DNA of 64,000 nt from an uncultured Phycisphaeraceae bacterium (GCA_964511575.1 CAZEFM010000005.1:6232-70231); one strand, 5' to 3'. Counted from the first letter of the stretch, positions 1 to 64,000 are shown. Numbers and translations: made by a program. The notes: generated from the letters alone by a model not told the origin.

Positions 1-530
1 AGCCGAACGTTCCGCAGGAGGTGCTGGTGCCGCTGACGTTGCCCGAGCCGGTGGCGAACGCGGAGGTGGTTCCGAACCGTGCGCGGGTGCGGTTCACGAT
101 TGATCGTCGCACGACGACGCTGACACTGCCGCGCGTGCCGCTGTACGTTTCCGCGCCGCCTTCGCTGCTGGAGCGGTTCGACATTGTGGTGCCGGAGGAA
201 AGCCGCTTTGTGCGCAACGTGGTGCTCAAGGGGCCTGCGGATGCGATCGCGCGAATCGAGTCGGGCGATCAGCAGGTTGCGGCCGTGCTGGTGTTCACCA
301 GCAGCGATGAGTTGCGATCTCCCTCGGACCGAAAGCTGCCCGAGCTTCGGCTGCCGAGCAATGTGACGGTCGATTCGCCGCTGGAGCGGGTGGAGTATCA
401 GGTGGTTCGTCGGTTGGCGACCACGCCGGCCAACCCGCCGGTGCCTTCCAACGCGTCGGACCTGCCGACGCCGGCTCCATTCGACCTGGATGCGTTCGTT
501 CCGGGGCGTTCCGCGGGGGACGATGAATGA
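1..530 (+). CDS. 5'-truncated CDS, C-terminal part of a YbbR/CdaR-like repeat protein (function call weak)
   Basis: The reading frame is open to the window start (frame of nt 3), with a stop at 528-530. Segments such as 'VVLKGPADAIARIES' resemble YbbR-type repeats. The Pro-rich C-terminal tail is low complexity. Confidence 0.45.
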   Translation, partial: PNVPQEVLVPLTLPEPVANAEVVPNRARVRFTIDRRTTTLTLPRVPLYVSAPPSLLERFDIVVPEESRFVRNVVLKGPADAIARIESGDQQVAAVLVFTSSDELRSPSDRKLPELRLPSNVTVDSPLERVEYQVVRRLATTPANPPVPSNASDLPTPAPFDLDAFVPGRSAGDDE

Positions 531-628
531 AGAAGCTGGTGCGGGGTGTGGATATCGCCGGTCGACAACGGTAGGATCGCACGTCTCGCCGCGGTAAGGA
601 CCGTTCGGCGGTGAGATGAAAGGACCCG

Positions 629-1930
629 GTGATGAGCACCCCCGCGACGACCACGTCCGCGGCTTCGCCCGCAGACGTGAAGCGTTACTGCCACGACCTT
701 GCGACCCGCGCCCAATCGGCCGGTCGCCTTCTCAGCGCCAGCAGCGGTGCTGTGCGTGCGGCCGCCCTGCATCAGGTGGCGCAGCTCATCGGCGAACGCG
801 CCGAAGCCATTGAACAAGCCAACGCCCGTGATCTTGCCGCCGCCCGTGACGCCGGACTCGCCGATGCGATGGTCGATCGGTTGAAGCTGGATCGCGGCCG
901 CATCGACAAGATCGCTCAATCCGTCCGGCAGATCGCTGATCAGGTGGACCCGGTGGGGCAGGTGATCGAGGGATACGTTCGGCCGAACGGTCTGCGGCTG
1001 GAAAAGGTGCGCGTGCCCATCGGCGTGGTGCTCATCATTTATGAGAGCAGGCCCAACGTCACCAGTGACGCGGCGGCGCTGTGCATCAAGAGCGGCAACG
1101 CGGTGATCCTCCGCGGCGGCAAGGAGGCGATTCATTCGAATGCGGCGCTTGCCGCGTGTGTGCGGGATGGGTTGGCGCAGGCGGGGCTGGATCCTGATTG
1201 TGTGCAGCTTGTCGAGACCACCGACCGTGCTGCGGTGACGGAGTTGTTGCAACTGGAGGGATTGATTGACCTGGCGATTCCGCGCGGCGGCGAGTCGCTG
1301 ATCCGGGCTGTCGTGCAACAGGCGCATATCCCCGTAATCAAGCATTACACGGGCAACTGCCATGTGTACGTTGATGCGGAGGCGGATGATGACATGGCGG
1401 TGGCGATCTGCATCAACGCCAAGACGCAGCGGCCCGGTGTGTGCAACGCGGCGGAAACGCTGCTGGTGCATGCCGATGCGGCGAAGCGCGGACTCCTGAA
1501 GCGCATTGTCGAAGCGCTGGCGGAACGCGGCGTGGAGGTGCGCGGCGATGAGCGTACCTGCGCGGTCTTCCCGAATGCCCGACCCGCCACGGAGGAGGAC
1601 TGGGCGACCGAGTATCTCGATCTGGTGATGGCGGTGCGCGTCGTCGACAGCCTCGATGAGGCGGTGGCGCACATCAACCGTTATGGATCACGTCACACCG
1701 ACGCGATCGTCAGTCGGTCGATCGTCGCGGCCGATCGATTTGTCCAGACAGTCGATTCCGCCAATGTGTTTGTTAACTGTTCCACGCGATTCAGCGACGG
1801 CGGTGAATACGGCCTTGGCGCGGAGATCGGCATCAGCACCGACAAGCTCCACGCGCGCGGCCCGATGGGCGCAGCCGACCTGACGACCTACAAATGGATT
1901 GCCCGCGGCAACGGGCAGGTTCGCACATGA
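629..1930 (+). CDS. proA: gamma-glutamyl phosphate reductase
   Basis: 433-aa ORF with ProA hallmark segments: 'VPIGVVLIIYESRPNVT', 'KSGNAVILRGGKEA', 'NAKTQRPGVCNAAETLLVH', 'INRYGSRHTDAIV', 'NCSTRFSDGGEYGLGAEIGISTDKLHARGPMG'. Start is GTG 629 or ATG 632. An AAGGA Shine-Dalgarno lies upstream. Confidence 0.95.
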   Translation: MMSTPATTTSAASPADVKRYCHDLATRAQSAGRLLSASSGAVRAAALHQVAQLIGERAEAIEQANARDLAAARDAGLADAMVDRLKLDRGRIDKIAQSVRQIADQVDPVGQVIEGYVRPNGLRLEKVRVPIGVVLIIYESRPNVTSDAAALCIKSGNAVILRGGKEAIHSNAALAACVRDGLAQAGLDPDCVQLVETTDRAAVTELLQLEGLIDLAIPRGGESLIRAVVQQAHIPVIKHYTGNCHVYVDAEADDDMAVAICINAKTQRPGVCNAAETLLVHADAAKRGLLKRIVEALAERGVEVRGDERTCAVFPNARPATEEDWATEYLDLVMAVRVVDSLDEAVAHINRYGSRHTDAIVSRSIVAADRFVQTVDSANVFVNCSTRFSDGGEYGLGAEIGISTDKLHARGPMGAADLTTYKWIARGNGQVRT

Positions 1931-2613
1931 TGACCAACCCCCATGCCCGAATCGGAATCCCGCCAGCCCGGACGCCAGCCATTCAATTGGTTTGTTTCGA
2001 TCTGGGGCGCGTGCTCATTGAGATCTGTGATGGCTGGGAGGATGCCTGTCGGGAAGCGGGGGTGACGTTTCCGGTGTGCCTGGGGGAGATGGATCGGCGG
2101 CAGCGCATGGTTGATCTGGCGCTGGAGCATGAAACCGGCCGCATCGATGCGGGCACGTTCGATCGTGAGATGGCGCGGTTGCTGGGGATGTCGCCCGAAC
2201 AGGTGGCGGCGGTGAGCTGTGCGTGGCTCAAATCGCCGTGCCCCAATATCGAGTGGCTCATCGATGCGGTGCGGCAGTCCGGCGTCGCCACCGCATGCCT
2301 TTCCAACACCAACGATCGGCACTGGCGCATGATGTCGGGGCAGGTCGACAGCCCCGCACGTTTGCCCGTCGATCGGCTGGATCATCACTTTGTCAGCTAC
2401 GTGATTGGCGCGATGAAGCCTGATCCGGCGATCTATGCGCACGTGGAGGAGGCGACGGGGGTGGCTCCGCATCAGATCGCGTTTTTCGATGATCTCCCCG
2501 ACAACGTCGACGCCGCCCGCCGCCGCGGCTGGTACGCCCGCCGCATCACCCCGGAGATGGACTCGGTGTCGCAGATGCACGAGGCGCTGGTGGAATGGGG
2601 GGTGCTGCGGTAG
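1927..2613 (+). CDS. HAD-superfamily hydrolase (subfamily IA-like)
   Basis: ATG 1927 overlaps the proA stop (ATGATGA). HAD motifs are present: 'CFDLGRVL' (motif I variant), 'LSNTN' (II), 'KPDPAIY' (III Lys), 'FFDDLPDNV' (IV). Confidence 0.8.
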   Translation: MMTNPHARIGIPPARTPAIQLVCFDLGRVLIEICDGWEDACREAGVTFPVCLGEMDRRQRMVDLALEHETGRIDAGTFDREMARLLGMSPEQVAAVSCAWLKSPCPNIEWLIDAVRQSGVATACLSNTNDRHWRMMSGQVDSPARLPVDRLDHHFVSYVIGAMKPDPAIYAHVEEATGVAPHQIAFFDDLPDNVDAARRRGWYARRITPEMDSVSQMHEALVEWGVLR

Positions 2614-2667
2614 TGAAAATGTTATTGAAACGTTCTCCTTGGGGTTGTAGCATTCACGAGGTGCTCC

Positions 2668-2916
2668 ATGGACCGTGAAGCGATTCTCCAGCATATTTCG
2701 ATCGATCCGGCCGTGTGCTTTGGGAAAGCATGCGTGCGTGGTCGCCGTATTTGGGTGTCGCTTGTACTGGACCTGTTGGCAACGGGCATGTCAATCGAGG
2801 ATGTGAAGCGCGAATATGACCTGACCGACGCGCAGATTCGCGCATGCCTTGCATACGGGGCGGAGATGGCGCGGGGTCGACATCTGGACATTCCCATGGA
2901 GCGTCGTGCATCGTGA
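2668..2916 (+). CDS. DUF433-family small protein (antitoxin-like partner of DUF5615)
   Basis: 82 aa. 'DPAVCFGKACVRGRRIWVSLVLDLLATGMSIEDVKREYDLTDAQIRACLAYG' matches the DUF433 pattern (GKPCIRGTRI...VL..LA.G.S.EEI...Y.L...I.AAL.YA). Its stop overlaps the next gene's start (GTGA at 2913-2916). Confidence 0.8.
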   Translation: MDREAILQHISIDPAVCFGKACVRGRRIWVSLVLDLLATGMSIEDVKREYDLTDAQIRACLAYGAEMARGRHLDIPMERRAS

Positions 2917-3305
2917 GCACACGCATCAAATTGGATGAGAATCTTGGCGCTTCTCTCGCGTCGCTGTTTCGGGATGCGGGACACGACGTGGAGACCGTCA
3001 AGAGCGAAGGGCTGCTCGGTGCCGCGGATCGCGACCTCATCGAGATATGTCGTCAGGAAGACCGCTGTCTCGTCACGCTGGACATGGATTTCGCGAACCC
3101 GCTGGTTTTTGACCCGCGTCGGTATGCGGGCATCGCGGTGCTGCGCGTTCGGCCCGGTTGCCGTTGGGAGGATCTGGTGCTTTTGGCACAGACGTTGATT
3201 CGCTTCCTCGCCACCACGCCGGTGCGTGGTCACCTATGGGTTGTTCAACCCGGCCGATTGAGGGAGTACTCGTCTGAGGATGACGACGGCTTTCAGGAGC
3301 TGTGA
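2913..3305 (+). CDS. DUF5615 (Mut7-C/PIN-like) protein, toxin-like partner of DUF433
   Basis: The GTG start at 2913 overlaps the upstream stop. 'IKLDENLGASLASLFRDAGHDVETVKSEGLLGAADRDLIEICRQEDRCLVTLDMDF' matches the DUF5615 layout (LDENL...L...GHDV......L.GA.D..I...A..E.R.LVT.D.DF). Confidence 0.75.
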   Translation: MSTRIKLDENLGASLASLFRDAGHDVETVKSEGLLGAADRDLIEICRQEDRCLVTLDMDFANPLVFDPRRYAGIAVLRVRPGCRWEDLVLLAQTLIRFLATTPVRGHLWVVQPGRLREYSSEDDDGFQEL

Positions 3306-3371
3306 TTTCCCCCTGTCCCGCTTTCGCCTATCATTCGGCGGTTTCCTGCGTTTCAAGGATGAGTGTTTCGC

Positions 3372-6300
3372 ATGACCGCAACGCCTGTATCGTCTGCTGA
3401 TCTGTCGGTTCCGCCGGTTCGGGTTTCCCGGGTGGAGGTGCGCCCGCGTGCCGGGGAGCCGGACCCTGTCGCCGCCGCGGCGCTCGCCGATGCCCGTCAG
3501 CATTTCGGGTCAGTGACGGCGGTCCGTTCGGCACGGGTGTACCTCATCGAGGGGCCGCTGTCCGACGCCGCGGTCGAGCGCATCGCGCAGGAGCTGCTTG
3601 CCGACCCGGTGAGCCAGACCGCCACCGTGGGGGTGGCACCCGCCGGTGATGGCGTTGCCCTTGTCGAGGTGCACTACAAGCCGGGCGTGATGGATCCGGT
3701 GGCCCAATCGACGCAGGACGCCATCGTCGAAATGCTCGAGGGCATCGCCGCGGATCAGGTGTCGGTGCGCACCGGCGTGCGGTACGACCTGGAAGGCGTC
3801 GGCGCGTCGATCGAGCAGCTCGAAGCGTTTGCCGCACGATACCTCGCCAACCCGGTGATTCAGGAAATTCACGTTACGCCCTTTACGCCTGATGCTTTTC
3901 CGCACGGGCATGAGCAGGCGTTTCGGTTGACGCACGTGCCGTTGCGCGATCTGGATGATGAAGCGCTGATGAAGCTGTCGCGCGAAGCGCACCTGTTTCT
4001 CAGCCGGGATGAGATGGTCGCCATCCGCGATTACTACCGCGCGCTCCCCGATGGACGGGAGCCGACGGACATCGAACTGGAAACGCTCGCCCAGACATGG
4101 AGCGAGCATTGCGTTCACAAGACGCTCAAGGCGACGATCCGCTATCGCGATGAGGCGGCCGATGCCTCAGCTTCCGGTACATCTTGGCACGATCGCCCGG
4201 GACATGAGGTGCACGATGATGGCTCGGTGACGATCCACAACCTGCTCAAGAACACGATCGCCGCCGCCACGCGGAAGCTGATGTCCGAGCCGCCGCACAA
4301 CGAATGGTGTGTCAGCGTGTTCGTCGACAACGCGGGCATTGTGCGTTTTGACGATGAGGATGCGGTGTGCATCAAGGTGGAAACGCACAACCACCCCAGC
4401 GCGATCGAGCCGTACGGCGGCGCGGCGACGGGGATCGGCGGGTGCATCCGTGACGTGATGGGCACGGGCCTTTCCGCCAAGCCGATCGCCAACACCGATG
4501 TGTTCGCCGTGGCGTGGAAAGAGCAGCAGGAATCCGGTGACACGGACGCCGCACTGCCCAAGGGGGTCATCCACCCGCGACGGATTCTGCAGCAGGTCGT
4601 GGCCGGTGTGCGCGACTACGGCAACCGCATGGGCATTCCCACCGTGAACGGCGCGGTCGTCTTCCACGACAACTATCTGGGTAACCCGCTTGTTTTCGCC
4701 GGGTGCATCGGCATTATCCCGCTCGATAAATGTTTCGGTGCGCCCAAGCCGGGCGACCGCATCATCGCGTTGGGCGGCGCGACCGGTCGCGATGGCATCC
4801 ACGGCGCAACATTTTCCTCAGCCGAACTCACCGACACGCACGCCGATGAGTTTTCCCATGCCGTGCAGATCGGCAACGCCATCACGCAGAAGAAGACGAT
4901 GGACGTCATTCTGCAGGCACGCGATTACGTGCATGAGGACGGCGTGTCCCAGCCGCTCTTCCACGCGATCACCGACTGTGGTGCGGGTGGCTTCTCCAGT
5001 GCGGTGGGCGAGATGGGCGAAAAGCTCGGTGCGCGCGTGACGCTCGAAAAAGCCCCGCTCAAGTACGCCGGCCTGACCTATACGGAAGTGTGGATCTCCG
5101 AAGCTCAGGAGCGCATGGTGCTCGCCGTTCCGCCTGAGCATATCGACAAGCTCGGGGCGTTGTGTGCCGCCGAAGACGTGGCGATGTGTGATCTGGGCGA
5201 GTTCGGCTGCACAACGGAATCCGGCGAACCGCAGCTCGTGCTCACGTGGCACGGCAACGAGGTGGGGCGACTGTCCATGCATCTGCTGCACGAAGGCATC
5301 CCCATGCCGACGCGCGATGCCACGTGGAAGCCGGGCGAAGCGCCAGCCGACACGCTGCGCCGTTCGCAGGCGACCAGGAACGACCGTTCGCTGTCCGACA
5401 CATTGCACACGCTGCTGGCGCACCCGAACATCGCATCCAAACACTGGATCATCCGCCAGTACGACCATGAAGTGCAGGGCGGGTCGGTAATCAAGCCGCT
5501 CGTCGGGCCGGAGCAGGATGGCCCCAGCGATGCGGCGGTGATTCGGCCGAAGCTCTCGAGCAATCGCGGCATCGCGGTGGGTTGCGGGCTGCAGCCGTAC
5601 CTCAGCGAAACCGCCGCCGACGCGGGGCTTGCCCTGGATGGCGATTCGTATTGGATGGCACTGGCGGGCATCGATGAAGCGGTGCGCAACGTGGTGTGCG
5701 TCGGGGCTGACCCGCAGCGAATTGCAATTCTCGATAACTTCTGCTGGCCCAAGTGCGACGACCCGCGACAACTCGGCGCGCTGGTGCGTGCCGCGGAGGC
5801 GTGCTACGACGGGGCGCTTGCGTATCGCACGCCGTTCGTTTCGGGCAAGGACTCGCTGAGCAACCAGTTCACAACGGAAGATGGCCGCATCATCGCGATT
5901 CCACAGACGCTGTTGATTACCGCGCTGGGGATTGTGCCCGATGTGCTGCGCAGCCGAACGATGGACGCCAAGGCCGCGGGCAACGTGCTGCTGCTCGTGG
6001 GTGAGACGACATCGGCAACGGGTGGTTCGCACCTGCGCAGCGTTGGCATCGGCGCGGGCGATCCGTTCGTGCCGCGCGTTGACCTCGTCCAGGGCCCCGC
6101 CAATGCCCGGGCGGTGGCGGACCTCATCGCCGCGGGACTCGTGCGGTCGGCACACGACTGCTCGGACGGCGGCGTTCTCGTGGCGGCGGCGGAAATGGCC
6201 TTCGCCGGCCGCGTGGGGCTCGACGTCGAACTCGACGGCGTGCCCACGGCGGCCGCGCTCGATCACACCGTCGCCGCGTTCGCCGAAACGCCCAGCCGCT

Positions 6301-6494
6301 ATCTGCTGGAAGTCGCGCCGGGTGATCTGGACGCCGTTGTTCGCAAGCTGCGCGACGCCAACGTTCGCTTCGGCCAGATCGGCAGGTTCGCCGACCACGA
6401 TCGGCTCACCGTCCGCACCGCCAGCGCGGGAAGGATTCTGGACGAATCCCTCGACGCCCTGCGCCAAAGCTGGCTCGGCACGCTCGACTGGTAA
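3372..6494 (+). CDS. purL: phosphoribosylformylglycinamidine synthase, PurS-PurS-PurL fusion
   Basis: About 1040 aa. The PurL core carries 'LAQTWSEHCVHKT', 'VETHNHPSAIEPYGGAATGIGG', 'GGATGRDGIHGATFSS', 'AITDCGAGGFSSAVGEM'. It is preceded by two PurS-like repeats ('VEVRPRAGEPDPVAAA...LADPV' and 'VEVHYKPGVMDPVAQS...LANPVIQEIHV'). Start is ATG 3372 or GTG 3363. Confidence 0.9.
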   Translation: MTATPVSSADLSVPPVRVSRVEVRPRAGEPDPVAAAALADARQHFGSVTAVRSARVYLIEGPLSDAAVERIAQELLADPVSQTATVGVAPAGDGVALVEVHYKPGVMDPVAQSTQDAIVEMLEGIAADQVSVRTGVRYDLEGVGASIEQLEAFAARYLANPVIQEIHVTPFTPDAFPHGHEQAFRLTHVPLRDLDDEALMKLSREAHLFLSRDEMVAIRDYYRALPDGREPTDIELETLAQTWSEHCVHKTLKATIRYRDEAADASASGTSWHDRPGHEVHDDGSVTIHNLLKNTIAAATRKLMSEPPHNEWCVSVFVDNAGIVRFDDEDAVCIKVETHNHPSAIEPYGGAATGIGGCIRDVMGTGLSAKPIANTDVFAVAWKEQQESGDTDAALPKGVIHPRRILQQVVAGVRDYGNRMGIPTVNGAVVFHDNYLGNPLVFAGCIGIIPLDKCFGAPKPGDRIIALGGATGRDGIHGATFSSAELTDTHADEFSHAVQIGNAITQKKTMDVILQARDYVHEDGVSQPLFHAITDCGAGGFSSAVGEMGEKLGARVTLEKAPLKYAGLTYTEVWISEAQERMVLAVPPEHIDKLGALCAAEDVAMCDLGEFGCTTESGEPQLVLTWHGNEVGRLSMHLLHEGIPMPTRDATWKPGEAPADTLRRSQATRNDRSLSDTLHTLLAHPNIASKHWIIRQYDHEVQGGSVIKPLVGPEQDGPSDAAVIRPKLSSNRGIAVGCGLQPYLSETAADAGLALDGDSYWMALAGIDEAVRNVVCVGADPQRIAILDNFCWPKCDDPRQLGALVRAAEACYDGALAYRTPFVSGKDSLSNQFTTEDGRIIAIPQTLLITALGIVPDVLRSRTMDAKAAGNVLLLVGETTSATGGSHLRSVGIGAGDPFVPRVDLVQGPANARAVADLIAAGLVRSAHDCSDGGVLVAAAEMAFAGRVGLDVELDGVPTAAALDHTVAAFAETPSRYLLEVAPGDLDAVVRKLRDANVRFGQIGRFADHDRLTVRTASAGRILDESLDALRQSWLGTLDW

Positions 6495-6542
6495 ACCCGG
6501 CGTCGTCACTTACGCGAACCCCGAAACCACACCCGACGTTCA

Positions 6543-6839
6543 TCACAGCCCGCGCTGTGACTTCGCCGTCACCGCGCCGTTCACGAATGTCACCGTGATC
6601 TGTCTGCCCTCATCGTCGCGCCACACCGCGACGCTTGCGTTCGCCTCCACGCCGGGCAACGACACCCCGCCGCTGTCGACCTCGTCGGGCTCGCCCAAAA
6701 TGTCGCGAACCTGCTGTTCGGTCATGCCGGTTTCGATTCGGTCGTAGTTGGCGCGGGTGATACTCTGGCCGCAGCCAGCCAGCGTCACCGCCATAACGCA
6801 CAGCATCCACACGACGCTCGCCGTTTTCGCCTGCCGCAT
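6543..6839 (-). CDS. small lipoprotein, BamE/SmpA-OmlA-like (DUF3862-type)
   Basis: Signal peptide with lipobox 'VTLAGC'. Contains 'YDRIETGMTEQQVRDILGEPD' and the C-terminal 'ITVTFVNGAVTAKSQRGL' pattern typical of this small-lipoprotein fold. Confidence 0.7.
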   Translation of the reverse strand: MRQAKTASVVWMLCVMAVTLAGCGQSITRANYDRIETGMTEQQVRDILGEPDEVDSGGVSLPGVEANASVAVWRDDEGRQITVTFVNGAVTAKSQRGL

Positions 6840-6918
6840 GATCTGTCTCCCGTCGCAAGGTTCCCCGAACGGGTGCAATCCGCGTGCCCGATGCCGCCCC
6901 GCGATCCGCCACGCTTCC

Positions 6919-6924
6919 TATAAT
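6919..6924 (+). promoter_or_regulatory. perfect -10 hexamer TATAAT, 7 nt upstream of the polA ATG (possible leaderless transcript)
   Basis: TATAAT at 6919-6924, spacer CCTCCTC, ATG at 6932. There is no Shine-Dalgarno and I see no good -35. Confidence 0.3.
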
Positions 6925-6931
6925 CCTCCTC

Positions 6932-9793
6932 ATGGCTGCACCCAACGCTCCGGATAACACGCTCTACCTCATCGACGGCCACGCGCAGATCTTCCGCGCC
7001 TACTACGCCATCCGCACGCCGATGACCAGCCCCGTCACTGGCGAGCCCACCGGCGCGGTCTTCGCCTTCACCGGCATGATGCTCAAGCTGTTCGAGCAGT
7101 TCCATCCCAAGTACGTCGTGATGGCGATTGACACCGGCGGCAAAACCCACCGCGATGAACTCTACGAACATTACAAAGCCACCCGCGAAGCCACCCCCGA
7201 CGATTTCGCGCCCCAGGTCGAACGCATCCTCGAAATCACCCGCCTTTTCGGCGTGCCCATCTTCGGCAAGGAAGGCGCGGAAGCCGATGACATCATCGCC
7301 ACCATCACCCGCGAGATCCTCGAGGACCCGCGCTACAACGATGTGCGTATCCGCATCGTCTCCAAGGACAAGGATCTGGAGCAACTGCTCAGCGATCGCG
7401 TGACGATGTTCGACATCCACACCGACACGACGATCGATGTCGCCAAACTCGCTGAAACCAAGGGTGTGCGGCCTGATCAGGTCGTCGACATGCTCACCCT
7501 CATGGGCGACACGGTGGATAACATCCCCGGCGCGGCAGGCATCGGCCCCAAGACCGCGGCGATGCTCATCCAGCAGTTCGGCACGATTGAAAACATTTAC
7601 GCCAACATCGATCAGATCAAAGGCAAACGCCGGGAAAACCTCGAAGCATTTCGCGAGCAGTGGCCGCGTTCGCGTGAGTTGATCAAACTCAAGTTCGACG
7701 TCGACATCGACTTTGATCTGGACAAGGCGCGCATCGGCGCGATCGATGCCACCGCGTTGCGGCGCATCTTCACCGATCTGGGCTTTCGTCGGCACGTGCG
7801 TGATCTGGACAAGCTGCTTGAGCCGGCTGCACAGCAGCAGGAGACGGCTGTGAGCGCAAGCGCCGCCACGGGTGCCGCCGGTGGGTTTGTGGGGGGTCTT
7901 TTCGACAGTCACGCCGCGCTCGCCGACCGCGCCATTGAGCAGGCCGCCGCCGCGGGGCTCACCACCGCCAGCGACTGCGACTACCGCGCCATCACCACAC
8001 AGGCGGAACTCGATGAGCTTCGCGACACGCTTGCCCGGCAGAAGATGTTCAGCTTCGACACCGAAACCATCGGGCTGGGGCACGACAAGGAACTGTGCGG
8101 CCTGAGCTTCGCGTGGGAAAAAGGCTGCGGCGTGTACGTGCCCATCTGCTCGCCCGATCCCAAAGCGCACCTCGACAAGAAGGCTGTGCTCGAAACGCTG
8201 CGCCCGGTGCTTGAAGATCCGAACGTCGAAAAGTGCGGGCACAACCTCAAGTACGACCTGCTCGTGCTTCGTCATGCCGGAGTCAACGTGACCGGCGTGC
8301 GATTCGACACCATGATTGCCTCGCATCTCGTCGGTTCGCCCAGCCACAGTCTGGACACGTTGGCGCGGTCGCTGCTTAAGCATGAGGTGATCTCGATCAG
8401 CAGGCTCATCGGCGAGCGCGGCCGCGGGTTGAAACAGAAGACGATGGACCAGGTGGAGCTTGACGCCATCGCGCCCTATGCCGCCGAAGATGCGGACATG
8501 GCGCTGCGGTTGTGCGAGACGTTCACGCCGCAGCTCAAGGCGATGGGGCTTGAGCATCTGGCGCGCGAGGTGGAGATGCCGCTCGTCGAAGTGCTTGCCG
8601 ACATGGAGTTCAACGGCATCCGCGTCGACCCCGACGAACTGGAGCACCAGAAGAATCAACTCGTCAAACGCATCGATGAACTGCGTGACCTCATCTATGA
8701 GAAAGCGGGTGGGCCGTTCAACATCGATTCGCCGCGACAACTGGGTGAAGTGCTCTTCACCAAACTGCAGTTGCCGGTCATCAAGAAAACCAAGACCGGC
8801 GCATCGACCGATATCGAGGTGCTCGAAGCGCTGGCGGAGCTTGATGACCTCACCCCCGAGCAGGCGGCGGCACCCAGACTCATCGTCGAGTATCGTCAGC
8901 TCACCAAGCTGGTGAACACGTATCTGGAGAACCTGCGCGAGTCGATTCACAAGCGCGATGGTCGCGTGCATGCCACGTTTCATCAGACCGGCGCGGCGAC
9001 GGGTCGGCTTTCCTCCAGTGGGCCGAACCTTCAGAACATTCCGATCCGCACCGAACTGGGTCGGCAGATTCGCAAGGCGTTTGTTGCGGAGCCGGGCCAC
9101 GTGCTGATTTCCGCGGACTATTCGCAGATCGAGCTGCGCATGCTGGCGCATCTCAGTGGCGATGCTGCGCTGCATGAAGCGTTCGCGAGCGATCAGGACA
9201 TTCACGCCGCCGTGGCCGCGCGGGTCTTTCACATCGATCCCGATGCCGTCACCGCTGAACAGCGGGTGCACGCCAAAACGATCAACTTCGGCATCATTTA
9301 CGGGGTGACGCCGTTCGGTTTGGCGCGGCGTATTGAAGGTTTGGATTTGGAAGGCGCCAAGACGCTCATCGCCGACTACCGCAAGCGGTTCAGCGGGATC
9401 GATGCGTTCCTCAAGCGGTGCATCGATCAGGCGATTCAGGAAGGTTACGTTACGACGATCCTCGGCCGCCGCCGCGACATTCCGCAGATCACCTCACGCA
9501 ACCCCAACACACGCAGCCTCGGCGAACGGCTGGCGATCAACACCGTTGTGCAGGGCAGCGCCGCCGACCTCATCAAGCAGGCGATGGTCAACCTGCATCG
9601 CCGCATCCTGCGTGAGAACCTGCCGATGAAGCTGCTGTTGCAGATTCACGACGAACTGGTGCTCGAATCGCCCGAAAGCGAAGCCACCCGCTGCGCCGCC
9701 ATCGTCCGCGAGGAAATGGAATCGGCCATGCAACTGGACATCCCCCTCAAAGTCGAACTGGGCACCGGCCCCGACTGGCTCAACGCGAAGTAG
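6932..9793 (+). CDS. polA: DNA polymerase I
   Basis: 5'-nuclease N-terminus ('LYLIDGHAQIFRAYYA', 'ADDIIAT'), 3'-5' exo region ('FSFDTETIGL', 'KCGHNLKYDLLVL') and pol domain ('SADYSQIELRMLAH', 'RVHAKTINFGIIYG', 'LLLQIHDELVLE'). An alternative upstream start exists at 6884. Confidence 0.95.
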   Translation: MAAPNAPDNTLYLIDGHAQIFRAYYAIRTPMTSPVTGEPTGAVFAFTGMMLKLFEQFHPKYVVMAIDTGGKTHRDELYEHYKATREATPDDFAPQVERILEITRLFGVPIFGKEGAEADDIIATITREILEDPRYNDVRIRIVSKDKDLEQLLSDRVTMFDIHTDTTIDVAKLAETKGVRPDQVVDMLTLMGDTVDNIPGAAGIGPKTAAMLIQQFGTIENIYANIDQIKGKRRENLEAFREQWPRSRELIKLKFDVDIDFDLDKARIGAIDATALRRIFTDLGFRRHVRDLDKLLEPAAQQQETAVSASAATGAAGGFVGGLFDSHAALADRAIEQAAAAGLTTASDCDYRAITTQAELDELRDTLARQKMFSFDTETIGLGHDKELCGLSFAWEKGCGVYVPICSPDPKAHLDKKAVLETLRPVLEDPNVEKCGHNLKYDLLVLRHAGVNVTGVRFDTMIASHLVGSPSHSLDTLARSLLKHEVISISRLIGERGRGLKQKTMDQVELDAIAPYAAEDADMALRLCETFTPQLKAMGLEHLAREVEMPLVEVLADMEFNGIRVDPDELEHQKNQLVKRIDELRDLIYEKAGGPFNIDSPRQLGEVLFTKLQLPVIKKTKTGASTDIEVLEALAELDDLTPEQAAAPRLIVEYRQLTKLVNTYLENLRESIHKRDGRVHATFHQTGAATGRLSSSGPNLQNIPIRTELGRQIRKAFVAEPGHVLISADYSQIELRMLAHLSGDAALHEAFASDQDIHAAVAARVFHIDPDAVTAEQRVHAKTINFGIIYGVTPFGLARRIEGLDLEGAKTLIADYRKRFSGIDAFLKRCIDQAIQEGYVTTILGRRRDIPQITSRNPNTRSLGERLAINTVVQGSAADLIKQAMVNLHRRILRENLPMKLLLQIHDELVLESPESEATRCAAIVREEMESAMQLDIPLKVELGTGPDWLNAK

Positions 9794-10241
9794 GAAATTT
9801 CGCGACACGAGCGACGAGGCGCCACACGTCATGCGCGCTCAAATGGCGGTTCGTAGCGCGATTGAACTGTTCGACTACGCGATCAAACTCTGGTGTGTAC
9901 GGAAGACGATCACGCTGTCCCACGGTCCCCGCACTTTGCGCAATGAGGTCGAACAGCAATTCTGTTTCTGATTCCGAAAGTACTATCGGCATCCGATCTG
10001 ACCGGCCCAACGAAGGCATGCGGCCGGCTTTACGCAGGTTCAGGACGCGATGAAAAAGGTCTGCGTACTCGCGTTGATCACCGATTTCGCGTTGTCGCCG
10101 TACGAGTTCGTCGAACGCGTCGGTATAGGGAAGATCGTCAATCGGTCGGCCGAGTTCGTACACAGTCTCAACCAGTCGCTGATCCTCGCGACTCAACGCG
10201 GGCGCTTCGTGGAAAAATCCTTGGTTTGCTTCACTGATCAT
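9780..10241 (-). CDS. hypothetical protein with internal tandem duplication (LPYT-x-x-FD motif twice); third gene of the FRG cassette
   Basis: 153-aa ORF. Its ATG overlaps the FRG gene stop (ATGA at 10238-10241). Two roughly 70-aa repeats each contain 'LS.E...L' and 'LPYT[DP].FD..V'. Its 3' end overlaps the polA 3' end by 14 nt (convergent). I recognise no family. Confidence 0.6.
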   Translation of the reverse strand: MISEANQGFFHEAPALSREDQRLVETVYELGRPIDDLPYTDAFDELVRRQREIGDQREYADLFHRVLNLRKAGRMPSLGRSDRMPIVLSESETELLFDLIAQSAGTVGQRDRLPYTPEFDRVVEQFNRATNRHLSAHDVWRLVARVAKFPTSR

Positions 10242-10918
10242 GACAATACCCGCCTTTCAGCCGTTCTCGCAGCGGCATCCAAATCACGAAACAAACTTCT
10301 GGCGTTGATTTTCATCTCGTCGAGGTCCGACAATGCGGTCGATCTTTCCGTCGCCGGTATGTCGAAACGGTTGAGGGCTGATCCGAGGAGCGACTCTACG
10401 GTGGCTTCTATGGTATCAACCCGCAGCATCACGCTACGCTGTTCGAATGCTCGAGTATTGTATTGCTGGACTTCATCAGTCTCCAGAATCTCAATGGCAT
10501 CGAGACTAGCCTGCTGAAACCGATCACGATCGAGAACCCAAATCGTTACCTCGCCTCCGCTTTGCCGTGCCTGCTCGAATGCGAAGTAAGCAGCAATGTA
10601 TGGCGATTCCGTCCAATCCATTATCCGAGTGGGAAGTCCGTGATGGCGTGCCACATACTCCCAATGGAGATCGGCAAGGGGCCCTCGCCAGCGGCGGGTC
10701 AATCCCAATGCCTCATGCCTGAACTCCCGAAGCAACTCAGTCAGTAACTGATTACGTACATCGTCATTCGAAAATCGACGGACCCGGTCGAGCGTGGTTT
10801 CTAGCTTCCAATCAGCGCTTGAGTGACCGCGAAAGATCAGTTGCCGCCGACGCTCACTGGTAAGGACCGCATACTCAGTCAAACGTGTTTTGAACTCTGC
10901 CCAATCCCGGAGCTTCAA
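10238..10918 (-). CDS. FRG-domain protein (PF08867-type, function unknown)
   Basis: 226 aa with a TTG start preceded by a GGGGGAG Shine-Dalgarno. Signature segments are 'LIFRGHSSADWKLETTLDR', 'ARHHGLPTRIMDWTESPYIAAYFAF' and 'NTRAFEQRSVML' (the FRG-domain 'N.R..aQ.G.F' block). Confidence 0.85.
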   Translation of the reverse strand: MKLRDWAEFKTRLTEYAVLTSERRRQLIFRGHSSADWKLETTLDRVRRFSNDDVRNQLLTELLREFRHEALGLTRRWRGPLADLHWEYVARHHGLPTRIMDWTESPYIAAYFAFEQARQSGGEVTIWVLDRDRFQQASLDAIEILETDEVQQYNTRAFEQRSVMLRVDTIEATVESLLGSALNRFDIPATERSTALSDLDEMKINARSLFRDLDAAARTAERRVLS

Positions 10919-10939
10919 CGTTGTACTCCCCCTAAGATG

Positions 10940-11155
10940 TCAGATGGATCGTCGGAAGTCGCTCAGCCATCGCCGAACATCTGTTTCAACGTTCTCATGG
11001 TCTAACGTATCCCCTCGCTCGATCTGTTGCAGCGCGTGTTCGATTCTTCGGCGAACGGCGACATGATACCGGATGCGATCCAGCGTGACATTATCAGGGA
11101 GGCGCGCTATCATCGCCAGAATCTGTTGTTTTGGGCTACTCATGGAGAGCCTCAT
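10940..11155 (-). CDS. small antitoxin-like protein (addiction-module-component-like); first gene of the FRG cassette
   Basis: 71 aa (or 67 aa from ATG 11143, which has a GAGG Shine-Dalgarno). 'QQILAMIARLPDNVTLDRIRYHVAVRRRIEHALQQIERGDTLDHENVETDVRRWL' has the layout of small type II antitoxin-like proteins. It starts 5 nt after the ispG stop. The rest of the 224-aa track ORF is an alternative frame inside ispG and was discarded. Confidence 0.55.
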   Translation of the reverse strand: MRLSMSSPKQQILAMIARLPDNVTLDRIRYHVAVRRRIEHALQQIERGDTLDHENVETDVRRWLSDFRRSI

Positions 11156-11160
11156 GGATA

Positions 11161-12420
11161 TCACTTGCTGATCGTCAGCGGGGTGATCTTTTCGACCTGG
11201 CCGGCGGCGATTTTGTCGAAGCCGCTGCCGAGTTTGCCGATGGGGTCGGGGGGGAGGATTTCGACGACTTTTTCGCCGAGTTTCGCTTCGCCGCGTTTGA
11301 CCCGCTCCTGGAACTTCTTGCACTCGGCGAGCAGGGCGTCGAGGATCTCCTCTTCGGGCACGTTGGCGACCTTCTGTCCCTGCACGTAGATGATGCCGCG
11401 GCGGTCGCCGGCGAAGATCGCCACGTCCGCGCCTTCGGCTTCGCCCGGGCCGTTCACGATGCACCCCATGACCGCGACCTTGATGGGCAGCTCGATTTCC
11501 TCGCGCAGCTTCTGCCGCACCTGCTGGGTCAGCGTGAAGAGGTCGACCTGAATGCGGCCGCAGGTCGGGCAGGCGATCAGCTCCGCGCCGACGCGGGCTC
11601 GCAGCCCGAGGCAATAGAGCATTTCCAGCGCATCCTCGACCTCGTACACCGGGTCGTTGGCGTAGCTGATGCGCACGGTGTCGCCGATGCCCGAGGCGAG
11701 CAGATGGCCCAGCGGCACCACGCTGCGGATCGTGCCGGTTTCCTTCGGCCCGGCGTGGGTGACGCCCAGGTGCAGCGGGTAATCGAACCGCTTGGAGATT
11801 TCGGTGTACGCATCGATGACCAGCGTCGGGTCGATCGACTTGGCGCTGATGACGATGTCGTGGAAGTCGCGTTCGTGAAAGATCTCCAGGTATTCCTCGA
11901 GCTTGGAGATCATGATGGCGAGCATGTGGCCGTGCTTGTGCTCGCTGAACACGCCGCCGAGTTCCTTCATGCGTTTCTGCTTGTCCTTGCGTTCAACGAT
12001 GGAGCCTTCGTTGACGCCGACGCGGATGGGGATGGCGCGTTCCTTGCACGCGTCGATGACCTTGAGCACCTGTTGGCGGTCGGAGATGTTGCCGGGGTTG
12101 AGGCGGATCTTGTGGACGCCGGCCTCGATCGCTTCCAGGGCACGCTGGAAGTGAAAGTGGACATCCGCGACGATGGGCACCTTCACCTGCGGGAGGATGT
12201 GGCGCAGGGCTTCGGTGTCCTTGCGTTCGGGGACGGCGACGCGCACGAGGTCCGCACCGGCGGCGGCGAGCTTGTTGATCTCGGCGACACAGGTGTCCAC
12301 ATCGTACGTGTAGCCGGCCGTCATCGTCTGCACCGCGACGGGGGCGTCCCCGCCGATGCGAACGATGCCGTGCTGCTGGTCACCGACTGTTACCTGGCGT
12401 GTTTTTCGTCGTGCGATCAT
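11161..12420 (-). CDS. ispG: 4-hydroxy-3-methylbut-2-en-1-yl diphosphate synthase
   Basis: 419 aa. Contains 'VRIGGDAPVAVQTMT', 'LVRVAVP', 'VPIVADVHF', 'HKIRLNPGNI', 'IRVGVNEGSI' and 'CPTCGR...MGCIVNGPGE', typical of GcpE/IspG. Confidence 0.95.
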   Translation of the reverse strand: MIARRKTRQVTVGDQQHGIVRIGGDAPVAVQTMTAGYTYDVDTCVAEINKLAAAGADLVRVAVPERKDTEALRHILPQVKVPIVADVHFHFQRALEAIEAGVHKIRLNPGNISDRQQVLKVIDACKERAIPIRVGVNEGSIVERKDKQKRMKELGGVFSEHKHGHMLAIMISKLEEYLEIFHERDFHDIVISAKSIDPTLVIDAYTEISKRFDYPLHLGVTHAGPKETGTIRSVVPLGHLLASGIGDTVRISYANDPVYEVEDALEMLYCLGLRARVGAELIACPTCGRIQVDLFTLTQQVRQKLREEIELPIKVAVMGCIVNGPGEAEGADVAIFAGDRRGIIYVQGQKVANVPEEEILDALLAECKKFQERVKRGEAKLGEKVVEILPPDPIGKLGSGFDKIAAGQVEKITPLTISK

Positions 12421-12614
12421 TGCGTCAACTGCTTCACTATCAAGGCGTTCACCAAGGCGTGCCGTGCAGCGCCCAGCGGCGCACCAACCGGCTGCAAACC
12501 CGTAGTATAGCGTGCCGGCCGCCGGGGCCGCAGCGGTGAGGGTTGCGGAGGGGTTGGGGGTTCGTGTTCTATATGGTACACGCCCGCTGAAGGGGCGTGC
12601 CGAGGGAGGTGGTT

Positions 12615-13775
12615 GTGGCGCATGCGACGTTTGACGTGATTGTGGTGGGCGCGGGGACGATGGGGGCGGCGACGTGCTATGAGCTGGCGCGGCGGGGCGT
12701 GCGGGTGCTGGGGCTTGAACGCTTCGACATTCCCCACAGCCGCGGGGCGCATCACGGGTTCTCCCGCCTGATCCGGCTGGCGTATTTTGAGCACCCCGAT
12801 TACGTCACGCTGCTGGCCCGCGCGTACGACAACTGGGAACGGCTGGAACGCGACACGGGCGAACAGACGCTGTTCCTCACGGGCGGGCTTTACCTCGGCC
12901 GGGAGGACAGCGAACTGGTGGCCGGCTCGTTGCGGGCGGCACGTGCGTATGACCTGCCGCACGAAATGCTCGACCATGCCGCGGTGCGTCAGCGGTTTGG
13001 GCAGTTCCATGTGCCGGCCGACATGGTTGGCTTCTTCGAGATGAAGGCGGGATTCGTCTCGCCAGCCCGGGCGATGCGCGGTTACGTCGACCAGGCGCTG
13101 CGGCACGGCGCGGAACTGCACGGCCACGAGCCCGTCATCGACTGGGATGCCAAGCCTTCGCGTGTGACGGTGCGAACCCATCGCGGCACGTATGAAGCGG
13201 GCCACGTGGTGTTTTGCGGCGGGGCGTGGACGGACCAGCTCGTACGTGATCTGGGCGTGCCGCTGACCGTGACGCGTCAGGTGCTGGGTTGGGTGTGGCC
13301 GCGTCAGCCCGATGCGTTCGCGCTGGGGCGGTTTCCGGTGTGGGCGCTGGATGCGAATCCAGCCGGGGCGTTCCGCGGCATTCACTACGGCTTTCCAATG
13401 GTGAAACAGGAGCCGGGACTGAAGATCGCGCTGCACTATCCAGCCGAAACGACGGATCCGGATGCGGTGCGGCGGGATGTGCAGCCGGGCGATGAGGCGA
13501 CGTTCCGCCCGATGTTGGCATCGCTCCTGCCCGAAGGTGATGGGCCGTTGCTGGCGGTGCGCACGTGCCTCTACACCAACAGCCCCGACGGGCACTTCAT
13601 CATCGATCGGCACCCGGCTTACGGCAACGTCACCGTGGCATGCGGGTTCAGCGGGCACGGCTTCAAGTTTGCCAGCGTGGTGGGTGAGGTGCTGGCGGAC
13701 CTCGCGGCCGATGGTGCGACGACGCTGCCGATCGGGTTTCTCGGGTTGGATCGGTTCGGCGGCGCGGGCGCGTGA
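12615..13775 (+). CDS. FAD-dependent N-methyl amino acid oxidase (monomeric sarcosine oxidase / SolA-like)
   Basis: Dinucleotide-binding 'FDVIVVGAGTMGAATCYELARRG', then 'GAHHGFSRLIRLAY' and the C-terminal 'ACGFSGHGFKFASVVGEVLADL'. GTG 12615 follows a GAGGGAGG Shine-Dalgarno; the track start at 12597 is also possible. Confidence 0.8.
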   Translation: MAHATFDVIVVGAGTMGAATCYELARRGVRVLGLERFDIPHSRGAHHGFSRLIRLAYFEHPDYVTLLARAYDNWERLERDTGEQTLFLTGGLYLGREDSELVAGSLRAARAYDLPHEMLDHAAVRQRFGQFHVPADMVGFFEMKAGFVSPARAMRGYVDQALRHGAELHGHEPVIDWDAKPSRVTVRTHRGTYEAGHVVFCGGAWTDQLVRDLGVPLTVTRQVLGWVWPRQPDAFALGRFPVWALDANPAGAFRGIHYGFPMVKQEPGLKIALHYPAETTDPDAVRRDVQPGDEATFRPMLASLLPEGDGPLLAVRTCLYTNSPDGHFIIDRHPAYGNVTVACGFSGHGFKFASVVGEVLADLAADGATTLPIGFLGLDRFGGAGA

Positions 13776-13785
13776 ATGCGGCGCG

Positions 13786-14574
13786 TCAATGCGGTTCACC
13801 GCGAACGCGATCGAGCAGCGGCGGCAGTTCGATGAGCCGGTCGATGCGCGGGGTGTTGTCGTTGGGCAGGCGATGGTGGCGGATGTGCATCGGGCGTTTC
13901 CAAATGGGCAGCAGGCCGGCCCGTCGAGCGCCGAAGATGTCCGCGTGGAGGTTGTCGCCGATGAACACCGCCTGCGGCGCGGCAACGCCGATGCGATCGA
14001 GCGCGGCATGAAAGATGCGACGATCCGGCTTGCGGTAACGCACATCGCAACTGTAAATCCGGTGCGGGAAGTATTGCAGCAGGTCCAGTTGCTCCAGGTG
14101 CGCATCGAGCACATGGCCCGGCACGAACGTGTTGCTGACCAGGCCGAGTTGGTAACCCTGATCGCGCAGTTGGCGCAGCACCTGCCGTGTGCCCGGTTCG
14201 ATGGTGGCGATCTCCGCCAGCGGGCTGTACCAGGCGTGCATCAACTGACGATAGAACGCGGCGTTGCCCTGCAGCCAGAGCTTGCGGCAGGCACGGCGGA
14301 TCGATCGCTCCGCGTTCATCTCGCGACGCAGCAGCATCTGCTTGAAAAACCCCCAGTACATCGCGAACCACTGGTGCAGGTAGTACCGGCGGAAATCGGG
14401 CATGCGCTGCTGCCTTGCCGCCCACATGCGGTAGGTGCGCTGGGCCGCACGACGGAAGAGCGCGGCACGGTCGATCGGGCCGAACTGAATCACCGTGTCG
14501 CCAAGATCAAACAGGATGGCACGCAGCGCGGACATGCGAATCGGTTGCGTCAATTGACTCGGCATCAGGTTCAA
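13786..14574 (-). CDS. HAD-superfamily phosphatase/hydrolase, downstream of glcF
   Basis: Motifs are 'AILFDLGDTV' (I), 'GLVSNT' (II), 'KPDRRIF' (III) and 'FIGDNLHADIFGARRAGL' (IV). Possible starts are TTG 14574, ATG 14565 or ATG 14535. It lies 9 nt after the glcF stop on the same strand. Confidence 0.75.
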   Translation of the reverse strand: MNLMPSQLTQPIRMSALRAILFDLGDTVIQFGPIDRAALFRRAAQRTYRMWAARQQRMPDFRRYYLHQWFAMYWGFFKQMLLRREMNAERSIRRACRKLWLQGNAAFYRQLMHAWYSPLAEIATIEPGTRQVLRQLRDQGYQLGLVSNTFVPGHVLDAHLEQLDLLQYFPHRIYSCDVRYRKPDRRIFHAALDRIGVAAPQAVFIGDNLHADIFGARRAGLLPIWKRPMHIRHHRLPNDNTPRIDRLIELPPLLDRVRGEPH

Positions 14575-14583
14575 CGGAATGCG

Positions 14584-15948
14584 TCACGCATACGCTTCGT
14601 ACAGCACCGTCACCGGATGAACCACACGTAATGGTATGCCCAGTCGGTCAGCTTCGGATTGAATCTGCATGGCGCAGCCGACGTTGCCGGTGACACACAT
14701 CGATGCGCCGGTCGCCTGAATGTGGCGCAACTTGCGTTCGGCGAGTTGCCGTGCCATCTGCGGCTCGGCGAGGTTGTACGTTCCCGCAGCGCCGCAGCAC
14801 ATGTCCGACTCGGGCAGAGGGATCAGCTTCAAGCCCGGCACCGCCTCGAGCAATTGACGCGGTGGGGCGGTCACCTTCTGAGCATGGGCAAGATGGCACG
14901 CATCGTGGTAGGTAACCGTCCTATCCAGCGATCGCGTCGGGGGTTTGAGGCGAAGTTCGACCAGCAGTTCGCTGATGTCGCGGTTGATGCGAACGAACGC
15001 TTCGGCCTGCTGGGCATAGTTGGCATCGTCGCGCAGCAGGTGGGCGTAATCCTTGAGCATCGCGCCACAGCCAGCCGCGTTGTTGACGACGTAATCCACG
15101 TTGGCGGCGGTGAACGCATCGATGTTCGCTTTGGCGAAGTGCATCGCTTCATCGATGTGGCCGCCGTGGTGGTGCAGCGCGCCGCAGCATCGCTGATCGT
15201 GCGGCACGACGACATCGCACCCGGCAAGCTGCAACAGGCGGATCGTCTGGCGGTTGACATCCTGAAACAGCACGCTGCCGACACACCCGGCCAGCAGTCC
15301 GACCACCGCGCGCGGCTTTCCATCCACCAGAGCATCGCGATCGGCGGGATACCGCTGCGCCAGACGCGTTTCCCACAACGGCCCGTGCGACGGCAGCATC
15401 TGCTGCATCTTCGCAAGCTGCAGCGGCAGAAGTCTGCCCGTGGCGGCGACGAGCGGCTTCCACAACCCCAGCTTCTGCAGCAATCGCGGCACGAGCATGG
15501 CCAGTTTCAAACGCGTGGGATAGGGAAACACGCGATAAAACATGGTGTGAATGAACCGATCAAGCAGCGACGGTTTCTTCAGTACGTTCAGCTTCGCGCG
15601 CGTTTCCTCGATGAGTTCGTGATACACCACGCCGGAGGGGCAGGCGGTTTCACACGCGCGGCAGTCCAGGCACAAATCCAAATGACGCACGACCGCATCG
15701 GTGGGGTCGATGACACCGTCGGCGAGCCCCTTCATGAGGAAGATGCGGCCGCGGGGCGAGTCGGCTTCCAGACCGTTCTCCGTGTAGGTCGGGCAGGCGG
15801 GCAGGCACAGGCCGCAATGCACGCAATCGAGCGCCCGGGAATAGGTGCGCTTGTCGAGCGACAGCACGGGCAGCGTCGTGCTGTCCCGGGGCGGCGGCGA
15901 GCCGAGGCCAGACACCTTGCGCGGAGTTGGAGAAGCGTTCGCGTTCAT
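14584..15948 (-). CDS. glcF: glycolate oxidase iron-sulfur subunit
   Basis: Two 4Fe-4S motifs ('CVHCGLCLPACPTY', 'CLDCRACETACPSGV') and two CCG-type Cys-rich regions ('CCGA...'). ATG 15948 overlaps the glcE stop (ATGA). The N-terminal 31 aa of the track ORF were discarded. Confidence 0.9.
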   Translation of the reverse strand: MNANASPTPRKVSGLGSPPPRDSTTLPVLSLDKRTYSRALDCVHCGLCLPACPTYTENGLEADSPRGRIFLMKGLADGVIDPTDAVVRHLDLCLDCRACETACPSGVVYHELIEETRAKLNVLKKPSLLDRFIHTMFYRVFPYPTRLKLAMLVPRLLQKLGLWKPLVAATGRLLPLQLAKMQQMLPSHGPLWETRLAQRYPADRDALVDGKPRAVVGLLAGCVGSVLFQDVNRQTIRLLQLAGCDVVVPHDQRCCGALHHHGGHIDEAMHFAKANIDAFTAANVDYVVNNAAGCGAMLKDYAHLLRDDANYAQQAEAFVRINRDISELLVELRLKPPTRSLDRTVTYHDACHLAHAQKVTAPPRQLLEAVPGLKLIPLPESDMCCGAAGTYNLAEPQMARQLAERKLRHIQATGASMCVTGNVGCAMQIQSEADRLGIPLRVVHPVTVLYEAYA

Positions 15949-17153
15949 GGGCGGTTCAGTTCGTCGGGTGTGGCGTTGCCTCGGAGAAACCGGCCGGGGT
16001 TGAAAACGTTGTGCGGGTCCATCGTCGTCTTGAGGCGGCACAGCAGCGGATACTCACTGGGCAGCGGCGCGAAGGGTGCGATGCGTGCATCGTTGTCAGG
16101 CCGGTTGTACCAGACGCGGAAGCCGCGATGCTCTTCGATGATGCGGGCAAGCTGTTGATCGAGCGCGAGGGCGTGTTCGGCATCACCCTCACCGCCGATG
16201 AAGATGCACCCGTGCACCGGAAGCGCATCGATGCGCCATCCGCTGTCGCGGAGCGCTTCGCACGCTGCGCCGGTGGCGGCGGGGGGCGTCACCAGCTTGA
16301 CCAATACCGATGCGAGCCGTCGCCAACGGCGTTCAGCCGTCCGCCGCGCCTCATCTTCCGCAAGCGTGCCGGTCAGCACGTTGCTCACTTTCGCGTGCGA
16401 ACCGGCGAGGCGTTCCATGTGCTGCACCAACACCGCCTGCTGTGCGGCACATCCATCGGGCGTGTTGAAGTAACGGAACCGCGCCAGCCAGCGGTTGCCC
16501 TCTCGGTGGATCGACAATCCGGCAGGAGTCGCATCGGTGAGCAGCAGATCGGTGATGTGACGGCTGAGCGTGTCGGGTTCATCGAGTGTGACCTCGACGG
16601 TGCGCGCTTCCTCGGGAACGGCATACGTTCGCAGCGTCGCTTCGTACACGATGCCCAATTCGCCGAGACTGCCCACCATCAGTCGCGTCACATCGTAGCC
16701 GGCAACGTTCTTGACGGTGCGGCCGCCCACATGGATATCGCGTCCCACGCCATCGATGTAGCGCAATCCCAACAACAGGTCACGCACCGAACCGTATCCC
16801 GCACGCAATGGACCATACACCTCGTGCAGAATCACCTCGCCGACGGTCAGGTCGCTGTCGGCATCGAGTGGCAGGAACTGATTGGCGGCATGCAGCGCGG
16901 CGGCAATGTCACCGACCGTCGCCCCGGCGGCGAGACGCACGGCCAGATCGCGCGTGTAGTGCTCGATGATGCCATGACTGCCGGGCGTGACGGGTAGCGA
17001 CAGCGGCTCATGCGATTGAGGCGGCGCGTGACCCAATCCCCGATGCGCAACGCCGTAATCCACCAGCGGTACACCCCGGGCGATCGCATCGCGCACGCGC
17101 TGCGCCAGCGCTTGGGGATCCGTGGTGTGACATGTTTCGGTGGGGGAGGGCAT
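15945..17153 (-). CDS. glcE: glycolate oxidase FAD-binding subunit GlcE-like
   Basis: FAD-binding PCMH-type region ('GRTVKNVAGYDVTRLMVGSLGELGIVYEATLR'). It sits between glcD and glcF with a start/stop overlap to glcF. Confidence 0.8.
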   Translation of the reverse strand: MPSPTETCHTTDPQALAQRVRDAIARGVPLVDYGVAHRGLGHAPPQSHEPLSLPVTPGSHGIIEHYTRDLAVRLAAGATVGDIAAALHAANQFLPLDADSDLTVGEVILHEVYGPLRAGYGSVRDLLLGLRYIDGVGRDIHVGGRTVKNVAGYDVTRLMVGSLGELGIVYEATLRTYAVPEEARTVEVTLDEPDTLSRHITDLLLTDATPAGLSIHREGNRWLARFRYFNTPDGCAAQQAVLVQHMERLAGSHAKVSNVLTGTLAEDEARRTAERRWRRLASVLVKLVTPPAATGAACEALRDSGWRIDALPVHGCIFIGGEGDAEHALALDQQLARIIEEHRGFRVWYNRPDNDARIAPFAPLPSEYPLLCRLKTTMDPHNVFNPGRFLRGNATPDELNRP

Positions 17154-17197
17154 GGGGTTCGTAGGGAAGAGGGCGCAGGGCCTTGGGTCTGGTTCTG

Positions 17198-18643
17198 TTA
17201 CATGGCTCCGCCGGGGGAGTTTGGGGTTAACGGGGTGAGCAGTTCGATTTCGATGCGGTCGCTGGGAATCAGCTTGCCATCGTTGAGTTGATGATCGGGG
17301 TCGAAGACTTCCTTGAGTCGGTTGAAGGTGTCCAGCGTATCGGGATTGAACATCTTTCGCATGAGCTTCAGTTTCTCGACGCCCACGCCGTGCTCGCCGG
17401 TGATCGTGCCGCCCACGCTGACGCAGTATTCGAGGATGGCGTAGCTGCAGCGCAGGGTGTTCTGCACCTGTTGCGGATCGTCCTCGTCGAACAGCATGAT
17501 CGGGTGCACGTTGCCATCGCCGGCGTGAAAGACGTTGTGGATCGTCAGGTTGTGCTGACGTCCGATCTCGGCGATTTCACGCATGACCTGCGGCAGCATG
17601 GAGCGCGGCACGCACGCATCCTGGGTGCAGTAGCTGCGGCTGATTCGGCCGATCGCGCCGAACGTCTTTTTTCGGGCGCTCCACAGTTCCGCGCGCTGCT
17701 GTGGGTCGGAACATTGCTTCACTTCGGTCGCGCCGTTCTCGTGACACAGAAGCACGATGCGCGCCAGTTGTTCATCGAGCACCGCATCCACGCCATCGAT
17801 CTCGATCAGGAGCATGGCCTGGGCTTCACGGGGAAATCCGAAGTGAAACGCATCTTCGACCACGCGGATCATGCTGCCATCCATCATCTCCATGCTTGTG
17901 GGCACGATGCCGGTTGCGGTGATGTCGCTGACGGTGTTGCAGGCGTGTTCGACATCGTTGAAGACGGCATACACGGTGCGGAAATGTTTCGGCGCGGGGA
18001 CGAGTCGGCACCAGATGCGTGTGACGATGCCGAGCGTGCCTTCCGATCCGCACAGCAGTGCCCGCAGATCGGGGCCGATGCCATCGTAAAGTCCTTCGTC
18101 GCGGATGCGCACGATTTCACCGTCGGGCAGCACGACTTCGAGGCCGAGGATGTGGTTGGTGGTGACGCCGTGCTTGAGCGTGTTGATGCCGCCGGCGTTG
18201 GTGGCGACGTTGCCGCCGATGGTGGCGGCGCGTTGGCTGGACGGATCGGGCGAGAAGCGCAAGCCCGTTCCGGCGAGCGCTTCGGTCAAGGCGAGATTGC
18301 GCACGCCGGGTTGCACGACAGCCACGCGGTTGGCGGGATCAATGGATTCGATGCGGTTCATGCGCGTGGTGACGATCATGACGCCTTCGCCGTAGGCAAC
18401 CGCCGCGCCGGCGAGTCCGGTGCCGCTGCCGCGTGGAATCATGGGCAGGTTGTGTCGTCGGGCCGCCTGCACGCACTTGACGACGTGGTCGCGGGTGGTG
18501 GGAAACACCACGACGGTGGGCAGGCCGCGGGCGATGGGAAAGCCGTCGCATTCATAGACGAGCAGCTCGTCGCGATCGGCAAGAACGCCTTCTTCGCCAA
18601 CGATTTCGCGCAGCTCATTCACGATCGCATGCGTCGACGTCAT
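17198..18643 (-). CDS. glcD: glycolate oxidase subunit GlcD (FAD-linked oxidase)
   Basis: 481 aa from ATG 18643 ('[16 protein letters not shown]'). Contains '[38 protein letters not shown]', '[11 protein letters not shown]', '[20 protein letters not shown]' and 'HAGDGNVHP'. The upstream 440 aa of the 922-aa track ORF are an antisense shadow of the aminotransferase gene. Confidence 0.9.
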
Positions 18644-18651
18644 AGACCTGA

Positions 18652-18657
18652 ATTGTA
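18652..18657 (-). promoter_or_regulatory. -10-like hexamer TACAAT, 8 nt upstream of the glcD ATG
   Basis: Plus-strand ATTGTA at 18652-18657 is TACAAT on the minus strand. An 8-nt spacer separates it from ATG 18643, and there is no Shine-Dalgarno. Confidence 0.3.
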
Positions 18658-18689
18658 TGCCGAAAGCGTGCGGTTTGCAGTTGTCGCGT

Positions 18690-18710
18690 GGACCTTTTGG
18701 CGGACCTTTT
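18690..18710. repeat. tandem direct repeat GGACCTTTT (x2, 12-nt period) in the glcD/aminotransferase divergent region
   Basis: GGACCTTTT occurs at 18690-18698 and 18702-18710, in the centre of the 108-nt divergent intergenic region. Confidence 0.6.
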
Positions 18711-18739
18711 CGAGGCGTCGACAGGGCAGGGCAATCTGT

Positions 18740-18745
18740 TACATT
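18740..18745 (+). promoter_or_regulatory. -10-like hexamer TACATT, 6 nt upstream of the aminotransferase ATG
   Basis: TACATT at 18740-18745, spacer GCGACC, ATG at 18752. No Shine-Dalgarno. Confidence 0.3.
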
Positions 18746-18751
18746 GCGACC

Positions 18752-19948
18752 ATGAACACGACAGTTGCCCCGTTGACGCCCCCGCAACGCATCCTTCTTG
18801 GGCCGGGCCCCAGCGATGTGCCGGCACGCGTGCTGCAAGCGCTGGCGGCGCCGACGATCGGCCACCTCGACCCGGCGTATCTCAAACTCATGGACGAGAC
18901 GCGCCGACTGCTGCAGGCCGTGTTTCGCACCAGCAACGACATGACGCTTGCGGTGTCCGGCACGGGCAGCGCCGGCATGGAGGCGTGCGTGTGCAACCTC
19001 ATCGAACCGGGCGATGAAATGATCGTGTGTGTCAACGGCGTTTTCGGCACACGCATGCGCGATGTGGCGCAGCGCTACGGCGCAACGGTGCACAGCATCG
19101 AAGCGCCGTGGGGCGAGACCATCGACCCGGCCGATGTTGCCGCGGCACTCAAGGCGCATCCGCGCACGAAGGTGCTGGGCATCGTGCATGCTGAAACATC
19201 GACGGGTGCGCATCAACCGCTCCAGGAGATATCGAAGCTGGTGCACGATGCGGGCGCGCTGCTGCTGGTGGATGCGGTGACATCGCTGGGCGGGCACGAA
19301 CTGCTGGTCGATGATTGGGGGATCGATGCGTGCTACAGCGGGACGCAGAAGTGTCTGTCGTGTCCGCCGGGGTTGGCGCCGGTGACGTTTTCCCCGGCGG
19401 CGTGCGAGGCGATGGATCGCCGCAGGTCGAAGGTGACGAGCTGGTACCTGGACATGACGATGATCCGCAACTACTGGGGATCGGATCGTGCGTATCACCA
19501 CACGGCCCCGATCAACATGACCTATGCGCTGCGCGAGGCGCTGGCGATCATCGTGGAAGAGGGGCTTGATGCGCGCATCGCGCGGCATGCATTGAACCAT
19601 CGGGCGCTGCGCGCGGGGCTGGAAGCGATGGGCATGTCGTACATCCCGCAGCGCAGCCTGGCGACCCTCAACGCAGTTCGCATTCCCGAGGCCATCGACG
19701 ATGCGACGGTGCGGTCGCGGCTGCTCAACGATTACGGCATCGAGATCGGCGGGGGGCTGGGCGTCTTCAAGGGCAAGGCGTGGCGCATCGGGTTGATGGG
19801 GGCGGCGAGCACTCGGCGGAACGTGACGCTCGTGCTTGCGGCACTGCAGGCGATTCTCGCCGACCTGGGCGCGACCCTGCCGGGTGACGGCCCATCCGCC
19901 GCCGCAGCCGTTTACGCCAATGCGATGCCGACAACGGCGAGCGCTTGA
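18752..19948 (+). CDS. class-V aminotransferase (alanine/serine--glyoxylate aminotransferase family)
   Basis: 398 aa from ATG 18752. Contains '[16 protein letters not shown]', '[11 protein letters not shown]', '[11 protein letters not shown]', '[12 protein letters not shown]' and '[16 protein letters not shown]' (PLP-Lys context), typical of the AGXT/SgaA family. Confidence 0.85.
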
Positions 19949-20036
19949 GCGGAGGCGGCAGGACACGGTTGTTTCCGGTGGGAGACATCGAGCCTGTCAT
20001 TTCGCCAAAGGCGAAAGCGGTGTTGGTTCCCCGTCA

Positions 20037-22916
20037 TCACGCCTTTTGCCGTCGGCTGCGAATCTCCAGCCATGCGGGCATGAGGATCCAGCACGCCAGC
20101 AGGACCATGCCGATCGCCAGGCTCAACGTGATGCCCAGCGAGCGAATGCCCAGGTGTCGTGCCGGAATCATGCTGGCAAAGCCGATGATGGCGGTGAGGC
20201 TGGTGATGGTGATCGCCTTGCCCGTGCCGCCGGTCAGGCCCAGCGGTCGGCTGACACCATCCTGTCGGAAGCGGTGGATGATGTGCACCCCCGAGTCCAC
20301 GCCGATGCCGAACACCAGCGGCAGCACCATGATGTTCGCCGGGTTCAGGTCCAGCCCCATCACCGCCATGATACCCAGCGTCCAGATGAAGCCGATCACC
20401 ACCGGCGCCAGGCTCAGCAGCGCATCCCACACCGAGCCAAAGTCGATCAGCACCAGAATGAACACGGCCAGCACCGCCAGCGCCCCCGCCAACTGGTAGG
20501 AGTCCCAGATCAGGTCGCCCGACTTGTGAAACTGTGGGCTCGCCCCGGTGAGGTTCGGGTCGATCGCTTCAAGCTGCGTGACGAAGTCGCGAAGGAACTC
20601 CGGCTCGAGCGGATCCGTCAATCCATCGGGCAGGTTGGGGTAGATCTCCAGCGCGTACTTGCCCGCTTCCGGCGCGTGATACATGCCGCGAATCGATTCG
20701 GGCAGCGCATCGAGCGTCAGCGGCTGTGTCGACAGGGCAGCGTCGATCTGACGGGCGGAATCCTGCCGCCACTGCGCCCATGCGGTGCGCAGCCGCTCGA
20801 TCCGCCGCGTCTGCTCATCGGTCGGCAGCTCGCTGAGCAGCGTGATTGCCCGGCCGATCGCCCGGCTCACGCCGTCCATCGCCGCCAACACGTTTTCGGT
20901 GGGGCGTTGACGTGCCGGTGCGAGTCGGGCGAAGGTGAAAAAGGCCCGCACCGCCGCCATCTGCTGCACCAGTTCGGGTTGCCCTGCCGTGGGAGAGATG
21001 GCACCCGGCGCGACCGCGCCCGGCAGCGGCGTCGCAGGCGCATCGGTTGCGGGCGTTGCCGCAGGTGATGCCGCCTCCCCGCGCACCGCCGCCGACAGCG
21101 CCGGCTCCAGCGTCTGCCGCACCTCGGCGATCATCGCCTTCTTCTCCGCTTCATCGCGCGGAAACAGCAGCCCCACGCCGCCCACCTCGTCAACAATGTC
21201 AAGTTCGCGATACTTCGCCGTCAGTTCCCGCGCCGTCTGCAGATCGTCGACGATGCTCACCGCGAACCACAGCGTTCGGCCGCCATCGTTGATCAGCCGC
21301 CGCTGCCACTCCACACTGTCCACGCCGTGCGGCAACATGTTGAGCAGGTTGTAGTCGAAGCGAATGTGCGAAGCGCCGTACAACGCCGCCGCCGTGGCGA
21401 TACCGATCCCCCCAAGCGTTCGCAGCGGATGTTTGGCGAACGGCATGACCCAACTTTCGCTGAACACGTGCCAGCGTCGATTGCTGATGGGAAAGATGTG
21501 GCGATGCCGGCGCTTGTAACGACGCAGCAGGGCGGGGAAGACGGTCAGCATCGCGATGAGGCAGAGGATGATGCCCGCCGCGGCGATCTCGCCCATCTCC
21601 GCCAGACCGTTGAACTTCGTGAACGTCATCATCAGAAACGCGGCCGCCGTCGTCACCGCGCCGGTGATCATGCCCGGCCCCATGGTCTGGAACGCGTCGC
21701 GCATCGCTTCGACGAAGCCCTCGGTCGTGTCCGGCTTGGTGTGACGCACCATCTCCAGACGCGTGGCCAGGTGAATGCCGAACGCGATGCCCAGCCCCAG
21801 CAGAATCACCGCGAACACCACGCTGAGTACCTGCAGATGGCCGATCGCCAGCGTCAGGTACCCGAACGACCAGGCGATGCCAACCAGAAGCGAGATCATC
21901 GCCATCACCGGCACGCGCCAACTGTGAAACGACATGATCAGCAGAAAAGTGATGACCACCGTCGCGATAATGCTCGACACCGTGCCGTCGAACGTGGCGA
22001 CCTGTGTCTCATCCGCTTCAACGACTTCCACGCCGGTCAGCCCGACCTCCACCCCCGGATGCCGGGCCGACACCTCGGCGATGATCGCGCGCGTGGCGGC
22101 AATGGCGTTCTCCGCCGCCGAAATCGTGCCCTTTTCCAGCGTCGGCGTGACGCGAATGTAATAGTGTCGGCCGTTCTCGCTTTGAAAGTACTGCCACTGC
22201 GCCGCCGCCTCACCGCCCGCCTGCTGCATCGCCGCCGCGAAGTCGACCGGTTCGTCCGCCGGTGTCGCCAGCACCGTCGTCATCGCCTCGACCATGCGCC
22301 GCAGGTCGCCCAGCCCCGCCACCGCCTGCGTTTCGTCCTCCTGCGACACTTCGGCAAGCCCAGCCGCCTCCCGCCGAATCTCCGCGTTCACCTGCCCGAA
22401 CAGCGCCTCGGGCGTGTCGCTGGTGAGCATCATCTGCGACTGGGCGATGTCCGCGAGCTGGCGGCGAAAATCCTCCATGTTCATCAGCCGCATCGCGCTG
22501 GGGTCCGCATCGTCCGGCCCGAACCGCCAGACCACCTGTTGCGTCGCCTCCGATGCCAGAAGCGTTTCACCGAGGTCATCCACCAACGCCCGGGCCCGCG
22601 CATCATCGCCCGGCTCCGCCTGCCCGTCGCTGCCCCAGGCATCGACAATCACGATCAGGTCGTTGATCCCCTCGAAAAGCTCGTTCCACGTGATGAACCG
22701 CTGGTTCCAGTCCAACTCACGCGACAGCAGGTCGTTGCGGTCGCTCTGAAACCCCAGCGGCCCGAAGTCGCCGGGCTTGCCCACCGGCAGCCCGATGACC
22801 GTGATGTAGATCGCCGCCGCCGCCAGAAAAAAGGCGATTGCCAACACGATGTACGGATGCCCCGTCACCGCATCGGACCATTTCCCCAGCACCAGATGTC
22901 GCCACCGGTTGAGCAT
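20037..22916 (-). CDS. MMPL/RND-family membrane transporter (HpnN-like)
   Basis: About 960 aa with two blocks of 5-6 TM helices separated by large loops. MMPL-type segment 'FGIGVDSGVHIIHRFRQDG'. Start ATG 22916 ('MLNRWRHLVLGKW'). Confidence 0.8.
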   Translation of the reverse strand: MLNRWRHLVLGKWSDAVTGHPYIVLAIAFFLAAAAIYITVIGLPVGKPGDFGPLGFQSDRNDLLSRELDWNQRFITWNELFEGINDLIVIVDAWGSDGQAEPGDDARARALVDDLGETLLASEATQQVVWRFGPDDADPSAMRLMNMEDFRRQLADIAQSQMMLTSDTPEALFGQVNAEIRREAAGLAEVSQEDETQAVAGLGDLRRMVEAMTTVLATPADEPVDFAAAMQQAGGEAAAQWQYFQSENGRHYYIRVTPTLEKGTISAAENAIAATRAIIAEVSARHPGVEVGLTGVEVVEADETQVATFDGTVSSIIATVVITFLLIMSFHSWRVPVMAMISLLVGIAWSFGYLTLAIGHLQVLSVVFAVILLGLGIAFGIHLATRLEMVRHTKPDTTEGFVEAMRDAFQTMGPGMITGAVTTAAAFLMMTFTKFNGLAEMGEIAAAGIILCLIAMLTVFPALLRRYKRRHRHIFPISNRRWHVFSESWVMPFAKHPLRTLGGIGIATAAALYGASHIRFDYNLLNMLPHGVDSVEWQRRLINDGGRTLWFAVSIVDDLQTARELTAKYRELDIVDEVGGVGLLFPRDEAEKKAMIAEVRQTLEPALSAAVRGEAASPAATPATDAPATPLPGAVAPGAISPTAGQPELVQQMAAVRAFFTFARLAPARQRPTENVLAAMDGVSRAIGRAITLLSELPTDEQTRRIERLRTAWAQWRQDSARQIDAALSTQPLTLDALPESIRGMYHAPEAGKYALEIYPNLPDGLTDPLEPEFLRDFVTQLEAIDPNLTGASPQFHKSGDLIWDSYQLAGALAVLAVFILVLIDFGSVWDALLSLAPVVIGFIWTLGIMAVMGLDLNPANIMVLPLVFGIGVDSGVHIIHRFRQDGVSRPLGLTGGTGKAITITSLTAIIGFASMIPARHLGIRSLGITLSLAIGMVLLACWILMPAWLEIRSRRQKA

Positions 22917-22925
22917 AGGAGCAGA

Positions 22926-22931
22926 ATCGTA
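22926..22931 (-). promoter_or_regulatory. -10-like hexamer TACGAT, 9 nt upstream of the MMPL ATG
   Basis: Plus-strand ATCGTA at 22926-22931 is TACGAT on the minus strand, with a 9-nt spacer to ATG 22916. Confidence 0.25.
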
Positions 22932-23204
22932 GGTTTCCGTCAGAAATGAGCAACCACCCATTGCTCCCAAATGGCCCAGAAGCACGCCCCCTACCCCTAA
23001 CGCCCGGGAGGGCTGTCGCGGGCGTTACAACCGCTCCACGACCTTGATTCCGCATCTATTTAAGGATAAAATTAGGAATCATGCTCCGCTTTGGAGGGGA
23101 CAGACCAATTCGATTGCGGACAGCGGATTTGTTTCGCCTCACGCTTCCCGCCCCTTGCACACTCACCCCGTGGCCCTCGGCCTTTGGCCCTTCCAAATGT
23201 CGCC

Positions 23205-23222
23205 TTTGTCGTGTTTGTCGTG
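23205..23222. repeat. perfect tandem repeat TTTGTCGTG x2
   Basis: TTTGTCGTG occurs at 23205-23213 and 23214-23222, in the long MMPL/ECF intergenic region. Confidence 0.7.
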
Positions 23223-23314
23223 GGGGTGACATCGCCAAAAAACGCCGGAAACGTTGAAATGAAAGGAGATTACGTTCACGCCGCCCGGGTAGACCCCCAG
23301 GGGGGGTGACATCG
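23222..23314. repeat. 13-nt direct repeat GGGGGTGACATCG (two copies, 80 nt apart)
   Basis: Copies lie at 23222-23234 and 23302-23314. Confidence 0.7.
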
Positions 23315-23359
23315 GGCAAAGGCTGGGGCAAGAGGCCGGAGCACGAATGCCAGAGGAGA

Positions 23360-23387
23360 GATGTCGGAGGACGGATGCCGGAGGACG
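23360..23387. repeat. 14-nt tandem repeat GATG[T/C]CGGAGGACG x2
   Basis: GATGTCGGAGGACG at 23360-23373 is followed immediately by GATGCCGGAGGACG at 23374-23387. Confidence 0.7.
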
Positions 23388-23592
23388 CAGGATAAGACGC
23401 TTTACGTCCGGTCAATCGGCAATTGGCAACTGGCATTTCTTCGGAATTTCCTGCAACCTCGTTACGCTGGTGCGTGTAACCATGGATGTGACAGCGCTGC
23501 TGCGGCAGAAAACTGTGGGGTCGAGCCTTTCCGTGCGGACGAGAGCGGCACAGGCGGTCAATCCGAACATTCCCGGCCGGCGACATAACGCA

Positions 23593-24156
23593 ATGGGTGT
23601 GGATGATGCCGAATTGGCGCGGCGTGTGGCTCAAAACGATCGTGAGGCCGCAGCGGCGCTCGTCACGCGCTATCAGGCGTCCCTGCGAACCTTCCTCGGA
23701 CGCATCTGCACCTGTCAGGAGGCCGCCGACGACCTGGCGCAGGAAACCTTCATCCGCATGCTGCGATACGCCCATCGCTACGACGGGCGCTATCCGATGA
23801 AGACCTGGCTCTTCACCATCGCCCGACGGCTGCTCATCAACCACCTGCGCGACTCCGGCCGCATGCACCTCGGCGATGGTTTCGACGCGCAACCATCCGC
23901 CCACGCCCGTCCCGATGAACTGGCCAGCCGAAACGACCAGCAGCACTGGACGCGCGGCATGTTGCGACAGGCGATGGCCGAACTGCCCGAAGCGCAGCGT
24001 CAGGTGCTGATGCTCTTTTATCATCAGGATCAGTCGATCGACGAGATCGCCCGGACGATGCAGATGCCCCATGGCACAGTCAAAAGCCATCTGCACCGGG
24101 CCCGTGCCGCGCTGCGGACGTTGCTTGCCCCCCAACGGGAGGCGATGGAACCATGA
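23593..24156 (+). CDS. ECF-type RNA polymerase sigma-70 family factor
   Basis: Region 2 ('DLAQETFIRMLRY...WLFTIARRLLINHLR') and region 4 ('LPEAQRQVLMLFYHQDQSIDEIARTMQMPHGTVKSHLHRARAALR'). ATG 23593 gives 187 aa; ATG 23482 is an alternative. Confidence 0.85.
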   Translation: MGVDDAELARRVAQNDREAAAALVTRYQASLRTFLGRICTCQEAADDLAQETFIRMLRYAHRYDGRYPMKTWLFTIARRLLINHLRDSGRMHLGDGFDAQPSAHARPDELASRNDQQHWTRGMLRQAMAELPEAQRQVLMLFYHQDQSIDEIARTMQMPHGTVKSHLHRARAALRTLLAPQREAMEP

Positions 24157-24791
24157 TCAATCAACCTTCAGACAAACACGTGAATCACCCACCCCTGTCC
24201 CGCCACGATGAACGCTGGGAGGCGTACCGCGATGGCACGCTGTCCGATGAGCAGCGGGCGCGTTTCGAAGAGTGCCTGGCGCGCGACGAGCAGGCGGCTG
24301 ACCTCTTTGCCCGGGAGTCGCAATGGCTGGCGATGCTTGGCGAGGATGAGCGCTTCGACGATGCCGATGCGTTCACCGACCGCGTCGTGGCGCGATGGGC
24401 CGAAACGCCGCGCGGCGGTGTGCTCGGCCGAATCGGCCACCGCAAAATGGCGGCCATCGGCATCGCATGGGCGGCGCTTTTGGCGCTCGTCGTCGGGCTG
24501 AGCCAGACCGCCTGGTGGGGCGGCACGACGATGCCCGCCAACACCCACTCGCGTCCTGCGGCTCACCCCGTCAGCACGCTGCTGGAACACGCCAACCGTC
24601 GTTACGACGAACAGGCGATGCGGGTGACACGCATGCTCGACCAGTCGGGCGAACTGATCAATCCGGAAACGTTTGTGTACATGCTCGTGGAGCCCGTCTC
24701 CCGCGGCCGCTTCACCGCGCCCGTTGCTCCGAACGAAACAACATCGTCCGATGTGCAACCGGTCGCGCCGAACGACGGTAGCAACAGGTGA
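24153..24791 (+). CDS. putative anti-sigma factor (single-pass membrane protein)
   Basis: The ATGA overlap with the sigma gene suggests coupling. The N-terminal 'WEAYRDGTLSDEQRARFEECLARDEQ' resembles anti-sigma N-terminal helices. One TM helix ('AAIGIAWAALLALVVGL'). Confidence 0.6.
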   Translation: MINQPSDKHVNHPPLSRHDERWEAYRDGTLSDEQRARFEECLARDEQAADLFARESQWLAMLGEDERFDDADAFTDRVVARWAETPRGGVLGRIGHRKMAAIGIAWAALLALVVGLSQTAWWGGTTMPANTHSRPAAHPVSTLLEHANRRYDEQAMRVTRMLDQSGELINPETFVYMLVEPVSRGRFTAPVAPNETTSSDVQPVAPNDGSNR

Positions 24792-24834
24792 CTCGCGAGC
24801 GACGCAATCAAACGAACCAACGAAAGGCTAACCG

Positions 24835-26364
24835 ATGAAACTGCGCCGAATCAGCGCAATGGTGATGATGACCCTGCTGTTGTTGCAGTTGCCTGCCGTG
24901 GGGCAGGAGACGGCCCGGCTGGCGCCAGCCAACGCGGGGGTGTATATCGAGATCAACAACCTGGCGGAACATCGTGCCGACTGGGAAGAAGACCCGGTGG
25001 CGCAGTTGTTCCGCGACCACTTCCCCGAGCCGCCACAGAACGAGGATTGGCAGGCGGTGCAGGATGCGCTGGGCATGACCAGCGAACAGATCGTCGACAC
25101 GTACTTCGGCCGGACGGTGGCGCTCATTGGTCGGGAGCCGGGGCCGAACCAGCCGGTGGTGCTCGTCAGCCGTATTGTGCCTGAGGACGGCGTGCTGGCG
25201 CGGGAGGGGCTGCAACTCGTCGAGGGCGAGAAGGTGGGCAACTTCGCCACCTACACCACGCCTGATGGTCAGACGCGCTTCGCGTTTCACGATGAATGGA
25301 TGGTGATCAGCAACATCGATCACAACGACTACTTCCGCGATGTGCTGGCACGCGATCCCAATGCGCCGTCGCTGGCTGAGGATGACACGTTCCTCGCCTG
25401 GACGCAGCGTCTGCCCGAGGAACGCACCGGCACCATCTACATGCACAACCCTGCCCGGGGTGAGATTCACGTGATGGGCATTGTCAAGCCTCATCGCGAC
25501 ACGACCGTGCATTATGTGGGTTATTCGCCGGGATTCCGTCAGATTTATTCGCGATTGAGCGATGCCGAAGGCTTCGATTTCGGACCGCTGCCGCGTGGCA
25601 CGCTGGCCGCATTCACGCTCAACGTGTACGACCCCGAGCCGCGGGCCGGCCGAGGCAACGCGTTCGTCGATCAGTTGCTCGCACCGGCGACGCTGCGGGA
25701 AGTGATGGCGCAGCTTCAGGCGCCGACCGTGTTCTTCATGGGCGAGGTGCCCGGGCAGCAGCTCGATGACAACCCCGGGTTCGCGGTGCCGGCGTTCGGC
25801 CTGGCGATCAAGCTGCGTGACGAAAAGGTGGCGGAGGACATCACCCGGGGGTTGAACAACGCGATGATGATGGCGGCGATGGCAGCCGCGGCGCAACCGC
25901 AGAACCTGCCGCCCCTGACCACCAAACAGGCGACCCATGCCGGCACGCCGTACCAGGTGGTGAACCTCGGCGAACTGCTGGCGGCGCAATCGAATCGGCC
26001 TGAACTGAAGCACATGCAGCTCACCTACGGCCGGGTCAAGGACTGGTACGTGGTGTGCACGCAGGAGATGTTTTTCCGCCAGTCGATTTCGGCGCAGCGT
26101 GGCGACTTCGCCCCCGCCGATGCCGCCAACGACATGGAGCCGATCGCCCGCGCGTTTGTTCGGCCGACGGCGCTGGGTACGCACATCATCGGGTTGGCGG
26201 AACATCTGCGTGACAACCCGGTGGACCGCGTGACGCCGGACACCTGGGCGAACCTGAAGGTGATGGGTCAGGCGTTGACGTTCTACAAATCGGTGAACCT
26301 GCAATTCCACCGCGCTGCCGACGATGCGATCATCGGCAAGCTGGAAGTCATACGCGAAGACTGA
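24835..26364 (+). CDS. secreted hypothetical protein (possibly DUF3352-like)
   Basis: 509-aa ORF with an N-terminal signal peptide ('MVMMTLLLLQLPAVGQE'). Amino acid composition is normal, unlike the Arg/His-rich antisense ORF. It follows the sigma/anti-sigma pair. Confidence 0.6.
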   Translation: MKLRRISAMVMMTLLLLQLPAVGQETARLAPANAGVYIEINNLAEHRADWEEDPVAQLFRDHFPEPPQNEDWQAVQDALGMTSEQIVDTYFGRTVALIGREPGPNQPVVLVSRIVPEDGVLAREGLQLVEGEKVGNFATYTTPDGQTRFAFHDEWMVISNIDHNDYFRDVLARDPNAPSLAEDDTFLAWTQRLPEERTGTIYMHNPARGEIHVMGIVKPHRDTTVHYVGYSPGFRQIYSRLSDAEGFDFGPLPRGTLAAFTLNVYDPEPRAGRGNAFVDQLLAPATLREVMAQLQAPTVFFMGEVPGQQLDDNPGFAVPAFGLAIKLRDEKVAEDITRGLNNAMMMAAMAAAAQPQNLPPLTTKQATHAGTPYQVVNLGELLAAQSNRPELKHMQLTYGRVKDWYVVCTQEMFFRQSISAQRGDFAPADAANDMEPIARAFVRPTALGTHIIGLAEHLRDNPVDRVTPDTWANLKVMGQALTFYKSVNLQFHRAADDAIIGKLEVIRED

Positions 26365-26404
26365 GGGGGGTGGCAGCCTCCGCCGGCTGCCCACTTCGTG
26401 TACA

Positions 26405-26428
26405 CCGCCGGTGAAAGCCGGCGGTTTT
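26405..26428 (+). terminator. intrinsic terminator after the 24835-26364 gene
   Basis: Stem CCGCCGG (26405-26411) pairs with CCGGCGG (26418-26424), followed by TTTT. A second GC hairpin (GGCAGCC/GGCTGCC) lies at about 26372-26391. Confidence 0.5.
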
Positions 26429-26488
26429 CATTGGTGAAGCCTTTGACCTGGGTTGGAAGGAGGTGATGAAACGGGCGGCAAAGTGAAG

Positions 26489-26517
26489 TTGACGCCCTCG
26501 ATGCACGATTTTATGAT
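26489..26517 (+). promoter_or_regulatory. sigma-70-like promoter of the leuA leader (TTGACG-17 nt-TATGAT)
   Basis: -35 TTGACG at 26489-26494 and -10 TATGAT at 26512-26517, with a 17-nt spacer. The leader ATG lies 9 nt downstream of the -10. Confidence 0.4.
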
Positions 26518-26526
26518 GGTGACGCT

Positions 26527-26613
26527 ATGACGAACCGTCTCGCTCTATCTCCGGCTTCCACGCAGCTAAGCAGCCTTGAGCTTCTTGGCCTGCATCTGGT
26601 GCGCCTGGGATAG
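26527..26613 (+). CDS. Leu-rich leader peptide (28 aa) of a leuA transcription attenuator
   Basis: ATG 26527 to TAG 26611-26613 encodes MTNRLALSPASTQLSSLELLGLHLVRLG. It has 9 Leu in 28 residues, 7 of them in the last 14. Too short for the ORF track. Confidence 0.5.
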   Translation: MTNRLALSPASTQLSSLELLGLHLVRLG

Positions 26614-26682
26614 GGCAAACGCGCGATTTTGAGGTTTCCTGTGTCGCCCTGTCCCCCATGCCGGACAGGGCGTTGTTGTTTC
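26607..26682 (+). terminator. leuA attenuator: antiterminator segment plus intrinsic terminator
   Basis: The terminator stem CGCCCTGTCC (26645-26654) pairs with GGACAGGGCG (26663-26672) around an 8-nt loop, followed by TTGTTGTTT. GGGATAGGGC (26607-26616, spanning the leader stop codon) can instead pair with GCCCTGTCCC (26646-26655): 10 bp including one G-U pair. Confidence 0.6.
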
Positions 26683-26743
26683 AGGGGGATGAACGTAAAA
26701 ACCGCAGCATCACGGGGAAGTGCCCCGACGTAAGGAACGAATC

Positions 26744-28342
26744 ATGAGCGAACCAACCCACATCCGGATCTTCGACACCACGTTGCGCGACGGCGAGCAA
26801 TCGCCCGGAGCAAGCCTGAACCGATCGGAGAAGCTGGAGATCGCGCGGCAACTCGAAGCGATGGGGGTGGATGTCATCGAAGCGGGGTTCCCCATCACGT
26901 CGACGGGTGACTTTGAAGCGGTGCGCGCGATCGCAGGGGAGCTGAGTCAGGCGACGGTGGCGGGGTTGGCACGCTGTGTACCGCGTGACATCGATCGTGC
27001 CGGTGAAGCGGTGAAGGATGCCGCCCATCCGCGGATCCACGTCTTCTGTGCGACGAGCAAGATCCATCGTGAGCACAAGCTCAAGAAGGCGATCGATGAA
27101 ATCATTCGTTTGTCGGTGCAGTCGGTGGAGCAGGCGCGCCAGTACACCGATGACGTGGAGTTTTCGCCGGAGGACGGCTCGCGCACGGAACTGGATGTGC
27201 TCGTGGAGATCACGCAGGCCGTTGTCGAGGCGGGCGCCACGACGGTGAACATTCCCGACACGGTGGGTTACGCCATGCCCGAGGAGTACGGCAACATCTT
27301 CCGTTACGTGCGGGAGAAGCTGCCCATGCTCGATGAGCGGAATATCTACCTCAGCGCACACTGCCACAACGACCTGGGGCTCGCCGTCGCGAACTCGCTG
27401 GCGGCGGTACAGAACGGCTGCCGTCAGGTCGAGTGCACCATCAACGGCATCGGTGAACGCGCGGGCAACGCGGCGCTCGAGGAAATCATCATGGCGCTGC
27501 GCACCCGGCAGGACTACTTCAACCGCTTCATCACGAAGGTGAACACCCGGAAGATCTACCCGATTTCGCGCACCGTTTCGATGATGACGGGTTTGTTTGT
27601 GCAGCGAAACAAGGCGATCGTCGGCGAGAATGCGTTTGCCCATGAATCGGGCATCCATCAGGATGGCATGCTCAAGCATCGCGATACCTATGAGATCATG
27701 AACCCCTCGGAGATCGGCATCCCCGAGAGCAAGCTGGTGCTGGGCAAGCATTCGGGACGGCACGCGTTTCGTCAGCGCATTGTGGACATGGGCTACACCA
27801 TCGACGATGCGGCGCTCGAGAAGGCGTTTGATGCATTCAAGGCGCTGGCGGACAAGAAGAAGGATGTGTACGACGAGGACATCGAAGCGATTCTGGATCA
27901 ACTGCTCGAAGAAGAGCGGCCGATGTGGGAACTGGTGCGGTTTCAGGTGACCAGCGGCACGGGGGTGATCGCGATGGCGACAGTGGTGATGCGCGACAGC
28001 AGCGGTGTCGAACGCATGGAGGCGGCGACGGGCGACGGGCCGATCGACGCGATCTATTCCGCCATGCAGCAGGCGACCGGTGTTACCGTGAAGCTCGAGG
28101 ACTATCAGACGCGTTCGATCACCAGCGGCAAGGATGCGCAGGGTGAGGTGACGGTTGCGGTGCGACACAACGATCGACAGGTTCGCGGTCGCGGCTTCTC
28201 CACCGACGTTGTCGAAGCGGCCGCCAAGGCGTATCTGTCGGCACTTAACCGCATCCGCAGCACCGAAGCCCGAAGCGTTCCCGCGACAAGTCCGACGGAT
28301 GATGAAGCCGCGGCTTCACAGGTAGCAGCCGTGACGCCATGA
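26744..28342 (+). CDS. leuA: 2-isopropylmalate synthase
   Basis: 'IRIFDTTLRDGEQSPGASL', 'HCHNDLGLAVANSLAAVQNG' and 'ECTINGIGERAGNAALEE', plus a C-terminal LeuA dimerisation/regulatory domain. ATG 26744 follows an AAGGAA Shine-Dalgarno. Confidence 0.95.
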   Translation: MSEPTHIRIFDTTLRDGEQSPGASLNRSEKLEIARQLEAMGVDVIEAGFPITSTGDFEAVRAIAGELSQATVAGLARCVPRDIDRAGEAVKDAAHPRIHVFCATSKIHREHKLKKAIDEIIRLSVQSVEQARQYTDDVEFSPEDGSRTELDVLVEITQAVVEAGATTVNIPDTVGYAMPEEYGNIFRYVREKLPMLDERNIYLSAHCHNDLGLAVANSLAAVQNGCRQVECTINGIGERAGNAALEEIIMALRTRQDYFNRFITKVNTRKIYPISRTVSMMTGLFVQRNKAIVGENAFAHESGIHQDGMLKHRDTYEIMNPSEIGIPESKLVLGKHSGRHAFRQRIVDMGYTIDDAALEKAFDAFKALADKKKDVYDEDIEAILDQLLEEERPMWELVRFQVTSGTGVIAMATVVMRDSSGVERMEAATGDGPIDAIYSAMQQATGVTVKLEDYQTRSITSGKDAQGEVTVAVRHNDRQVRGRGFSTDVVEAAAKAYLSALNRIRSTEARSVPATSPTDDEAAASQVAAVTP

Positions 28343-28920
28343 GCCTGATCATTCCCATCGACGATGAGTTGACGCTTCGTCTGCTTGAGCCGCAGCATGC
28401 GGAGGAGATCTATGCTGTTGCGGATGCGAATCGTGAGCACATCGGGCAATGGATGCCGTGGGTTGCGGTGACGCGCAGTGCCGCGGACTCCCGTGCTTAT
28501 GCGGAGCGGGCGCTGCGCGATTTTGCGGAACGTCGGCAAATGCATATGGCCATGGTGTATCGCGGCAGGATCGTCGGTGGCACGGGATGGGTCGACTGGA
28601 AGGACTACAGCACATCGGGCATGAACGTCACCGGCGCGACAGCGGACATTGGATACTGGGTGGCGGCTGATCTGCAGGGCAGAGGCATCGTTACCCGAAG
28701 TGTGCGGGCGCTGATCGATCTGGCATTTCGCGAGTATCAGATGCACCGCCTGACTATCCGCGCCGAGCCGCAGAACAGACGCAGTTGTGCCGTGGCGCTG
28801 CGTCTGGGCTTTCGCCACGAAGGCACACTCCGCCATGTCTGTCGCTGGAACGACCGTTGGATCGACCACAACCTTTACGCGCTCCTGGCGGAGGAGTGGC
28901 GAGGGCGTGGACAATCGTGA
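28339..28920 (+). CDS. GNAT-family N-acetyltransferase (RimJ/RimL-like)
   Basis: The start overlaps the leuA stop (ATGA). Contains 'IGYWVAADLQGRGIVTRSVRALIDLAF' (acetyl-CoA Q/RxxGxG/A motif) and 'HRLTIRAEPQNRRSCAVALRLGFRHEGTLR'. Confidence 0.85.
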   Translation: MSLIIPIDDELTLRLLEPQHAEEIYAVADANREHIGQWMPWVAVTRSAADSRAYAERALRDFAERRQMHMAMVYRGRIVGGTGWVDWKDYSTSGMNVTGATADIGYWVAADLQGRGIVTRSVRALIDLAFREYQMHRLTIRAEPQNRRSCAVALRLGFRHEGTLRHVCRWNDRWIDHNLYALLAEEWRGRGQS

Positions 28921-28953
28921 CGAAAGCTGCCGATGATCGCACGGCAGCTTTCG
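28921..28953. terminator. bidirectional intrinsic terminator between convergent GNAT and Mn-catalase genes
   Basis: Perfect 12-bp stem: CGAAAGCTGCCG (28921-28932) pairs with CGGCAGCTTTCG (28942-28953) around a 9-nt loop. TGTTTG follows on the plus side. Confidence 0.6.
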
Positions 28954-28987
28954 TGTTTGCTTCGTCCGTGTTGATTGCGGTGTTCGC

Positions 28988-29845
28988 CTATCGGTCGGCG
29001 GTGGCGAAAAGGGGTTGTTGGAGGGGGCTGAGCTGGGGTTCGTCGGCCATGGGTTGGGGGTTGGGGTTGTAGTGGAATTCGCCTTTGCCGTCGGGGGTGC
29101 GGCCGTGGGCCCAGCGTCCCTGTTCGCTGGCGGTGCCGTTGGAGCAGTTCATGTATTGGTAGGCGACGTCCTGCTTCTGGCGGTCTTCGGGGAAGCTGCG
29201 GGGGGCGGGGGTGGTTTCCAGACCGTCGCGTGCCAGTTCCTCGATGGCGGCGAGCCATTGGTTCTGGTGCATGGTGTCGCGGGCGATGAGGAAGCTGAGC
29301 ATGTCGCGCACGCCATGATCGGTGGTCATCTCGTAGAGACGGCAGACCTGCAGGCGTCCCTGCGATTCGGCGGTGACGTTGGCGCGGAAGTCGCAAAGGA
29401 GATTGCCGCTGCTGATGGTGTAGCGTGCGTTCCAGGGATAACCGACGGAGTCGCTGGGCGTGGCGCCGAGACCGCTGACGATGGCGTGCTGCGGGTTCAT
29501 GCCGGCGGAGAGGATGGCATCGCGTGGTGAGCTGCCGCCGAGCGCCGCCGCCACCGGTCCCACGCGCGCCGCGGCTTCCTGATCCTCGATCGAAGCGCCT
29601 TCGAGCAGTTGCGCGATCATGGTGGCGAGCATCTCGACGTGCGCGATTTCTTCGGTGGCGATGTCGAGGATCATGTCGCGGTACTTGGCTGGTCCGCGGC
29701 AGTTGAAGCCCTGAAACATGTACTGCATCATCACTGTGATTTCGCCCCATTGTCCGCCGAGCACTTCCTGCAGCTTGCGCGCGTAGAGCGGATCAGGCTT
29801 GTCGGGCTTGGCGTTGTATTGCAGTCGCTTGTCGTGGAAGAACAT
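28988..29845 (-). CDS. manganese catalase
   Basis: 'MFFHDKRLQY', 'LGGQWGEITVMMQYMFQG' and 'DIATEEIAHVEMLATMI' are typical Mn-catalase N-terminal di-Mn ligand helices. An AAGGAG Shine-Dalgarno is present. Confidence 0.9.
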   Translation of the reverse strand: MFFHDKRLQYNAKPDKPDPLYARKLQEVLGGQWGEITVMMQYMFQGFNCRGPAKYRDMILDIATEEIAHVEMLATMIAQLLEGASIEDQEAAARVGPVAAALGGSSPRDAILSAGMNPQHAIVSGLGATPSDSVGYPWNARYTISSGNLLCDFRANVTAESQGRLQVCRLYEMTTDHGVRDMLSFLIARDTMHQNQWLAAIEELARDGLETTPAPRSFPEDRQKQDVAYQYMNCSNGTASEQGRWAHGRTPDGKGEFHYNPNPQPMADEPQLSPLQQPLFATADR

Positions 29846-29947
29846 CGTTGGTCACTCCTTTGGAGCGTGTGGTGTTGTGGTTGGCATGTTCAACGGCGCG
29901 GGAGGATGGTCCCCCGTGTTTCTGTTGGTCGCACAAGGCGGGCCATG

Positions 29948-30847
29948 TCAGGCGGCGCCACCGGTTTCGTCGAGGATGGCACCGGTGATGAAGCTGGAGT
30001 CGGCGTCTGAGGCGAGGAAGACGTACATCGGCGCCACTTCCTCCGGTTGAGCGGGACGGTTGTACGCACCGCTTTCACCGAAGTGGCTGACTTCCTCGGC
30101 GCTCATGCCCTCATCCGCGGGATTGAGCGGTGTCCAGATCGAACCGAGCGCAACGGCGTTCACACGGATGCCCTTTTCGGCGAGCATTCTGGACAGGCAC
30201 TTGGTGAACGCGTTGATCGCGCCTTTGGTTGCACCATAATCCACCAGTTCGGCGGATCCTTTGAGACTCACGACGGAACTGGAGGCGATGATCGCGTCGC
30301 CTGCCTTCATGTGGGGCACGGCTGCCTGCGCGAGATAGAAGTACGCGCCGATGTTGACGGCGAAGGTTCGCTGCCATTCCTCATCGGTGATTTGGTCGAG
30401 CGATTCCTTGCGGTTCTGATGAGCGGCGTTGCTGACGAGGATGTTGAGTTGGCCGAAGGCGTGCACGGTGTGCTCGACGACCTGCCGACAGAAGGTGGGG
30501 TCAGCGAGGTCCCCCGCGATGGCGTGACATCGTCGGCCTTCGGCTTCGATGGCCTGGCGCGTTTCCTGGGCGTCGACTTCTTCTTGGGGCAGGTAGGTGA
30601 ACGCGACGTCCGCGCCTTCCCGGGCGTAAAGCACGCAGATGGCTCGGCCGACACCGGAGTCGCCGCCGGTCACCAGTGCCGCCTTGCCCTGCAGCTTGCC
30701 CGCCGCCTTGTAATTCGAAGCCATGTACCGTGGGCGTGGCGACAGCTCCGCTTCGATTCCCGGAGAGGGTTGCGACTGCTCGGGAAAGGGCGGACGGGGC
30801 TCGTTGGCGATCTGCGGCGGGTCGGTCTGTTTGTGCGGCTTGATCAT
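29948..30847 (-). CDS. SDR-family oxidoreductase (YghA/YhdF general-stress type)
   Basis: 299 aa from ATG 30847. Contains 'GKAALVTGGDSGVGRA', 'NILVSNAA' and 'YGATKGAINAFTKCL' (YxxxK). The upstream part of the 396-aa track ORF was discarded. Confidence 0.85.
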   Translation of the reverse strand: MIKPHKQTDPPQIANEPRPPFPEQSQPSPGIEAELSPRPRYMASNYKAAGKLQGKAALVTGGDSGVGRAICVLYAREGADVAFTYLPQEEVDAQETRQAIEAEGRRCHAIAGDLADPTFCRQVVEHTVHAFGQLNILVSNAAHQNRKESLDQITDEEWQRTFAVNIGAYFYLAQAAVPHMKAGDAIIASSSVVSLKGSAELVDYGATKGAINAFTKCLSRMLAEKGIRVNAVALGSIWTPLNPADEGMSAEEVSHFGESGAYNRPAQPEEVAPMYVFLASDADSSFITGAILDETGGAA

Positions 30848-31021
30848 GAGGCGGGCTCCCGTGTGGCTGCGGTTGTCGCATGGAGGTCGACAGGTATGTG
30901 GTAACACACGCGGGGTGCTGCGCCGTTCGGCGAGACACTGGGATTGACGTGGGGCAATCTTGGACGAATGCGGAAGAGCAGAAAAAGAGCGGCGGGAGGC
31001 CGAGAACATGCTGCATGGGAA

Positions 31022-31030
31022 TGCTAGAAT
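31022..31030 (+). promoter_or_regulatory. extended -10-like element TGcTAGAAT upstream of the PhoH-like gene
   Basis: TGCTAGAAT at 31022-31030, about 93 nt upstream of the TTG start. A 7-bp hairpin (CCGCACA/TGTGCGG, about 31064-31080) sits in the putative 5' UTR. Confidence 0.3.
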
Positions 31031-31122
31031 CAACCGATAAGGTGTAAGGCGGGCGACCCGATTCCCGCACATCGTGTGCGGCCGGTCACCGCCGTCGTAC
31101 CGGTTATGGAGGACCCTGACGC

Positions 31123-32523
31123 TTGAACGCGCCCACACCGGTTCCCAACGACGATCACAAGCATTTCGTGCTGGATACCAACGTGCTGCTGCATAATCCC
31201 GCAGCGCTTTACATGTTTGATGACAACGAGGTGGTCATTCCATTCGTTGTGCTGGAGGAACTCGACAAGTTCAAGAAGCAGAACGACGATGTCGGCCGCA
31301 ACGCCCGCGAGGTGATTCGTCATTTGGATCAACTGCGCGCCAAGGGACACCTGGCGGAGGGCGTGACGTGGAACGGCCACGGCGGGCGGATTCGCGTCGC
31401 GTTCTCGGCGGATGAGCGACATCCCTGGTTGGATGCCGATCGGCCGGACAACCACATCATCAATGTGGCGTGGACGCTTTCCAAATCGGGTGTGAAGACT
31501 GTCTTCATCACGAAGGACATCAACGCCCGACTCAAGAGCGATGCGCTGGGAATTCAGACGGAAGATTTCGAAGCGCAGAAGGTCGATGCCGATCGTCTGT
31601 ACAGTGGCAACGTCTCGATCACGCTGCCGGGCGAGTTCATCGATGCGCTTTACGATGAGAAGCAGCTCGAAGTCGCGCGCATCCGTGAGTTTCTGGTGCA
31701 GAAGACAGCGGATGGCCAGACGCATGCAGTCGACCTTTTCGCCAATCAGTATGTGCAGTTGCGTGATGCGATGGATGAATCGCACACGGGGTTGGCGCGA
31801 CGGCTGGCGGACACGGACCATCTGATCCCCATCCATGCGCCGCGCAAACCGGTGTTCGGCATCATGGCGCGCAACGTGCAGCAGATCATGGCGCTGGACC
31901 TGTTGCTCGATGACGAGGTGAAGCTGGTCACGCTGCTGGGGACGGCGGGAACGGGTAAGACGCTCGTTGCCATCGCGGCGGGCATGAGCAAGACGGTCAA
32001 CGAGGGGCGGTATGACAAGTTGCTGGTGGCGCGGCCGATCATGCCGATGGGACGCGATATCGGTTACCTGCCCGGTTCGAAGGACGAGAAGCTCGAGGCG
32101 TGGATGCAGCCGATCTTCGACAATCTGAGTTACCTGATGTCGACGCGCGCTGCCGGACCCCAGCATGCCGAGAGCAAGACGCCGGAGCATCGCATCAAGA
32201 CGCTGATGGATGCGGGGCAACTGGTGCTGGAGCCGCTCACCTATATTCGCGGCCGATCCATCCCGAACCAGTTCATGATCGTCGATGAGGCGCAGAACCT
32301 CACGCCTCACGAGGTGAAGACGATCGTGTCGCGTGTGGGGGATGGGACGAAGATCGTCCTGACGGGCGACGTGGCGCAGATCGACAACCCCTATCTGGAC
32401 AGTTCGTCCAACGGCCTGTCGTACATGGTCGAGCGCATGAAAGGCGAGTCGATTGTCGGCCACGTGACGCTTGCCAAGAGCGAGCGCAGCGCTCTGGCAT
32501 CGCTCGCGGCGGCGAAGCTGTAA
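31123..32523 (+). CDS. PhoH-family ATPase with N-terminal PIN domain (YlaK-like)
   Basis: PIN region ('FVLDTNVLLHNP...IPFVVLEELDKFK'), Walker A ('GTAGTGKTLVA') and Walker B ('MIVDEAQN'). TTG 31123 lies 8 nt after a GGAGGA Shine-Dalgarno. Confidence 0.9.
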   Translation: MNAPTPVPNDDHKHFVLDTNVLLHNPAALYMFDDNEVVIPFVVLEELDKFKKQNDDVGRNAREVIRHLDQLRAKGHLAEGVTWNGHGGRIRVAFSADERHPWLDADRPDNHIINVAWTLSKSGVKTVFITKDINARLKSDALGIQTEDFEAQKVDADRLYSGNVSITLPGEFIDALYDEKQLEVARIREFLVQKTADGQTHAVDLFANQYVQLRDAMDESHTGLARRLADTDHLIPIHAPRKPVFGIMARNVQQIMALDLLLDDEVKLVTLLGTAGTGKTLVAIAAGMSKTVNEGRYDKLLVARPIMPMGRDIGYLPGSKDEKLEAWMQPIFDNLSYLMSTRAAGPQHAESKTPEHRIKTLMDAGQLVLEPLTYIRGRSIPNQFMIVDEAQNLTPHEVKTIVSRVGDGTKIVLTGDVAQIDNPYLDSSSNGLSYMVERMKGESIVGHVTLAKSERSALASLAAAKL

Positions 32524-32614
32524 GTGCGAATTGGAGGGATTGCCCCCATTGCGGCCGCCCTCGGGGGAAACCCGAGTTATCGCTGTCGGGTCGGGCGCGT
32601 GGCTGGGGCGGCGA

Positions 32615-32620
32615 TAGAAT
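32615..32620 (+). promoter_or_regulatory. -10-like hexamer TAGAAT, 6 nt upstream of the ATG of the 1542-aa gene
   Basis: TAGAAT at 32615-32620, spacer ACGGGT, ATG at 32627. No Shine-Dalgarno. Confidence 0.3.
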
Positions 32621-32626
32621 ACGGGT

Positions 32627-35600
32627 ATGAATATCGAGGGTGGTGCAGACAAGGCGAATGCAAAGCAGGCGGTCAACACCCGGCGGCGCGGCAGGCGTTT
32701 GCTGTGGGGCATTGGCATCGCGCTGGGGGTGCTGCTGCTGATTGTTCTTCTGATCCCGACCCTGCTGAGCACGGGGCCGGCAACGCGGTATATCAGTTCC
32801 GTTGTAAGCGATGCGATTCCGGGTAGTGTCGAGATGGGCGACCTGTCGCTCGGGTGGTTCGGCGGGCAGCGTGTTGCACGGCTGCAACTCAACGACCCGG
32901 AGGGGAAGCCCGTGGGGGTGGTCGATGAGATCGACATGCCCGATGCGTCCCTGTGGCGCCTTCTGCGAGGCGATCTGAACCTGGGCGCGGTGACGATCGT
33001 CAACGATTACATCGACATTGTGGAGTACTCCGACCGCACGACCAACCTGTCGCGTGCGTTGGGGTTGGAGCCGGTTGAAGACGATGATGAGGCGGCTCCC
33101 TCCCGCACGCCCGAGGAGCGACAGGAGCAGCGTGCGGATCTGCGCATGCGGCTGTCGATCAGCGGTGGGCGGATCACTTACACGCCACACGATGGCGATC
33201 CGGTGGAGGTCACCGATTTTGCGTTGGATCTCAATGCGCCGTCGATTGAGGCGATCGATGGTGAGCTGCGTGCGACGGTGACGCAGGCGGGGCAGAAGGG
33301 GCAGTTGCAGGCGACGGGGCAGGTACGCAACCTGTTTGATGCGAGCGGGGCGCCGACGCCGCGACAGGCGACGATGCGCATCGATGCGGATTTGACGGAT
33401 GTGCCGGTGCTGCCGTTGGATCGGCTGTTGAACCTGCGCGGGCGGCTGGTGGCGGTGACGGGAACGATGGAGTCGGGGCAGGTGCGCATTTCCGGGCCGC
33501 TGCTGAACCCGGACATCATGCAGATGGTGGCGCGGGGGGATCGGTTCACGATGGATGTTGATTTGCGTGGCACGGAGGCGTCGGTCCGTGCGGAGCGTGA
33601 CTCGGTGGTGCGGTTTACGGTCACGCCGGATGCATGGCCTGTGCTGGTGGAGGATCACGCGACACTGGCGGAGAGCAAGCTGCTTCAGCCGTTCGATGTG
33701 ACGGTGGTGCTGCAGAATCTGGAGCTGCCGCGTGAGATGGGGCAGATCGATTTGCCCGAAGGGTCGATGGCGGCGGAGGTGACGGTGACGGATGTGGTCA
33801 TCGCGACCGGCAACGAGCGCATCGGCACGCTGGCGCTGCGCGGCGCGAACATGACCGTGCGGTCGGCGGCGATCGGTGAGTCGATCAACGCGGTGGTTCA
33901 CGCCATTGCCGAGCAGGATGGCAACCAGGGGCAGGTGGAACTGGTGGCGAACCTCAACAACCTGTTGCTGGCGGATCAGTCGTTCAATGCGGATGGATAC
34001 AGCGCGACGGTCGACGGGAACATCAGCGATCTTCCGATGGCGGTGCTGGATGAGCTGGCGGCCATGCAGGGGTCGCTGGTTGCGATGCTGGGGCCGAAGC
34101 TGCAGGCGACGATGCGTGCGGAGTTACGGCCGGTGGTTGATGGTGAAGGGGTGGCGGGGCCCATCGAATTGACGGCACGGGCGGACAATTTGTCGCTTCG
34201 GTTTGTGGGCACGCAGCAGCCTGAGCAGTTCACGCTCAGTGAGCCGGCCGAGCTGGCGATGACGCTGCAACCCGGCGTGCTCGATGAGTTGAAGCGGGCG
34301 TTTCCGGCGGTTGCGGATGCGTTGATGGAGTTGAACGTGACCGAGCCGGGGCGTGTGGCGGTGCGATTGACACATCTGCGTGTGCCGTGGCATGAGGGCG
34401 CGGATGATTCGTTTGACGTGGGTACGGTGGAGGCGGCCGCAACGGCAACGGTGGAGAATCTGCGGCTGACGGGTGACTCCCGGTTAGATGGGTTGGAGGT
34501 GAGCACGCTGGAACTACAGGTGCCGCAGACGCGATTAGGTGAGCCGATTCGCTTTGAGAGTCAGGGGCAGTGGCGTGTGAACGGGGTGCCTTCGACGCTG
34601 CAGCTTGCCGGCACGGTGACGGGGGCGCTCGAAGGTGCGATGCAGCTTGCCTTGGAAGGGACGGTGGAAGGCCTGCCGGTGGCGTTGATCGATGGCTTTG
34701 CCGATCAGGGCGGGCAGTTGATCACGTTGCTGGGGGATCGCATTGCGACGACCCGGTTTGAGGTGACCAGTGACGGGCCGGAGCGTTACGCGTTCACAGC
34801 GGGGGTGATGTCTTCGCAGTTCAATGCGAATGTGTCGGGTGCGTATGCATCGACGGGGCTGTCGCTTGCGGAAGGTTCCCAGGCGCAGTTCACGTTGTCG
34901 CCCGAGGCATTCGCGGCCCTGCAGCAGACGGACGGTGAAGGAGGCGATGCCACCAACGAGCAGACGGTGCAGTTGCGTGAGCCTTTGACACTGAACCTTG
35001 CCGTGCAACAGTTGCAACTCGCCTGGCGCGAGGGTGACGAGGAAGGCGATGCGGGTGCGGCACGTGCGATCGATCCCGCCAACACGCACATTGCGTTGCG
35101 ATTGAGCAGTGCCGGTGCGGCGTTCACCACCGGTACGTTCGACGAGACGTTTGAGTTGCGCAACATCAACGTGGCGCTTGCGGCTGCCGATCTGCGCGAG
35201 GCGCTGACGATCAACGCCAACGCTGACCTCGGGATGACGCAGGTGGTGGGCGATGCGGGCGATCAACGCCCCGACGCGGTGGCAGAGGCGCAGCCGATGC
35301 GTGGGCGTCTGACATCGCAGACGACGTTGAGCGACCTGATCGACGACGCGGGGCAGATGCGGCCGCTTGCGCAGGTGTCGTACGAAACGCAGACGCAGAT
35401 TCGCTCGTTGCCGACCGCGATGGTGGATGTGCTGTTGCAGCAGGATGGGCTGCTGCCGGTGGTGCTGGGCAGCCAACTGGATCAGGTGGATGTGGTGGTG
35501 CGGACGGATCCGAACGATCCGGCGGCGATGACGCTTGCCGCTCGGGTGATGTCGCCACGGGTGAATGTGCCGTTGACCGGCCGACTGGTGCGGGAGCCGG

Positions 35601-37255
35601 CCATGCAGGTGGTGGTGCGTGGCGATGGTCCAGCCACCTTGCAGTTGACGCCCGAAGCATTCGCCGCGTTGCGTCAGCGCATCGAGGGCATGGATGCGGG
35701 TGACGAGCAGCCCGCGGCGCCTGGTGACCGTCCTGAGGCCGGGGATGCCCCGCTGGATGTACGGCTGGCGCGCGACACCACGTTCGAATTGCAGTTGCAG
35801 CAACTGGCAATCGGTTTTCGTGACGACCGACAGGTTCAGGCGGTTGATGAGGAGCAGCAGGGCGAGCGACCGGCATACGACCCGCAGCGAACGGGCATCA
35901 TCGCCACGCTCCGTGCGCCTGAAGTTCGGTTGCTGATCCAACGTGAGGGGGGTGTCGACACGCTCGATGGTGATCTGCAGATGGATATCGACATCCCTGC
36001 GCTGGTGCAGCCGGGACGCATCTCGCTTCGCGGTGATACAGCCGTCACACCGCAGGGCGAAGCCAATGCGGTGCGCGGCAGCATCGATTCGCAGACGAAC
36101 GTCACCGACATGGTGAACGCCCGCGGCGAACTCGATCTGATGGCGGCGCGTTACCAGACAAACACGCGCATTGAAGAGTTGCCCGTTGCGCCGGTCGATG
36201 CGTTGCTGGGCATGGACAATCAGTTGGTGGCTGTGCTGGGGCACCGTGCCTCCATGCGGGCGGTGGGGCGGTTCACTTTCGATGGTGAAGCGGACGATCT
36301 GGACATCACGCTCAACTCCGAGAATGCGCAGGGCGCGGTGGCGGCGACGATCGGCAAGGACATCACGCTTCGCGAGGATTTCGTTGGCACGCTGCGGGTG
36401 ACGCCGGAGGTCGCCGATGCGCTACTCAAGTATGGCAACCCGCTGTTGATCGATGCGACGAGTGCAACCGAACCGATTCGGCTGACGATTCGCCACGATA
36501 CATTCCGCGTGCCGCTGGCGCTGTTTCGTACCAATCGTGAGCAGGCTCTGCGTGAGTTGTCGCTCGATGCCGAGTTGAGGCTGGGCACGATCATGCTGCA
36601 GGACAGTTGGCTGCTCGGCGCGCTGGCGCCGGAGATGCAGCGGCTGGGGAGACTTGTGAACGGCAACATCCCGGGCATCGGCGGCGACCAGCAGGCCAAC
36701 TTCACCACGCTTCAGGTCACCGTGCGCGATGGCTTTGCCCGCAGCAACGACCTGTGGATGCACGTGCCCAACGCGATCGTCGGGGTGCAGGGCGGGGTGA
36801 ACCTCAGCACGCAGTACGCCAACCTCAGCATCGGCCTGGGGAGCCAGACGTTGCGGCAGATCTCCGCGTTGCGTGACTACATTCCCGACAACGAGATTTT
36901 CCCCATTTCGGTTCGTGGGCCGTTGTCGGAACTGCGACAGAATGTCGACTTCTCGCCGTTGTTCGGGCCCGTGGCGACGTCGCTGGCGCAGCGGTTCGGC
37001 GGCGATCAGGGGGCGCTCATCGGTGGGATCCTGCGAGGGCTGGGGCAGGTGACGCTCCCGCGTGCTGCCCGGCGTGACTGGCCCAATTACCCGCAGGATC
37101 TGGTGCTCAACCCCGCGCGTGACGGACAGCAGCCGCAACAACCCGGCGATCAACCTCCGCAGGGCGAGCCGTCCGAACCTCCCGCCGAACAGCCGCGTGA
37201 ACAACCCCGCGAACGCCCCGGCCTCGGCGACCTGCTTGATCGGCTGCGCCGTTAA
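32627..37255 (+). CDS. very large N-terminally membrane-anchored repeat protein (AsmA/TamB-like candidate)
   Basis: 1542-aa ORF with one N-terminal TM helix ('LLWGIGIALGVLLLIVLLIPTLL'). It has a long beta-rich body with internal repeats (see findings) and a Pro/Gln/Glu-rich tail. The family call is tentative. Confidence 0.65.
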   Translation: MNIEGGADKANAKQAVNTRRRGRRLLWGIGIALGVLLLIVLLIPTLLSTGPATRYISSVVSDAIPGSVEMGDLSLGWFGGQRVARLQLNDPEGKPVGVVDEIDMPDASLWRLLRGDLNLGAVTIVNDYIDIVEYSDRTTNLSRALGLEPVEDDDEAAPSRTPEERQEQRADLRMRLSISGGRITYTPHDGDPVEVTDFALDLNAPSIEAIDGELRATVTQAGQKGQLQATGQVRNLFDASGAPTPRQATMRIDADLTDVPVLPLDRLLNLRGRLVAVTGTMESGQVRISGPLLNPDIMQMVARGDRFTMDVDLRGTEASVRAERDSVVRFTVTPDAWPVLVEDHATLAESKLLQPFDVTVVLQNLELPREMGQIDLPEGSMAAEVTVTDVVIATGNERIGTLALRGANMTVRSAAIGESINAVVHAIAEQDGNQGQVELVANLNNLLLADQSFNADGYSATVDGNISDLPMAVLDELAAMQGSLVAMLGPKLQATMRAELRPVVDGEGVAGPIELTARADNLSLRFVGTQQPEQFTLSEPAELAMTLQPGVLDELKRAFPAVADALMELNVTEPGRVAVRLTHLRVPWHEGADDSFDVGTVEAAATATVENLRLTGDSRLDGLEVSTLELQVPQTRLGEPIRFESQGQWRVNGVPSTLQLAGTVTGALEGAMQLALEGTVEGLPVALIDGFADQGGQLITLLGDRIATTRFEVTSDGPERYAFTAGVMSSQFNANVSGAYASTGLSLAEGSQAQFTLSPEAFAALQQTDGEGGDATNEQTVQLREPLTLNLAVQQLQLAWREGDEEGDAGAARAIDPANTHIALRLSSAGAAFTTGTFDETFELRNINVALAAADLREALTINANADLGMTQVVGDAGDQRPDAVAEAQPMRGRLTSQTTLSDLIDDAGQMRPLAQVSYETQTQIRSLPTAMVDVLLQQDGLLPVVLGSQLDQVDVVVRTDPNDPAAMTLAARVMSPRVNVPLTGRLVREPAMQVVVRGDGPATLQLTPEAFAALRQRIEGMDAGDEQPAAPGDRPEAGDAPLDVRLARDTTFELQLQQLAIGFRDDRQVQAVDEEQQGERPAYDPQRTGIIATLRAPEVRLLIQREGGVDTLDGDLQMDIDIPALVQPGRISLRGDTAVTPQGEANAVRGSIDSQTNVTDMVNARGELDLMAARYQTNTRIEELPVAPVDALLGMDNQLVAVLGHRASMRAVGRFTFDGEADDLDITLNSENAQGAVAATIGKDITLREDFVGTLRVTPEVADALLKYGNPLLIDATSATEPIRLTIRHDTFRVPLALFRTNREQALRELSLDAELRLGTIMLQDSWLLGALAPEMQRLGRLVNGNIPGIGGDQQANFTTLQVTVRDGFARSNDLWMHVPNAIVGVQGGVNLSTQYANLSIGLGSQTLRQISALRDYIPDNEIFPISVRGPLSELRQNVDFSPLFGPVATSLAQRFGGDQGALIGGILRGLGQVTLPRAARRDWPNYPQDLVLNPARDGQQPQQPGDQPPQGEPSEPPAEQPREQPRERPGLGDLLDRLRR

Positions 37256-37259
37256 GCGT

Positions 37260-38177
37260 TTACAGCAGCAATCCGAGCAGGAACATGATGGTGAAAAGGC
37301 GCAGCAGAGTCATCACCACGCACAGGATCGCCGTTTCGAAGAAGTCCAGGTCGAACAGCTTGGACAGACACGAGCCGACGATCAGAAAATAAATCAGCGG
37401 GTAGACGAACAACGCGGCAATGCCGAAGACAAAAGGCGAGACAAGTGCCGCCACCATGTCGGCGAACGACAGCGCCCCGATCGCGATCGCGGAAAGCTTG
37501 AGAATGGCGATTTGCAGCGGGCCGAAGCCGACATCCAGGAGCTGCGCAACTATCCATACACAAAGAAGCAGCAGCGGCACCATCACGACAGTCTGTATGG
37601 CGAGGCTGACGCCGGTTCGAATCGCGGCCGAGACGGTGAAACCTAGTTCATACACCGTCACGCCGCCCGTGAAGAGAACGCCCGCGAGCAGCAGCAGCAC
37701 CGGCAGTCTGACATCAATCCAGTTCGCTTGCCGCAGAACATCGGCTTCCATTTCCGCGTCGCGCTTGGCCCGTTTGGCTTCCGCGTCGGTGGGCGGGGGC
37801 GCATCGCCCGCTTCAATCGGCTCCTGCACCTGTGGCTTGCGCACCGCGTTTTCACGAATGTCGAAACCACAGTTGAGGCACAGCACCGCGCCATCGGACA
37901 TGGGCAGGTTGCACATCGGACACTTGCCACCGAGGCGTACCGTTGTGTTGCCCGAAGGTGACCCCATTTCGGGCGCATCGGTGGGCAGGTTCAATTCGTA
38001 ACCCATATCCTCGCTGTGGTCTTCCTGTGGAACAGGCTCAGTCGTTGGGTCACTGTCGGGCATGACCATCACCGCGCCACAGGCACAGCGCACTTTCTTC
38101 CCCGCCAGTTCCGCTTTCCAGCGGTAGCGCTTGTCACATTCGGGACACGTCACTGGATGAGTCGCCGCATCATGCAT
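37260..38177 (-). CDS. membrane protein with two N-terminal zinc-ribbon motifs
   Basis: 'CPECDKRY...CACG' and 'CPMCNLP...CLNCG' are followed by four or five TM helices (Yip1-like look). Confidence 0.65.
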   Translation of the reverse strand: MHDAATHPVTCPECDKRYRWKAELAGKKVRCACGAVMVMPDSDPTTEPVPQEDHSEDMGYELNLPTDAPEMGSPSGNTTVRLGGKCPMCNLPMSDGAVLCLNCGFDIRENAVRKPQVQEPIEAGDAPPPTDAEAKRAKRDAEMEADVLRQANWIDVRLPVLLLLAGVLFTGGVTVYELGFTVSAAIRTGVSLAIQTVVMVPLLLLCVWIVAQLLDVGFGPLQIAILKLSAIAIGALSFADMVAALVSPFVFGIAALFVYPLIYFLIVGSCLSKLFDLDFFETAILCVVMTLLRLFTIMFLLGLLL

Positions 38178-38451
38178 GGCTCACCTCTCTGACTTCGAGA
38201 CGCTTGCGCGCGACCCATCGCGTCTTCGCCTGCAACCATCGGTCCGGTGAACTGTTCATCGGTGTCGTCCCCCTGTGAGATGGCGAAATGCCCCACGGGA
38301 ATCGCTCTGTCCGGCCAGTCCGTCGCGGCGCGACCCACCTATTCTGACCGCAATCCGTCCGGAACCGCAAGCATCAACCCACCACCGTACCGCCATAGTC
38401 CTATCGGCGAAGCGACGGGGTTACGCTCCAATGATCGAAGTCCTGCCGCAA

Positions 38452-39732
38452 TCAGGCGTAACAAACCAGCTTTCGCCCCTCACGCAGGATGAGGTGCCCG
38501 CGATGCTGACCGACACACGTTGCGGTTGGCACCGTCTTTCGTTCGCCGAGCACCTCGCCGGAGTTGTGGTCAACGGCGACGAGCGTGGCAGCGACCTTCA
38601 CATTCATCAGTGTCTCGCCGTCGCGGACGCGGGGCACATCGCGGTATGTGACGTGTTTTAGCCAGAGAATGTTGCCCGCCCGGGCGAGCAAACGCGCGCC
38701 CGCTGCAGCATCGCCGAGTTTCGCCTCGCGCGGACTGGTCAACGTGGACTGCGTCGACCACACCTCCTTGCCCGTGATCGGCTCGTATGCAGCCACCACC
38801 CGCAACTGGCCCGCCACGGATGTCTCGCGCAACTCTTCGGTGATCAGCAGATCGGTGGCGTCGTGCGGCGGATGCGCCAGGCCACCCGTCCAGACCCGTT
38901 GCGGGCTGCCGCCCTGTTCCGAGCGTCCACGCCACAATTCCTGGCCGTCGCGGGCATCGAGCACGACAAACACGCCGCTGAACCAGGTCACCGGCCCCTC
39001 GCTGACGACAAGATAGTGGCGCATCGGCCAACGTTGATAGACCTGAACGTTCTTACCATATGTATCGGTGACGATCGGCGCGGAGACCTCCCAGCGACAC
39101 GTTCCTGATGCAAGGTCAATGCATCGCAACCGTCGCTCAGGGTCGCTGCGATCATCGGATGACCAGTTTAGGATGTATCCCGCAAGGGCCTCGGCGGACG
39201 TCAACTTGTGGCTGAAGATGTCGACATCGAAAGGCAACTGCAAAAGGTGGGGCTGGTCCGGGGGACAGTCGACCGTTCGGCCCGTCTCAACGTGAACCCA
39301 TTGCCGATCACGGTTGTCACGCCGCCATTCGCCGACGACAGGCTGGAAGTATTCCACGGGGAATGGATCCGTCGGGATCGTCTCGCCTGTTTGGGCATCG
39401 AGCGTGACGGATCCGTTCGCGAGATAGAGCTTGCCGTGAGCGGCATGAATGTCGCGGGTTCGAGCGAGTGAGATATTCGATTTGGCGACGCCCTCCACCA
39501 TTGGATCGGTACGCTGCCAGACGATTTCACCACTGGCGAGGTCGACAGCGACCAACTGGGTGTATTCGCAGATGGTGATCATGAGGTCGCCATCAAAAAC
39601 CACCATTCCCTCGAACTCCTTACCGGAGATGGGCAGGCTCCAGATGGGATTTGCGTCTGTGCGAACGTCGGAGCTGTAGGAAACGCCCTGGGGGCTGCTT
39701 ATTGGGTGAAGCGAATCGGCGGGAAGGGTCAT
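38452..39732 (-). CDS. PQQ-like beta-propeller repeat protein
   Basis: Repeated 'VAVD..SGE..W' blades are present ('LVAVDLASGEIVWQR', 'LVAVDHNSGEVLGER', 'VLDARDGQELWR'). No signal peptide is seen. Confidence 0.7.
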   Translation of the reverse strand: MTLPADSLHPISSPQGVSYSSDVRTDANPIWSLPISGKEFEGMVVFDGDLMITICEYTQLVAVDLASGEIVWQRTDPMVEGVAKSNISLARTRDIHAAHGKLYLANGSVTLDAQTGETIPTDPFPVEYFQPVVGEWRRDNRDRQWVHVETGRTVDCPPDQPHLLQLPFDVDIFSHKLTSAEALAGYILNWSSDDRSDPERRLRCIDLASGTCRWEVSAPIVTDTYGKNVQVYQRWPMRHYLVVSEGPVTWFSGVFVVLDARDGQELWRGRSEQGGSPQRVWTGGLAHPPHDATDLLITEELRETSVAGQLRVVAAYEPITGKEVWSTQSTLTSPREAKLGDAAAGARLLARAGNILWLKHVTYRDVPRVRDGETLMNVKVAATLVAVDHNSGEVLGERKTVPTATCVGQHRGHLILREGRKLVCYA

Positions 39733-39941
39733 GCGGTACTCCGGAAAGTGAAGGATTCAGCACGTAGTCTAACGGACGGCCGGCAAGGGGGAACTGGGGT
39801 TGGCGGGTGGGGCGATGGCGCGGGCTCCTCGAGGGGCGAGGGCTGCATTGGCGGCGGTCCGGGGCGAGCTCCGGGGGGCGCTCCGCGTGGGGGGATTTTC
39901 TCTTATGCTTTGTGCAACCGGGCGGCATGGAGTGAATCGGA

Positions 39942-41051
39942 ATGAGCGTGCCTTTGTTGGATTTGAACGAGCAGCACCGCCCCCTGATGGGGGAACTGCG
40001 CGAGGCGTTTGAGCGGGTGATGGGGTCGTCGGGGTTCATCCTCGGGCCGACCGTCGAGGCGTTCGAGGCGAATCTGGCGCGGTATTGCGGGGCGAAGCAT
40101 GCGGTGGGGGTGTCCAGCGGGACGGATGCGCTGCTGGCGGCGATGATGGCGTTGGGGGTGGAGCCGGGGGACGAGGTGATCACCACGCCGTTCAGCTTCT
40201 TCGCCACGGCGGGGAGCATTGCCCGGCTGGGGGCGAAGCCGGTGTTCGTGGACGTCGACCCGGTGACGTTCAACATGGATGTGTCGCAGGTGTCGGCGGC
40301 GGTGACGTCACGCACCGTGGCGATCATGCCGGTGCATCTGTTCGGTCTGGCGGCGGACATGGCGGCGATCAATGCGGTGGCGCAGCGGCACCACCTGCCC
40401 GTCATCGAGGATGCCGCCCAGGCGATTGGGGCACGCGACCACGACCAACCCATCGGAACGCTCGGAACCATGGGGGCGTTGAGCTTCTTCCCGACCAAGA
40501 ACCTGGGCGGGATGGGCGACTCCGGGGCGGTGCTCACCAACGATGATGCACTGGCGGCAACATTGCGGATGATCCGCGTGCACGGGGCCGACAGCACGTA
40601 TCATCACACCATGATCGGCGCCAACTTCCGCATCGATGCGCTGCAGGCGGCGATGCTGGATGTGAAACTTCGTCACCTTGACGGTTGGATCGAGGCCCGC
40701 CGCGCGAATGCCGCACGTTATGATGAGCGTTTGTCGGACGCGATGCTGGTGAAGCCGACGGCCCCGCCGCATGCGTTTCATACGTATAACCAGTACACGA
40801 TCCGGGTGAAGGACGGCCGACGCGATGCGCTGATGGCGCATCTGGCGGAACGGGGGATCGGCTGTCGGGTGTATTACCCGTTGCCGCTGCATCTGCAGCC
40901 TTGCTTCGCGTCGCTGGGTTACCAGGCGGGGCAGTTCCCCGTGTCGGAGCAGTTGGCGGCGGAAGTGTTGAGCCTGCCGATTTATCCGGAGCTGAACGTG
41001 TCGCAGTTGGATGAGGTGATTGCGGCTGTCGGGGAGTTTTCAGGGCAGTGA
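39942..41051 (+). CDS. DegT/DnrJ/EryC1/StrS-family sugar aminotransferase
   Basis: 'FILGPTVEAFEANLARYCGAKHAVGVSSGTDALLAAMMALGVEPGDEVITTPFSFFATA' and 'SFFPTKNLGGMGDSGAV' (PLP Lys). Confidence 0.9.
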   Translation: MSVPLLDLNEQHRPLMGELREAFERVMGSSGFILGPTVEAFEANLARYCGAKHAVGVSSGTDALLAAMMALGVEPGDEVITTPFSFFATAGSIARLGAKPVFVDVDPVTFNMDVSQVSAAVTSRTVAIMPVHLFGLAADMAAINAVAQRHHLPVIEDAAQAIGARDHDQPIGTLGTMGALSFFPTKNLGGMGDSGAVLTNDDALAATLRMIRVHGADSTYHHTMIGANFRIDALQAAMLDVKLRHLDGWIEARRANAARYDERLSDAMLVKPTAPPHAFHTYNQYTIRVKDGRRDALMAHLAERGIGCRVYYPLPLHLQPCFASLGYQAGQFPVSEQLAAEVLSLPIYPELNVSQLDEVIAAVGEFSGQ

Positions 41052-41878
41052 TTTCATCGTCACATAATCCGACCTCGACGCCGCCCGACGCACCGGGCGA
41101 TCCTGTCATTCGTCTGGTGGATGTGTACAAGGCGTTTGGTCGGCTGCGTGTTCTGGAGGGGGTGAGCCTGTCGTTTGCGCGGGGCAGGAACACGGTGATT
41201 CTGGGGCCGAGCGGCGCGGGCAAAAGTGTCATTCTCAAGCACATCGTCGGACTCCTGAAGCCGGACCGCGGGGAAGTGTGGTTCGAGAACGAACGGGTCG
41301 ACACCGCCAGCGAACGTCAACTGGTCGAGATACGCAAGAAGATCGGGTTTCTGTTTCAGATGGGGGCGCTCTTCGATTCGATGAACGTGCACGACAACGT
41401 TGCGTTTCCGCTGGTGGAGCACGGCGATGTTGCGCCGGACGAACTGGAGGACCGGGCGGAACGGGTGCTGCGCATGGTGGGGCTGAGCGGGATTGGCAAG
41501 AAGATGCCGGCTGACCTTTCCGGCGGGCAGCGCAAGCGCGTCGCCCTGGCGCGGGCAATCGTGCTGAACCCGGAGGTGGTGGTTTACGATGAGCCGACAA
41601 CGGGGCTGGACCCGATTCGTTCGGACGTGATCAACGAGTTGATCGTGACGCTGCGGGATCGGCTGGGGATGACGGGGGTGATCGTCACGCACGACATGGT
41701 GAGCGCCAACAAGATTGCCGACCGAATTGTGATGCTCTACGATGGCAAAATCGCGGCGGATGGGGATCCGGAATCGATTCGCCGGAGCGAGGACGATCTG
41801 GTGCGTCGCTTCATCCGCGGCGAGGCGGACCGGGAGGACCTCGAGGCGATCAAACGCGGCTTTGAGCCGGGGGATTGA
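41048..41878 (+). CDS. mlaF: ABC transporter ATP-binding protein, MlaF-like
   Basis: Walker A 'GPSGAGKS', signature 'LSGGQRKRVALARA', Walker B 'VVVYDEPTTGLDP'. The start overlaps the DegT stop. Confidence 0.85.
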   Translation: MISSSHNPTSTPPDAPGDPVIRLVDVYKAFGRLRVLEGVSLSFARGRNTVILGPSGAGKSVILKHIVGLLKPDRGEVWFENERVDTASERQLVEIRKKIGFLFQMGALFDSMNVHDNVAFPLVEHGDVAPDELEDRAERVLRMVGLSGIGKKMPADLSGGQRKRVALARAIVLNPEVVVYDEPTTGLDPIRSDVINELIVTLRDRLGMTGVIVTHDMVSANKIADRIVMLYDGKIAADGDPESIRRSEDDLVRRFIRGEADREDLEAIKRGFEPGD

Positions 41879-41957
41879 GAGGGCGAGCAACGGAGCGAGG
41901 AAGATGGTGGTGAACCGTTGATCGAGCGATGCGAATTGTCGCGGTGAAGCAGCGAAT

Positions 41958-42983
41958 ATGCAGGAGCGTTCACGTAATTTCGCGGTGGGTCTGACGGCGA
42001 TGGCCGGGTTGGCGGTGTTTGCGGTGCTGCTGATCCTGTTTGGCGCGGCGCCGCAGCTTTTCCGCTCGGGGTATGAGATTCGGGTGTATCTGGATCAGGC
42101 GGGTGGGTTGCGTGCCGCCAGCCGCGTGACATACAACGGAATCGATGTGGGCGATGTGCAATCGGTGGCGCTGGCGCCGGCACCGCGGCACGGCGTGGTG
42201 GTTGTGGCGCATATCGATGAGGGGGTGTCGCTGCCAACCGATGTGAATGCGACCGTGTCGGGGCCGCTTTTCGGCGGGAGCCCGGCATTGGCGCTGAGTT
42301 GGACGCCCAAAGACGGCGAAGAGCCGGAGGCGTACCTGCCGACGGATGGTACGGCGGCGATTGACGGCAGCGCGGCATCACTGGCCGAGGGGCTCGCCAA
42401 TCGTTTGAGCGCCGAACTGCGCGAGCCGTTGCGCGAGTTGCAGCGGGTAAGCGCCAGCTTTGAGGTGCTCAGCGCCGAATGGACGCGCGTGGGGCAGAAC
42501 ATCAATCAGCTTGTGGAGCCACGCACGCCGGAGACGGTGGACGGTGGCGATGCGATGGGGAACCTGGCGAGCATGATTGCGCGGGCCGACGCCCGCATGG
42601 CGGAGCTGCGTGAGGTGCTGGGGAGGATGAACAACACGCTCGAAGGCGCGCAGCGCTGGGTCGAGAATGAGGAGCTTCGCGACAACGTGCAGGCGACGGT
42701 CGCCAACGCGCGCGAGCTGACGGCGAACCTCAACGCGAAGATCGATGTGCTCAGCAAACGCTATGTCGCGGTGGCGGACGACCTGTCGGCGGCAATTCGG
42801 ACGCTGAACCAGACGGCGGAACTGGCGCGCAGCGGCGAGGGAACGGTGGGTAAGCTGCTCAACGATCCGTCGCTTTACAACAACCTCAATGATGCGGCCG
42901 CACGGCTGAAGCTGGCAATGGATGAACTGAACCTGCTGTTGGAGCAGTTTCGCGAGGAGGGGCTGCCGCTGCAGTTCGAATAA
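41958..42983 (+). CDS. mlaD: MCE/MlaD-family substrate-binding protein
   Basis: N-terminal TM helix, then an MCE core ('YEIRVYLDQAGGLRAASRVTYNGIDVGDVQSVAL') and a long helical C-terminal extension. Confidence 0.8.
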   Translation: MQERSRNFAVGLTAMAGLAVFAVLLILFGAAPQLFRSGYEIRVYLDQAGGLRAASRVTYNGIDVGDVQSVALAPAPRHGVVVVAHIDEGVSLPTDVNATVSGPLFGGSPALALSWTPKDGEEPEAYLPTDGTAAIDGSAASLAEGLANRLSAELREPLRELQRVSASFEVLSAEWTRVGQNINQLVEPRTPETVDGGDAMGNLASMIARADARMAELREVLGRMNNTLEGAQRWVENEELRDNVQATVANARELTANLNAKIDVLSKRYVAVADDLSAAIRTLNQTAELARSGEGTVGKLLNDPSLYNNLNDAAARLKLAMDELNLLLEQFREEGLPLQFE

Positions 42984-43078
42984 GCGGCTTCCGTCCATAT
43001 GGCTGAACGATGGCGTCTCGCCACCGTTTCCCCTCCCGACGCGGTGTGATGCCGGGGCGGCTGCGGCTGAACAATCCC

Positions 43079-44317
43079 ATGAAGTACGTCATCATTATTC
43101 CTGACGGAGCGGCGGATTTTCCGCTGGATGAACTCGACGGCAAAACGCCTTTCGAAGCGGCGCACAAGCCGCACACCGATCGCCTGAGCATGGAAGGTCG
43201 GCAGGGCACGGTCGCCACAACGCCCAAGGGTTTTCCCTGCGGTTCGGATGTGTGCAGCATGAGCCTGCTGGGGTATGACCCGGCGAAATACCATCGCGGA
43301 CGTGCGCCGTTGGAGGCGGCGGCGCTGGGCATCGAACTGGACAAGCACGACTGGATCTTCCGCGTCAACCTTGTCACCGTGATCGACGGCCTGATGCAGG
43401 ACCACTCGGCGGGCCACATCTCGAGCGATGAGGGCAAACGCCTGCTGGCGGATCTCGCGCCGCGGCTGGATATCGCCGACATGGTGCTCTACCCGGGCGT
43501 GAGCTACCGCAACATCATGGTGGATATCTCCAACCGCGATGGACGCGTTGGCCGGGACTGGTCAGAACTGGCGACGACTCCGCCGCACGACATTCCCGGC
43601 GAGCCGATTCGCAAGCACCTGCCGGTGGGCGGGGAACACGCGTCGCTGCTGCATCAGATGATCGCCGAGAGCGAGGTGATGCTCGCGGACCACGAGATCA
43701 ATCAGACACGTCGGGAACTGGGCGAGCTTCCCGCCACGCATGTGTGGCCCTGGGGGCAGGGGAAGGTGCCGGTGATGCCGAGTTTTGAAAGCCGGTTTGG
43801 CCTGCGTGGGGCGATGATTACCGCGGTGGACCTTCTGGCGGGCATCGCGCATTTCATCGGGTGGGATCGGCTGAACGTGCCGGGGCAGACGAGCTATCAC
43901 GACACGGATTACGCTGCGGCCGGGTCGCACGCGATTGCCGCACTGGACGAATACGATTTGGTGTGCGTACACGTGGAAGCGCCGGATGAGGCTGCTCACG
44001 CCGCCGATGCACGCACCAAGGTCGATGCGATCGAGGCGATCGATGAGCACATCGTCGGCCCGATTCACGCGGCGTTGGAAGCGCGGGTGGCGGCCAAGAA
44101 GGACGATGGCTATCGCATCCTCTATATGCCCGATCACTACACCTGCGTAAGCGATCGTAAGCACAACCCGACGCCAGTGCCGTTTGTGGTGTGTGGTACG
44201 CGCATCGGCAGCGTACTCAAGCGGCCGTTCAATGAAAAGAACGCCAACGATTCAGATCTGCACGTGGCCTATGGACATGAGTTGATGGAGTACTTCCTCC
44301 GCAGCGCGCTGGCGTGA
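43079..44317 (+). CDS. apgM: cofactor-independent phosphoglycerate mutase, ApgM type
   Basis: 'MKYVIIIPDGAADFPLDELDGKTPFEAAHKPHTDRL', 'GSDVCSMSLLGYDP', 'VHVEAPDEAAHA' and 'DHYTCVSDRKHNPTPVPF'. Confidence 0.85.
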   Translation: MKYVIIIPDGAADFPLDELDGKTPFEAAHKPHTDRLSMEGRQGTVATTPKGFPCGSDVCSMSLLGYDPAKYHRGRAPLEAAALGIELDKHDWIFRVNLVTVIDGLMQDHSAGHISSDEGKRLLADLAPRLDIADMVLYPGVSYRNIMVDISNRDGRVGRDWSELATTPPHDIPGEPIRKHLPVGGEHASLLHQMIAESEVMLADHEINQTRRELGELPATHVWPWGQGKVPVMPSFESRFGLRGAMITAVDLLAGIAHFIGWDRLNVPGQTSYHDTDYAAAGSHAIAALDEYDLVCVHVEAPDEAAHAADARTKVDAIEAIDEHIVGPIHAALEARVAAKKDDGYRILYMPDHYTCVSDRKHNPTPVPFVVCGTRIGSVLKRPFNEKNANDSDLHVAYGHELMEYFLRSALA

Positions 44318-44421
44318 GAACACGCGGCATTTCGATGCGTTCGCACCCGTCGCCATCGTGATCCCGAATCGTTGCTGATGACTGCGATTCTGGATGGTGC
44401 ATTCATGCCGCTCGTCGCTTG

Positions 44422-45225
44422 TCAGCGGCGCTCTCTCTGGGCGCGGATGAATGCCTGCCACGCATCATCAACCGATTGACCGAGCAGTTCCTCGATGACG
44501 GCTTCGTTGCAGCGCTGGGTTCGCAAACGGGCGTTGAGCTTCCTGACGAACTCGCTGTCCTGCGTTTCGACCAGCCAGGCGAAGAACGCGGCTGTGGTGC
44601 GGTAGCTGTCGCGATAGCTCGAACGTTGCGGATGGATGCGCGGCCGCGGTGCGTTCGGTTCAAACTGGTAAAAGCGAATGTAATCGGCCACACCCTCGAC
44701 CATCCAACTCGGCTGGCGACGGCGGTACTGCTGAATCACGTGCGTCATTTCGTGAATCACCATGCCGAAGTCATCCGGGTGATCGGTGATCCACTTGGCG
44801 CTGATGGTGACGGTGTTGCCCGAGGCGAAGGCGATGCCCTCCATCTCACTTTTGAAAACGAGCTTCATGGTCGTCGGCGGAGTGAAATTATCGCTCGCGA
44901 GGTAGTGGGCCACCTTGGGATACCACGTTTCGCACAGCTTGACGGCTTTCTCCGCCCAATCGCTGACATGAGGGGCATCGCTTACATCCAGTTCAATCGT
45001 CACCGCAATGGCGGGAACGACTGCTTCGGGGATCGGCGTTGGCGCATCCGCGTCGGTTGCTTCCTGTTCCGGCGCGGATGCACCTGCCTGATCCGCCGCT
45101 GCACCGTCCGACTCCGCCACCGCTGCATCGCCTGACGTGGTCGGTGTTTCGGTCGTCTGTTCCGCGCGAGCCAGAAACACCGCGCCCCCAAGTATGATGA
45201 ACAGTATGGCGGGCCATCGTGTCAT
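44422..45225 (-). CDS. secreted basic-secretory-protein-like metallopeptidase (PF04450-type)
   Basis: Signal peptide, then 'ISAKWITDHPDDFGMVIHEMTHVIQQY' (HExxH) and 'WMVEGVADYIRF'. An AGGAG Shine-Dalgarno is present. Confidence 0.7.
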   Translation of the reverse strand: MTRWPAILFIILGGAVFLARAEQTTETPTTSGDAAVAESDGAAADQAGASAPEQEATDADAPTPIPEAVVPAIAVTIELDVSDAPHVSDWAEKAVKLCETWYPKVAHYLASDNFTPPTTMKLVFKSEMEGIAFASGNTVTISAKWITDHPDDFGMVIHEMTHVIQQYRRRQPSWMVEGVADYIRFYQFEPNAPRPRIHPQRSSYRDSYRTTAAFFAWLVETQDSEFVRKLNARLRTQRCNEAVIEELLGQSVDDAWQAFIRAQRERR

Positions 45226-45267
45226 GTCAGCACTCCTGCACCTTGAGAATACGATCGCGGTGCGAGA

Positions 45268-46101
45268 TCAGGGGAATTCGGACAAATGCTCGGGCCAGGC
45301 ACCGTAGTACGCGTCGCGACCCCAACCCAATTCGATCAGCGCACGCTGATTGTTGGCGACGCTTGGTCGCGGGACGGACCAGTTCCACGCGGATGGCGTG
45401 ATGCCATCGAACGTTTCGTAGGTGGCGCTGAGGTCGGTTGCGAGATAGTTGCTCACGCTTCCCGCGTGCCAGTTGCCGTTGCGGTCAAGGTTGCCGAACG
45501 AGGGCGCCATGGTTCCCGGACGGTTGAGGTGAAACGCCGGGTCTTCCTCGAACACCAGCGGGCCGCGTGTGCGTCGTTCCATGTTGGTGTTGGCAAAGAG
45601 CAGGGCGAAGGTTGGCAACGATTCGCGCACCGCGCCACTGAAGAGTTCGATCGAAGCGTAATCATATTTGGTGTTGCTGCCGATACCGCTGCCGGGCACG
45701 CCGTCCTGAAGCGAAGGGCATCGGAAGAGACTGGTGACCGAGGCTCGGGCGATATATCCACCGGCGACAAGCGAACCATCGTAGGTGGGCTCGTAGTACC
45801 CGGGAATGCGTGCCTCGCGTCCCAGCCATGGCCGTGCCGACGCGGGTTCCACCATGCTCCAGGGCGGCGGGCCTGCGGCGGGCATCCGGTCCTCGTTGTC
45901 ATTGGCAAAAAGGTGGAACGACTGGCCCATGCTGCGCATCTGCACGCGGCAGGTCAGGACCCGGCTCGTTTCACGAGCGCTGGACAGGGCCGGCAGCAGC
46001 AGCGCGATCAGCAGCGCGATGATTGAGATGACGACAAGCAACTCGATCAGCGTGAAGCCATGCGAACGATCACGGCGGAAGCGAAGAGGTGTGTTACGCA
46101 T
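45268..46101 (-). CDS. DUF1559 protein with prepilin-type N-terminal cleavage/methylation domain
   Basis: '[31 protein letters not shown]' is the class III signal / pseudopilin N-terminus typical of planctomycetal DUF1559 proteins. Confidence 0.85.
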
Positions 46102-46151
46102 CGGTCGGCTCCTGGACAGGTCTTGCTCGATGGAAAGGATGCGAGAAGGAA

Positions 46152-46175
46152 GTCGCCCGCGGTCAGGCGGGCGAC
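46152..46175 (-). terminator. possible intrinsic terminator after the PEP-CTERM gene
   Basis: 9-bp stem: GTCGCCCGC (46152-46160) pairs with GCGGGCGAC (46167-46175). On the minus strand it is followed by CTTCCTTCTCGC, which is only moderately U-rich. Confidence 0.35.
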
Positions 46176-46192
46176 CCCCGGAGGATGTTTGA

Positions 46193-47008
46193 TCACCGTC
46201 GACGCCGCAGCAAAATGACCCCCGCCACTCCCATGAACGTCAGCGATGCCGGTTCCGGTACAAGGGTGCCTTCCACATTCGCGGCGATGACGGCATAGCC
46301 TGCGATTAAGTTCGAACGATTGCTGAAGGTGATTTCGGTTAACGTTTGGCCCGCAAAACTGCTCAGGTCGACGATTTGTTCGGTGAGCAACAACGTTTCC
46401 GCGGGGTTGGCCATGTCGACGCTTCCCACACCGGGGAATGCGCCGATGTTGGGCTGGCCGTTAAAAGGACCGAACCAGTCCGGGCCGGTGAGGCGTGCGG
46501 TATGGCTCGCTCCGCCCTGGAAGGTGAAGGTGACGTCGAAATCGCCTCCGCCGTTACTGATTTGAAAGAGAATGCCCGCGGAGGAATTTCCATCGAGTCG
46601 GATGGGCGTGCTGAGCACGGTGGTTTGCGGTCCTGTCTGATCGACGTTGGGCAGCCAATCGGGCTTGGTCCCCCGGTTATCGCCGTTGGCCTCATCATCG
46701 AAGAAGTGGTTGCCGTTGTCCACGGTGTCACGGTTGCCCAGGTGGACAATGTCCAGAACGAACGGGTCCTGCACCACCTTGTACTTGTTGAGAACCGGGT
46801 GGTTGGGGATGCCGAAGGCGAAGTTCAGTCCGCGGTCGGAAATACTTCGGTAACCGTTGGGGGCATCGGGCTGCGTCAGCTCACCAATATGCGCGATGCC
46901 GTTGAAGTTGTAGTTCAGGTCAATCTGAATCGTGGCGGCCTGAGTGGTGGTGGCGATGGACAACGCGCCGAAGGCACAGGCGAAAGACATGGTGAACAAG
47001 CGGCTCAT
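46193..47008 (-). CDS. PEP-CTERM sorting-domain secreted protein
   Basis: Signal peptide ('[16 protein letters not shown]') and the C-terminal '[22 protein letters not shown]' (PEP-CTERM). ATG 47008 follows an AAGGAGAG Shine-Dalgarno. Confidence 0.8.
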
Positions 47009-47149
47009 CGGACTCTCCTTGTTGAAATGCGATTGACCGGATGGGCCTCCCCAAAGGAAACGCATCAGTCGGAGGCGGAGAAAAATGACCCTTTAAAACG
47101 ACGACATCGGATAGGTCGACCAACGCAATGCGCCCGGCGGGGCGACGGG

Positions 47150-48244
47150 TTAATGTCGCCGCCGCACGAGCAGCAGGGCACCAGCGCCAAGCAGCACCAG
47201 TGAGGCAGGCTCGGGAATCGGCACCCATTCGACGATGAAGGCGTTGCGCGGATTGGTTCCGCTCAGGTCCGCCCAAAGTCCTTGCGTGGTGAGCACCAGA
47301 TAGTGCTCTTCACCGACATTGTTCGGTTCGCCTTCCTGCCAGGCGGTGAAGCCCACATCCACGCCGTCCTTCCAGAAGACGGTTCCGTCGAGCCAGCGCC
47401 ACTCGCCTTCAACAGCTTCATCGGTGCCGCCGATCCATGCATCCTGCGCGCCGAAGCCGCCTTCCTCGTTGAGCAGATTGGTCATGATGAAGTTGAGCAG
47501 TTCGGCACTGGTGATCTGCGCCAGATCGCCCTGCTGGTAGCCGCTGGGCGCGACCATCGACTGTGCCAGCGCTCGCGCTTCGCTCCACGTGACGCCCGGA
47601 TTCACATAGATGGCTTCGTAGCGTCGACCGTTGAACTCGAGGCCGAAATCAGCCAGCGGGATGTCGTATTCGAGGATGTACTCGCCGCGTGTGGTGCCGG
47701 CGTTGCTGTCGTTCCAGTGGCGTGCGTTGCTGTGGTTGGGGCCGCGCAGGTCGCCGTAGTGTTCCGAGTCGTTGAAGTTGTTGGGTTCGCCGGTCCACCA
47801 CTTGGTGAACTTGCCGTCGACGGGGCTGCCGTCGACGCCGCCGGACCAGAACGAGTCGGGTGTGCCGCCGTTGGTCGAATCACCCAGCCAGACCCAGTCG
47901 CCCTCGCCCGAGCTGCCGTAGAGGGGGTCATCGGTTGCGCCGATCCATGCGGTGCCGCCACCGTTGATGACCTGAAACATGATCTCGGTGGCTGCCATGT
48001 TCTCGGCTTCGGAGCGAATGGTCGCCAGATGCCCCTGAATGCCCGGCTTGTAGGAGTAGTTGAACACATCCAGATACGCATCCTGGAACAACTGACCAGC
48101 CGGCGTACGGATCAATTGATAGGTGTGATACGTCTGTGTGCTGGCGTCGTAATAGACGGTCTTCACACCCGCCTGCGCCAGGCCGACCGAGCCAAGCACC
48201 ATCGAAACCGCGATACCCCGCATCAAGGACTTTGGTGCGAACAT
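47150..48244 (-). CDS. tandem C-type-lectin-like domain protein with PEP-CTERM anchor
   Basis: Two CTLD-like units are present: 'WIGATDD...GDWVWLGD...WWTGEPNN...HWNDSN' and 'WIGGTDEAVEGEWRWLDGT...WQEGEPNNVGEEHYLVL...WADLSG'. The C-terminus is 'PIPEPASLVLLGAGALLLVRRRH'. Confidence 0.8.
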   Translation of the reverse strand: MFAPKSLMRGIAVSMVLGSVGLAQAGVKTVYYDASTQTYHTYQLIRTPAGQLFQDAYLDVFNYSYKPGIQGHLATIRSEAENMAATEIMFQVINGGGTAWIGATDDPLYGSSGEGDWVWLGDSTNGGTPDSFWSGGVDGSPVDGKFTKWWTGEPNNFNDSEHYGDLRGPNHSNARHWNDSNAGTTRGEYILEYDIPLADFGLEFNGRRYEAIYVNPGVTWSEARALAQSMVAPSGYQQGDLAQITSAELLNFIMTNLLNEEGGFGAQDAWIGGTDEAVEGEWRWLDGTVFWKDGVDVGFTAWQEGEPNNVGEEHYLVLTTQGLWADLSGTNPRNAFIVEWVPIPEPASLVLLGAGALLLVRRRH

Positions 48245-48286
48245 GCAAATCCTCCTTCAAAAGGACGTGAAGTGCGCAAGGCCGTC

Positions 48287-50167
48287 TTACTGCGGCATCC
48301 CCGCGCGATACATCGATTCAATCTCGTCGGCGTCCAACGCGCGACGGAATATCGCAAGCTCATCCATCTGTCCCACGAATCCCTCACGGGCACGCTGGGA
48401 CTCCACCATCAGATAAGGGTCGCTGCCGATGAGCAGATCGCCCCCGCAAGGGGTGAGAACTGACGGGGTGATGGTTTCGTGAATCAGTTGGCCATCGAGG
48501 TAGAAGCGTGCCGTGTTGCCATCCACCGTGACGACTGCCAGATGCCAGCCATACTCCAGCGGCTCGGTCTTCGGGGAGTAGACGAACTTGCCCGGCACAT
48601 CGTCGGACGACTCCCAGCCCGTGCCGAACTGAAGGCGTGGTCCGTGCAGGTGACCGTCGGCGAACACGGAGAACTGATAGTTCATCTCCTTCAGGGGGCT
48701 GTCGCGTTTGCTCACGACCGTGCCGCCACCACCATCGTGCGTGCTGCGGAACCATGTGGCGATGGTCATCGCACCATCGATGTCGAGCAGCGGATCGTGT
48801 GGCACGACGATGCCGGACACTCGAAACTCCGACTCCCGTGACAGGCTCACACCGCCTTTTCGCGACCAGCGTCCGGTGCGGCGCGTCGGTGCGTAAAGAT
48901 CGATGCGCGAATCACCCATTTGCCCGTTGAGTCGACCGTACGTTGCCCGCGCCTGATTGATGACCAGCGGACCATTGCGCCGGCTGTCGTCGAAGGGGTA
49001 GTACAGCACCAGGTCGGGATCGCGACGCAGGTTCATGCTGTAGACGAGCCACTGATGGTAGCGCGACCCCTGCCTTGCCAACTCACGGGCATCGAGTTCC
49101 TGACGAAGGGACAGATGATCCACCGCGACGGGACGCACTTCGTCGTCGAGCTTGCCGTGGGCGCTGACCTGTCCCGCCCAGCCGGCCGCCAGTTCCACAA
49201 AGCGTGATGGCGTGTTGGGCGTCTGGCCCCGGGGGCGTTCGTACAACTGCACCTTGCCGGTCAGCACTTCGGTCGTGCTGGCACCCGCATCGGTGACATG
49301 GACGTTGAACTCCGTGCCGAAGTCGATCACCTCCGCGGTGGGCGTTTCCACCGTGAAGTAACGAGCGGAGGCGGGGACATCGGCGGTGAGTCGGCCTTCC
49401 AGCAGTTCCAGCCGATTGGCGCCGGTGACTTCAAACCGCGCCGGGGCCGCAACCACCACGTTGGCTGAGCTTGCCATCTGCAACTCGACCAGACCATGGG
49501 TCAGGTGGTACAGCCGACCTTCCTGTAGTTCCGCGCCGGAAGTCAGCGGTGTTTCGCCATCGCTCCAGCGTGCATCGAAGATGCGCGTGATGCGGGCGGG
49601 GATCGCGTCGTCAGTCGCGGCGACGTTCTCGATGGTCGGAACGGGCTGACGCGTCATCCACATCACGCCGATGAGTGCGGTGAGCAGAAGTACCGCAGCA
49701 ACGCGCATGAGTTTGCGTACCGTCAGGCCGCCGCTGTTTCCCGTGGTGCGGTACACCTGAAACCCACCGACGTTGACCAGCATCTGTGGCCGATCATCGT
49801 GTGGCGCGACAACGGGCGGTGGGGGCGCCTGGGCAGCCACCTTTCGGGCCGCCAGTGCATCGGGCGGAAGCTCGACGAGTTGATCCGCGGGTGCGGAACG
49901 GTCGATCTCCACCAGTGTTTGCCAGAGTTCCTGTGTCGGCTCCGTGTCCGACTGGCTTTCGAGCTGATCGAGGCCGGTGATCTCCAGATATCGCTGCAGC
50001 TCACTCATGTGCATTGAGCGCACGAGGTTGCCGTGCAGCACGGAGCGGCGGGCAAAAAGGCGTGGATGCGCGGGCGAGGCCATCAGCCACGCCTCCAGCT
50101 CGATCACCCCCTGCTCGGTGATGTCGCCGTCGAAATAGGCATCCATGAGTGCGTAGGGTGGTTTCAT
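48287..50167 (-). CDS. anti-sigma factor, FecR-like with C-terminal LamG (Laminin_G_3) domain
   Basis: The N-terminal 'MDAYFDGDITEQGVIELEAWL' is anti-sigma-like. It has one TM helix and a FecR-like middle region. The C-terminus 'FYLDGQLIHE...FVGQMDELAIFRRALDADEIESMY' is typical of LamG. The ATGA overlap links it to the sigma gene. Confidence 0.75.
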   Translation of the reverse strand: MKPPYALMDAYFDGDITEQGVIELEAWLMASPAHPRLFARRSVLHGNLVRSMHMSELQRYLEITGLDQLESQSDTEPTQELWQTLVEIDRSAPADQLVELPPDALAARKVAAQAPPPPVVAPHDDRPQMLVNVGGFQVYRTTGNSGGLTVRKLMRVAAVLLLTALIGVMWMTRQPVPTIENVAATDDAIPARITRIFDARWSDGETPLTSGAELQEGRLYHLTHGLVELQMASSANVVVAAPARFEVTGANRLELLEGRLTADVPASARYFTVETPTAEVIDFGTEFNVHVTDAGASTTEVLTGKVQLYERPRGQTPNTPSRFVELAAGWAGQVSAHGKLDDEVRPVAVDHLSLRQELDARELARQGSRYHQWLVYSMNLRRDPDLVLYYPFDDSRRNGPLVINQARATYGRLNGQMGDSRIDLYAPTRRTGRWSRKGGVSLSRESEFRVSGIVVPHDPLLDIDGAMTIATWFRSTHDGGGGTVVSKRDSPLKEMNYQFSVFADGHLHGPRLQFGTGWESSDDVPGKFVYSPKTEPLEYGWHLAVVTVDGNTARFYLDGQLIHETITPSVLTPCGGDLLIGSDPYLMVESQRAREGFVGQMDELAIFRRALDADEIESMYRAGMPQ

Positions 50168-50700
50168 TGACCACCTCCCTGCGCGACGCGACGCTCAACA
50201 CATTCGGCAAGCTGTTGGCGGATGCGGTGGAGCAGCACACGCACGTTGACCGCGGTCAGGCCGAGCGTTTCGCTGATCTGGGCCGGCGACATGGAGCGGC
50301 GGTACCGCATGTCCACCAGGGCCGACGCCTTGGTGCCGATGTGCCCCATGCACTGCTGCAGCGCCTCGAAGCGAACATCCGTGTCCGGCGCGATCTCGCT
50401 GTGTGCCTCGGCGATGGCGTCCATCACCTGCTCGCTGAAGACGTGTCGATCACGGTGGCGGTCGTGGTAATACCGCAGCACGTGGTTGCGGGCGATGCCC
50501 ATGACCCATGCGGTGAACGACCGCGAGGTGTCAAAATCGTCGAAACGTTCCGCCGCCGCCTGACCCACCGACTGGAACACATCCTCGGCATCGTGGTAGT
50601 GGTGAATCTGGGCGTGCACGAACGCGAACACCGTGTTCTGCGCCTTCATCCACTCGGCGGTGAAACGCTTGGTTCGCTGTAGTTCACGCACATCCGGCAT
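50164..50700 (-). CDS. ECF-type RNA polymerase sigma factor (planctomycetal sigma-70 subgroup)
   Basis: Region 2 ('DAEDVFQSVGQAAAERFDDF...FTAWVMGIARNHVLRY') and region 4 ('MSPAQISETLGLTAVNVRVLLHRIRQQL'). Confidence 0.85.
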   Translation of the reverse strand: MPDVRELQRTKRFTAEWMKAQNTVFAFVHAQIHHYHDAEDVFQSVGQAAAERFDDFDTSRSFTAWVMGIARNHVLRYYHDRHRDRHVFSEQVMDAIAEAHSEIAPDTDVRFEALQQCMGHIGTKASALVDMRYRRSMSPAQISETLGLTAVNVRVLLHRIRQQLAECVERRVAQGGGQ

Positions 50701-50999
50701 GGCGATGTCCCGGTAAAGTGATCCCCACGTATGAAATTCACGAAAGACGCGTGAGCGTTACAGAAAAATGACGCAACAGACCGGAAAGTTGCCCTGAATC
50801 CAAACGTCGGCGGGTGCGTGATCGCCGCGCAAATATCAAAAGCAAAATGAGTTGCGATCCATTCTACCCGTGGCGATGGCGCAGCGGTATCCTTTTTTTG
50901 AAACGTCTCGCAACGCGCGCAGGGTACGCGCAGGAACAACCGGGACGGCAGCGTGTGCTTCGCCCGCTTGTCGTGTGGAGCATGGATTGTCGCGTTGGA

Positions 51000-52367
51000 T
51001 CAGCCGGCCGCGTCAGGCGACGATGCCTCGCCACCGCCGCCGCGCTTGCGGCGTCGTCGACCGCCGCGTCGTCGTCGGCGGCGCTTGGGCTGGTCGTCGG
51101 CGGATGCTTCGACGTTGGCACCGCCATCGGTTGCGGCATCACCGTTGTCGGGGACGTTATCCGCGGTTTCGTCGGTGGCGTCGCTCAGATGCTTGTTGGT
51201 GTAACCGCCCCCGTTGCGTTTGGCGTCGACAGGCTTGGATTCGGCGGCGACATCATCCGGCAGTCGCGCCGATGGTGTGCCGTCCGCCGACTCGACCTGA
51301 TCTTCGGCGAGTGGTCGGCCGGGGTGGGGCCGTCGGGGGCCACGATCGCGTTCGCGCTTGGCGCCGTCGCGTTCGCCTCCGCCGTTTGTCTTGCCGCCAC
51401 GCGGTCCGCCCACCGGGTTGCCCTGCTTGTCGAGGATGATGATGTCCTCGAGCGGGTAGGCGGCCGGCTTGCGGTCGGCCGCATCGAAGCGCACCAGGAC
51501 CAACTGGGTGAGAATCTGCGAGTCGATCACCACGCCGTCGCCATCGGCGGTGCGCACGCGGGTTTGCTTGTGCGGCAGTTTCTTGCGCAGCGACTCGTAA
51601 GTCGCATCCTCATAACGCAGGCAGCACATGAGCCGTCCGCACCGCCCGGAAATCTTCGTCGGGTCGAGCGTCGCCTTCTGCACCTTGGCAGACCGCATCG
51701 AAACGGGCTTGAGCACCTTGAGGAACTGCTTGCAGCAGCAGTGCTGGCCGCACCGTTCGTAATCCGCCACCAGCCGCGCCTCGTCCCGAGCGTTGACCTG
51801 GTGCATCTCGATGCGGGTCTGATACTCCTTGGCGAGTAGCCGCACCAGTTCGCGGAAATCGACCCACTGCTCCGCGGTGTAGTGGAAGATGATGCGTTCG
51901 CCGCCGAGCAGTTGCTCGACGTCCACGATCTTCATGGGCAGGTTGAGTTCACCCGCCAGATTCCGGGCGTACTTAAGCATCTGCGGCTTGCGGTCGTCCA
52001 GCCGCGATTGCTCGTTGAGGTCCTCGATGGTGGCGACGCGCAGAACCCGCCCCTGCTCGGAAAAGGGGTAATCCTTCCCGCCGGAGTTCTCGATGTACTG
52101 CAGCATCTCCTTCCGGCTGACGCTTTTGCCGCAACCGCTGTTGGAGCAGGTGGTCGTGAGCATCTCGCCCACTTCGGTGCCGCGTGGCGTCCGGATGACC
52201 AGCTTCGACCCACACCCGGGCTTGGCCGAGCCGTCGTAGGGCAACTCGGCGATCAGCTTCATGTAGCCGTAGCGGACGACGATCGACTTGGGCGGTTCGA
52301 GCTTTTCGTAAATCTTGCGGTCCTCTTCCTCGAGCATGACGGGAAGAGGCATGATGGATCCGGGCAT
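51000..52367 (-). CDS. PSP1-domain protein (RicT/YaaT-like) with long charged C-terminal tail
   Basis: The PSP1 core carries 'ERIIFHYTAEQWVDFRELVRLLAKEYQTRIEMHQVNARDEA', 'GQHCCCKQFL' and 'GRCGRLMCCLRYE'. The C-terminal roughly 140 aa are low complexity, ending 'KRRRRRRGGRRRRKRGGGG...'. Confidence 0.85.
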   Translation of the reverse strand: MPGSIMPLPVMLEEEDRKIYEKLEPPKSIVVRYGYMKLIAELPYDGSAKPGCGSKLVIRTPRGTEVGEMLTTTCSNSGCGKSVSRKEMLQYIENSGGKDYPFSEQGRVLRVATIEDLNEQSRLDDRKPQMLKYARNLAGELNLPMKIVDVEQLLGGERIIFHYTAEQWVDFRELVRLLAKEYQTRIEMHQVNARDEARLVADYERCGQHCCCKQFLKVLKPVSMRSAKVQKATLDPTKISGRCGRLMCCLRYEDATYESLRKKLPHKQTRVRTADGDGVVIDSQILTQLVLVRFDAADRKPAAYPLEDIIILDKQGNPVGGPRGGKTNGGGERDGAKRERDRGPRRPHPGRPLAEDQVESADGTPSARLPDDVAAESKPVDAKRNGGGYTNKHLSDATDETADNVPDNGDAATDGGANVEASADDQPKRRRRRRGGRRRRKRGGGGEASSPDAAG

Positions 52368-52675
52368 GAAACAACTCCGTGGGACGGCAGGTGCGCAATC
52401 TGCGTTGCGCTCGCAAAGTGTAGCGCATCAAACCCTTGGGCGTGGCTTTCACGCCTTTCGATTTGTGCGGGGGCCACTTTGCGCGCGTTGCGCCGGCCGT
52501 GATGTCGCGGGCATTCTGGTTTTTCAGCATCCCATCAGCCGCCCGCAAGCCGACAGGGTCCAGACACGGAGATCATTCAACGGGACATCGCGATGCGAAC
52601 CATGGCGATGCCCAGCGGTTCATATCGTCGCCGCTTCGCAGATAAAAGGCAAGCGGAATGGATCGGCGAGCGGCG

Positions 52676-52999
52676 TCAGCGGCCGGGGGCGGTCCAGGTG
52701 AAGTCCACATCGCGGTCGCGGCTGAAGGCGCGGGCGGCCTGATAGAGGCAGTCCTGGCAGGCGGTGGCCTCGGGGCGGTCGCCGGTCCAGCGGGGCAGGT
52801 CGGCCGGGATGTTCTCGCGCAGGCAGAGCGTGCAGCGGTATTTGCCTTCGCCCGCTTGGGCTTCAACCAGCGCCCGCTTGAGGCATTCCAGACATAGAAC
52901 GGAGCCGTGATGGCCCTCGATCATGGGTTTGACTTCGTCCCAGTCGGTGCCGCAGAAGTCGCAGCTGATGACAATGCCTTCGGGTTCGGTGCGTTGCAT
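52676..52999 (-). CDS. small zinc-finger protein (ClpX-type C4 finger-like)
   Basis: 107 aa from ATG 52999. Contains 'CDFCG...GSVLCLECL' and 'CTLC...CQDC'. The upstream part of the track ORF was discarded. Confidence 0.55.
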   Translation of the reverse strand: MQRTEPEGIVISCDFCGTDWDEVKPMIEGHHGSVLCLECLKRALVEAQAGEGKYRCTLCLRENIPADLPRWTGDRPEATACQDCLYQAARAFSRDRDVDFTWTAPGR

Positions 53000-53115
53000 G
53001 CTGGAATGATAGCGGCTCACCCGGGTGGCGGGAGGGGAGCGCGAAGTAGCGTGAAGCCGTCCGGCGGGGCGGCGATGGTCGCGGGGCGTGGGATCGCTAG
53101 GGGTGCCGACCGAAC

Positions 53116-53394
53116 TTATTTGGCGGCGGTCAGTTCGCGTTCGGCAGCGTGCCAGAAGGCGGCGTCCTGACCCTGCGGTCGCCCGGCCGATTCCCACATC
53201 AGATACGCACGTTCAGCGATCTGGTCGTGTGTCGGGGCGGCGGCGGGCTTTTTGCGCGTGCGCGGACGCGGCGGCGTCTTGGCGGTGACCGTGGCGATCC
53301 CGGTGTCATTCGTCATGGTGGCGGCGGCAGGCGTCGCCTTCGATCGGGTCGTGGTGCGGGCACGTGGCGTGCTCGATTTCGGTTGCTTGGCCAT
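53116..53394 (-). CDS. DUF2934-family small basic protein
   Basis: 92 aa from ATG 53394, which follows an AAGGGGA Shine-Dalgarno. The C-terminal 'IAERAYLMWESAGRPQGQDAAFWHAAEREL' matches the DUF2934 pattern. Confidence 0.65.
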   Translation of the reverse strand: MAKQPKSSTPRARTTTRSKATPAAATMTNDTGIATVTAKTPPRPRTRKKPAAAPTHDQIAERAYLMWESAGRPQGQDAAFWHAAERELTAAK

Positions 53395-53617
53395 GCTGAT
53401 CCCCTTCTCGACGAAACCGTCACAGGACAGCCTGTGAATGGTTGCGAGTTTTGAACGTGCAGACGAATGATACCACCGGCCACACGCAGCGCGAACCATC
53501 AACGATGAGGATTTGATGCAAAAACCTGTGCGACGGGTGTCGTCGTTCCGCGCAGAACGTTAAATCCCATGCACCACCTTAAAAGAATGGCATCGGACGA
53601 ATCGTCAGGCGATGAAC

Positions 53618-54160
53618 TTAATGCTGTTTGTCGGCGAGGGTTTGCAGCACGGCTTGGGCATGATCGGCGACCTTCACCCTGTCCCAGCGGTGAGCGACCT
53701 TGCCCGCCGGATCGATGAGGTACGTGGTGCGAACCACGCCCATGAACTTGCGGCCGTACATACTCTTTTCCTGCCACACGCCGTAACGGGTGCACACCTG
53801 ATGTTCCGTATCGGCGAGGAGGGTGAACGGCAGGTTGTGCCTGTCGGCGAAGCGCTGGTGCGACCGGGTGTCGTCGGGGCTGACACCGAGGATGACGGCA
53901 TCGCTCTTGCGGAAGTCGGGCAGATCATCGCGGAACTGGCACGCCTGTTTGGTGCAGCCGGTGGTGTTGTCCTTCGGGTAGAAGTAGAGGACGACCCATC
54001 GGCCGCGATAGTCCTTGAGGCGATGCTTCTCGCCGTGCTGATCGGGGAGGGTGAAATCGGGGGCGGTTCGGCCCGGTTCGATGAGGTTGGCGCTCGTCTC
54101 ACCGGCGGCTGCGGCGGTGGAAGCGGCGCGGGTGGATCGTGTCGCGCGTTTTTTGGCCAT
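53618..54160 (-). CDS. bcp: thioredoxin-dependent peroxiredoxin Bcp
   Basis: 'APDFTLPDQHGEKHRLKDYRGRWVVLYFYPKDNTTGCTKQACQFRD' (peroxidatic Cys in PxxxTxxC) and 'ILGVSPD'. Confidence 0.9.
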   Translation of the reverse strand: MAKKRATRSTRAASTAAAAGETSANLIEPGRTAPDFTLPDQHGEKHRLKDYRGRWVVLYFYPKDNTTGCTKQACQFRDDLPDFRKSDAVILGVSPDDTRSHQRFADRHNLPFTLLADTEHQVCTRYGVWQEKSMYGRKFMGVVRTTYLIDPAGKVAHRWDRVKVADHAQAVLQTLADKQH

Positions 54161-54240
54161 GGGGCGACCTTTCGACTTAGAATGGCGGGTGCGGTGAGCG
54201 TCACACCGTTAGCGGACAATCACAACCCGTTGAGTTGACC

Positions 54241-56460
54241 ATGCTGCCGGGATTCGTGCAACTGATGAGCCCGATGTGGGGCTGGGCGCTGCTGGCGGCC
54301 GCGGGTGTGCCGTTGCTGGCGCACCTGCTGAGTCGTCGGGGCGGTCGGCTTGCGCCGTTTCCCGCGGTGCGGTTCGTGCAGCAGGCGGCGGCCGATTGCG
54401 CGCGGTTTCTTCGGCCGCGGCATTGGTTGCTCCTGTTGCTGCGGATGTTGCTGTTGGCGCTGATCGCGCTGGCGTTTGCCCGGCCGATCTGGTACCGCAC
54501 CGCGCCGCCGACCGATGTGTCGCAGGGTGTTATCACGGCATTGGTGCTCGATCGTTCAGCGTCGATGACGCGAACGCAGCGTGGTGCGACGCTCTTCGAG
54601 GCCGCCCGTCAGCAGGTGATTCAAACGCTGCGGTCGCTGGACCCGGCTCGTGATCTGGCGACGGTGGTGCTGCTCGATCGCCAACCGCGCACGTTGCTGC
54701 CCGAGCCGACAGCCGGCTTTTCGAATCTGATCGCGATGGTTGAGCGCTTGGAAGCCACGCAGGAGCAGGGCGATCTGGAAGCGGCGCTGCGTCTGGCGAG
54801 CGCGGAAACCAGTTACGCCACGCAGGCGGGACGTGATTCGGGCAATGCGGCAAACGGGAACGCAGCCATTCGGCCTGCGTTCATCGAAGTGTTCAGCGAC
54901 ATGCAGCAATCGCAGTGGGCGGACATTTTGCGTCGCGGTGCGGCACCGGCGGAGGCGACGTTGTCGCTGCGGCGGGTGGGTGACTTCACCGGCAACGTCG
55001 CGCTGTTTCAGCCGCGCATCAACCCTGTGCGGCCGATCGTCGGACAAAGCGCCGTCGTCAGTGTGGAGGTGGCGAACTTTTCCGATGCCGATGTGCAGCC
55101 CACGGTGGAGATGCGTTTCGGCGACGAGCGCACTCGGCAGACGTTGCGAATCCCTGCCGGTACCACGATCAGTGCCAGCTTCACGCTCACGCCGTCATCC
55201 ATTGGGTCGCACGTGGCGGAACTGCATCTGGTTGATCATCGCGACAGTCTGACGCTTGACGATGCCACCGCCGCAACCTTTACCGTGGCTGCGGCCCGGC
55301 CGGTGGCGCTGGTTACCGATGCCCGCACCGACGATCCGACCAGTGCCGCGTTCTTCATCGAGCGCGCGTTGCGCCCCGAATCGCCCGATACGCCCGGCGA
55401 GCGGCCAAGCGGCGTGGCGCTGGCGCGATGGCAGCCGATGCAACTGGCCGCGGCGCTGCAGGCGGAAGGGCGACCACGGCCGGACGTCATCGTCATCTGT
55501 GAAGCCACGACGTTGAGCCGCGGCGATCTGCAAATGCTGCACGGGTTCATCCGTCAGGGCGGCGGCGTGATATGGATTGTCGATTCGCGTGCTGCGGCGA
55601 ACCTGCTCGAGCAGTTCAACAGCCTGATCGGTGACACGCCGCTCAGCCCGATTGTTCCTGAAACCGAACGATGGCGACTGACGGCCGATCTTTCCATTGC
55701 CACCGGTCAGTTCGATGACCCGGTGCTCGCACTATTTGAGGGGCCGGCACGCACGGCGGTGGTGAATACACGCTTTCGACAGGTACTTGCAGGCCGTCTG
55801 CCGTTGACGGCGACGGCGCTGCTGACGTTTGAAGACGGCACGCCCGCGTTGGCGGCGCAGTGGATCGGTTCGGGGCGGTTGGCTGTTTTCGGTGCGTCGC
55901 TCGCGCCGAGCGATTCGGATCTGGTCAAGGGGCCCGTGCTTGTGCCGCTGTTGCATCAGTTGCTGCGTCATCTCACACCGGGCATTCCGGCCGAGGCGAA
56001 CCCGCAACCCGGCGCTCGGCCGAAGATCGCTGTTGATGGACGTTGGCGGGATGGTGATCTGGAAGCGGTTGGTCCACAGGGTCGACCGCTGCGTGTGACG
56101 CTTGCCGGTATGCTCGCCGATGCGACGTTGCTCGAACTGGAACCGGTTGCATCGGTGGGGCGCATTGAGGTTCGCCAGCGTGGTGAAAGCGCTCCGCTCG
56201 CTTCGGTGCAGGTGGAACTGCACCCGGGTGAAAGCGACATGCACATCGCTGATGAAGAGACGCTGGCGCAGTTTGCCCAGCCTCGCGATGTGTTGGCGGG
56301 TGGTGCCGCGACGGAGGTTGCCACCGCCACGGCGACGTTGCGCAGCTCAGGTGTGGAGATGTGGCCGTACCTCGTGGCTGCGGCGCTGATCATGGCGATG
56401 CTCGAGACGCTGACACTCATGGCGATCGGCGGCACACGCATCGGAGCGATGAAACGATGA
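54241..56460 (+). CDS. BatA-N (double-TM N-terminal domain) / vWA-like membrane protein
   Basis: 'WGWALLAAAGVPLLAHLLSRRGGRLAPFPAVRFV' is the aerotolerance-regulator N-terminal domain pattern. A vWA MIDAS-like 'LVLDRSASM' is present, plus a C-terminal TM helix. Alternative starts are at 54235 and 54265. Confidence 0.75.
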   Translation: MLPGFVQLMSPMWGWALLAAAGVPLLAHLLSRRGGRLAPFPAVRFVQQAAADCARFLRPRHWLLLLLRMLLLALIALAFARPIWYRTAPPTDVSQGVITALVLDRSASMTRTQRGATLFEAARQQVIQTLRSLDPARDLATVVLLDRQPRTLLPEPTAGFSNLIAMVERLEATQEQGDLEAALRLASAETSYATQAGRDSGNAANGNAAIRPAFIEVFSDMQQSQWADILRRGAAPAEATLSLRRVGDFTGNVALFQPRINPVRPIVGQSAVVSVEVANFSDADVQPTVEMRFGDERTRQTLRIPAGTTISASFTLTPSSIGSHVAELHLVDHRDSLTLDDATAATFTVAAARPVALVTDARTDDPTSAAFFIERALRPESPDTPGERPSGVALARWQPMQLAAALQAEGRPRPDVIVICEATTLSRGDLQMLHGFIRQGGGVIWIVDSRAAANLLEQFNSLIGDTPLSPIVPETERWRLTADLSIATGQFDDPVLALFEGPARTAVVNTRFRQVLAGRLPLTATALLTFEDGTPALAAQWIGSGRLAVFGASLAPSDSDLVKGPVLVPLLHQLLRHLTPGIPAEANPQPGARPKIAVDGRWRDGDLEAVGPQGRPLRVTLAGMLADATLLELEPVASVGRIEVRQRGESAPLASVQVELHPGESDMHIADEETLAQFAQPRDVLAGGAATEVATATATLRSSGVEMWPYLVAAALIMAMLETLTLMAIGGTRIGAMKR

Positions 56461-56490
56461 GCGGTTTCCCAAGGCGTTTGACGGTACGAC

Positions 56491-58863
56491 ATGCCTGATT
56501 TCAGCTTCGACCAGTTTCGTCCGCCGCTTGGCGATGCGTTGACCGCACTGTTGGTGCTGGCGGCGGTGGGCGTGGTGGTGTGGCTGTATCTCTTTCGCCA
56601 AAGCGATGTCGCGTGGTGGCGTCGGGTGCTGCTGTTGTTCCTGCGGATCGCAGCGATTGCGGTGGTGGCATGGATTCTCATGGGACCCAGTGCCGACACC
56701 ACGGTTGTCCGCCCGCCTCAGCGCATGCCCATCGTGTTCCTGACGGATACGTCCGCAAGCATGGATCAGAAGGACGTTGCGCCATTCGATGTGCCGGCTG
56801 GCGGGGATTCCGATGCGCCGATTTCGCGTCTGGATGCTTTGCGACGCACCTGGCTTGATCGGTCGTACCTGGCGCAGCTTGCCGAACAGGCGGATGTCCA
56901 TTTCATGGCGTTCGATCAGGGCAGGCGAAGCATCAGCCAGGAGGAACTGTACACGTTAACGCCGGATGGCGGACAAACGCTGCTGTTCGATGCGTTGCAG
57001 ACGGCGGTCGACTCATTACGCAACGATCACAGCGACCCGGCGGGGGGGCTGGTCGTGCTGCTCAGCGACGGCCACGACACGCAGCGTCAGGTGGATTCCA
57101 CGTTGGCACTGCGGCTGCGCGAGTTGGGATGGCGCATCATCGCCGTGCCGGTCGGTTCACCACTGGGGGTTCGGCACGTGTCGGTGGACGCCTCCGCCGA
57201 TGCGGATTTTCTTTTTGAGAACCAAAGCACGTGGATCAACGTGCAGGTGCATCAGAATGGGTTCGAGCATCGGCCGGTCGTCGTTGATTTGGAGCATGAA
57301 GGTAGAAGGATCGCATCGCAGACACTGCAGTTTGAGGATGACTCGCATCAAACGCTGCGTTTCCGGGTGACGCCTCCGCCACCTGATGCGCGTGGCAGCC
57401 GCATCGAGGGATATCGCGTTGTGGCAAGGCCGATGCCGTTGCCGGGCGAATCGCCCGATGCGCTGGACGATGTGTTTCTTGAGAACAACAGTCGCTGGGT
57501 CTTCCTGCAGGTATCGACCGATCGCATCAAGGTGGCGATGTTTGAGGGGCAACCTTACTGGGACACAAAATTTTTGGCGCGTGTGCTGCGCGAGGATCCA
57601 CAGGTGGAACTCACGAGCGTGTACAGTCTCGCGTCCGGTCGGGTGGTCACGGTGCAGAGCAATGTCCGTGCGGGCGCGGCCCTCGATGCCACGGAAGAGG
57701 ATTTCGATCCGCAGTGGCTGACCGCCGCCCAACTTAATGAGTTTGATGTAATCGTCCTGGGTAAAGGCGCTGAACGCTTCTTCCCCAACGAACGTGCCCA
57801 TTGGCTCGTCGATTATGTGCGACAGCGTGGCGGAGCGCTGGTGCTGGCACGCGGGCAGGCGTTCGACCTGACGGACCCCGCGGGCATCTCGGCACAAACG
57901 ATTCTCAGCTCGATCGAACCGGTGGAGTGGGGCGTCGGCACGTTGCGCGATCTGCGCCTGCAGGTCGCCCCCGAAGGACGCTCCAGCGAGCTCCTGCAGT
58001 TTGATCGCCTGGGTGAAACGGATGCGGTGTTGAGCGAGTTGCCCGACATGCTTGCCGCGACACGCATTCAGCGGGAGCGTGCTTTGTCGATCGTGCTTCT
58101 GCGACAGTCGCCCACTCGGCAGGGCGGTGATGCGCCACCGGCACAGGCGGCGATTGCGCACACCAGTGCCGGCAGTGGACGCGTGCTCGCCGTCCTCAGT
58201 GATGGCATGTGGCGGTGGGCGTTCCTGCCCAGCGAACTCAACAACTACGACTCCGTCTATCAGGCGTTCTGGGCACGCACCATTCGATGGCTGGCGACAG
58301 GTGGACAGTTCCTGCCAGGCCAGTCAATGTCGTTGAGCCTCAGCGCGTTGAAAGTCGAGCCCAACGAAAGCGTGCAGGTGACCGTCAGCACCCGCTACGT
58401 GGAAAGTCCCACGTTCTCCCCGCGCGTCGAAATCGTCGCTCCCGATGGCGTGCGACGTGAAGTACAGCTTGCCCGGCAGGCGGATCAATCCACGCAGTAC
58501 CACGGAGTGGTGCAACTGGAGCAGCCCGGCGTACACGAAGTGGTGCTCCACGCTCAGGACAGTGCGGAAGATGGCGAATCCACCACAGTGACCGGCCGAG
58601 TGGCGGTGCACGACCGCTCAGCCGAGCGTCGCGACCCTTCCGCCCGACCGCAGGTGCTGGCGGATCTCGCCGAGTCAACGGGCGGCCGATGCTTCGAACT
58701 TTTGCAACGTGATGAACTGCCGCAACTGCTGGAAAGCCTCGCCCGCGCCCGGCAGACCGATGCCACGTGGGATTACGCGTTCAACCGTCCGTCCGTTTTT
58801 GCGATGCTGGCGCTGTTTTTCGGGTTAGAATGGATCATCAGGCGGCGCGGCGGACTGATGTGA
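56491..58863 (+). CDS. membrane protein with vWA-like domain (Bat-operon type)
   Basis: N-terminal TM helices, MIDAS-like 'VFLTDTSASMD', 'VVLLSDGHDT', and a C-terminal TM helix ('VFAMLALFFGLEWIIRRRG'). Confidence 0.65.
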   Translation: MPDFSFDQFRPPLGDALTALLVLAAVGVVVWLYLFRQSDVAWWRRVLLLFLRIAAIAVVAWILMGPSADTTVVRPPQRMPIVFLTDTSASMDQKDVAPFDVPAGGDSDAPISRLDALRRTWLDRSYLAQLAEQADVHFMAFDQGRRSISQEELYTLTPDGGQTLLFDALQTAVDSLRNDHSDPAGGLVVLLSDGHDTQRQVDSTLALRLRELGWRIIAVPVGSPLGVRHVSVDASADADFLFENQSTWINVQVHQNGFEHRPVVVDLEHEGRRIASQTLQFEDDSHQTLRFRVTPPPPDARGSRIEGYRVVARPMPLPGESPDALDDVFLENNSRWVFLQVSTDRIKVAMFEGQPYWDTKFLARVLREDPQVELTSVYSLASGRVVTVQSNVRAGAALDATEEDFDPQWLTAAQLNEFDVIVLGKGAERFFPNERAHWLVDYVRQRGGALVLARGQAFDLTDPAGISAQTILSSIEPVEWGVGTLRDLRLQVAPEGRSSELLQFDRLGETDAVLSELPDMLAATRIQRERALSIVLLRQSPTRQGGDAPPAQAAIAHTSAGSGRVLAVLSDGMWRWAFLPSELNNYDSVYQAFWARTIRWLATGGQFLPGQSMSLSLSALKVEPNESVQVTVSTRYVESPTFSPRVEIVAPDGVRREVQLARQADQSTQYHGVVQLEQPGVHEVVLHAQDSAEDGESTTVTGRVAVHDRSAERRDPSARPQVLADLAESTGGRCFELLQRDELPQLLESLARARQTDATWDYAFNRPSVFAMLALFFGLEWIIRRRGGLM

Positions 58864-58912
58864 CACCGCATCAGCCTACCGCGATGCGGCTACGATCGAC
58901 TAGAGGCATTCC

Positions 58913-60730
58913 ATGACGCAGGCACTTCCGGCAACGCAGCGTATCCACCCGATCCAGGCGGAACTGGCCGCACTGGGGCGGCGGCAGCGTGCCTATGCCT
59001 TTGCGGCCGGATGCATACGGGCGATCTGGCTATGCCTGTTACTAGCGCTCGTACTGGTGCTGGTGGATGCGGCGATGCCGCTCACGGGCAACATTCGCAT
59101 CGGTGCGCTGGGGGCGATTGCGGTGGTGTTTCTCATCGCTGTGGCCCTGTCCATCCATTGGCGGCGACACGACGACCGCGAGGCGCTTCAGCATGCCCGC
59201 ACCATCGAACGCAAACACCGCCTGTGGTGCAACCCGATCGTCAATGCGTTGTTTCTGTCGCAATTGGCGGAACAGCAGAGCGATGACCTGGCGCACCAAC
59301 TCGCTAAACGTTCGCTTGAACGTGGCAGGACGACACTCGATCAAATCGACCTGCAGGCGCATATCGATCGCGCAGTCCTCCGTCGGGAAGCGGGTTGGCT
59401 CTGGGCGGTGGTTGTCGCCTGGCTTGTGTTGCTCGCCATTCAGCCGCGCCTGGCGATGGGGGGGCTGCAGCGCATCGTCAACCCGTTTGGCGTGCAAGCA
59501 CCTTTCAGCCTCACTGAGCTCGATGTACGCGTCGAGCCCAACGAGGTGTATGAAGGGGAGGACGCCACCGTCACGGCCACCGTCACGGGGCGATTGCCCG
59601 ATCAGGTCGAGATGGTGGAACTGGACGACGCGGGCAACGAACGTCAGCGTTGGCCGATGCGACTAAGCGATCTGTCGCCGCAGGAGGGAGCGGCCGGCTG
59701 GCGGGGCATCGCATCGTTCGAGCGTCGGCTTCAGGACCTGCGTGAGCCCGTGACGTTTCGGATCGAGGCGGGCGATGCGCGGTCGCAGCCAATCACGATC
59801 ACGCCCTTGCCGCGTCCCGCCGGCGAAGCCACGCGGGATGAGAGTCGCGCGAACGAGGCCGAATCCGAGCGTGAGCCCGGCGAGGGAGCCGATGGCGAGC
59901 TGATGAATCCGGGCGATGAGGGGGAAGGTGCAGGCGGGCCAGACGAACCCTCGCTGGCGGATTTTTTCCCTGAGTTGTTCGAGCAGATCGGCGAACTGGC
60001 GGCATCGGCGGGCGCTTTGAGCGAGCAGGCGCAGCAACTGCACGAATCGATGCCGGAAGATCTCACCACGCCGCAGGGGCAGGCCTGGCTTGAACAGCTC
60101 GAAGGGCTGCAGGAGGACATGGCCGCGTTCCAGAACCGTGCTCAGGAGCTTGCCGATGAGGCTCGCCGTCTGGCACAGGAACATCCGGAACAAAAAGAGC
60201 CTCTGGAGCAGTTGGCGCAACAGTTGGAGAACCTGGGGCTTGCGGGACTGGGTGCATGCCCGGACCCGGGGGCTGGCGACGGCGCGGGCGAGGGGGCAGG
60301 AGCACCGCAGATCGGCCCGGAGCCCGGCCAACAACCGGGCAATCAGCCGGGTTCCTCGGAGGCACCGGGCACCGGTCTCCAAGGCCGGATCGGATCAGGC
60401 GGGGGGGGAGGATCGGCCGCGACGCCGTCCACCGGATTCTGGCTCGCCGGCGCGCAGCAGGCGGGGCAACGCGATCAGATGCAACTGGCACAGTTGATGC
60501 TCCAGTTGCAGCAGGCGTTTTCGACGCAGACGGCCGATGGACGAAGTCAACTGCCCGATCTGCCCGAACGCACCCCCGGTGGCCGATATCGTGAACAGGT
60601 GGGCGGCGGCGATGCCATCGAAGCCCCGGACGCCGTCATGCAGCAGGTGCCGCCCCAGTATCGCGACCTGGTTCGTCAATACCGTGACCGGGTGCAACAG
60701 GATGAATCCCGGCGAAGGACCTCACCATGA
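58913..60730 (+). CDS. DUF4175-like membrane protein with acidic/Gln-rich low-complexity region
   Basis: N-terminal TM helices and a long low-complexity segment. The C-terminal 'VPPQYRDLVRQYRDRV' motif resembles DUF4175-type proteins of Bat-like operons. Confidence 0.55.
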   Translation: MTQALPATQRIHPIQAELAALGRRQRAYAFAAGCIRAIWLCLLLALVLVLVDAAMPLTGNIRIGALGAIAVVFLIAVALSIHWRRHDDREALQHARTIERKHRLWCNPIVNALFLSQLAEQQSDDLAHQLAKRSLERGRTTLDQIDLQAHIDRAVLRREAGWLWAVVVAWLVLLAIQPRLAMGGLQRIVNPFGVQAPFSLTELDVRVEPNEVYEGEDATVTATVTGRLPDQVEMVELDDAGNERQRWPMRLSDLSPQEGAAGWRGIASFERRLQDLREPVTFRIEAGDARSQPITITPLPRPAGEATRDESRANEAESEREPGEGADGELMNPGDEGEGAGGPDEPSLADFFPELFEQIGELAASAGALSEQAQQLHESMPEDLTTPQGQAWLEQLEGLQEDMAAFQNRAQELADEARRLAQEHPEQKEPLEQLAQQLENLGLAGLGACPDPGAGDGAGEGAGAPQIGPEPGQQPGNQPGSSEAPGTGLQGRIGSGGGGGSAATPSTGFWLAGAQQAGQRDQMQLAQLMLQLQQAFSTQTADGRSQLPDLPERTPGGRYREQVGGGDAIEAPDAVMQQVPPQYRDLVRQYRDRVQQDESRRRTSP

Positions 60731-61431
60731 TTTCGATTGCAACCCGAACGTTGCTCATCGCCCTGACCATTGCGACCGTCACCCTCAGCGCGGGGGCCGG
60801 TGCGTTGCTGCGAGCCCAGGACGGTGACACGGCCGCAGCCGGGGAAGGCGTCGTGCGCGTCGGCCGACTTGTTTACGCGGGTGGCAAAACGAGCAAGTGC
60901 TTTGCCGATGGCTTTCTCGAACTCGCCGACCGTCACATGGAAAGCAACGTCAGCCGGCAGTTTGAGGGCGTCGACCTTGCCAGTGATGAGATCTTCGAGT
61001 TTCCCTTCATCATCATGACCGGTGAAGGCGCGTTTTCCCTTTCCGAGAAGGAGCGGAAGAACCTGCGGTCCTATATCCAGCGGGGCGGGTTCCTCCTCGC
61101 CTCGGCGGGCTGCTCCAATCAGGCATGGGCGCGCAGCTTCCGCGATGCGTTCAGCGATGTTTTTGCGGACCATGAGCTTGAAGAACTCGACACCAAACAC
61201 CCCATGTTCCACACGCTCTTCGACATCGACCGCATCGTCGCGACCAAGGGTTCGGCCCGGGGGGCGTTATACGGGATGAGCATCAACGGTCGATTGAGCA
61301 TTGTTTTCTCACCCCTTGGGCTCAACGATACCGCCAACGCCGGGGGGGGCTGCTGCTGCTGCGGCGGCAACGAGGTGCGTAACGCCAAGGAGATCAACGC
61401 CAACATTCTCGCCTACGCGCTAACGCATTGA
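60727..61431 (+). CDS. DUF4159-domain protein
   Basis: ATGA overlap with the upstream gene. 'VVRVGRLVYAGGK...', 'IFEFPFIIMTGEGAFSLSEKERKNLRSYIQRGGFLLASAGC' and 'HPMFHTLFDI' match the DUF4159 pattern. Confidence 0.8.
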   Translation: MISIATRTLLIALTIATVTLSAGAGALLRAQDGDTAAAGEGVVRVGRLVYAGGKTSKCFADGFLELADRHMESNVSRQFEGVDLASDEIFEFPFIIMTGEGAFSLSEKERKNLRSYIQRGGFLLASAGCSNQAWARSFRDAFSDVFADHELEELDTKHPMFHTLFDIDRIVATKGSARGALYGMSINGRLSIVFSPLGLNDTANAGGGCCCCGGNEVRNAKEINANILAYALTH

Positions 61432-61549
61432 GCGGAAGCGGACGACCAGATGAGTGTCGGGTTGTGCCTCCCGGTGGCATCGTGGTACCGATAAGCCCGG
61501 CCTGCGACTCACGCAGGTGAGGGTCGGGCCTCATCCAGGCAGGACAGTC

Positions 61550-62614
61550 ATGGTTGAAGACAAGCGGCCGGTCGACAGCATCATCACCGTTCAACAGCAC
61601 ATTATCGAGGCTCAGGGACGCCACCCGACCGCCACGGGACAGTTCAGTTGGCTCCTCTCCGGCATCACCCTCGCCTGCAAGGTGATCGCGTCGTACGTTC
61701 GGCGGGCTGGTCTTGTCGATGTCCTCGGCGCGACCGAGGAAACCAACGTGCAGGGCGAGATTGTTCAGAAGCTCGACCACATCGCCAACGACGCTCTCAT
61801 GAAAGCGCTGGGGTATCGTGAGGATGTGGGCATCATCGCCAGCGAAGAGGACAACGAGCCGCGCGTGCTGCAGGAAGTGGGGCGTGGCCGTTATGTCGTC
61901 ATGTTCGACCCGCTGGACGGTTCGTCCAACATCGACGTCAACGTCTCGATCGGCACCATCTTCACGATCTTTCAACGACCGGAGTGGGATCACAAGGCTG
62001 AGTACAGCGTGATCCAGCCGGGCTATCAGCAGGTGGCTGCGGGGTACGTGCTGTACGGCTCCAGCACGGTGATGGTGTATACCACGGGTAACGGCGTGCA
62101 TATGTTCACGCTCGATCCGCAGTTCGGCGCGTTTCTCCTGACGCGGCAGAACATTCGCATTCCCGCCCGCACCAACCAGTACAGCGTCAACGAAGCGTAC
62201 AGCAACAGCTTCCCCGAACCGTATCAGCAGTACCTGACCTGGGCAAAGGAGCAGGTGGATGAACCGTTCAGCTCGCGCTACATCGGTTCACTGGTGGCGG
62301 ATTTTCACCGCATCCTGCTCAAGGGCGGCGTCTTTCTATACCCGCCGACACAGAAAAATCGCGAAGGCAAGCTGCGGCTGATGTATGAAGCCAACCCGCT
62401 GGCCTTCATCGCCGAGCAGGCGGGTGGCGCCGCCAGTGATGGGCATCAGCGCATCCTTGATATTCAACCGCGCAGCCTTCATCAGCGTACCCCGCTGATT
62501 CTGGGCAGTCGGGACAACGTTGAAGACGTTCTGCGTTTCGTTCGCGCGTATGAAGCGGCGCATCCCGAGGCGCATCCACGCCGCCGGGCGACGGACAAAG
62601 TGCCGGCGCTTTGA
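61550..62614 (+). CDS. fbp: fructose-1,6-bisphosphatase class 1
   Basis: 'FDPLDGSSNIDVNVSIGTIFTIF', 'AAGYVLYGSSTVMV', 'SRYIGSLVADFHRILLKGGVFLYP' and 'GKLRLMYEANPLAFIAEQAGG'. ATG 61550. Confidence 0.9.
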   Translation: MVEDKRPVDSIITVQQHIIEAQGRHPTATGQFSWLLSGITLACKVIASYVRRAGLVDVLGATEETNVQGEIVQKLDHIANDALMKALGYREDVGIIASEEDNEPRVLQEVGRGRYVVMFDPLDGSSNIDVNVSIGTIFTIFQRPEWDHKAEYSVIQPGYQQVAAGYVLYGSSTVMVYTTGNGVHMFTLDPQFGAFLLTRQNIRIPARTNQYSVNEAYSNSFPEPYQQYLTWAKEQVDEPFSSRYIGSLVADFHRILLKGGVFLYPPTQKNREGKLRLMYEANPLAFIAEQAGGAASDGHQRILDIQPRSLHQRTPLILGSRDNVEDVLRFVRAYEAAHPEAHPRRRATDKVPAL

Positions 62615-62627
62615 TGAGGCAGCGTAG

Positions 62628-63446
62628 TCAGAGCGTCGTGGTGGAGGGGCCCCAGATCACCTCGTACAGATCGTTGAGGAACTTCGCCAGGAAGAGGTTC
62701 ATGACGATGATCGCCAGGAAGCTGGTGACGAAGGCGTCGGTGGCGGCCCGGCCGACACCCGCCGCGCCGGGACGGCAGTTAAAGCCCTTGTAGCAACTGA
62801 TCAACCCGATCGACAGGCCGAAGAACACACTTTTGATCAACCCCGACATCAGGTCATACGCTTCGACGAACTCCCTCGAGAAGCGGCGGTATTCCACCGG
62901 ATCCACGCCGAAGCCGTTGACCGTGACAAGCTGCCCGCCGAGGATGCCCATCAGGTCGCTGAACGCGGTGAGGATGGGAACCATGATGACGCAGGCGGCG
63001 ACACGCGGCACGATCAGGTGTGCCACGGGATTGGCGCCCATGGCCGCAAGCGCATCGATCTGTTCGGTTACGCGCATGGTGCCCAACTCCGCGCTGACGG
63101 CTCCGCCCACCCGGCCGGCGATCATCACCGCCGCGAGCACCGGGCCGATCTGACGCACCACCGAGATGTCGATAATGCCGCCCAGACGGTTTTCCATCCC
63201 CATGAGGGCGAACTGATCGTACGCCTCCACCGCGAGCACCATGCCGATGAACGCGCCGACGATCGCGACGACGGGAATGGACTTGGTGCCGATGAGAAAC
63301 AGTTGCGGCGCAAGCAAACGCCACCGCCAACTCGCGCCGTGCAGCGCCCAACGCGCCGCATTCAGGCAGAACTGCGAAAAGAGGGCGAAGTCCTCGACCT
63401 GCCCGGTCACCCGCCGACCCAGATAAACAATACGGTCTCCTGTCAT
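62628..63446 (-). CDS. mlaE: ABC transporter permease, MlaE-like
   Basis: 272 aa from ATG 63446. Contains 'LFLIGTKSIPVVAIVGAFIGMVLA', 'AAVMIAGRVGGAVSAELGTMRVTEQIDAL' and 'GLIKSVFFGLSIGLISCYKGF', typical of MlaE. Confidence 0.85.
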   Translation of the reverse strand: MTGDRIVYLGRRVTGQVEDFALFSQFCLNAARWALHGASWRWRLLAPQLFLIGTKSIPVVAIVGAFIGMVLAVEAYDQFALMGMENRLGGIIDISVVRQIGPVLAAVMIAGRVGGAVSAELGTMRVTEQIDALAAMGANPVAHLIVPRVAACVIMVPILTAFSDLMGILGGQLVTVNGFGVDPVEYRRFSREFVEAYDLMSGLIKSVFFGLSIGLISCYKGFNCRPGAAGVGRAATDAFVTSFLAIIVMNLFLAKFLNDLYEVIWGPSTTTL

Positions 63447-64000
63447 GGTCGAAATTGTAAGGCACGCCCGCGTTCGATGCGACGAACAGGTGGAGGCCTC
63501 AACGGAATCGTGCGTGAGCGTCAACCAGCAGGGCGAGGTGATGTGCCGATGGTCTTCGCAATGGGAAGAAAATGATTGATTTTTGGACGACCCGCGGTAC
63601 GATCATGATGCTCTCCGCCATATCGCGGTATCTGTACCTGTCGCTGGTCGCGTCCATTGATCACCTGACGGGAGCATTTTTCAGGGGAACCTCTCACATT
63701 CCAATCGGAATCCACCCATGCGAAGTGTGCCTGCCGCGAACGTCAATGATCCTGCGCCCGTTCCCGTCCATCGGCCATCGCGCCGCCTTCTGCTGGCCGG
63801 GGCGTTGCTGACCACGGCGCCATCGCGCCGCTCACCGCGAAGGCGGAACTTGTCCCGCTGCTGATGCGCGGCGATGCTACGCTGGCGTTCGACACGACCT
63901 GCCGCTCGACCGCAGGGTGGTCGGACCGTTGGTCGAGGTGGACAATGACACGGCCTATGCCTCGTATCGCTTCGTGGTGACAGAGGTGCGCGACAGTGAC

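What the first reader, a model, noticed from the sequence alone, without database searches (positions are those of the whole stretch)
9780..11155. Three-gene FRG-domain cassette (antitoxin-like small gene / FRG protein / duplicated unknown protein): candidate undescribed TA- or defence-type module
Seen in sequence: three minus-strand ORFs are packed with almost no spacing. A 71-aa ORF (10940-11155) starts 5 nt after the ispG stop. A 21-nt gap containing a GGGGGAG Shine-Dalgarno follows. Next is a 226-aa ORF (10238-10918, TTG start), then an ATGA start/stop overlap into a 153-aa ORF (9780-10241). The 226-aa protein carries the FRG-domain signature (LIFRGHSSADWKLETTLDR ... [25 protein letters not shown] ... 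NTRAFEQRSVML). Established knowledge: as far as I know, the FRG domain (Pfam PF08867) has no assigned biochemical function. The 71-aa protein has the layout of small type II antitoxin / addiction-module components ('...IARLPDNVTLDRIRY...' helix, then '...GDTLDHENVETDVRRWL'). No RelE/ParE/PIN-type toxin follows it; the FRG gene sits in the toxin position. I cannot name a family for the 153-aa protein. Inference: a small upstream gene, translational coupling, foreign composition and insertion between two essential genes together look like a toxin-antitoxin or abortive-infection style module. I cannot match this trio to any named system.
Basis: partly seen in the sequence, partly recalled or inferred. 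Interest (0 to 1): 0.75.

Follow-up and report, generated by a model that had tools for sequence, protein, structure and literature searches.

The report
FRG enzyme with DDLPYT-repeat partner gene
This is a fast-evolving two-gene unit found in Phycisphaerae bacteria, made of a predicted NAD-using toxin-like enzyme (FRG) and an undescribed helical partner protein; the third small gene is a stray antitoxin-type gene that no related copy carries, so the proposed three-gene cassette is only partly real.

Summary
The trio, however, is not a conserved unit.

- **Conserved pair:** FRG is followed by a DDLPYT-repeat protein in all 18 members of this FRG clade examined, and in none of 76 more distant FRG loci. 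The pair sits behind a different housekeeping gene in different genomes. Its GC is lower than the flanks. It evolves much faster than its neighbour (FRG 44-49% identity against ispG 81-86%). The FRG tree mirrors the partner type.
- **FRG is not uncharacterised:** it matches PADLOC's defence candidate PDC-S15 (E=4e-48). The literature places it in the ADP-ribosyltransferase superfamily as a predicted NADase effector. My model's best fold matches are ART toxins.
- **The partner is not FRG-specific:** its domain has no Pfam family and no fold match, and in other Phycisphaerae it is fused to argininosuccinate lyase, an alpha/beta-hydrolase and a glyoxalase domain.
- **The 71-aa gene** belongs to a family found upstream of RelE/ParE toxins and is absent from every other FRG locus.

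Best reading: an effector plus cognate regulator, with an orphan antitoxin gene inserted later. This is a new variant of a known candidate kind.

The parts
10238..10918 (-). FRG-domain protein, 226 aa, TTG start. Predicted ADP-ribosyltransferase-fold effector that uses NAD+.
   Evidence: Pfam PF08867 E=6.4e-24. PADLOC PDC-S15 model PDLC04937 E=3.8e-48 over residues 2-223. AlphaFold pLDDT 94, pTM 0.90. Foldseek PDB top hits are ART toxins: TreTu 8s2n_B prob 0.96, then cholera, pertussis, CARDS, Tpt1, Arr and DarT. Invariant residues in the clade alignment: F29 R30 G31, R91 H92 H93, D101, S105 P106, R156, Q160.
9780..10241 (-). DDLPYT-repeat protein, 153 aa. Conserved downstream partner of this FRG clade. 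Its start overlaps the FRG stop (ATGA).
   Evidence: 71 homologues, none with a Pfam domain in this region. Invariant DDLPY and RDxL motifs. AlphaFold pLDDT 91.7, pTM 0.83, all-helical. No significant PDB or BFVD fold match. Found directly downstream of FRG in 18 of 18 clade members.
10002..10193 (-). Repeat 1 of the DDLPYT protein (about residues 17-80): helices 18-30, 41-52 and 59-71, the DDLPYT loop and the basic LRKAGRMPSLGR tail.
   Evidence: This unit alone makes up the 78-89-aa partners in L161, L162, L163, L165, L172 and L173.
9798..9980 (-). Repeat 2 of the DDLPYT protein (about residues 88-148): the RDRLPYT loop and a C-terminal helix ending ...VARVAK. The family normally ends at this K.
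10919..10939 (-). 21-nt spacer holding the GGGGGAG Shine-Dalgarno sequence for FRG. It lies between the small gene's TGA and the FRG TTG, which are in the same frame.
   Evidence: read directly from the sequence
10940..11155 (-). Small antitoxin-type gene (71 aa from the ATG at 11155; more likely 67 aa from the ATG at 11143). Not a conserved part of the FRG module; probably an orphan antitoxin gene of the kind that pairs with RelE/ParE.
   Evidence: 393 relatives at E<=1e-3, mostly 60-80 aa. Family consensus LPDDxTxEDIxYHLYVxxKIxxGLxxxxxGxxxxHEEVxxxxxxWL. The family profile hits small genes overlapping RelE/ParE toxin genes on Leptospira (E=2.8e-19) and E. coli (E=8e-7) plasmids, and a relative does the same in Cohnella. 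Weak RelB/ParD similarity. Absent from all other FRG loci.
11161..12420 (-). ispG (GcpE), the upstream housekeeping gene. No terminator-like site separates it from the cassette on this strand, so co-transcription is likely.
   Evidence: ispG lies directly upstream of FRG in L001, L007 and L171 as well, at 81-86% identity.
6884..9793 (+). polA, convergent. Its last 14 nt overlap the end of the DDLPYT gene. Context only.

Best explanation
The functional unit is a two-gene module specific to Phycisphaerae, not a three-gene one. An FRG-domain protein with an ADP-ribosyltransferase fold acts as the effector, either hydrolysing NAD+ or transferring ADP-ribose. The DDLPYT-repeat protein, translationally coupled directly downstream, acts as its cognate regulator. 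It most likely binds FRG to hold it inactive, or to connect it to a cellular hub that DDLPYT domains recognise, in the way an antitoxin, immunity protein or adaptor would. The gene order is toxin first, as in DarT-DarG. The module was inherited at the 3' end of ispG in one Phycisphaeraceae lineage and is probably read through from ispG. The 71-aa gene is a later insertion of an orphan antitoxin gene from a family that normally pairs with RelE/ParE toxins, and it is not required by the module.

Shown: the anatomy, the conservation of the pair, its relocation between genomes, its rapid divergence, the ART-like fold, the family membership of the small gene, and the absence of that gene from related loci.

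Inferred: FRG's enzymatic activity, its toxicity, a direct FRG-DDLPYT interaction, and any role in phage defence.
For: **Pairing.** A DDLPYT gene lies directly downstream of FRG in 18 of 18 clade members: the window, L001, L002, L007, L051, L081-L084, L161-L166 and L171-L173. It is present in none of 76 FRG loci at 37% identity or less.

**Co-diversification.** The FRG tree splits into the same groups as single-repeat and double-repeat partners. In the partner tree, 15 of the 17 fetched FRG-linked DDLPYT proteins form one cluster apart from the enzyme-fused ones; L051 and the window's own copy fall elsewhere.

**Relocation and composition.** The upstream gene differs between loci: ispG, an aminotransferase, a TPP enzyme, DUF1501, HSP20, 6PGD and aconitase. 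Module GC is 3-12 points below the flanks in 11 of 11 loci, and GC3 is 0.55 against 0.73-0.87.

**Rapid evolution.** FRG is 44-49% and the partner 47-49% identical where the adjacent ispG is 81-86% identical.

**Effector nature.** FRG matches PDC-S15. Its fold matches are ART toxins. The literature classes it as an ART-superfamily predicted NADase and antiviral effector (PMC9503650; PMC12522546). Another FRG clade is coupled to a P-loop NTPase, as is typical of conflict-system effectors.

**Small gene.**
Against: - No experiment exists for any FRG protein.
- The DDLPYT domain is mostly found without FRG (76 of the 80 loci fetched) and is fused to housekeeping enzymes such as ArgH. That is not what is expected of a dedicated antitoxin.
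- Other FRG clades have no small partner, so FRG proteins are not necessarily toxic on their own.
- None of ten loci, the window included, lies in a recognisable defence island.
- The ART fold matches are individually weak (best E=0.017, TM 0.3-0.5). The invariant polar residue at the expected catalytic position is Q160, not the canonical E.
- The small gene has the same low GC as the module (0.537), so it could have arrived together with it.
- The trees are neighbour-joining without bootstrap support.
Confidence: 0.5

Rival explanations
1. A physiological regulatory system rather than a conflict system. DDLPYT would be a lineage-wide docking or regulatory domain carried by ArgH, a hydrolase, a glyoxalase-type enzyme and others. 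FRG would be an ART that modifies DDLPYT domains, or is directed by its free-standing DDLPYT paralogue to the hub they bind, and so tunes metabolism.
For: The DDLPYT domain is widespread in Phycisphaerae (316 loci). It is fused through long flexible linkers to housekeeping enzymes. The same invariant motifs occur in the free and the fused forms. The FRG modules sit among housekeeping genes, not defence genes.
Against: FRG accompanies only a small minority of DDLPYT loci (4 of 80). The module is patchy, low in GC, relocates between genomes and evolves fast. These are marks of accessory conflict genes, not of core regulation. FRG-linked partners mostly form their own clade.
Confidence: 0.2
2. 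One reading: a genuine three-component module in which the 71-aa protein is the antitoxin for FRG, with the 153-aa protein as a third, accessory component.
For: The spacing is tight, with an SD sequence in a 21-nt gap and the same strand throughout. The small gene belongs to an antitoxin-type family. It has the same low GC as FRG. No RelE/ParE gene follows it.
Against: No relative of the small gene occurs in any of the 17 other FRG-DDLPYT loci or in the 76 distant FRG loci. In the three other ispG-linked loci the ispG-FRG gap is too short to hold it (L001 and L007; a 15-nt gap in L171). All three annotated plasmid relatives pair with RelE/ParE toxins.
Confidence: 0.1
3. The DDLPYT gene is an autonomous small element that tends to land at, or fuse to, the 3' ends of unrelated genes. 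On this view FRG is simply one of many genes it follows, and there is no functional coupling.
For: DDLPYT modules follow or are fused to many unrelated genes: ArgH, an alpha/beta-hydrolase, VOC, a PD40 propeller, ThuA, AP_endonuc_2, a phosphorylase and a response regulator.
Against: The 18 of 18 association, the co-phylogeny with FRG and the movement of the pair as a unit argue for coupling. The domain has no nuclease or recombinase, and there are no flanking repeats.
Confidence: 0.08

Closest known systems
PADLOC phage-defence candidate PDC-S15 (single-gene FRG-domain proteins)
   Same: The FRG protein matches 14 PDC-S15 models. The best is PDLC04937, E=3.8e-48, over nearly the full length. 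Same domain and similar size.
   Different: PDC-S15 is defined as a single gene. This clade always carries a DDLPYT partner, whereas distant FRG clades do not. I found no experimental validation of PDC-S15 in the papers searched.
FRG clade of the ADP-ribosyltransferase superfamily (Aravind group; PMC9503650, PMC12522546)
   Same: Same Pfam domain. My model's top fold matches are ARTs, which agrees with the published assignment as a predicted NADase and antiviral effector.
   Different: The published work, as far as I could read it, does not describe a DDLPYT partner. The original description (J Bacteriol 2020, PMC7685563) was not available to me.
DarT-DarG and other ART-toxin TA systems (ParT-ParS, and RES-Xre/MbcTA)
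   Same: An ART-fold enzyme paired with a small, adjacent, co-transcribed gene. The toxin-first gene order is as in DarTG. DarT appears among the weak fold matches (7yk3_C). This comparison rests mainly on my own knowledge of these systems.
   Different: The partner is not a macrodomain, Xre or ParS-type protein. It is a new helical repeat domain that is also fused to housekeeping enzymes. Toxicity and neutralisation are untested.
RelB/ParD-type antitoxins of RelE/ParE toxins (relevant to the 71-aa gene only)
   Same: Size, position of relatives overlapping RelE/ParE toxin genes, and a shared C-terminal motif GLxxxxxGxxxxxEEV with RelB (9g12_C, E=0.027; NF050811 in 4 of 50 relatives).
   Different: The window protein itself hits no curated antitoxin model. 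No RelE/ParE gene follows it.
Conflict systems pairing an NTPase with an effector
   Same: In another FRG clade, a conserved P-loop NTPase of about 530 aa lies directly upstream (12 of about 65 loci). This shows that FRG serves as a partner-regulated effector.
   Different: No NTPase is present in the window module.

Membership tests
Pfam FRG domain (PF08867) | Match to the family HMM above the gathering score | tested here: met
   85.1 bits against a cutoff of 25, E=6.4e-24, residues 26-119
PADLOC PDC-S15 | Match to PDC-S15 HMMs | tested here: met
   PDLC04937 E=3.8e-48 over residues 2-223, plus 13 further PDC-S15 models
PADLOC PDC-S15 | Single-gene system with no obligatory partner | tested here: not met
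   18 of 18 members of this clade have a DDLPYT gene directly downstream
PADLOC PDC-S15 | Enrichment next to known defence genes (the basis of a defence candidate) | tested here: not met
   No PADLOC hits among 10 neighbouring window proteins. Neighbours are housekeeping genes here and in 9 related loci.
ADP-ribosyltransferase superfamily | ART fold | tested here: inconclusive
   The Foldseek PDB top hits are almost all ARTs, but with weak scores (best E=0.017, prob 0.96, TM 0.31/0.49). No sequence-level PDB hit. The published assignment exists (PMC9503650).
ADP-ribosyltransferase superfamily | Canonical catalytic triad (R-S-E or H-Y-E) and NAD+-dependent activity | tested here: inconclusive
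   R30 and S105 are invariant, but the invariant polar residue before the relevant strand is Q160, and E159 is variable. I could not superpose the model on an ART. Activity cannot be tested here.
Type II toxin-antitoxin module (FRG + DDLPYT) | Two small adjacent co-oriented genes, translationally coupled and moving together | tested here: met
   ATGA overlap. Overlaps or gaps of up to 16 nt in relatives. Different genomic contexts between loci.
Type II toxin-antitoxin module (FRG + DDLPYT) | Antitoxin family dedicated to its toxin | tested here: not met
   The DDLPYT domain occurs without FRG in 76 of 80 loci and is fused to ArgH, an alpha/beta-hydrolase and VOC
Type II toxin-antitoxin module (FRG + DDLPYT) | Toxin is growth-inhibitory and is neutralised by direct binding of the antitoxin | not testable with these tools
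   Needs expression experiments or complex modelling
RelB/ParD-type antitoxin (71-aa gene) | Match to a curated antitoxin model | tested here: not met
   The window protein hits no NCBIfam or Pfam antitoxin model. Only 4 of 50 relatives hit NF050811 weakly.
RelB/ParD-type antitoxin (71-aa gene) | Family members lie immediately upstream of a RelE/ParE toxin gene | tested here: met
   Leptospira, E. coli and Cohnella plasmid relatives all overlap an annotated RelE/ParE toxin gene. Profile E-values 2.8e-19 and 8e-7.
RelB/ParD-type antitoxin (71-aa gene) | A cognate RelE/ParE toxin gene is adjacent in this window | tested here: not met
   FRG starts 21 nt after its stop, and no RelE/ParE-like ORF is present

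The most novel reading that the evidence does not exclude
The DDLPYT repeat is a previously unrecognised docking domain of Phycisphaerae, and it is itself the target of FRG-type ADP-ribosyltransferases or a mimic of that target. On this reading the free-standing DDLPYT protein encoded after FRG acts as a decoy immunity protein, protecting the cell's own DDLPYT-tagged enzymes (ArgH, a hydrolase, a glyoxalase-type enzyme) until infection or stress releases FRG. That would be an antitoxin that works by mimicking the target, tied to a lineage-wide system of enzyme tagging.
Probability: 0.1. Interest if true: 0.8.

Novelty: new variant of a known kind. Interest (0 to 1): 0.45.

Why it matters
FRG proteins are widespread defence candidates with no experimental data. 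This clade offers a compact two-gene version in which a cognate partner can be tested directly for neutralisation or activation, and that would give a handle on what FRG enzymes do. Separately, the DDLPYT repeat is an undescribed domain that models confidently, has no fold match, and is present in hundreds of Phycisphaerae genomes. It is tethered to argininosuccinate lyase and other enzymes. Learning what it binds could reveal a lineage-specific way of organising or regulating enzymes. The finding also shows how an orphan antitoxin gene next to an unrelated toxin-like gene can look like a three-gene system.

Tried and rejected
- **Three-gene cassette as a conserved unit: rejected.** No relative of the small gene occurs in any related locus.
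- **Word-based homologue search for the 71-aa protein:** found nothing. The exhaustive HMMER search was needed.
- **Back-translation scan of viral contigs with the 71-aa family alignment:** failed because no stretch was conserved enough.
- **Contig-length coincidences between FRG and DDLPYT hits, used as a shortcut for linkage:** the 19,701-nt case (P0083 and P0159) was false, since the contigs come from different samples. I did not rely on the others.
- **Fold identification of the DDLPYT protein:** no significant match in the PDB or BFVD. There were only faint hints of tandem three-helix, HTH-like proteins (Myb, paired domain, transcriptional regulators at E>0.1), too weak to claim DNA binding. 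The sequence profile against the PDB gave one spurious lectin hit.
- **DDLPYT in viral contigs:** two weak hits only.
- **Conserved small partner in distant FRG clades:** none downstream. A P-loop NTPase lies upstream in a subset.
- **Mobile-element boundaries, terminators or meaningful repeats around the cassette:** none.
- **Defence-island context:** none.
- **The original FRG description (PMC7685563):** could not be read.
- **Exact-sequence look-up of the window's FRG protein in the contig index:** returned nothing.


Full report
**1. Observation**

The three minus-strand ORFs exist exactly as described.
- The ispG stop is at 11163-11161. Five bases later an ATG at 11155 opens a 71-aa ORF that ends at 10940.
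- A 21-nt spacer containing GGGGGAG precedes the TTG at 10918, which opens the 226-aa ORF (10238-10918).
- The stop of that ORF overlaps the ATG of the 153-aa ORF (ATGA; 9780-10241).
- The region is compositionally foreign. GC is 0.52-0.57 against 0.60-0.68 in the flanks. GC3 is 0.55-0.56 against 0.73-0.87 for neighbouring genes.

Small refinements:
- The ATG at 11143, with GAGG six bases upstream, is the likelier start of the small gene (67 aa), and homologues begin there.
- The small gene's stop and the FRG start are in the same frame.
- The 153-aa ORF overlaps the convergent polA end by 14 nt.
- No terminator-like site separates ispG from the cassette on the minus strand, and no repeats mark element boundaries.

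**2. The FRG protein**

It matches Pfam FRG (E=6.4e-24). Over nearly its whole length it also matches PADLOC's phage-defence candidate PDC-S15 (PDLC04937, E=3.8e-48), so it already belongs to a named candidate family.

The statement that FRG has no assigned biochemical function is out of date. Iyer et al. 2022 (PMC9503650) describe Frg as a clade of the ADP-ribosyltransferase (ART) superfamily, reported as a potential antiviral effector that might act as a NADase. A 2025 survey lists FRG among ART-like families (PMC12522546). I found no experimental work on any FRG protein.

An AlphaFold model built on 41 clade members is very confident (pLDDT 94, pTM 0.90). Its PDB fold matches are almost exclusively ARTs: Rhs toxin TreTu (prob 0.96), cholera, pertussis and CARDS toxins, Tpt1/KptA, Arr, DarT and pierisin. 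The scores are individually weak (best E=0.017, TM 0.3-0.5).

Invariant residues are F29-R30-G31, R91-H92-H93, D101, S105-P106, R156 and Q160. The invariant Q where canonical ARTs have a catalytic E is compatible with a NADase-type activity, but that is inference.

**3. The 153-aa protein**

It has no match in Pfam, NCBIfam, PADLOC or PHROGs. It does belong to a clear family (71 homologues) built from two copies of a unit of about 60 aa with invariant DDLPY / RDxL(P)Y motifs.
- The model is confident (pLDDT 91.7, pTM 0.83) and all-helical, with two three-helix units.
- It has no significant match in the PDB or in BFVD. I call it the DDLPYT repeat.

A genome scan found 316 loci encoding it, almost all in Phycisphaerae or Planctomycetota. 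Among the best 80 loci:
- 4 have an FRG gene upstream.
- 23 carry the module fused in frame, through long low-complexity linkers, to argininosuccinate lyase.
- 17 carry it fused to an alpha/beta-hydrolase, and 16 have it just downstream of that hydrolase in another frame.
- The rest follow a PD40 propeller, ThuA, a sugar-phosphate isomerase-like TIM barrel, a glycogen phosphorylase, a response regulator and others.

A further group is fused to a VOC/glyoxalase domain and sits among housekeeping genes. The domain is therefore not a private partner of FRG.

**4. Is FRG + DDLPYT a unit?**

Yes, for this FRG clade. Every member I could examine has a DDLPYT gene directly downstream, 18 of 18 including the window:
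- L001, L002, L007 and L051.
- L081-L084.
- L161-L166.
- L171-L173.

The partner is either a double repeat (143-153 aa) or a single repeat (78-89 aa). None of 76 more distant FRG loci (37% identity or less) has one.

Further support:
- The FRG tree splits into the same two groups as the partner type.
- In a tree of repeat 1, 15 of the 17 fetched FRG-linked partners form one cluster apart from the enzyme-fused forms. L051 and the window's own copy fall elsewhere. Both trees are neighbour-joining without bootstrap.
- The pair sits behind a different housekeeping gene in different genomes: ispG in four, and elsewhere an aminotransferase, a TPP enzyme, DUF1501, HSP20, 6PGD and aconitase.
- Its GC is lower than the flanks in all 11 loci tested.
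- In the four ispG-linked genomes, ispG is 81-86% identical while FRG is 44-49% and the partner 47-49% identical. The module therefore evolves far faster than its neighbour, and the ispG-linked modules cluster together.

These are typical features of accessory conflict genes. Against a classical defence reading, none of the ten loci lies near recognisable defence genes.

**5. The 71-aa gene**

A word-based search found nothing. An exhaustive HMMER search found 393 relatives, mostly 60-80 aa, with the consensus LPDDxTxEDIxYHLYVxxKIxxGLxxxxxGxxxxHEEVxxxxxxWL.
- A profile of this family hits small genes that overlap annotated RelE/ParE toxin genes on a Leptospira plasmid (E=2.8e-19) and an E. coli plasmid (E=8e-7).
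- A family member hits the equivalent gene in Cohnella.
- There is faint similarity to the C-terminal segment of RelB/ParD antitoxins.

But the family's usual partner is RelE/ParE, and no relative of this gene occurs in any of the other 17 FRG-DDLPYT loci or the 76 distant FRG loci. In the three other ispG-linked loci the ispG-FRG gap is too short to hold it (a 15-nt gap in L171). It is therefore best read as a secondary insertion of an orphan antitoxin gene. Because it shares the module's low GC, I cannot exclude co-arrival or a newly evolved functional link.

**6. Mechanism**

Best explanation (confidence about 0.5): FRG is an ART-fold effector that uses NAD+, and the DDLPYT protein is its cognate regulator. 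It would either neutralise FRG like an antitoxin (toxin-first order as in DarTG) or link FRG to whatever DDLPYT domains bind. That FRG works with different partners in different clades is supported by a conserved P-loop NTPase of about 530 aa directly upstream of FRG in 12 of about 65 distant loci.

Rivals:
- A physiological ADP-ribosylation or docking system centred on DDLPYT-tagged enzymes (0.2).
- Chance adjacency of a promiscuous small gene (0.08).

**7. Novelty and verdict**

The FRG gene is a member of a known candidate family. The obligatory FRG-DDLPYT pairing and the DDLPYT domain itself appear to be undescribed. This is a new variant of a known kind and of moderate interest. The three-gene cassette as proposed is only partly supported.

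Noticed in passing
L016:1452-3866, L031:6366-8387, L056:6462-8414, L057:6000-8378 (ArgH fusions); L003:2853-4499, L040:6774-8378, L054:6897-8417 (hydrolase fusions); P0156, P0159, L174:4001-4807 (VOC fusions): The DDLPYT-repeat domain is fused in frame, through long low-complexity linkers, to the C-terminus of argininosuccinate lyase, to the C-terminus of an alpha/beta-hydrolase, and to a VOC/glyoxalase domain in many Phycisphaerae. It has no Pfam family and no PDB or BFVD fold match. Its function is unknown.
   Followed up: partly
L085, L088, L089, L095, L097, L098, L100, L107, L109, L123, L124, L126 (ORF directly upstream of the FRG gene): A distant FRG clade is preceded by a conserved protein of about 530 aa with a Walker A motif (GKxGAGKT). 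Its only matches are weak ones to AAA_22 and PDC-M28C. This suggests a separate two-gene NTPase-FRG system.
   Followed up: partly
window 10918-10942: The small gene's TGA stop and the FRG TTG start are in the same reading frame, 21 nt apart, so stop-codon read-through would fuse the two proteins. This may be chance (one in three).
   Followed up: no
window 9780-9793: The DDLPYT gene carries a five-residue extension (FPTSR) beyond the family's invariant C-terminal ...AK, and its end overlaps the convergent polA stop region by 14 nt.
   Followed up: partly
L001:1-1843, L007:2993-5473, L171:764-3195: The ispG->FRG->DDLPYT order is conserved in three other Phycisphaeraceae genomes, while the downstream gene differs (a CitMHS transporter in L171, polA in the window). 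ispG is 81-86% identical but the module only 44-49%.
   Followed up: yes
window 23056-24135 (-) and 2622-3233 (-): Two further ORFs (359 aa and 203 aa) have lower GC3 (0.63-0.65) than their neighbours. The 359-aa one has no Pfam match. Both may also be foreign.
   Followed up: no
window 3363-6494 (+): Large FGAM synthase with PurS, linker and AIRS domains fused in one 1043-aa protein. Ordinary housekeeping context.
   Followed up: no
L161:8050-8547 and 10869-11240; L166:3963-4424: Genes of the 23S_rRNA_IVP (four-helix-bundle) family recur near FRG modules in two loci. Probably just common in these genomes.
   Followed up: no
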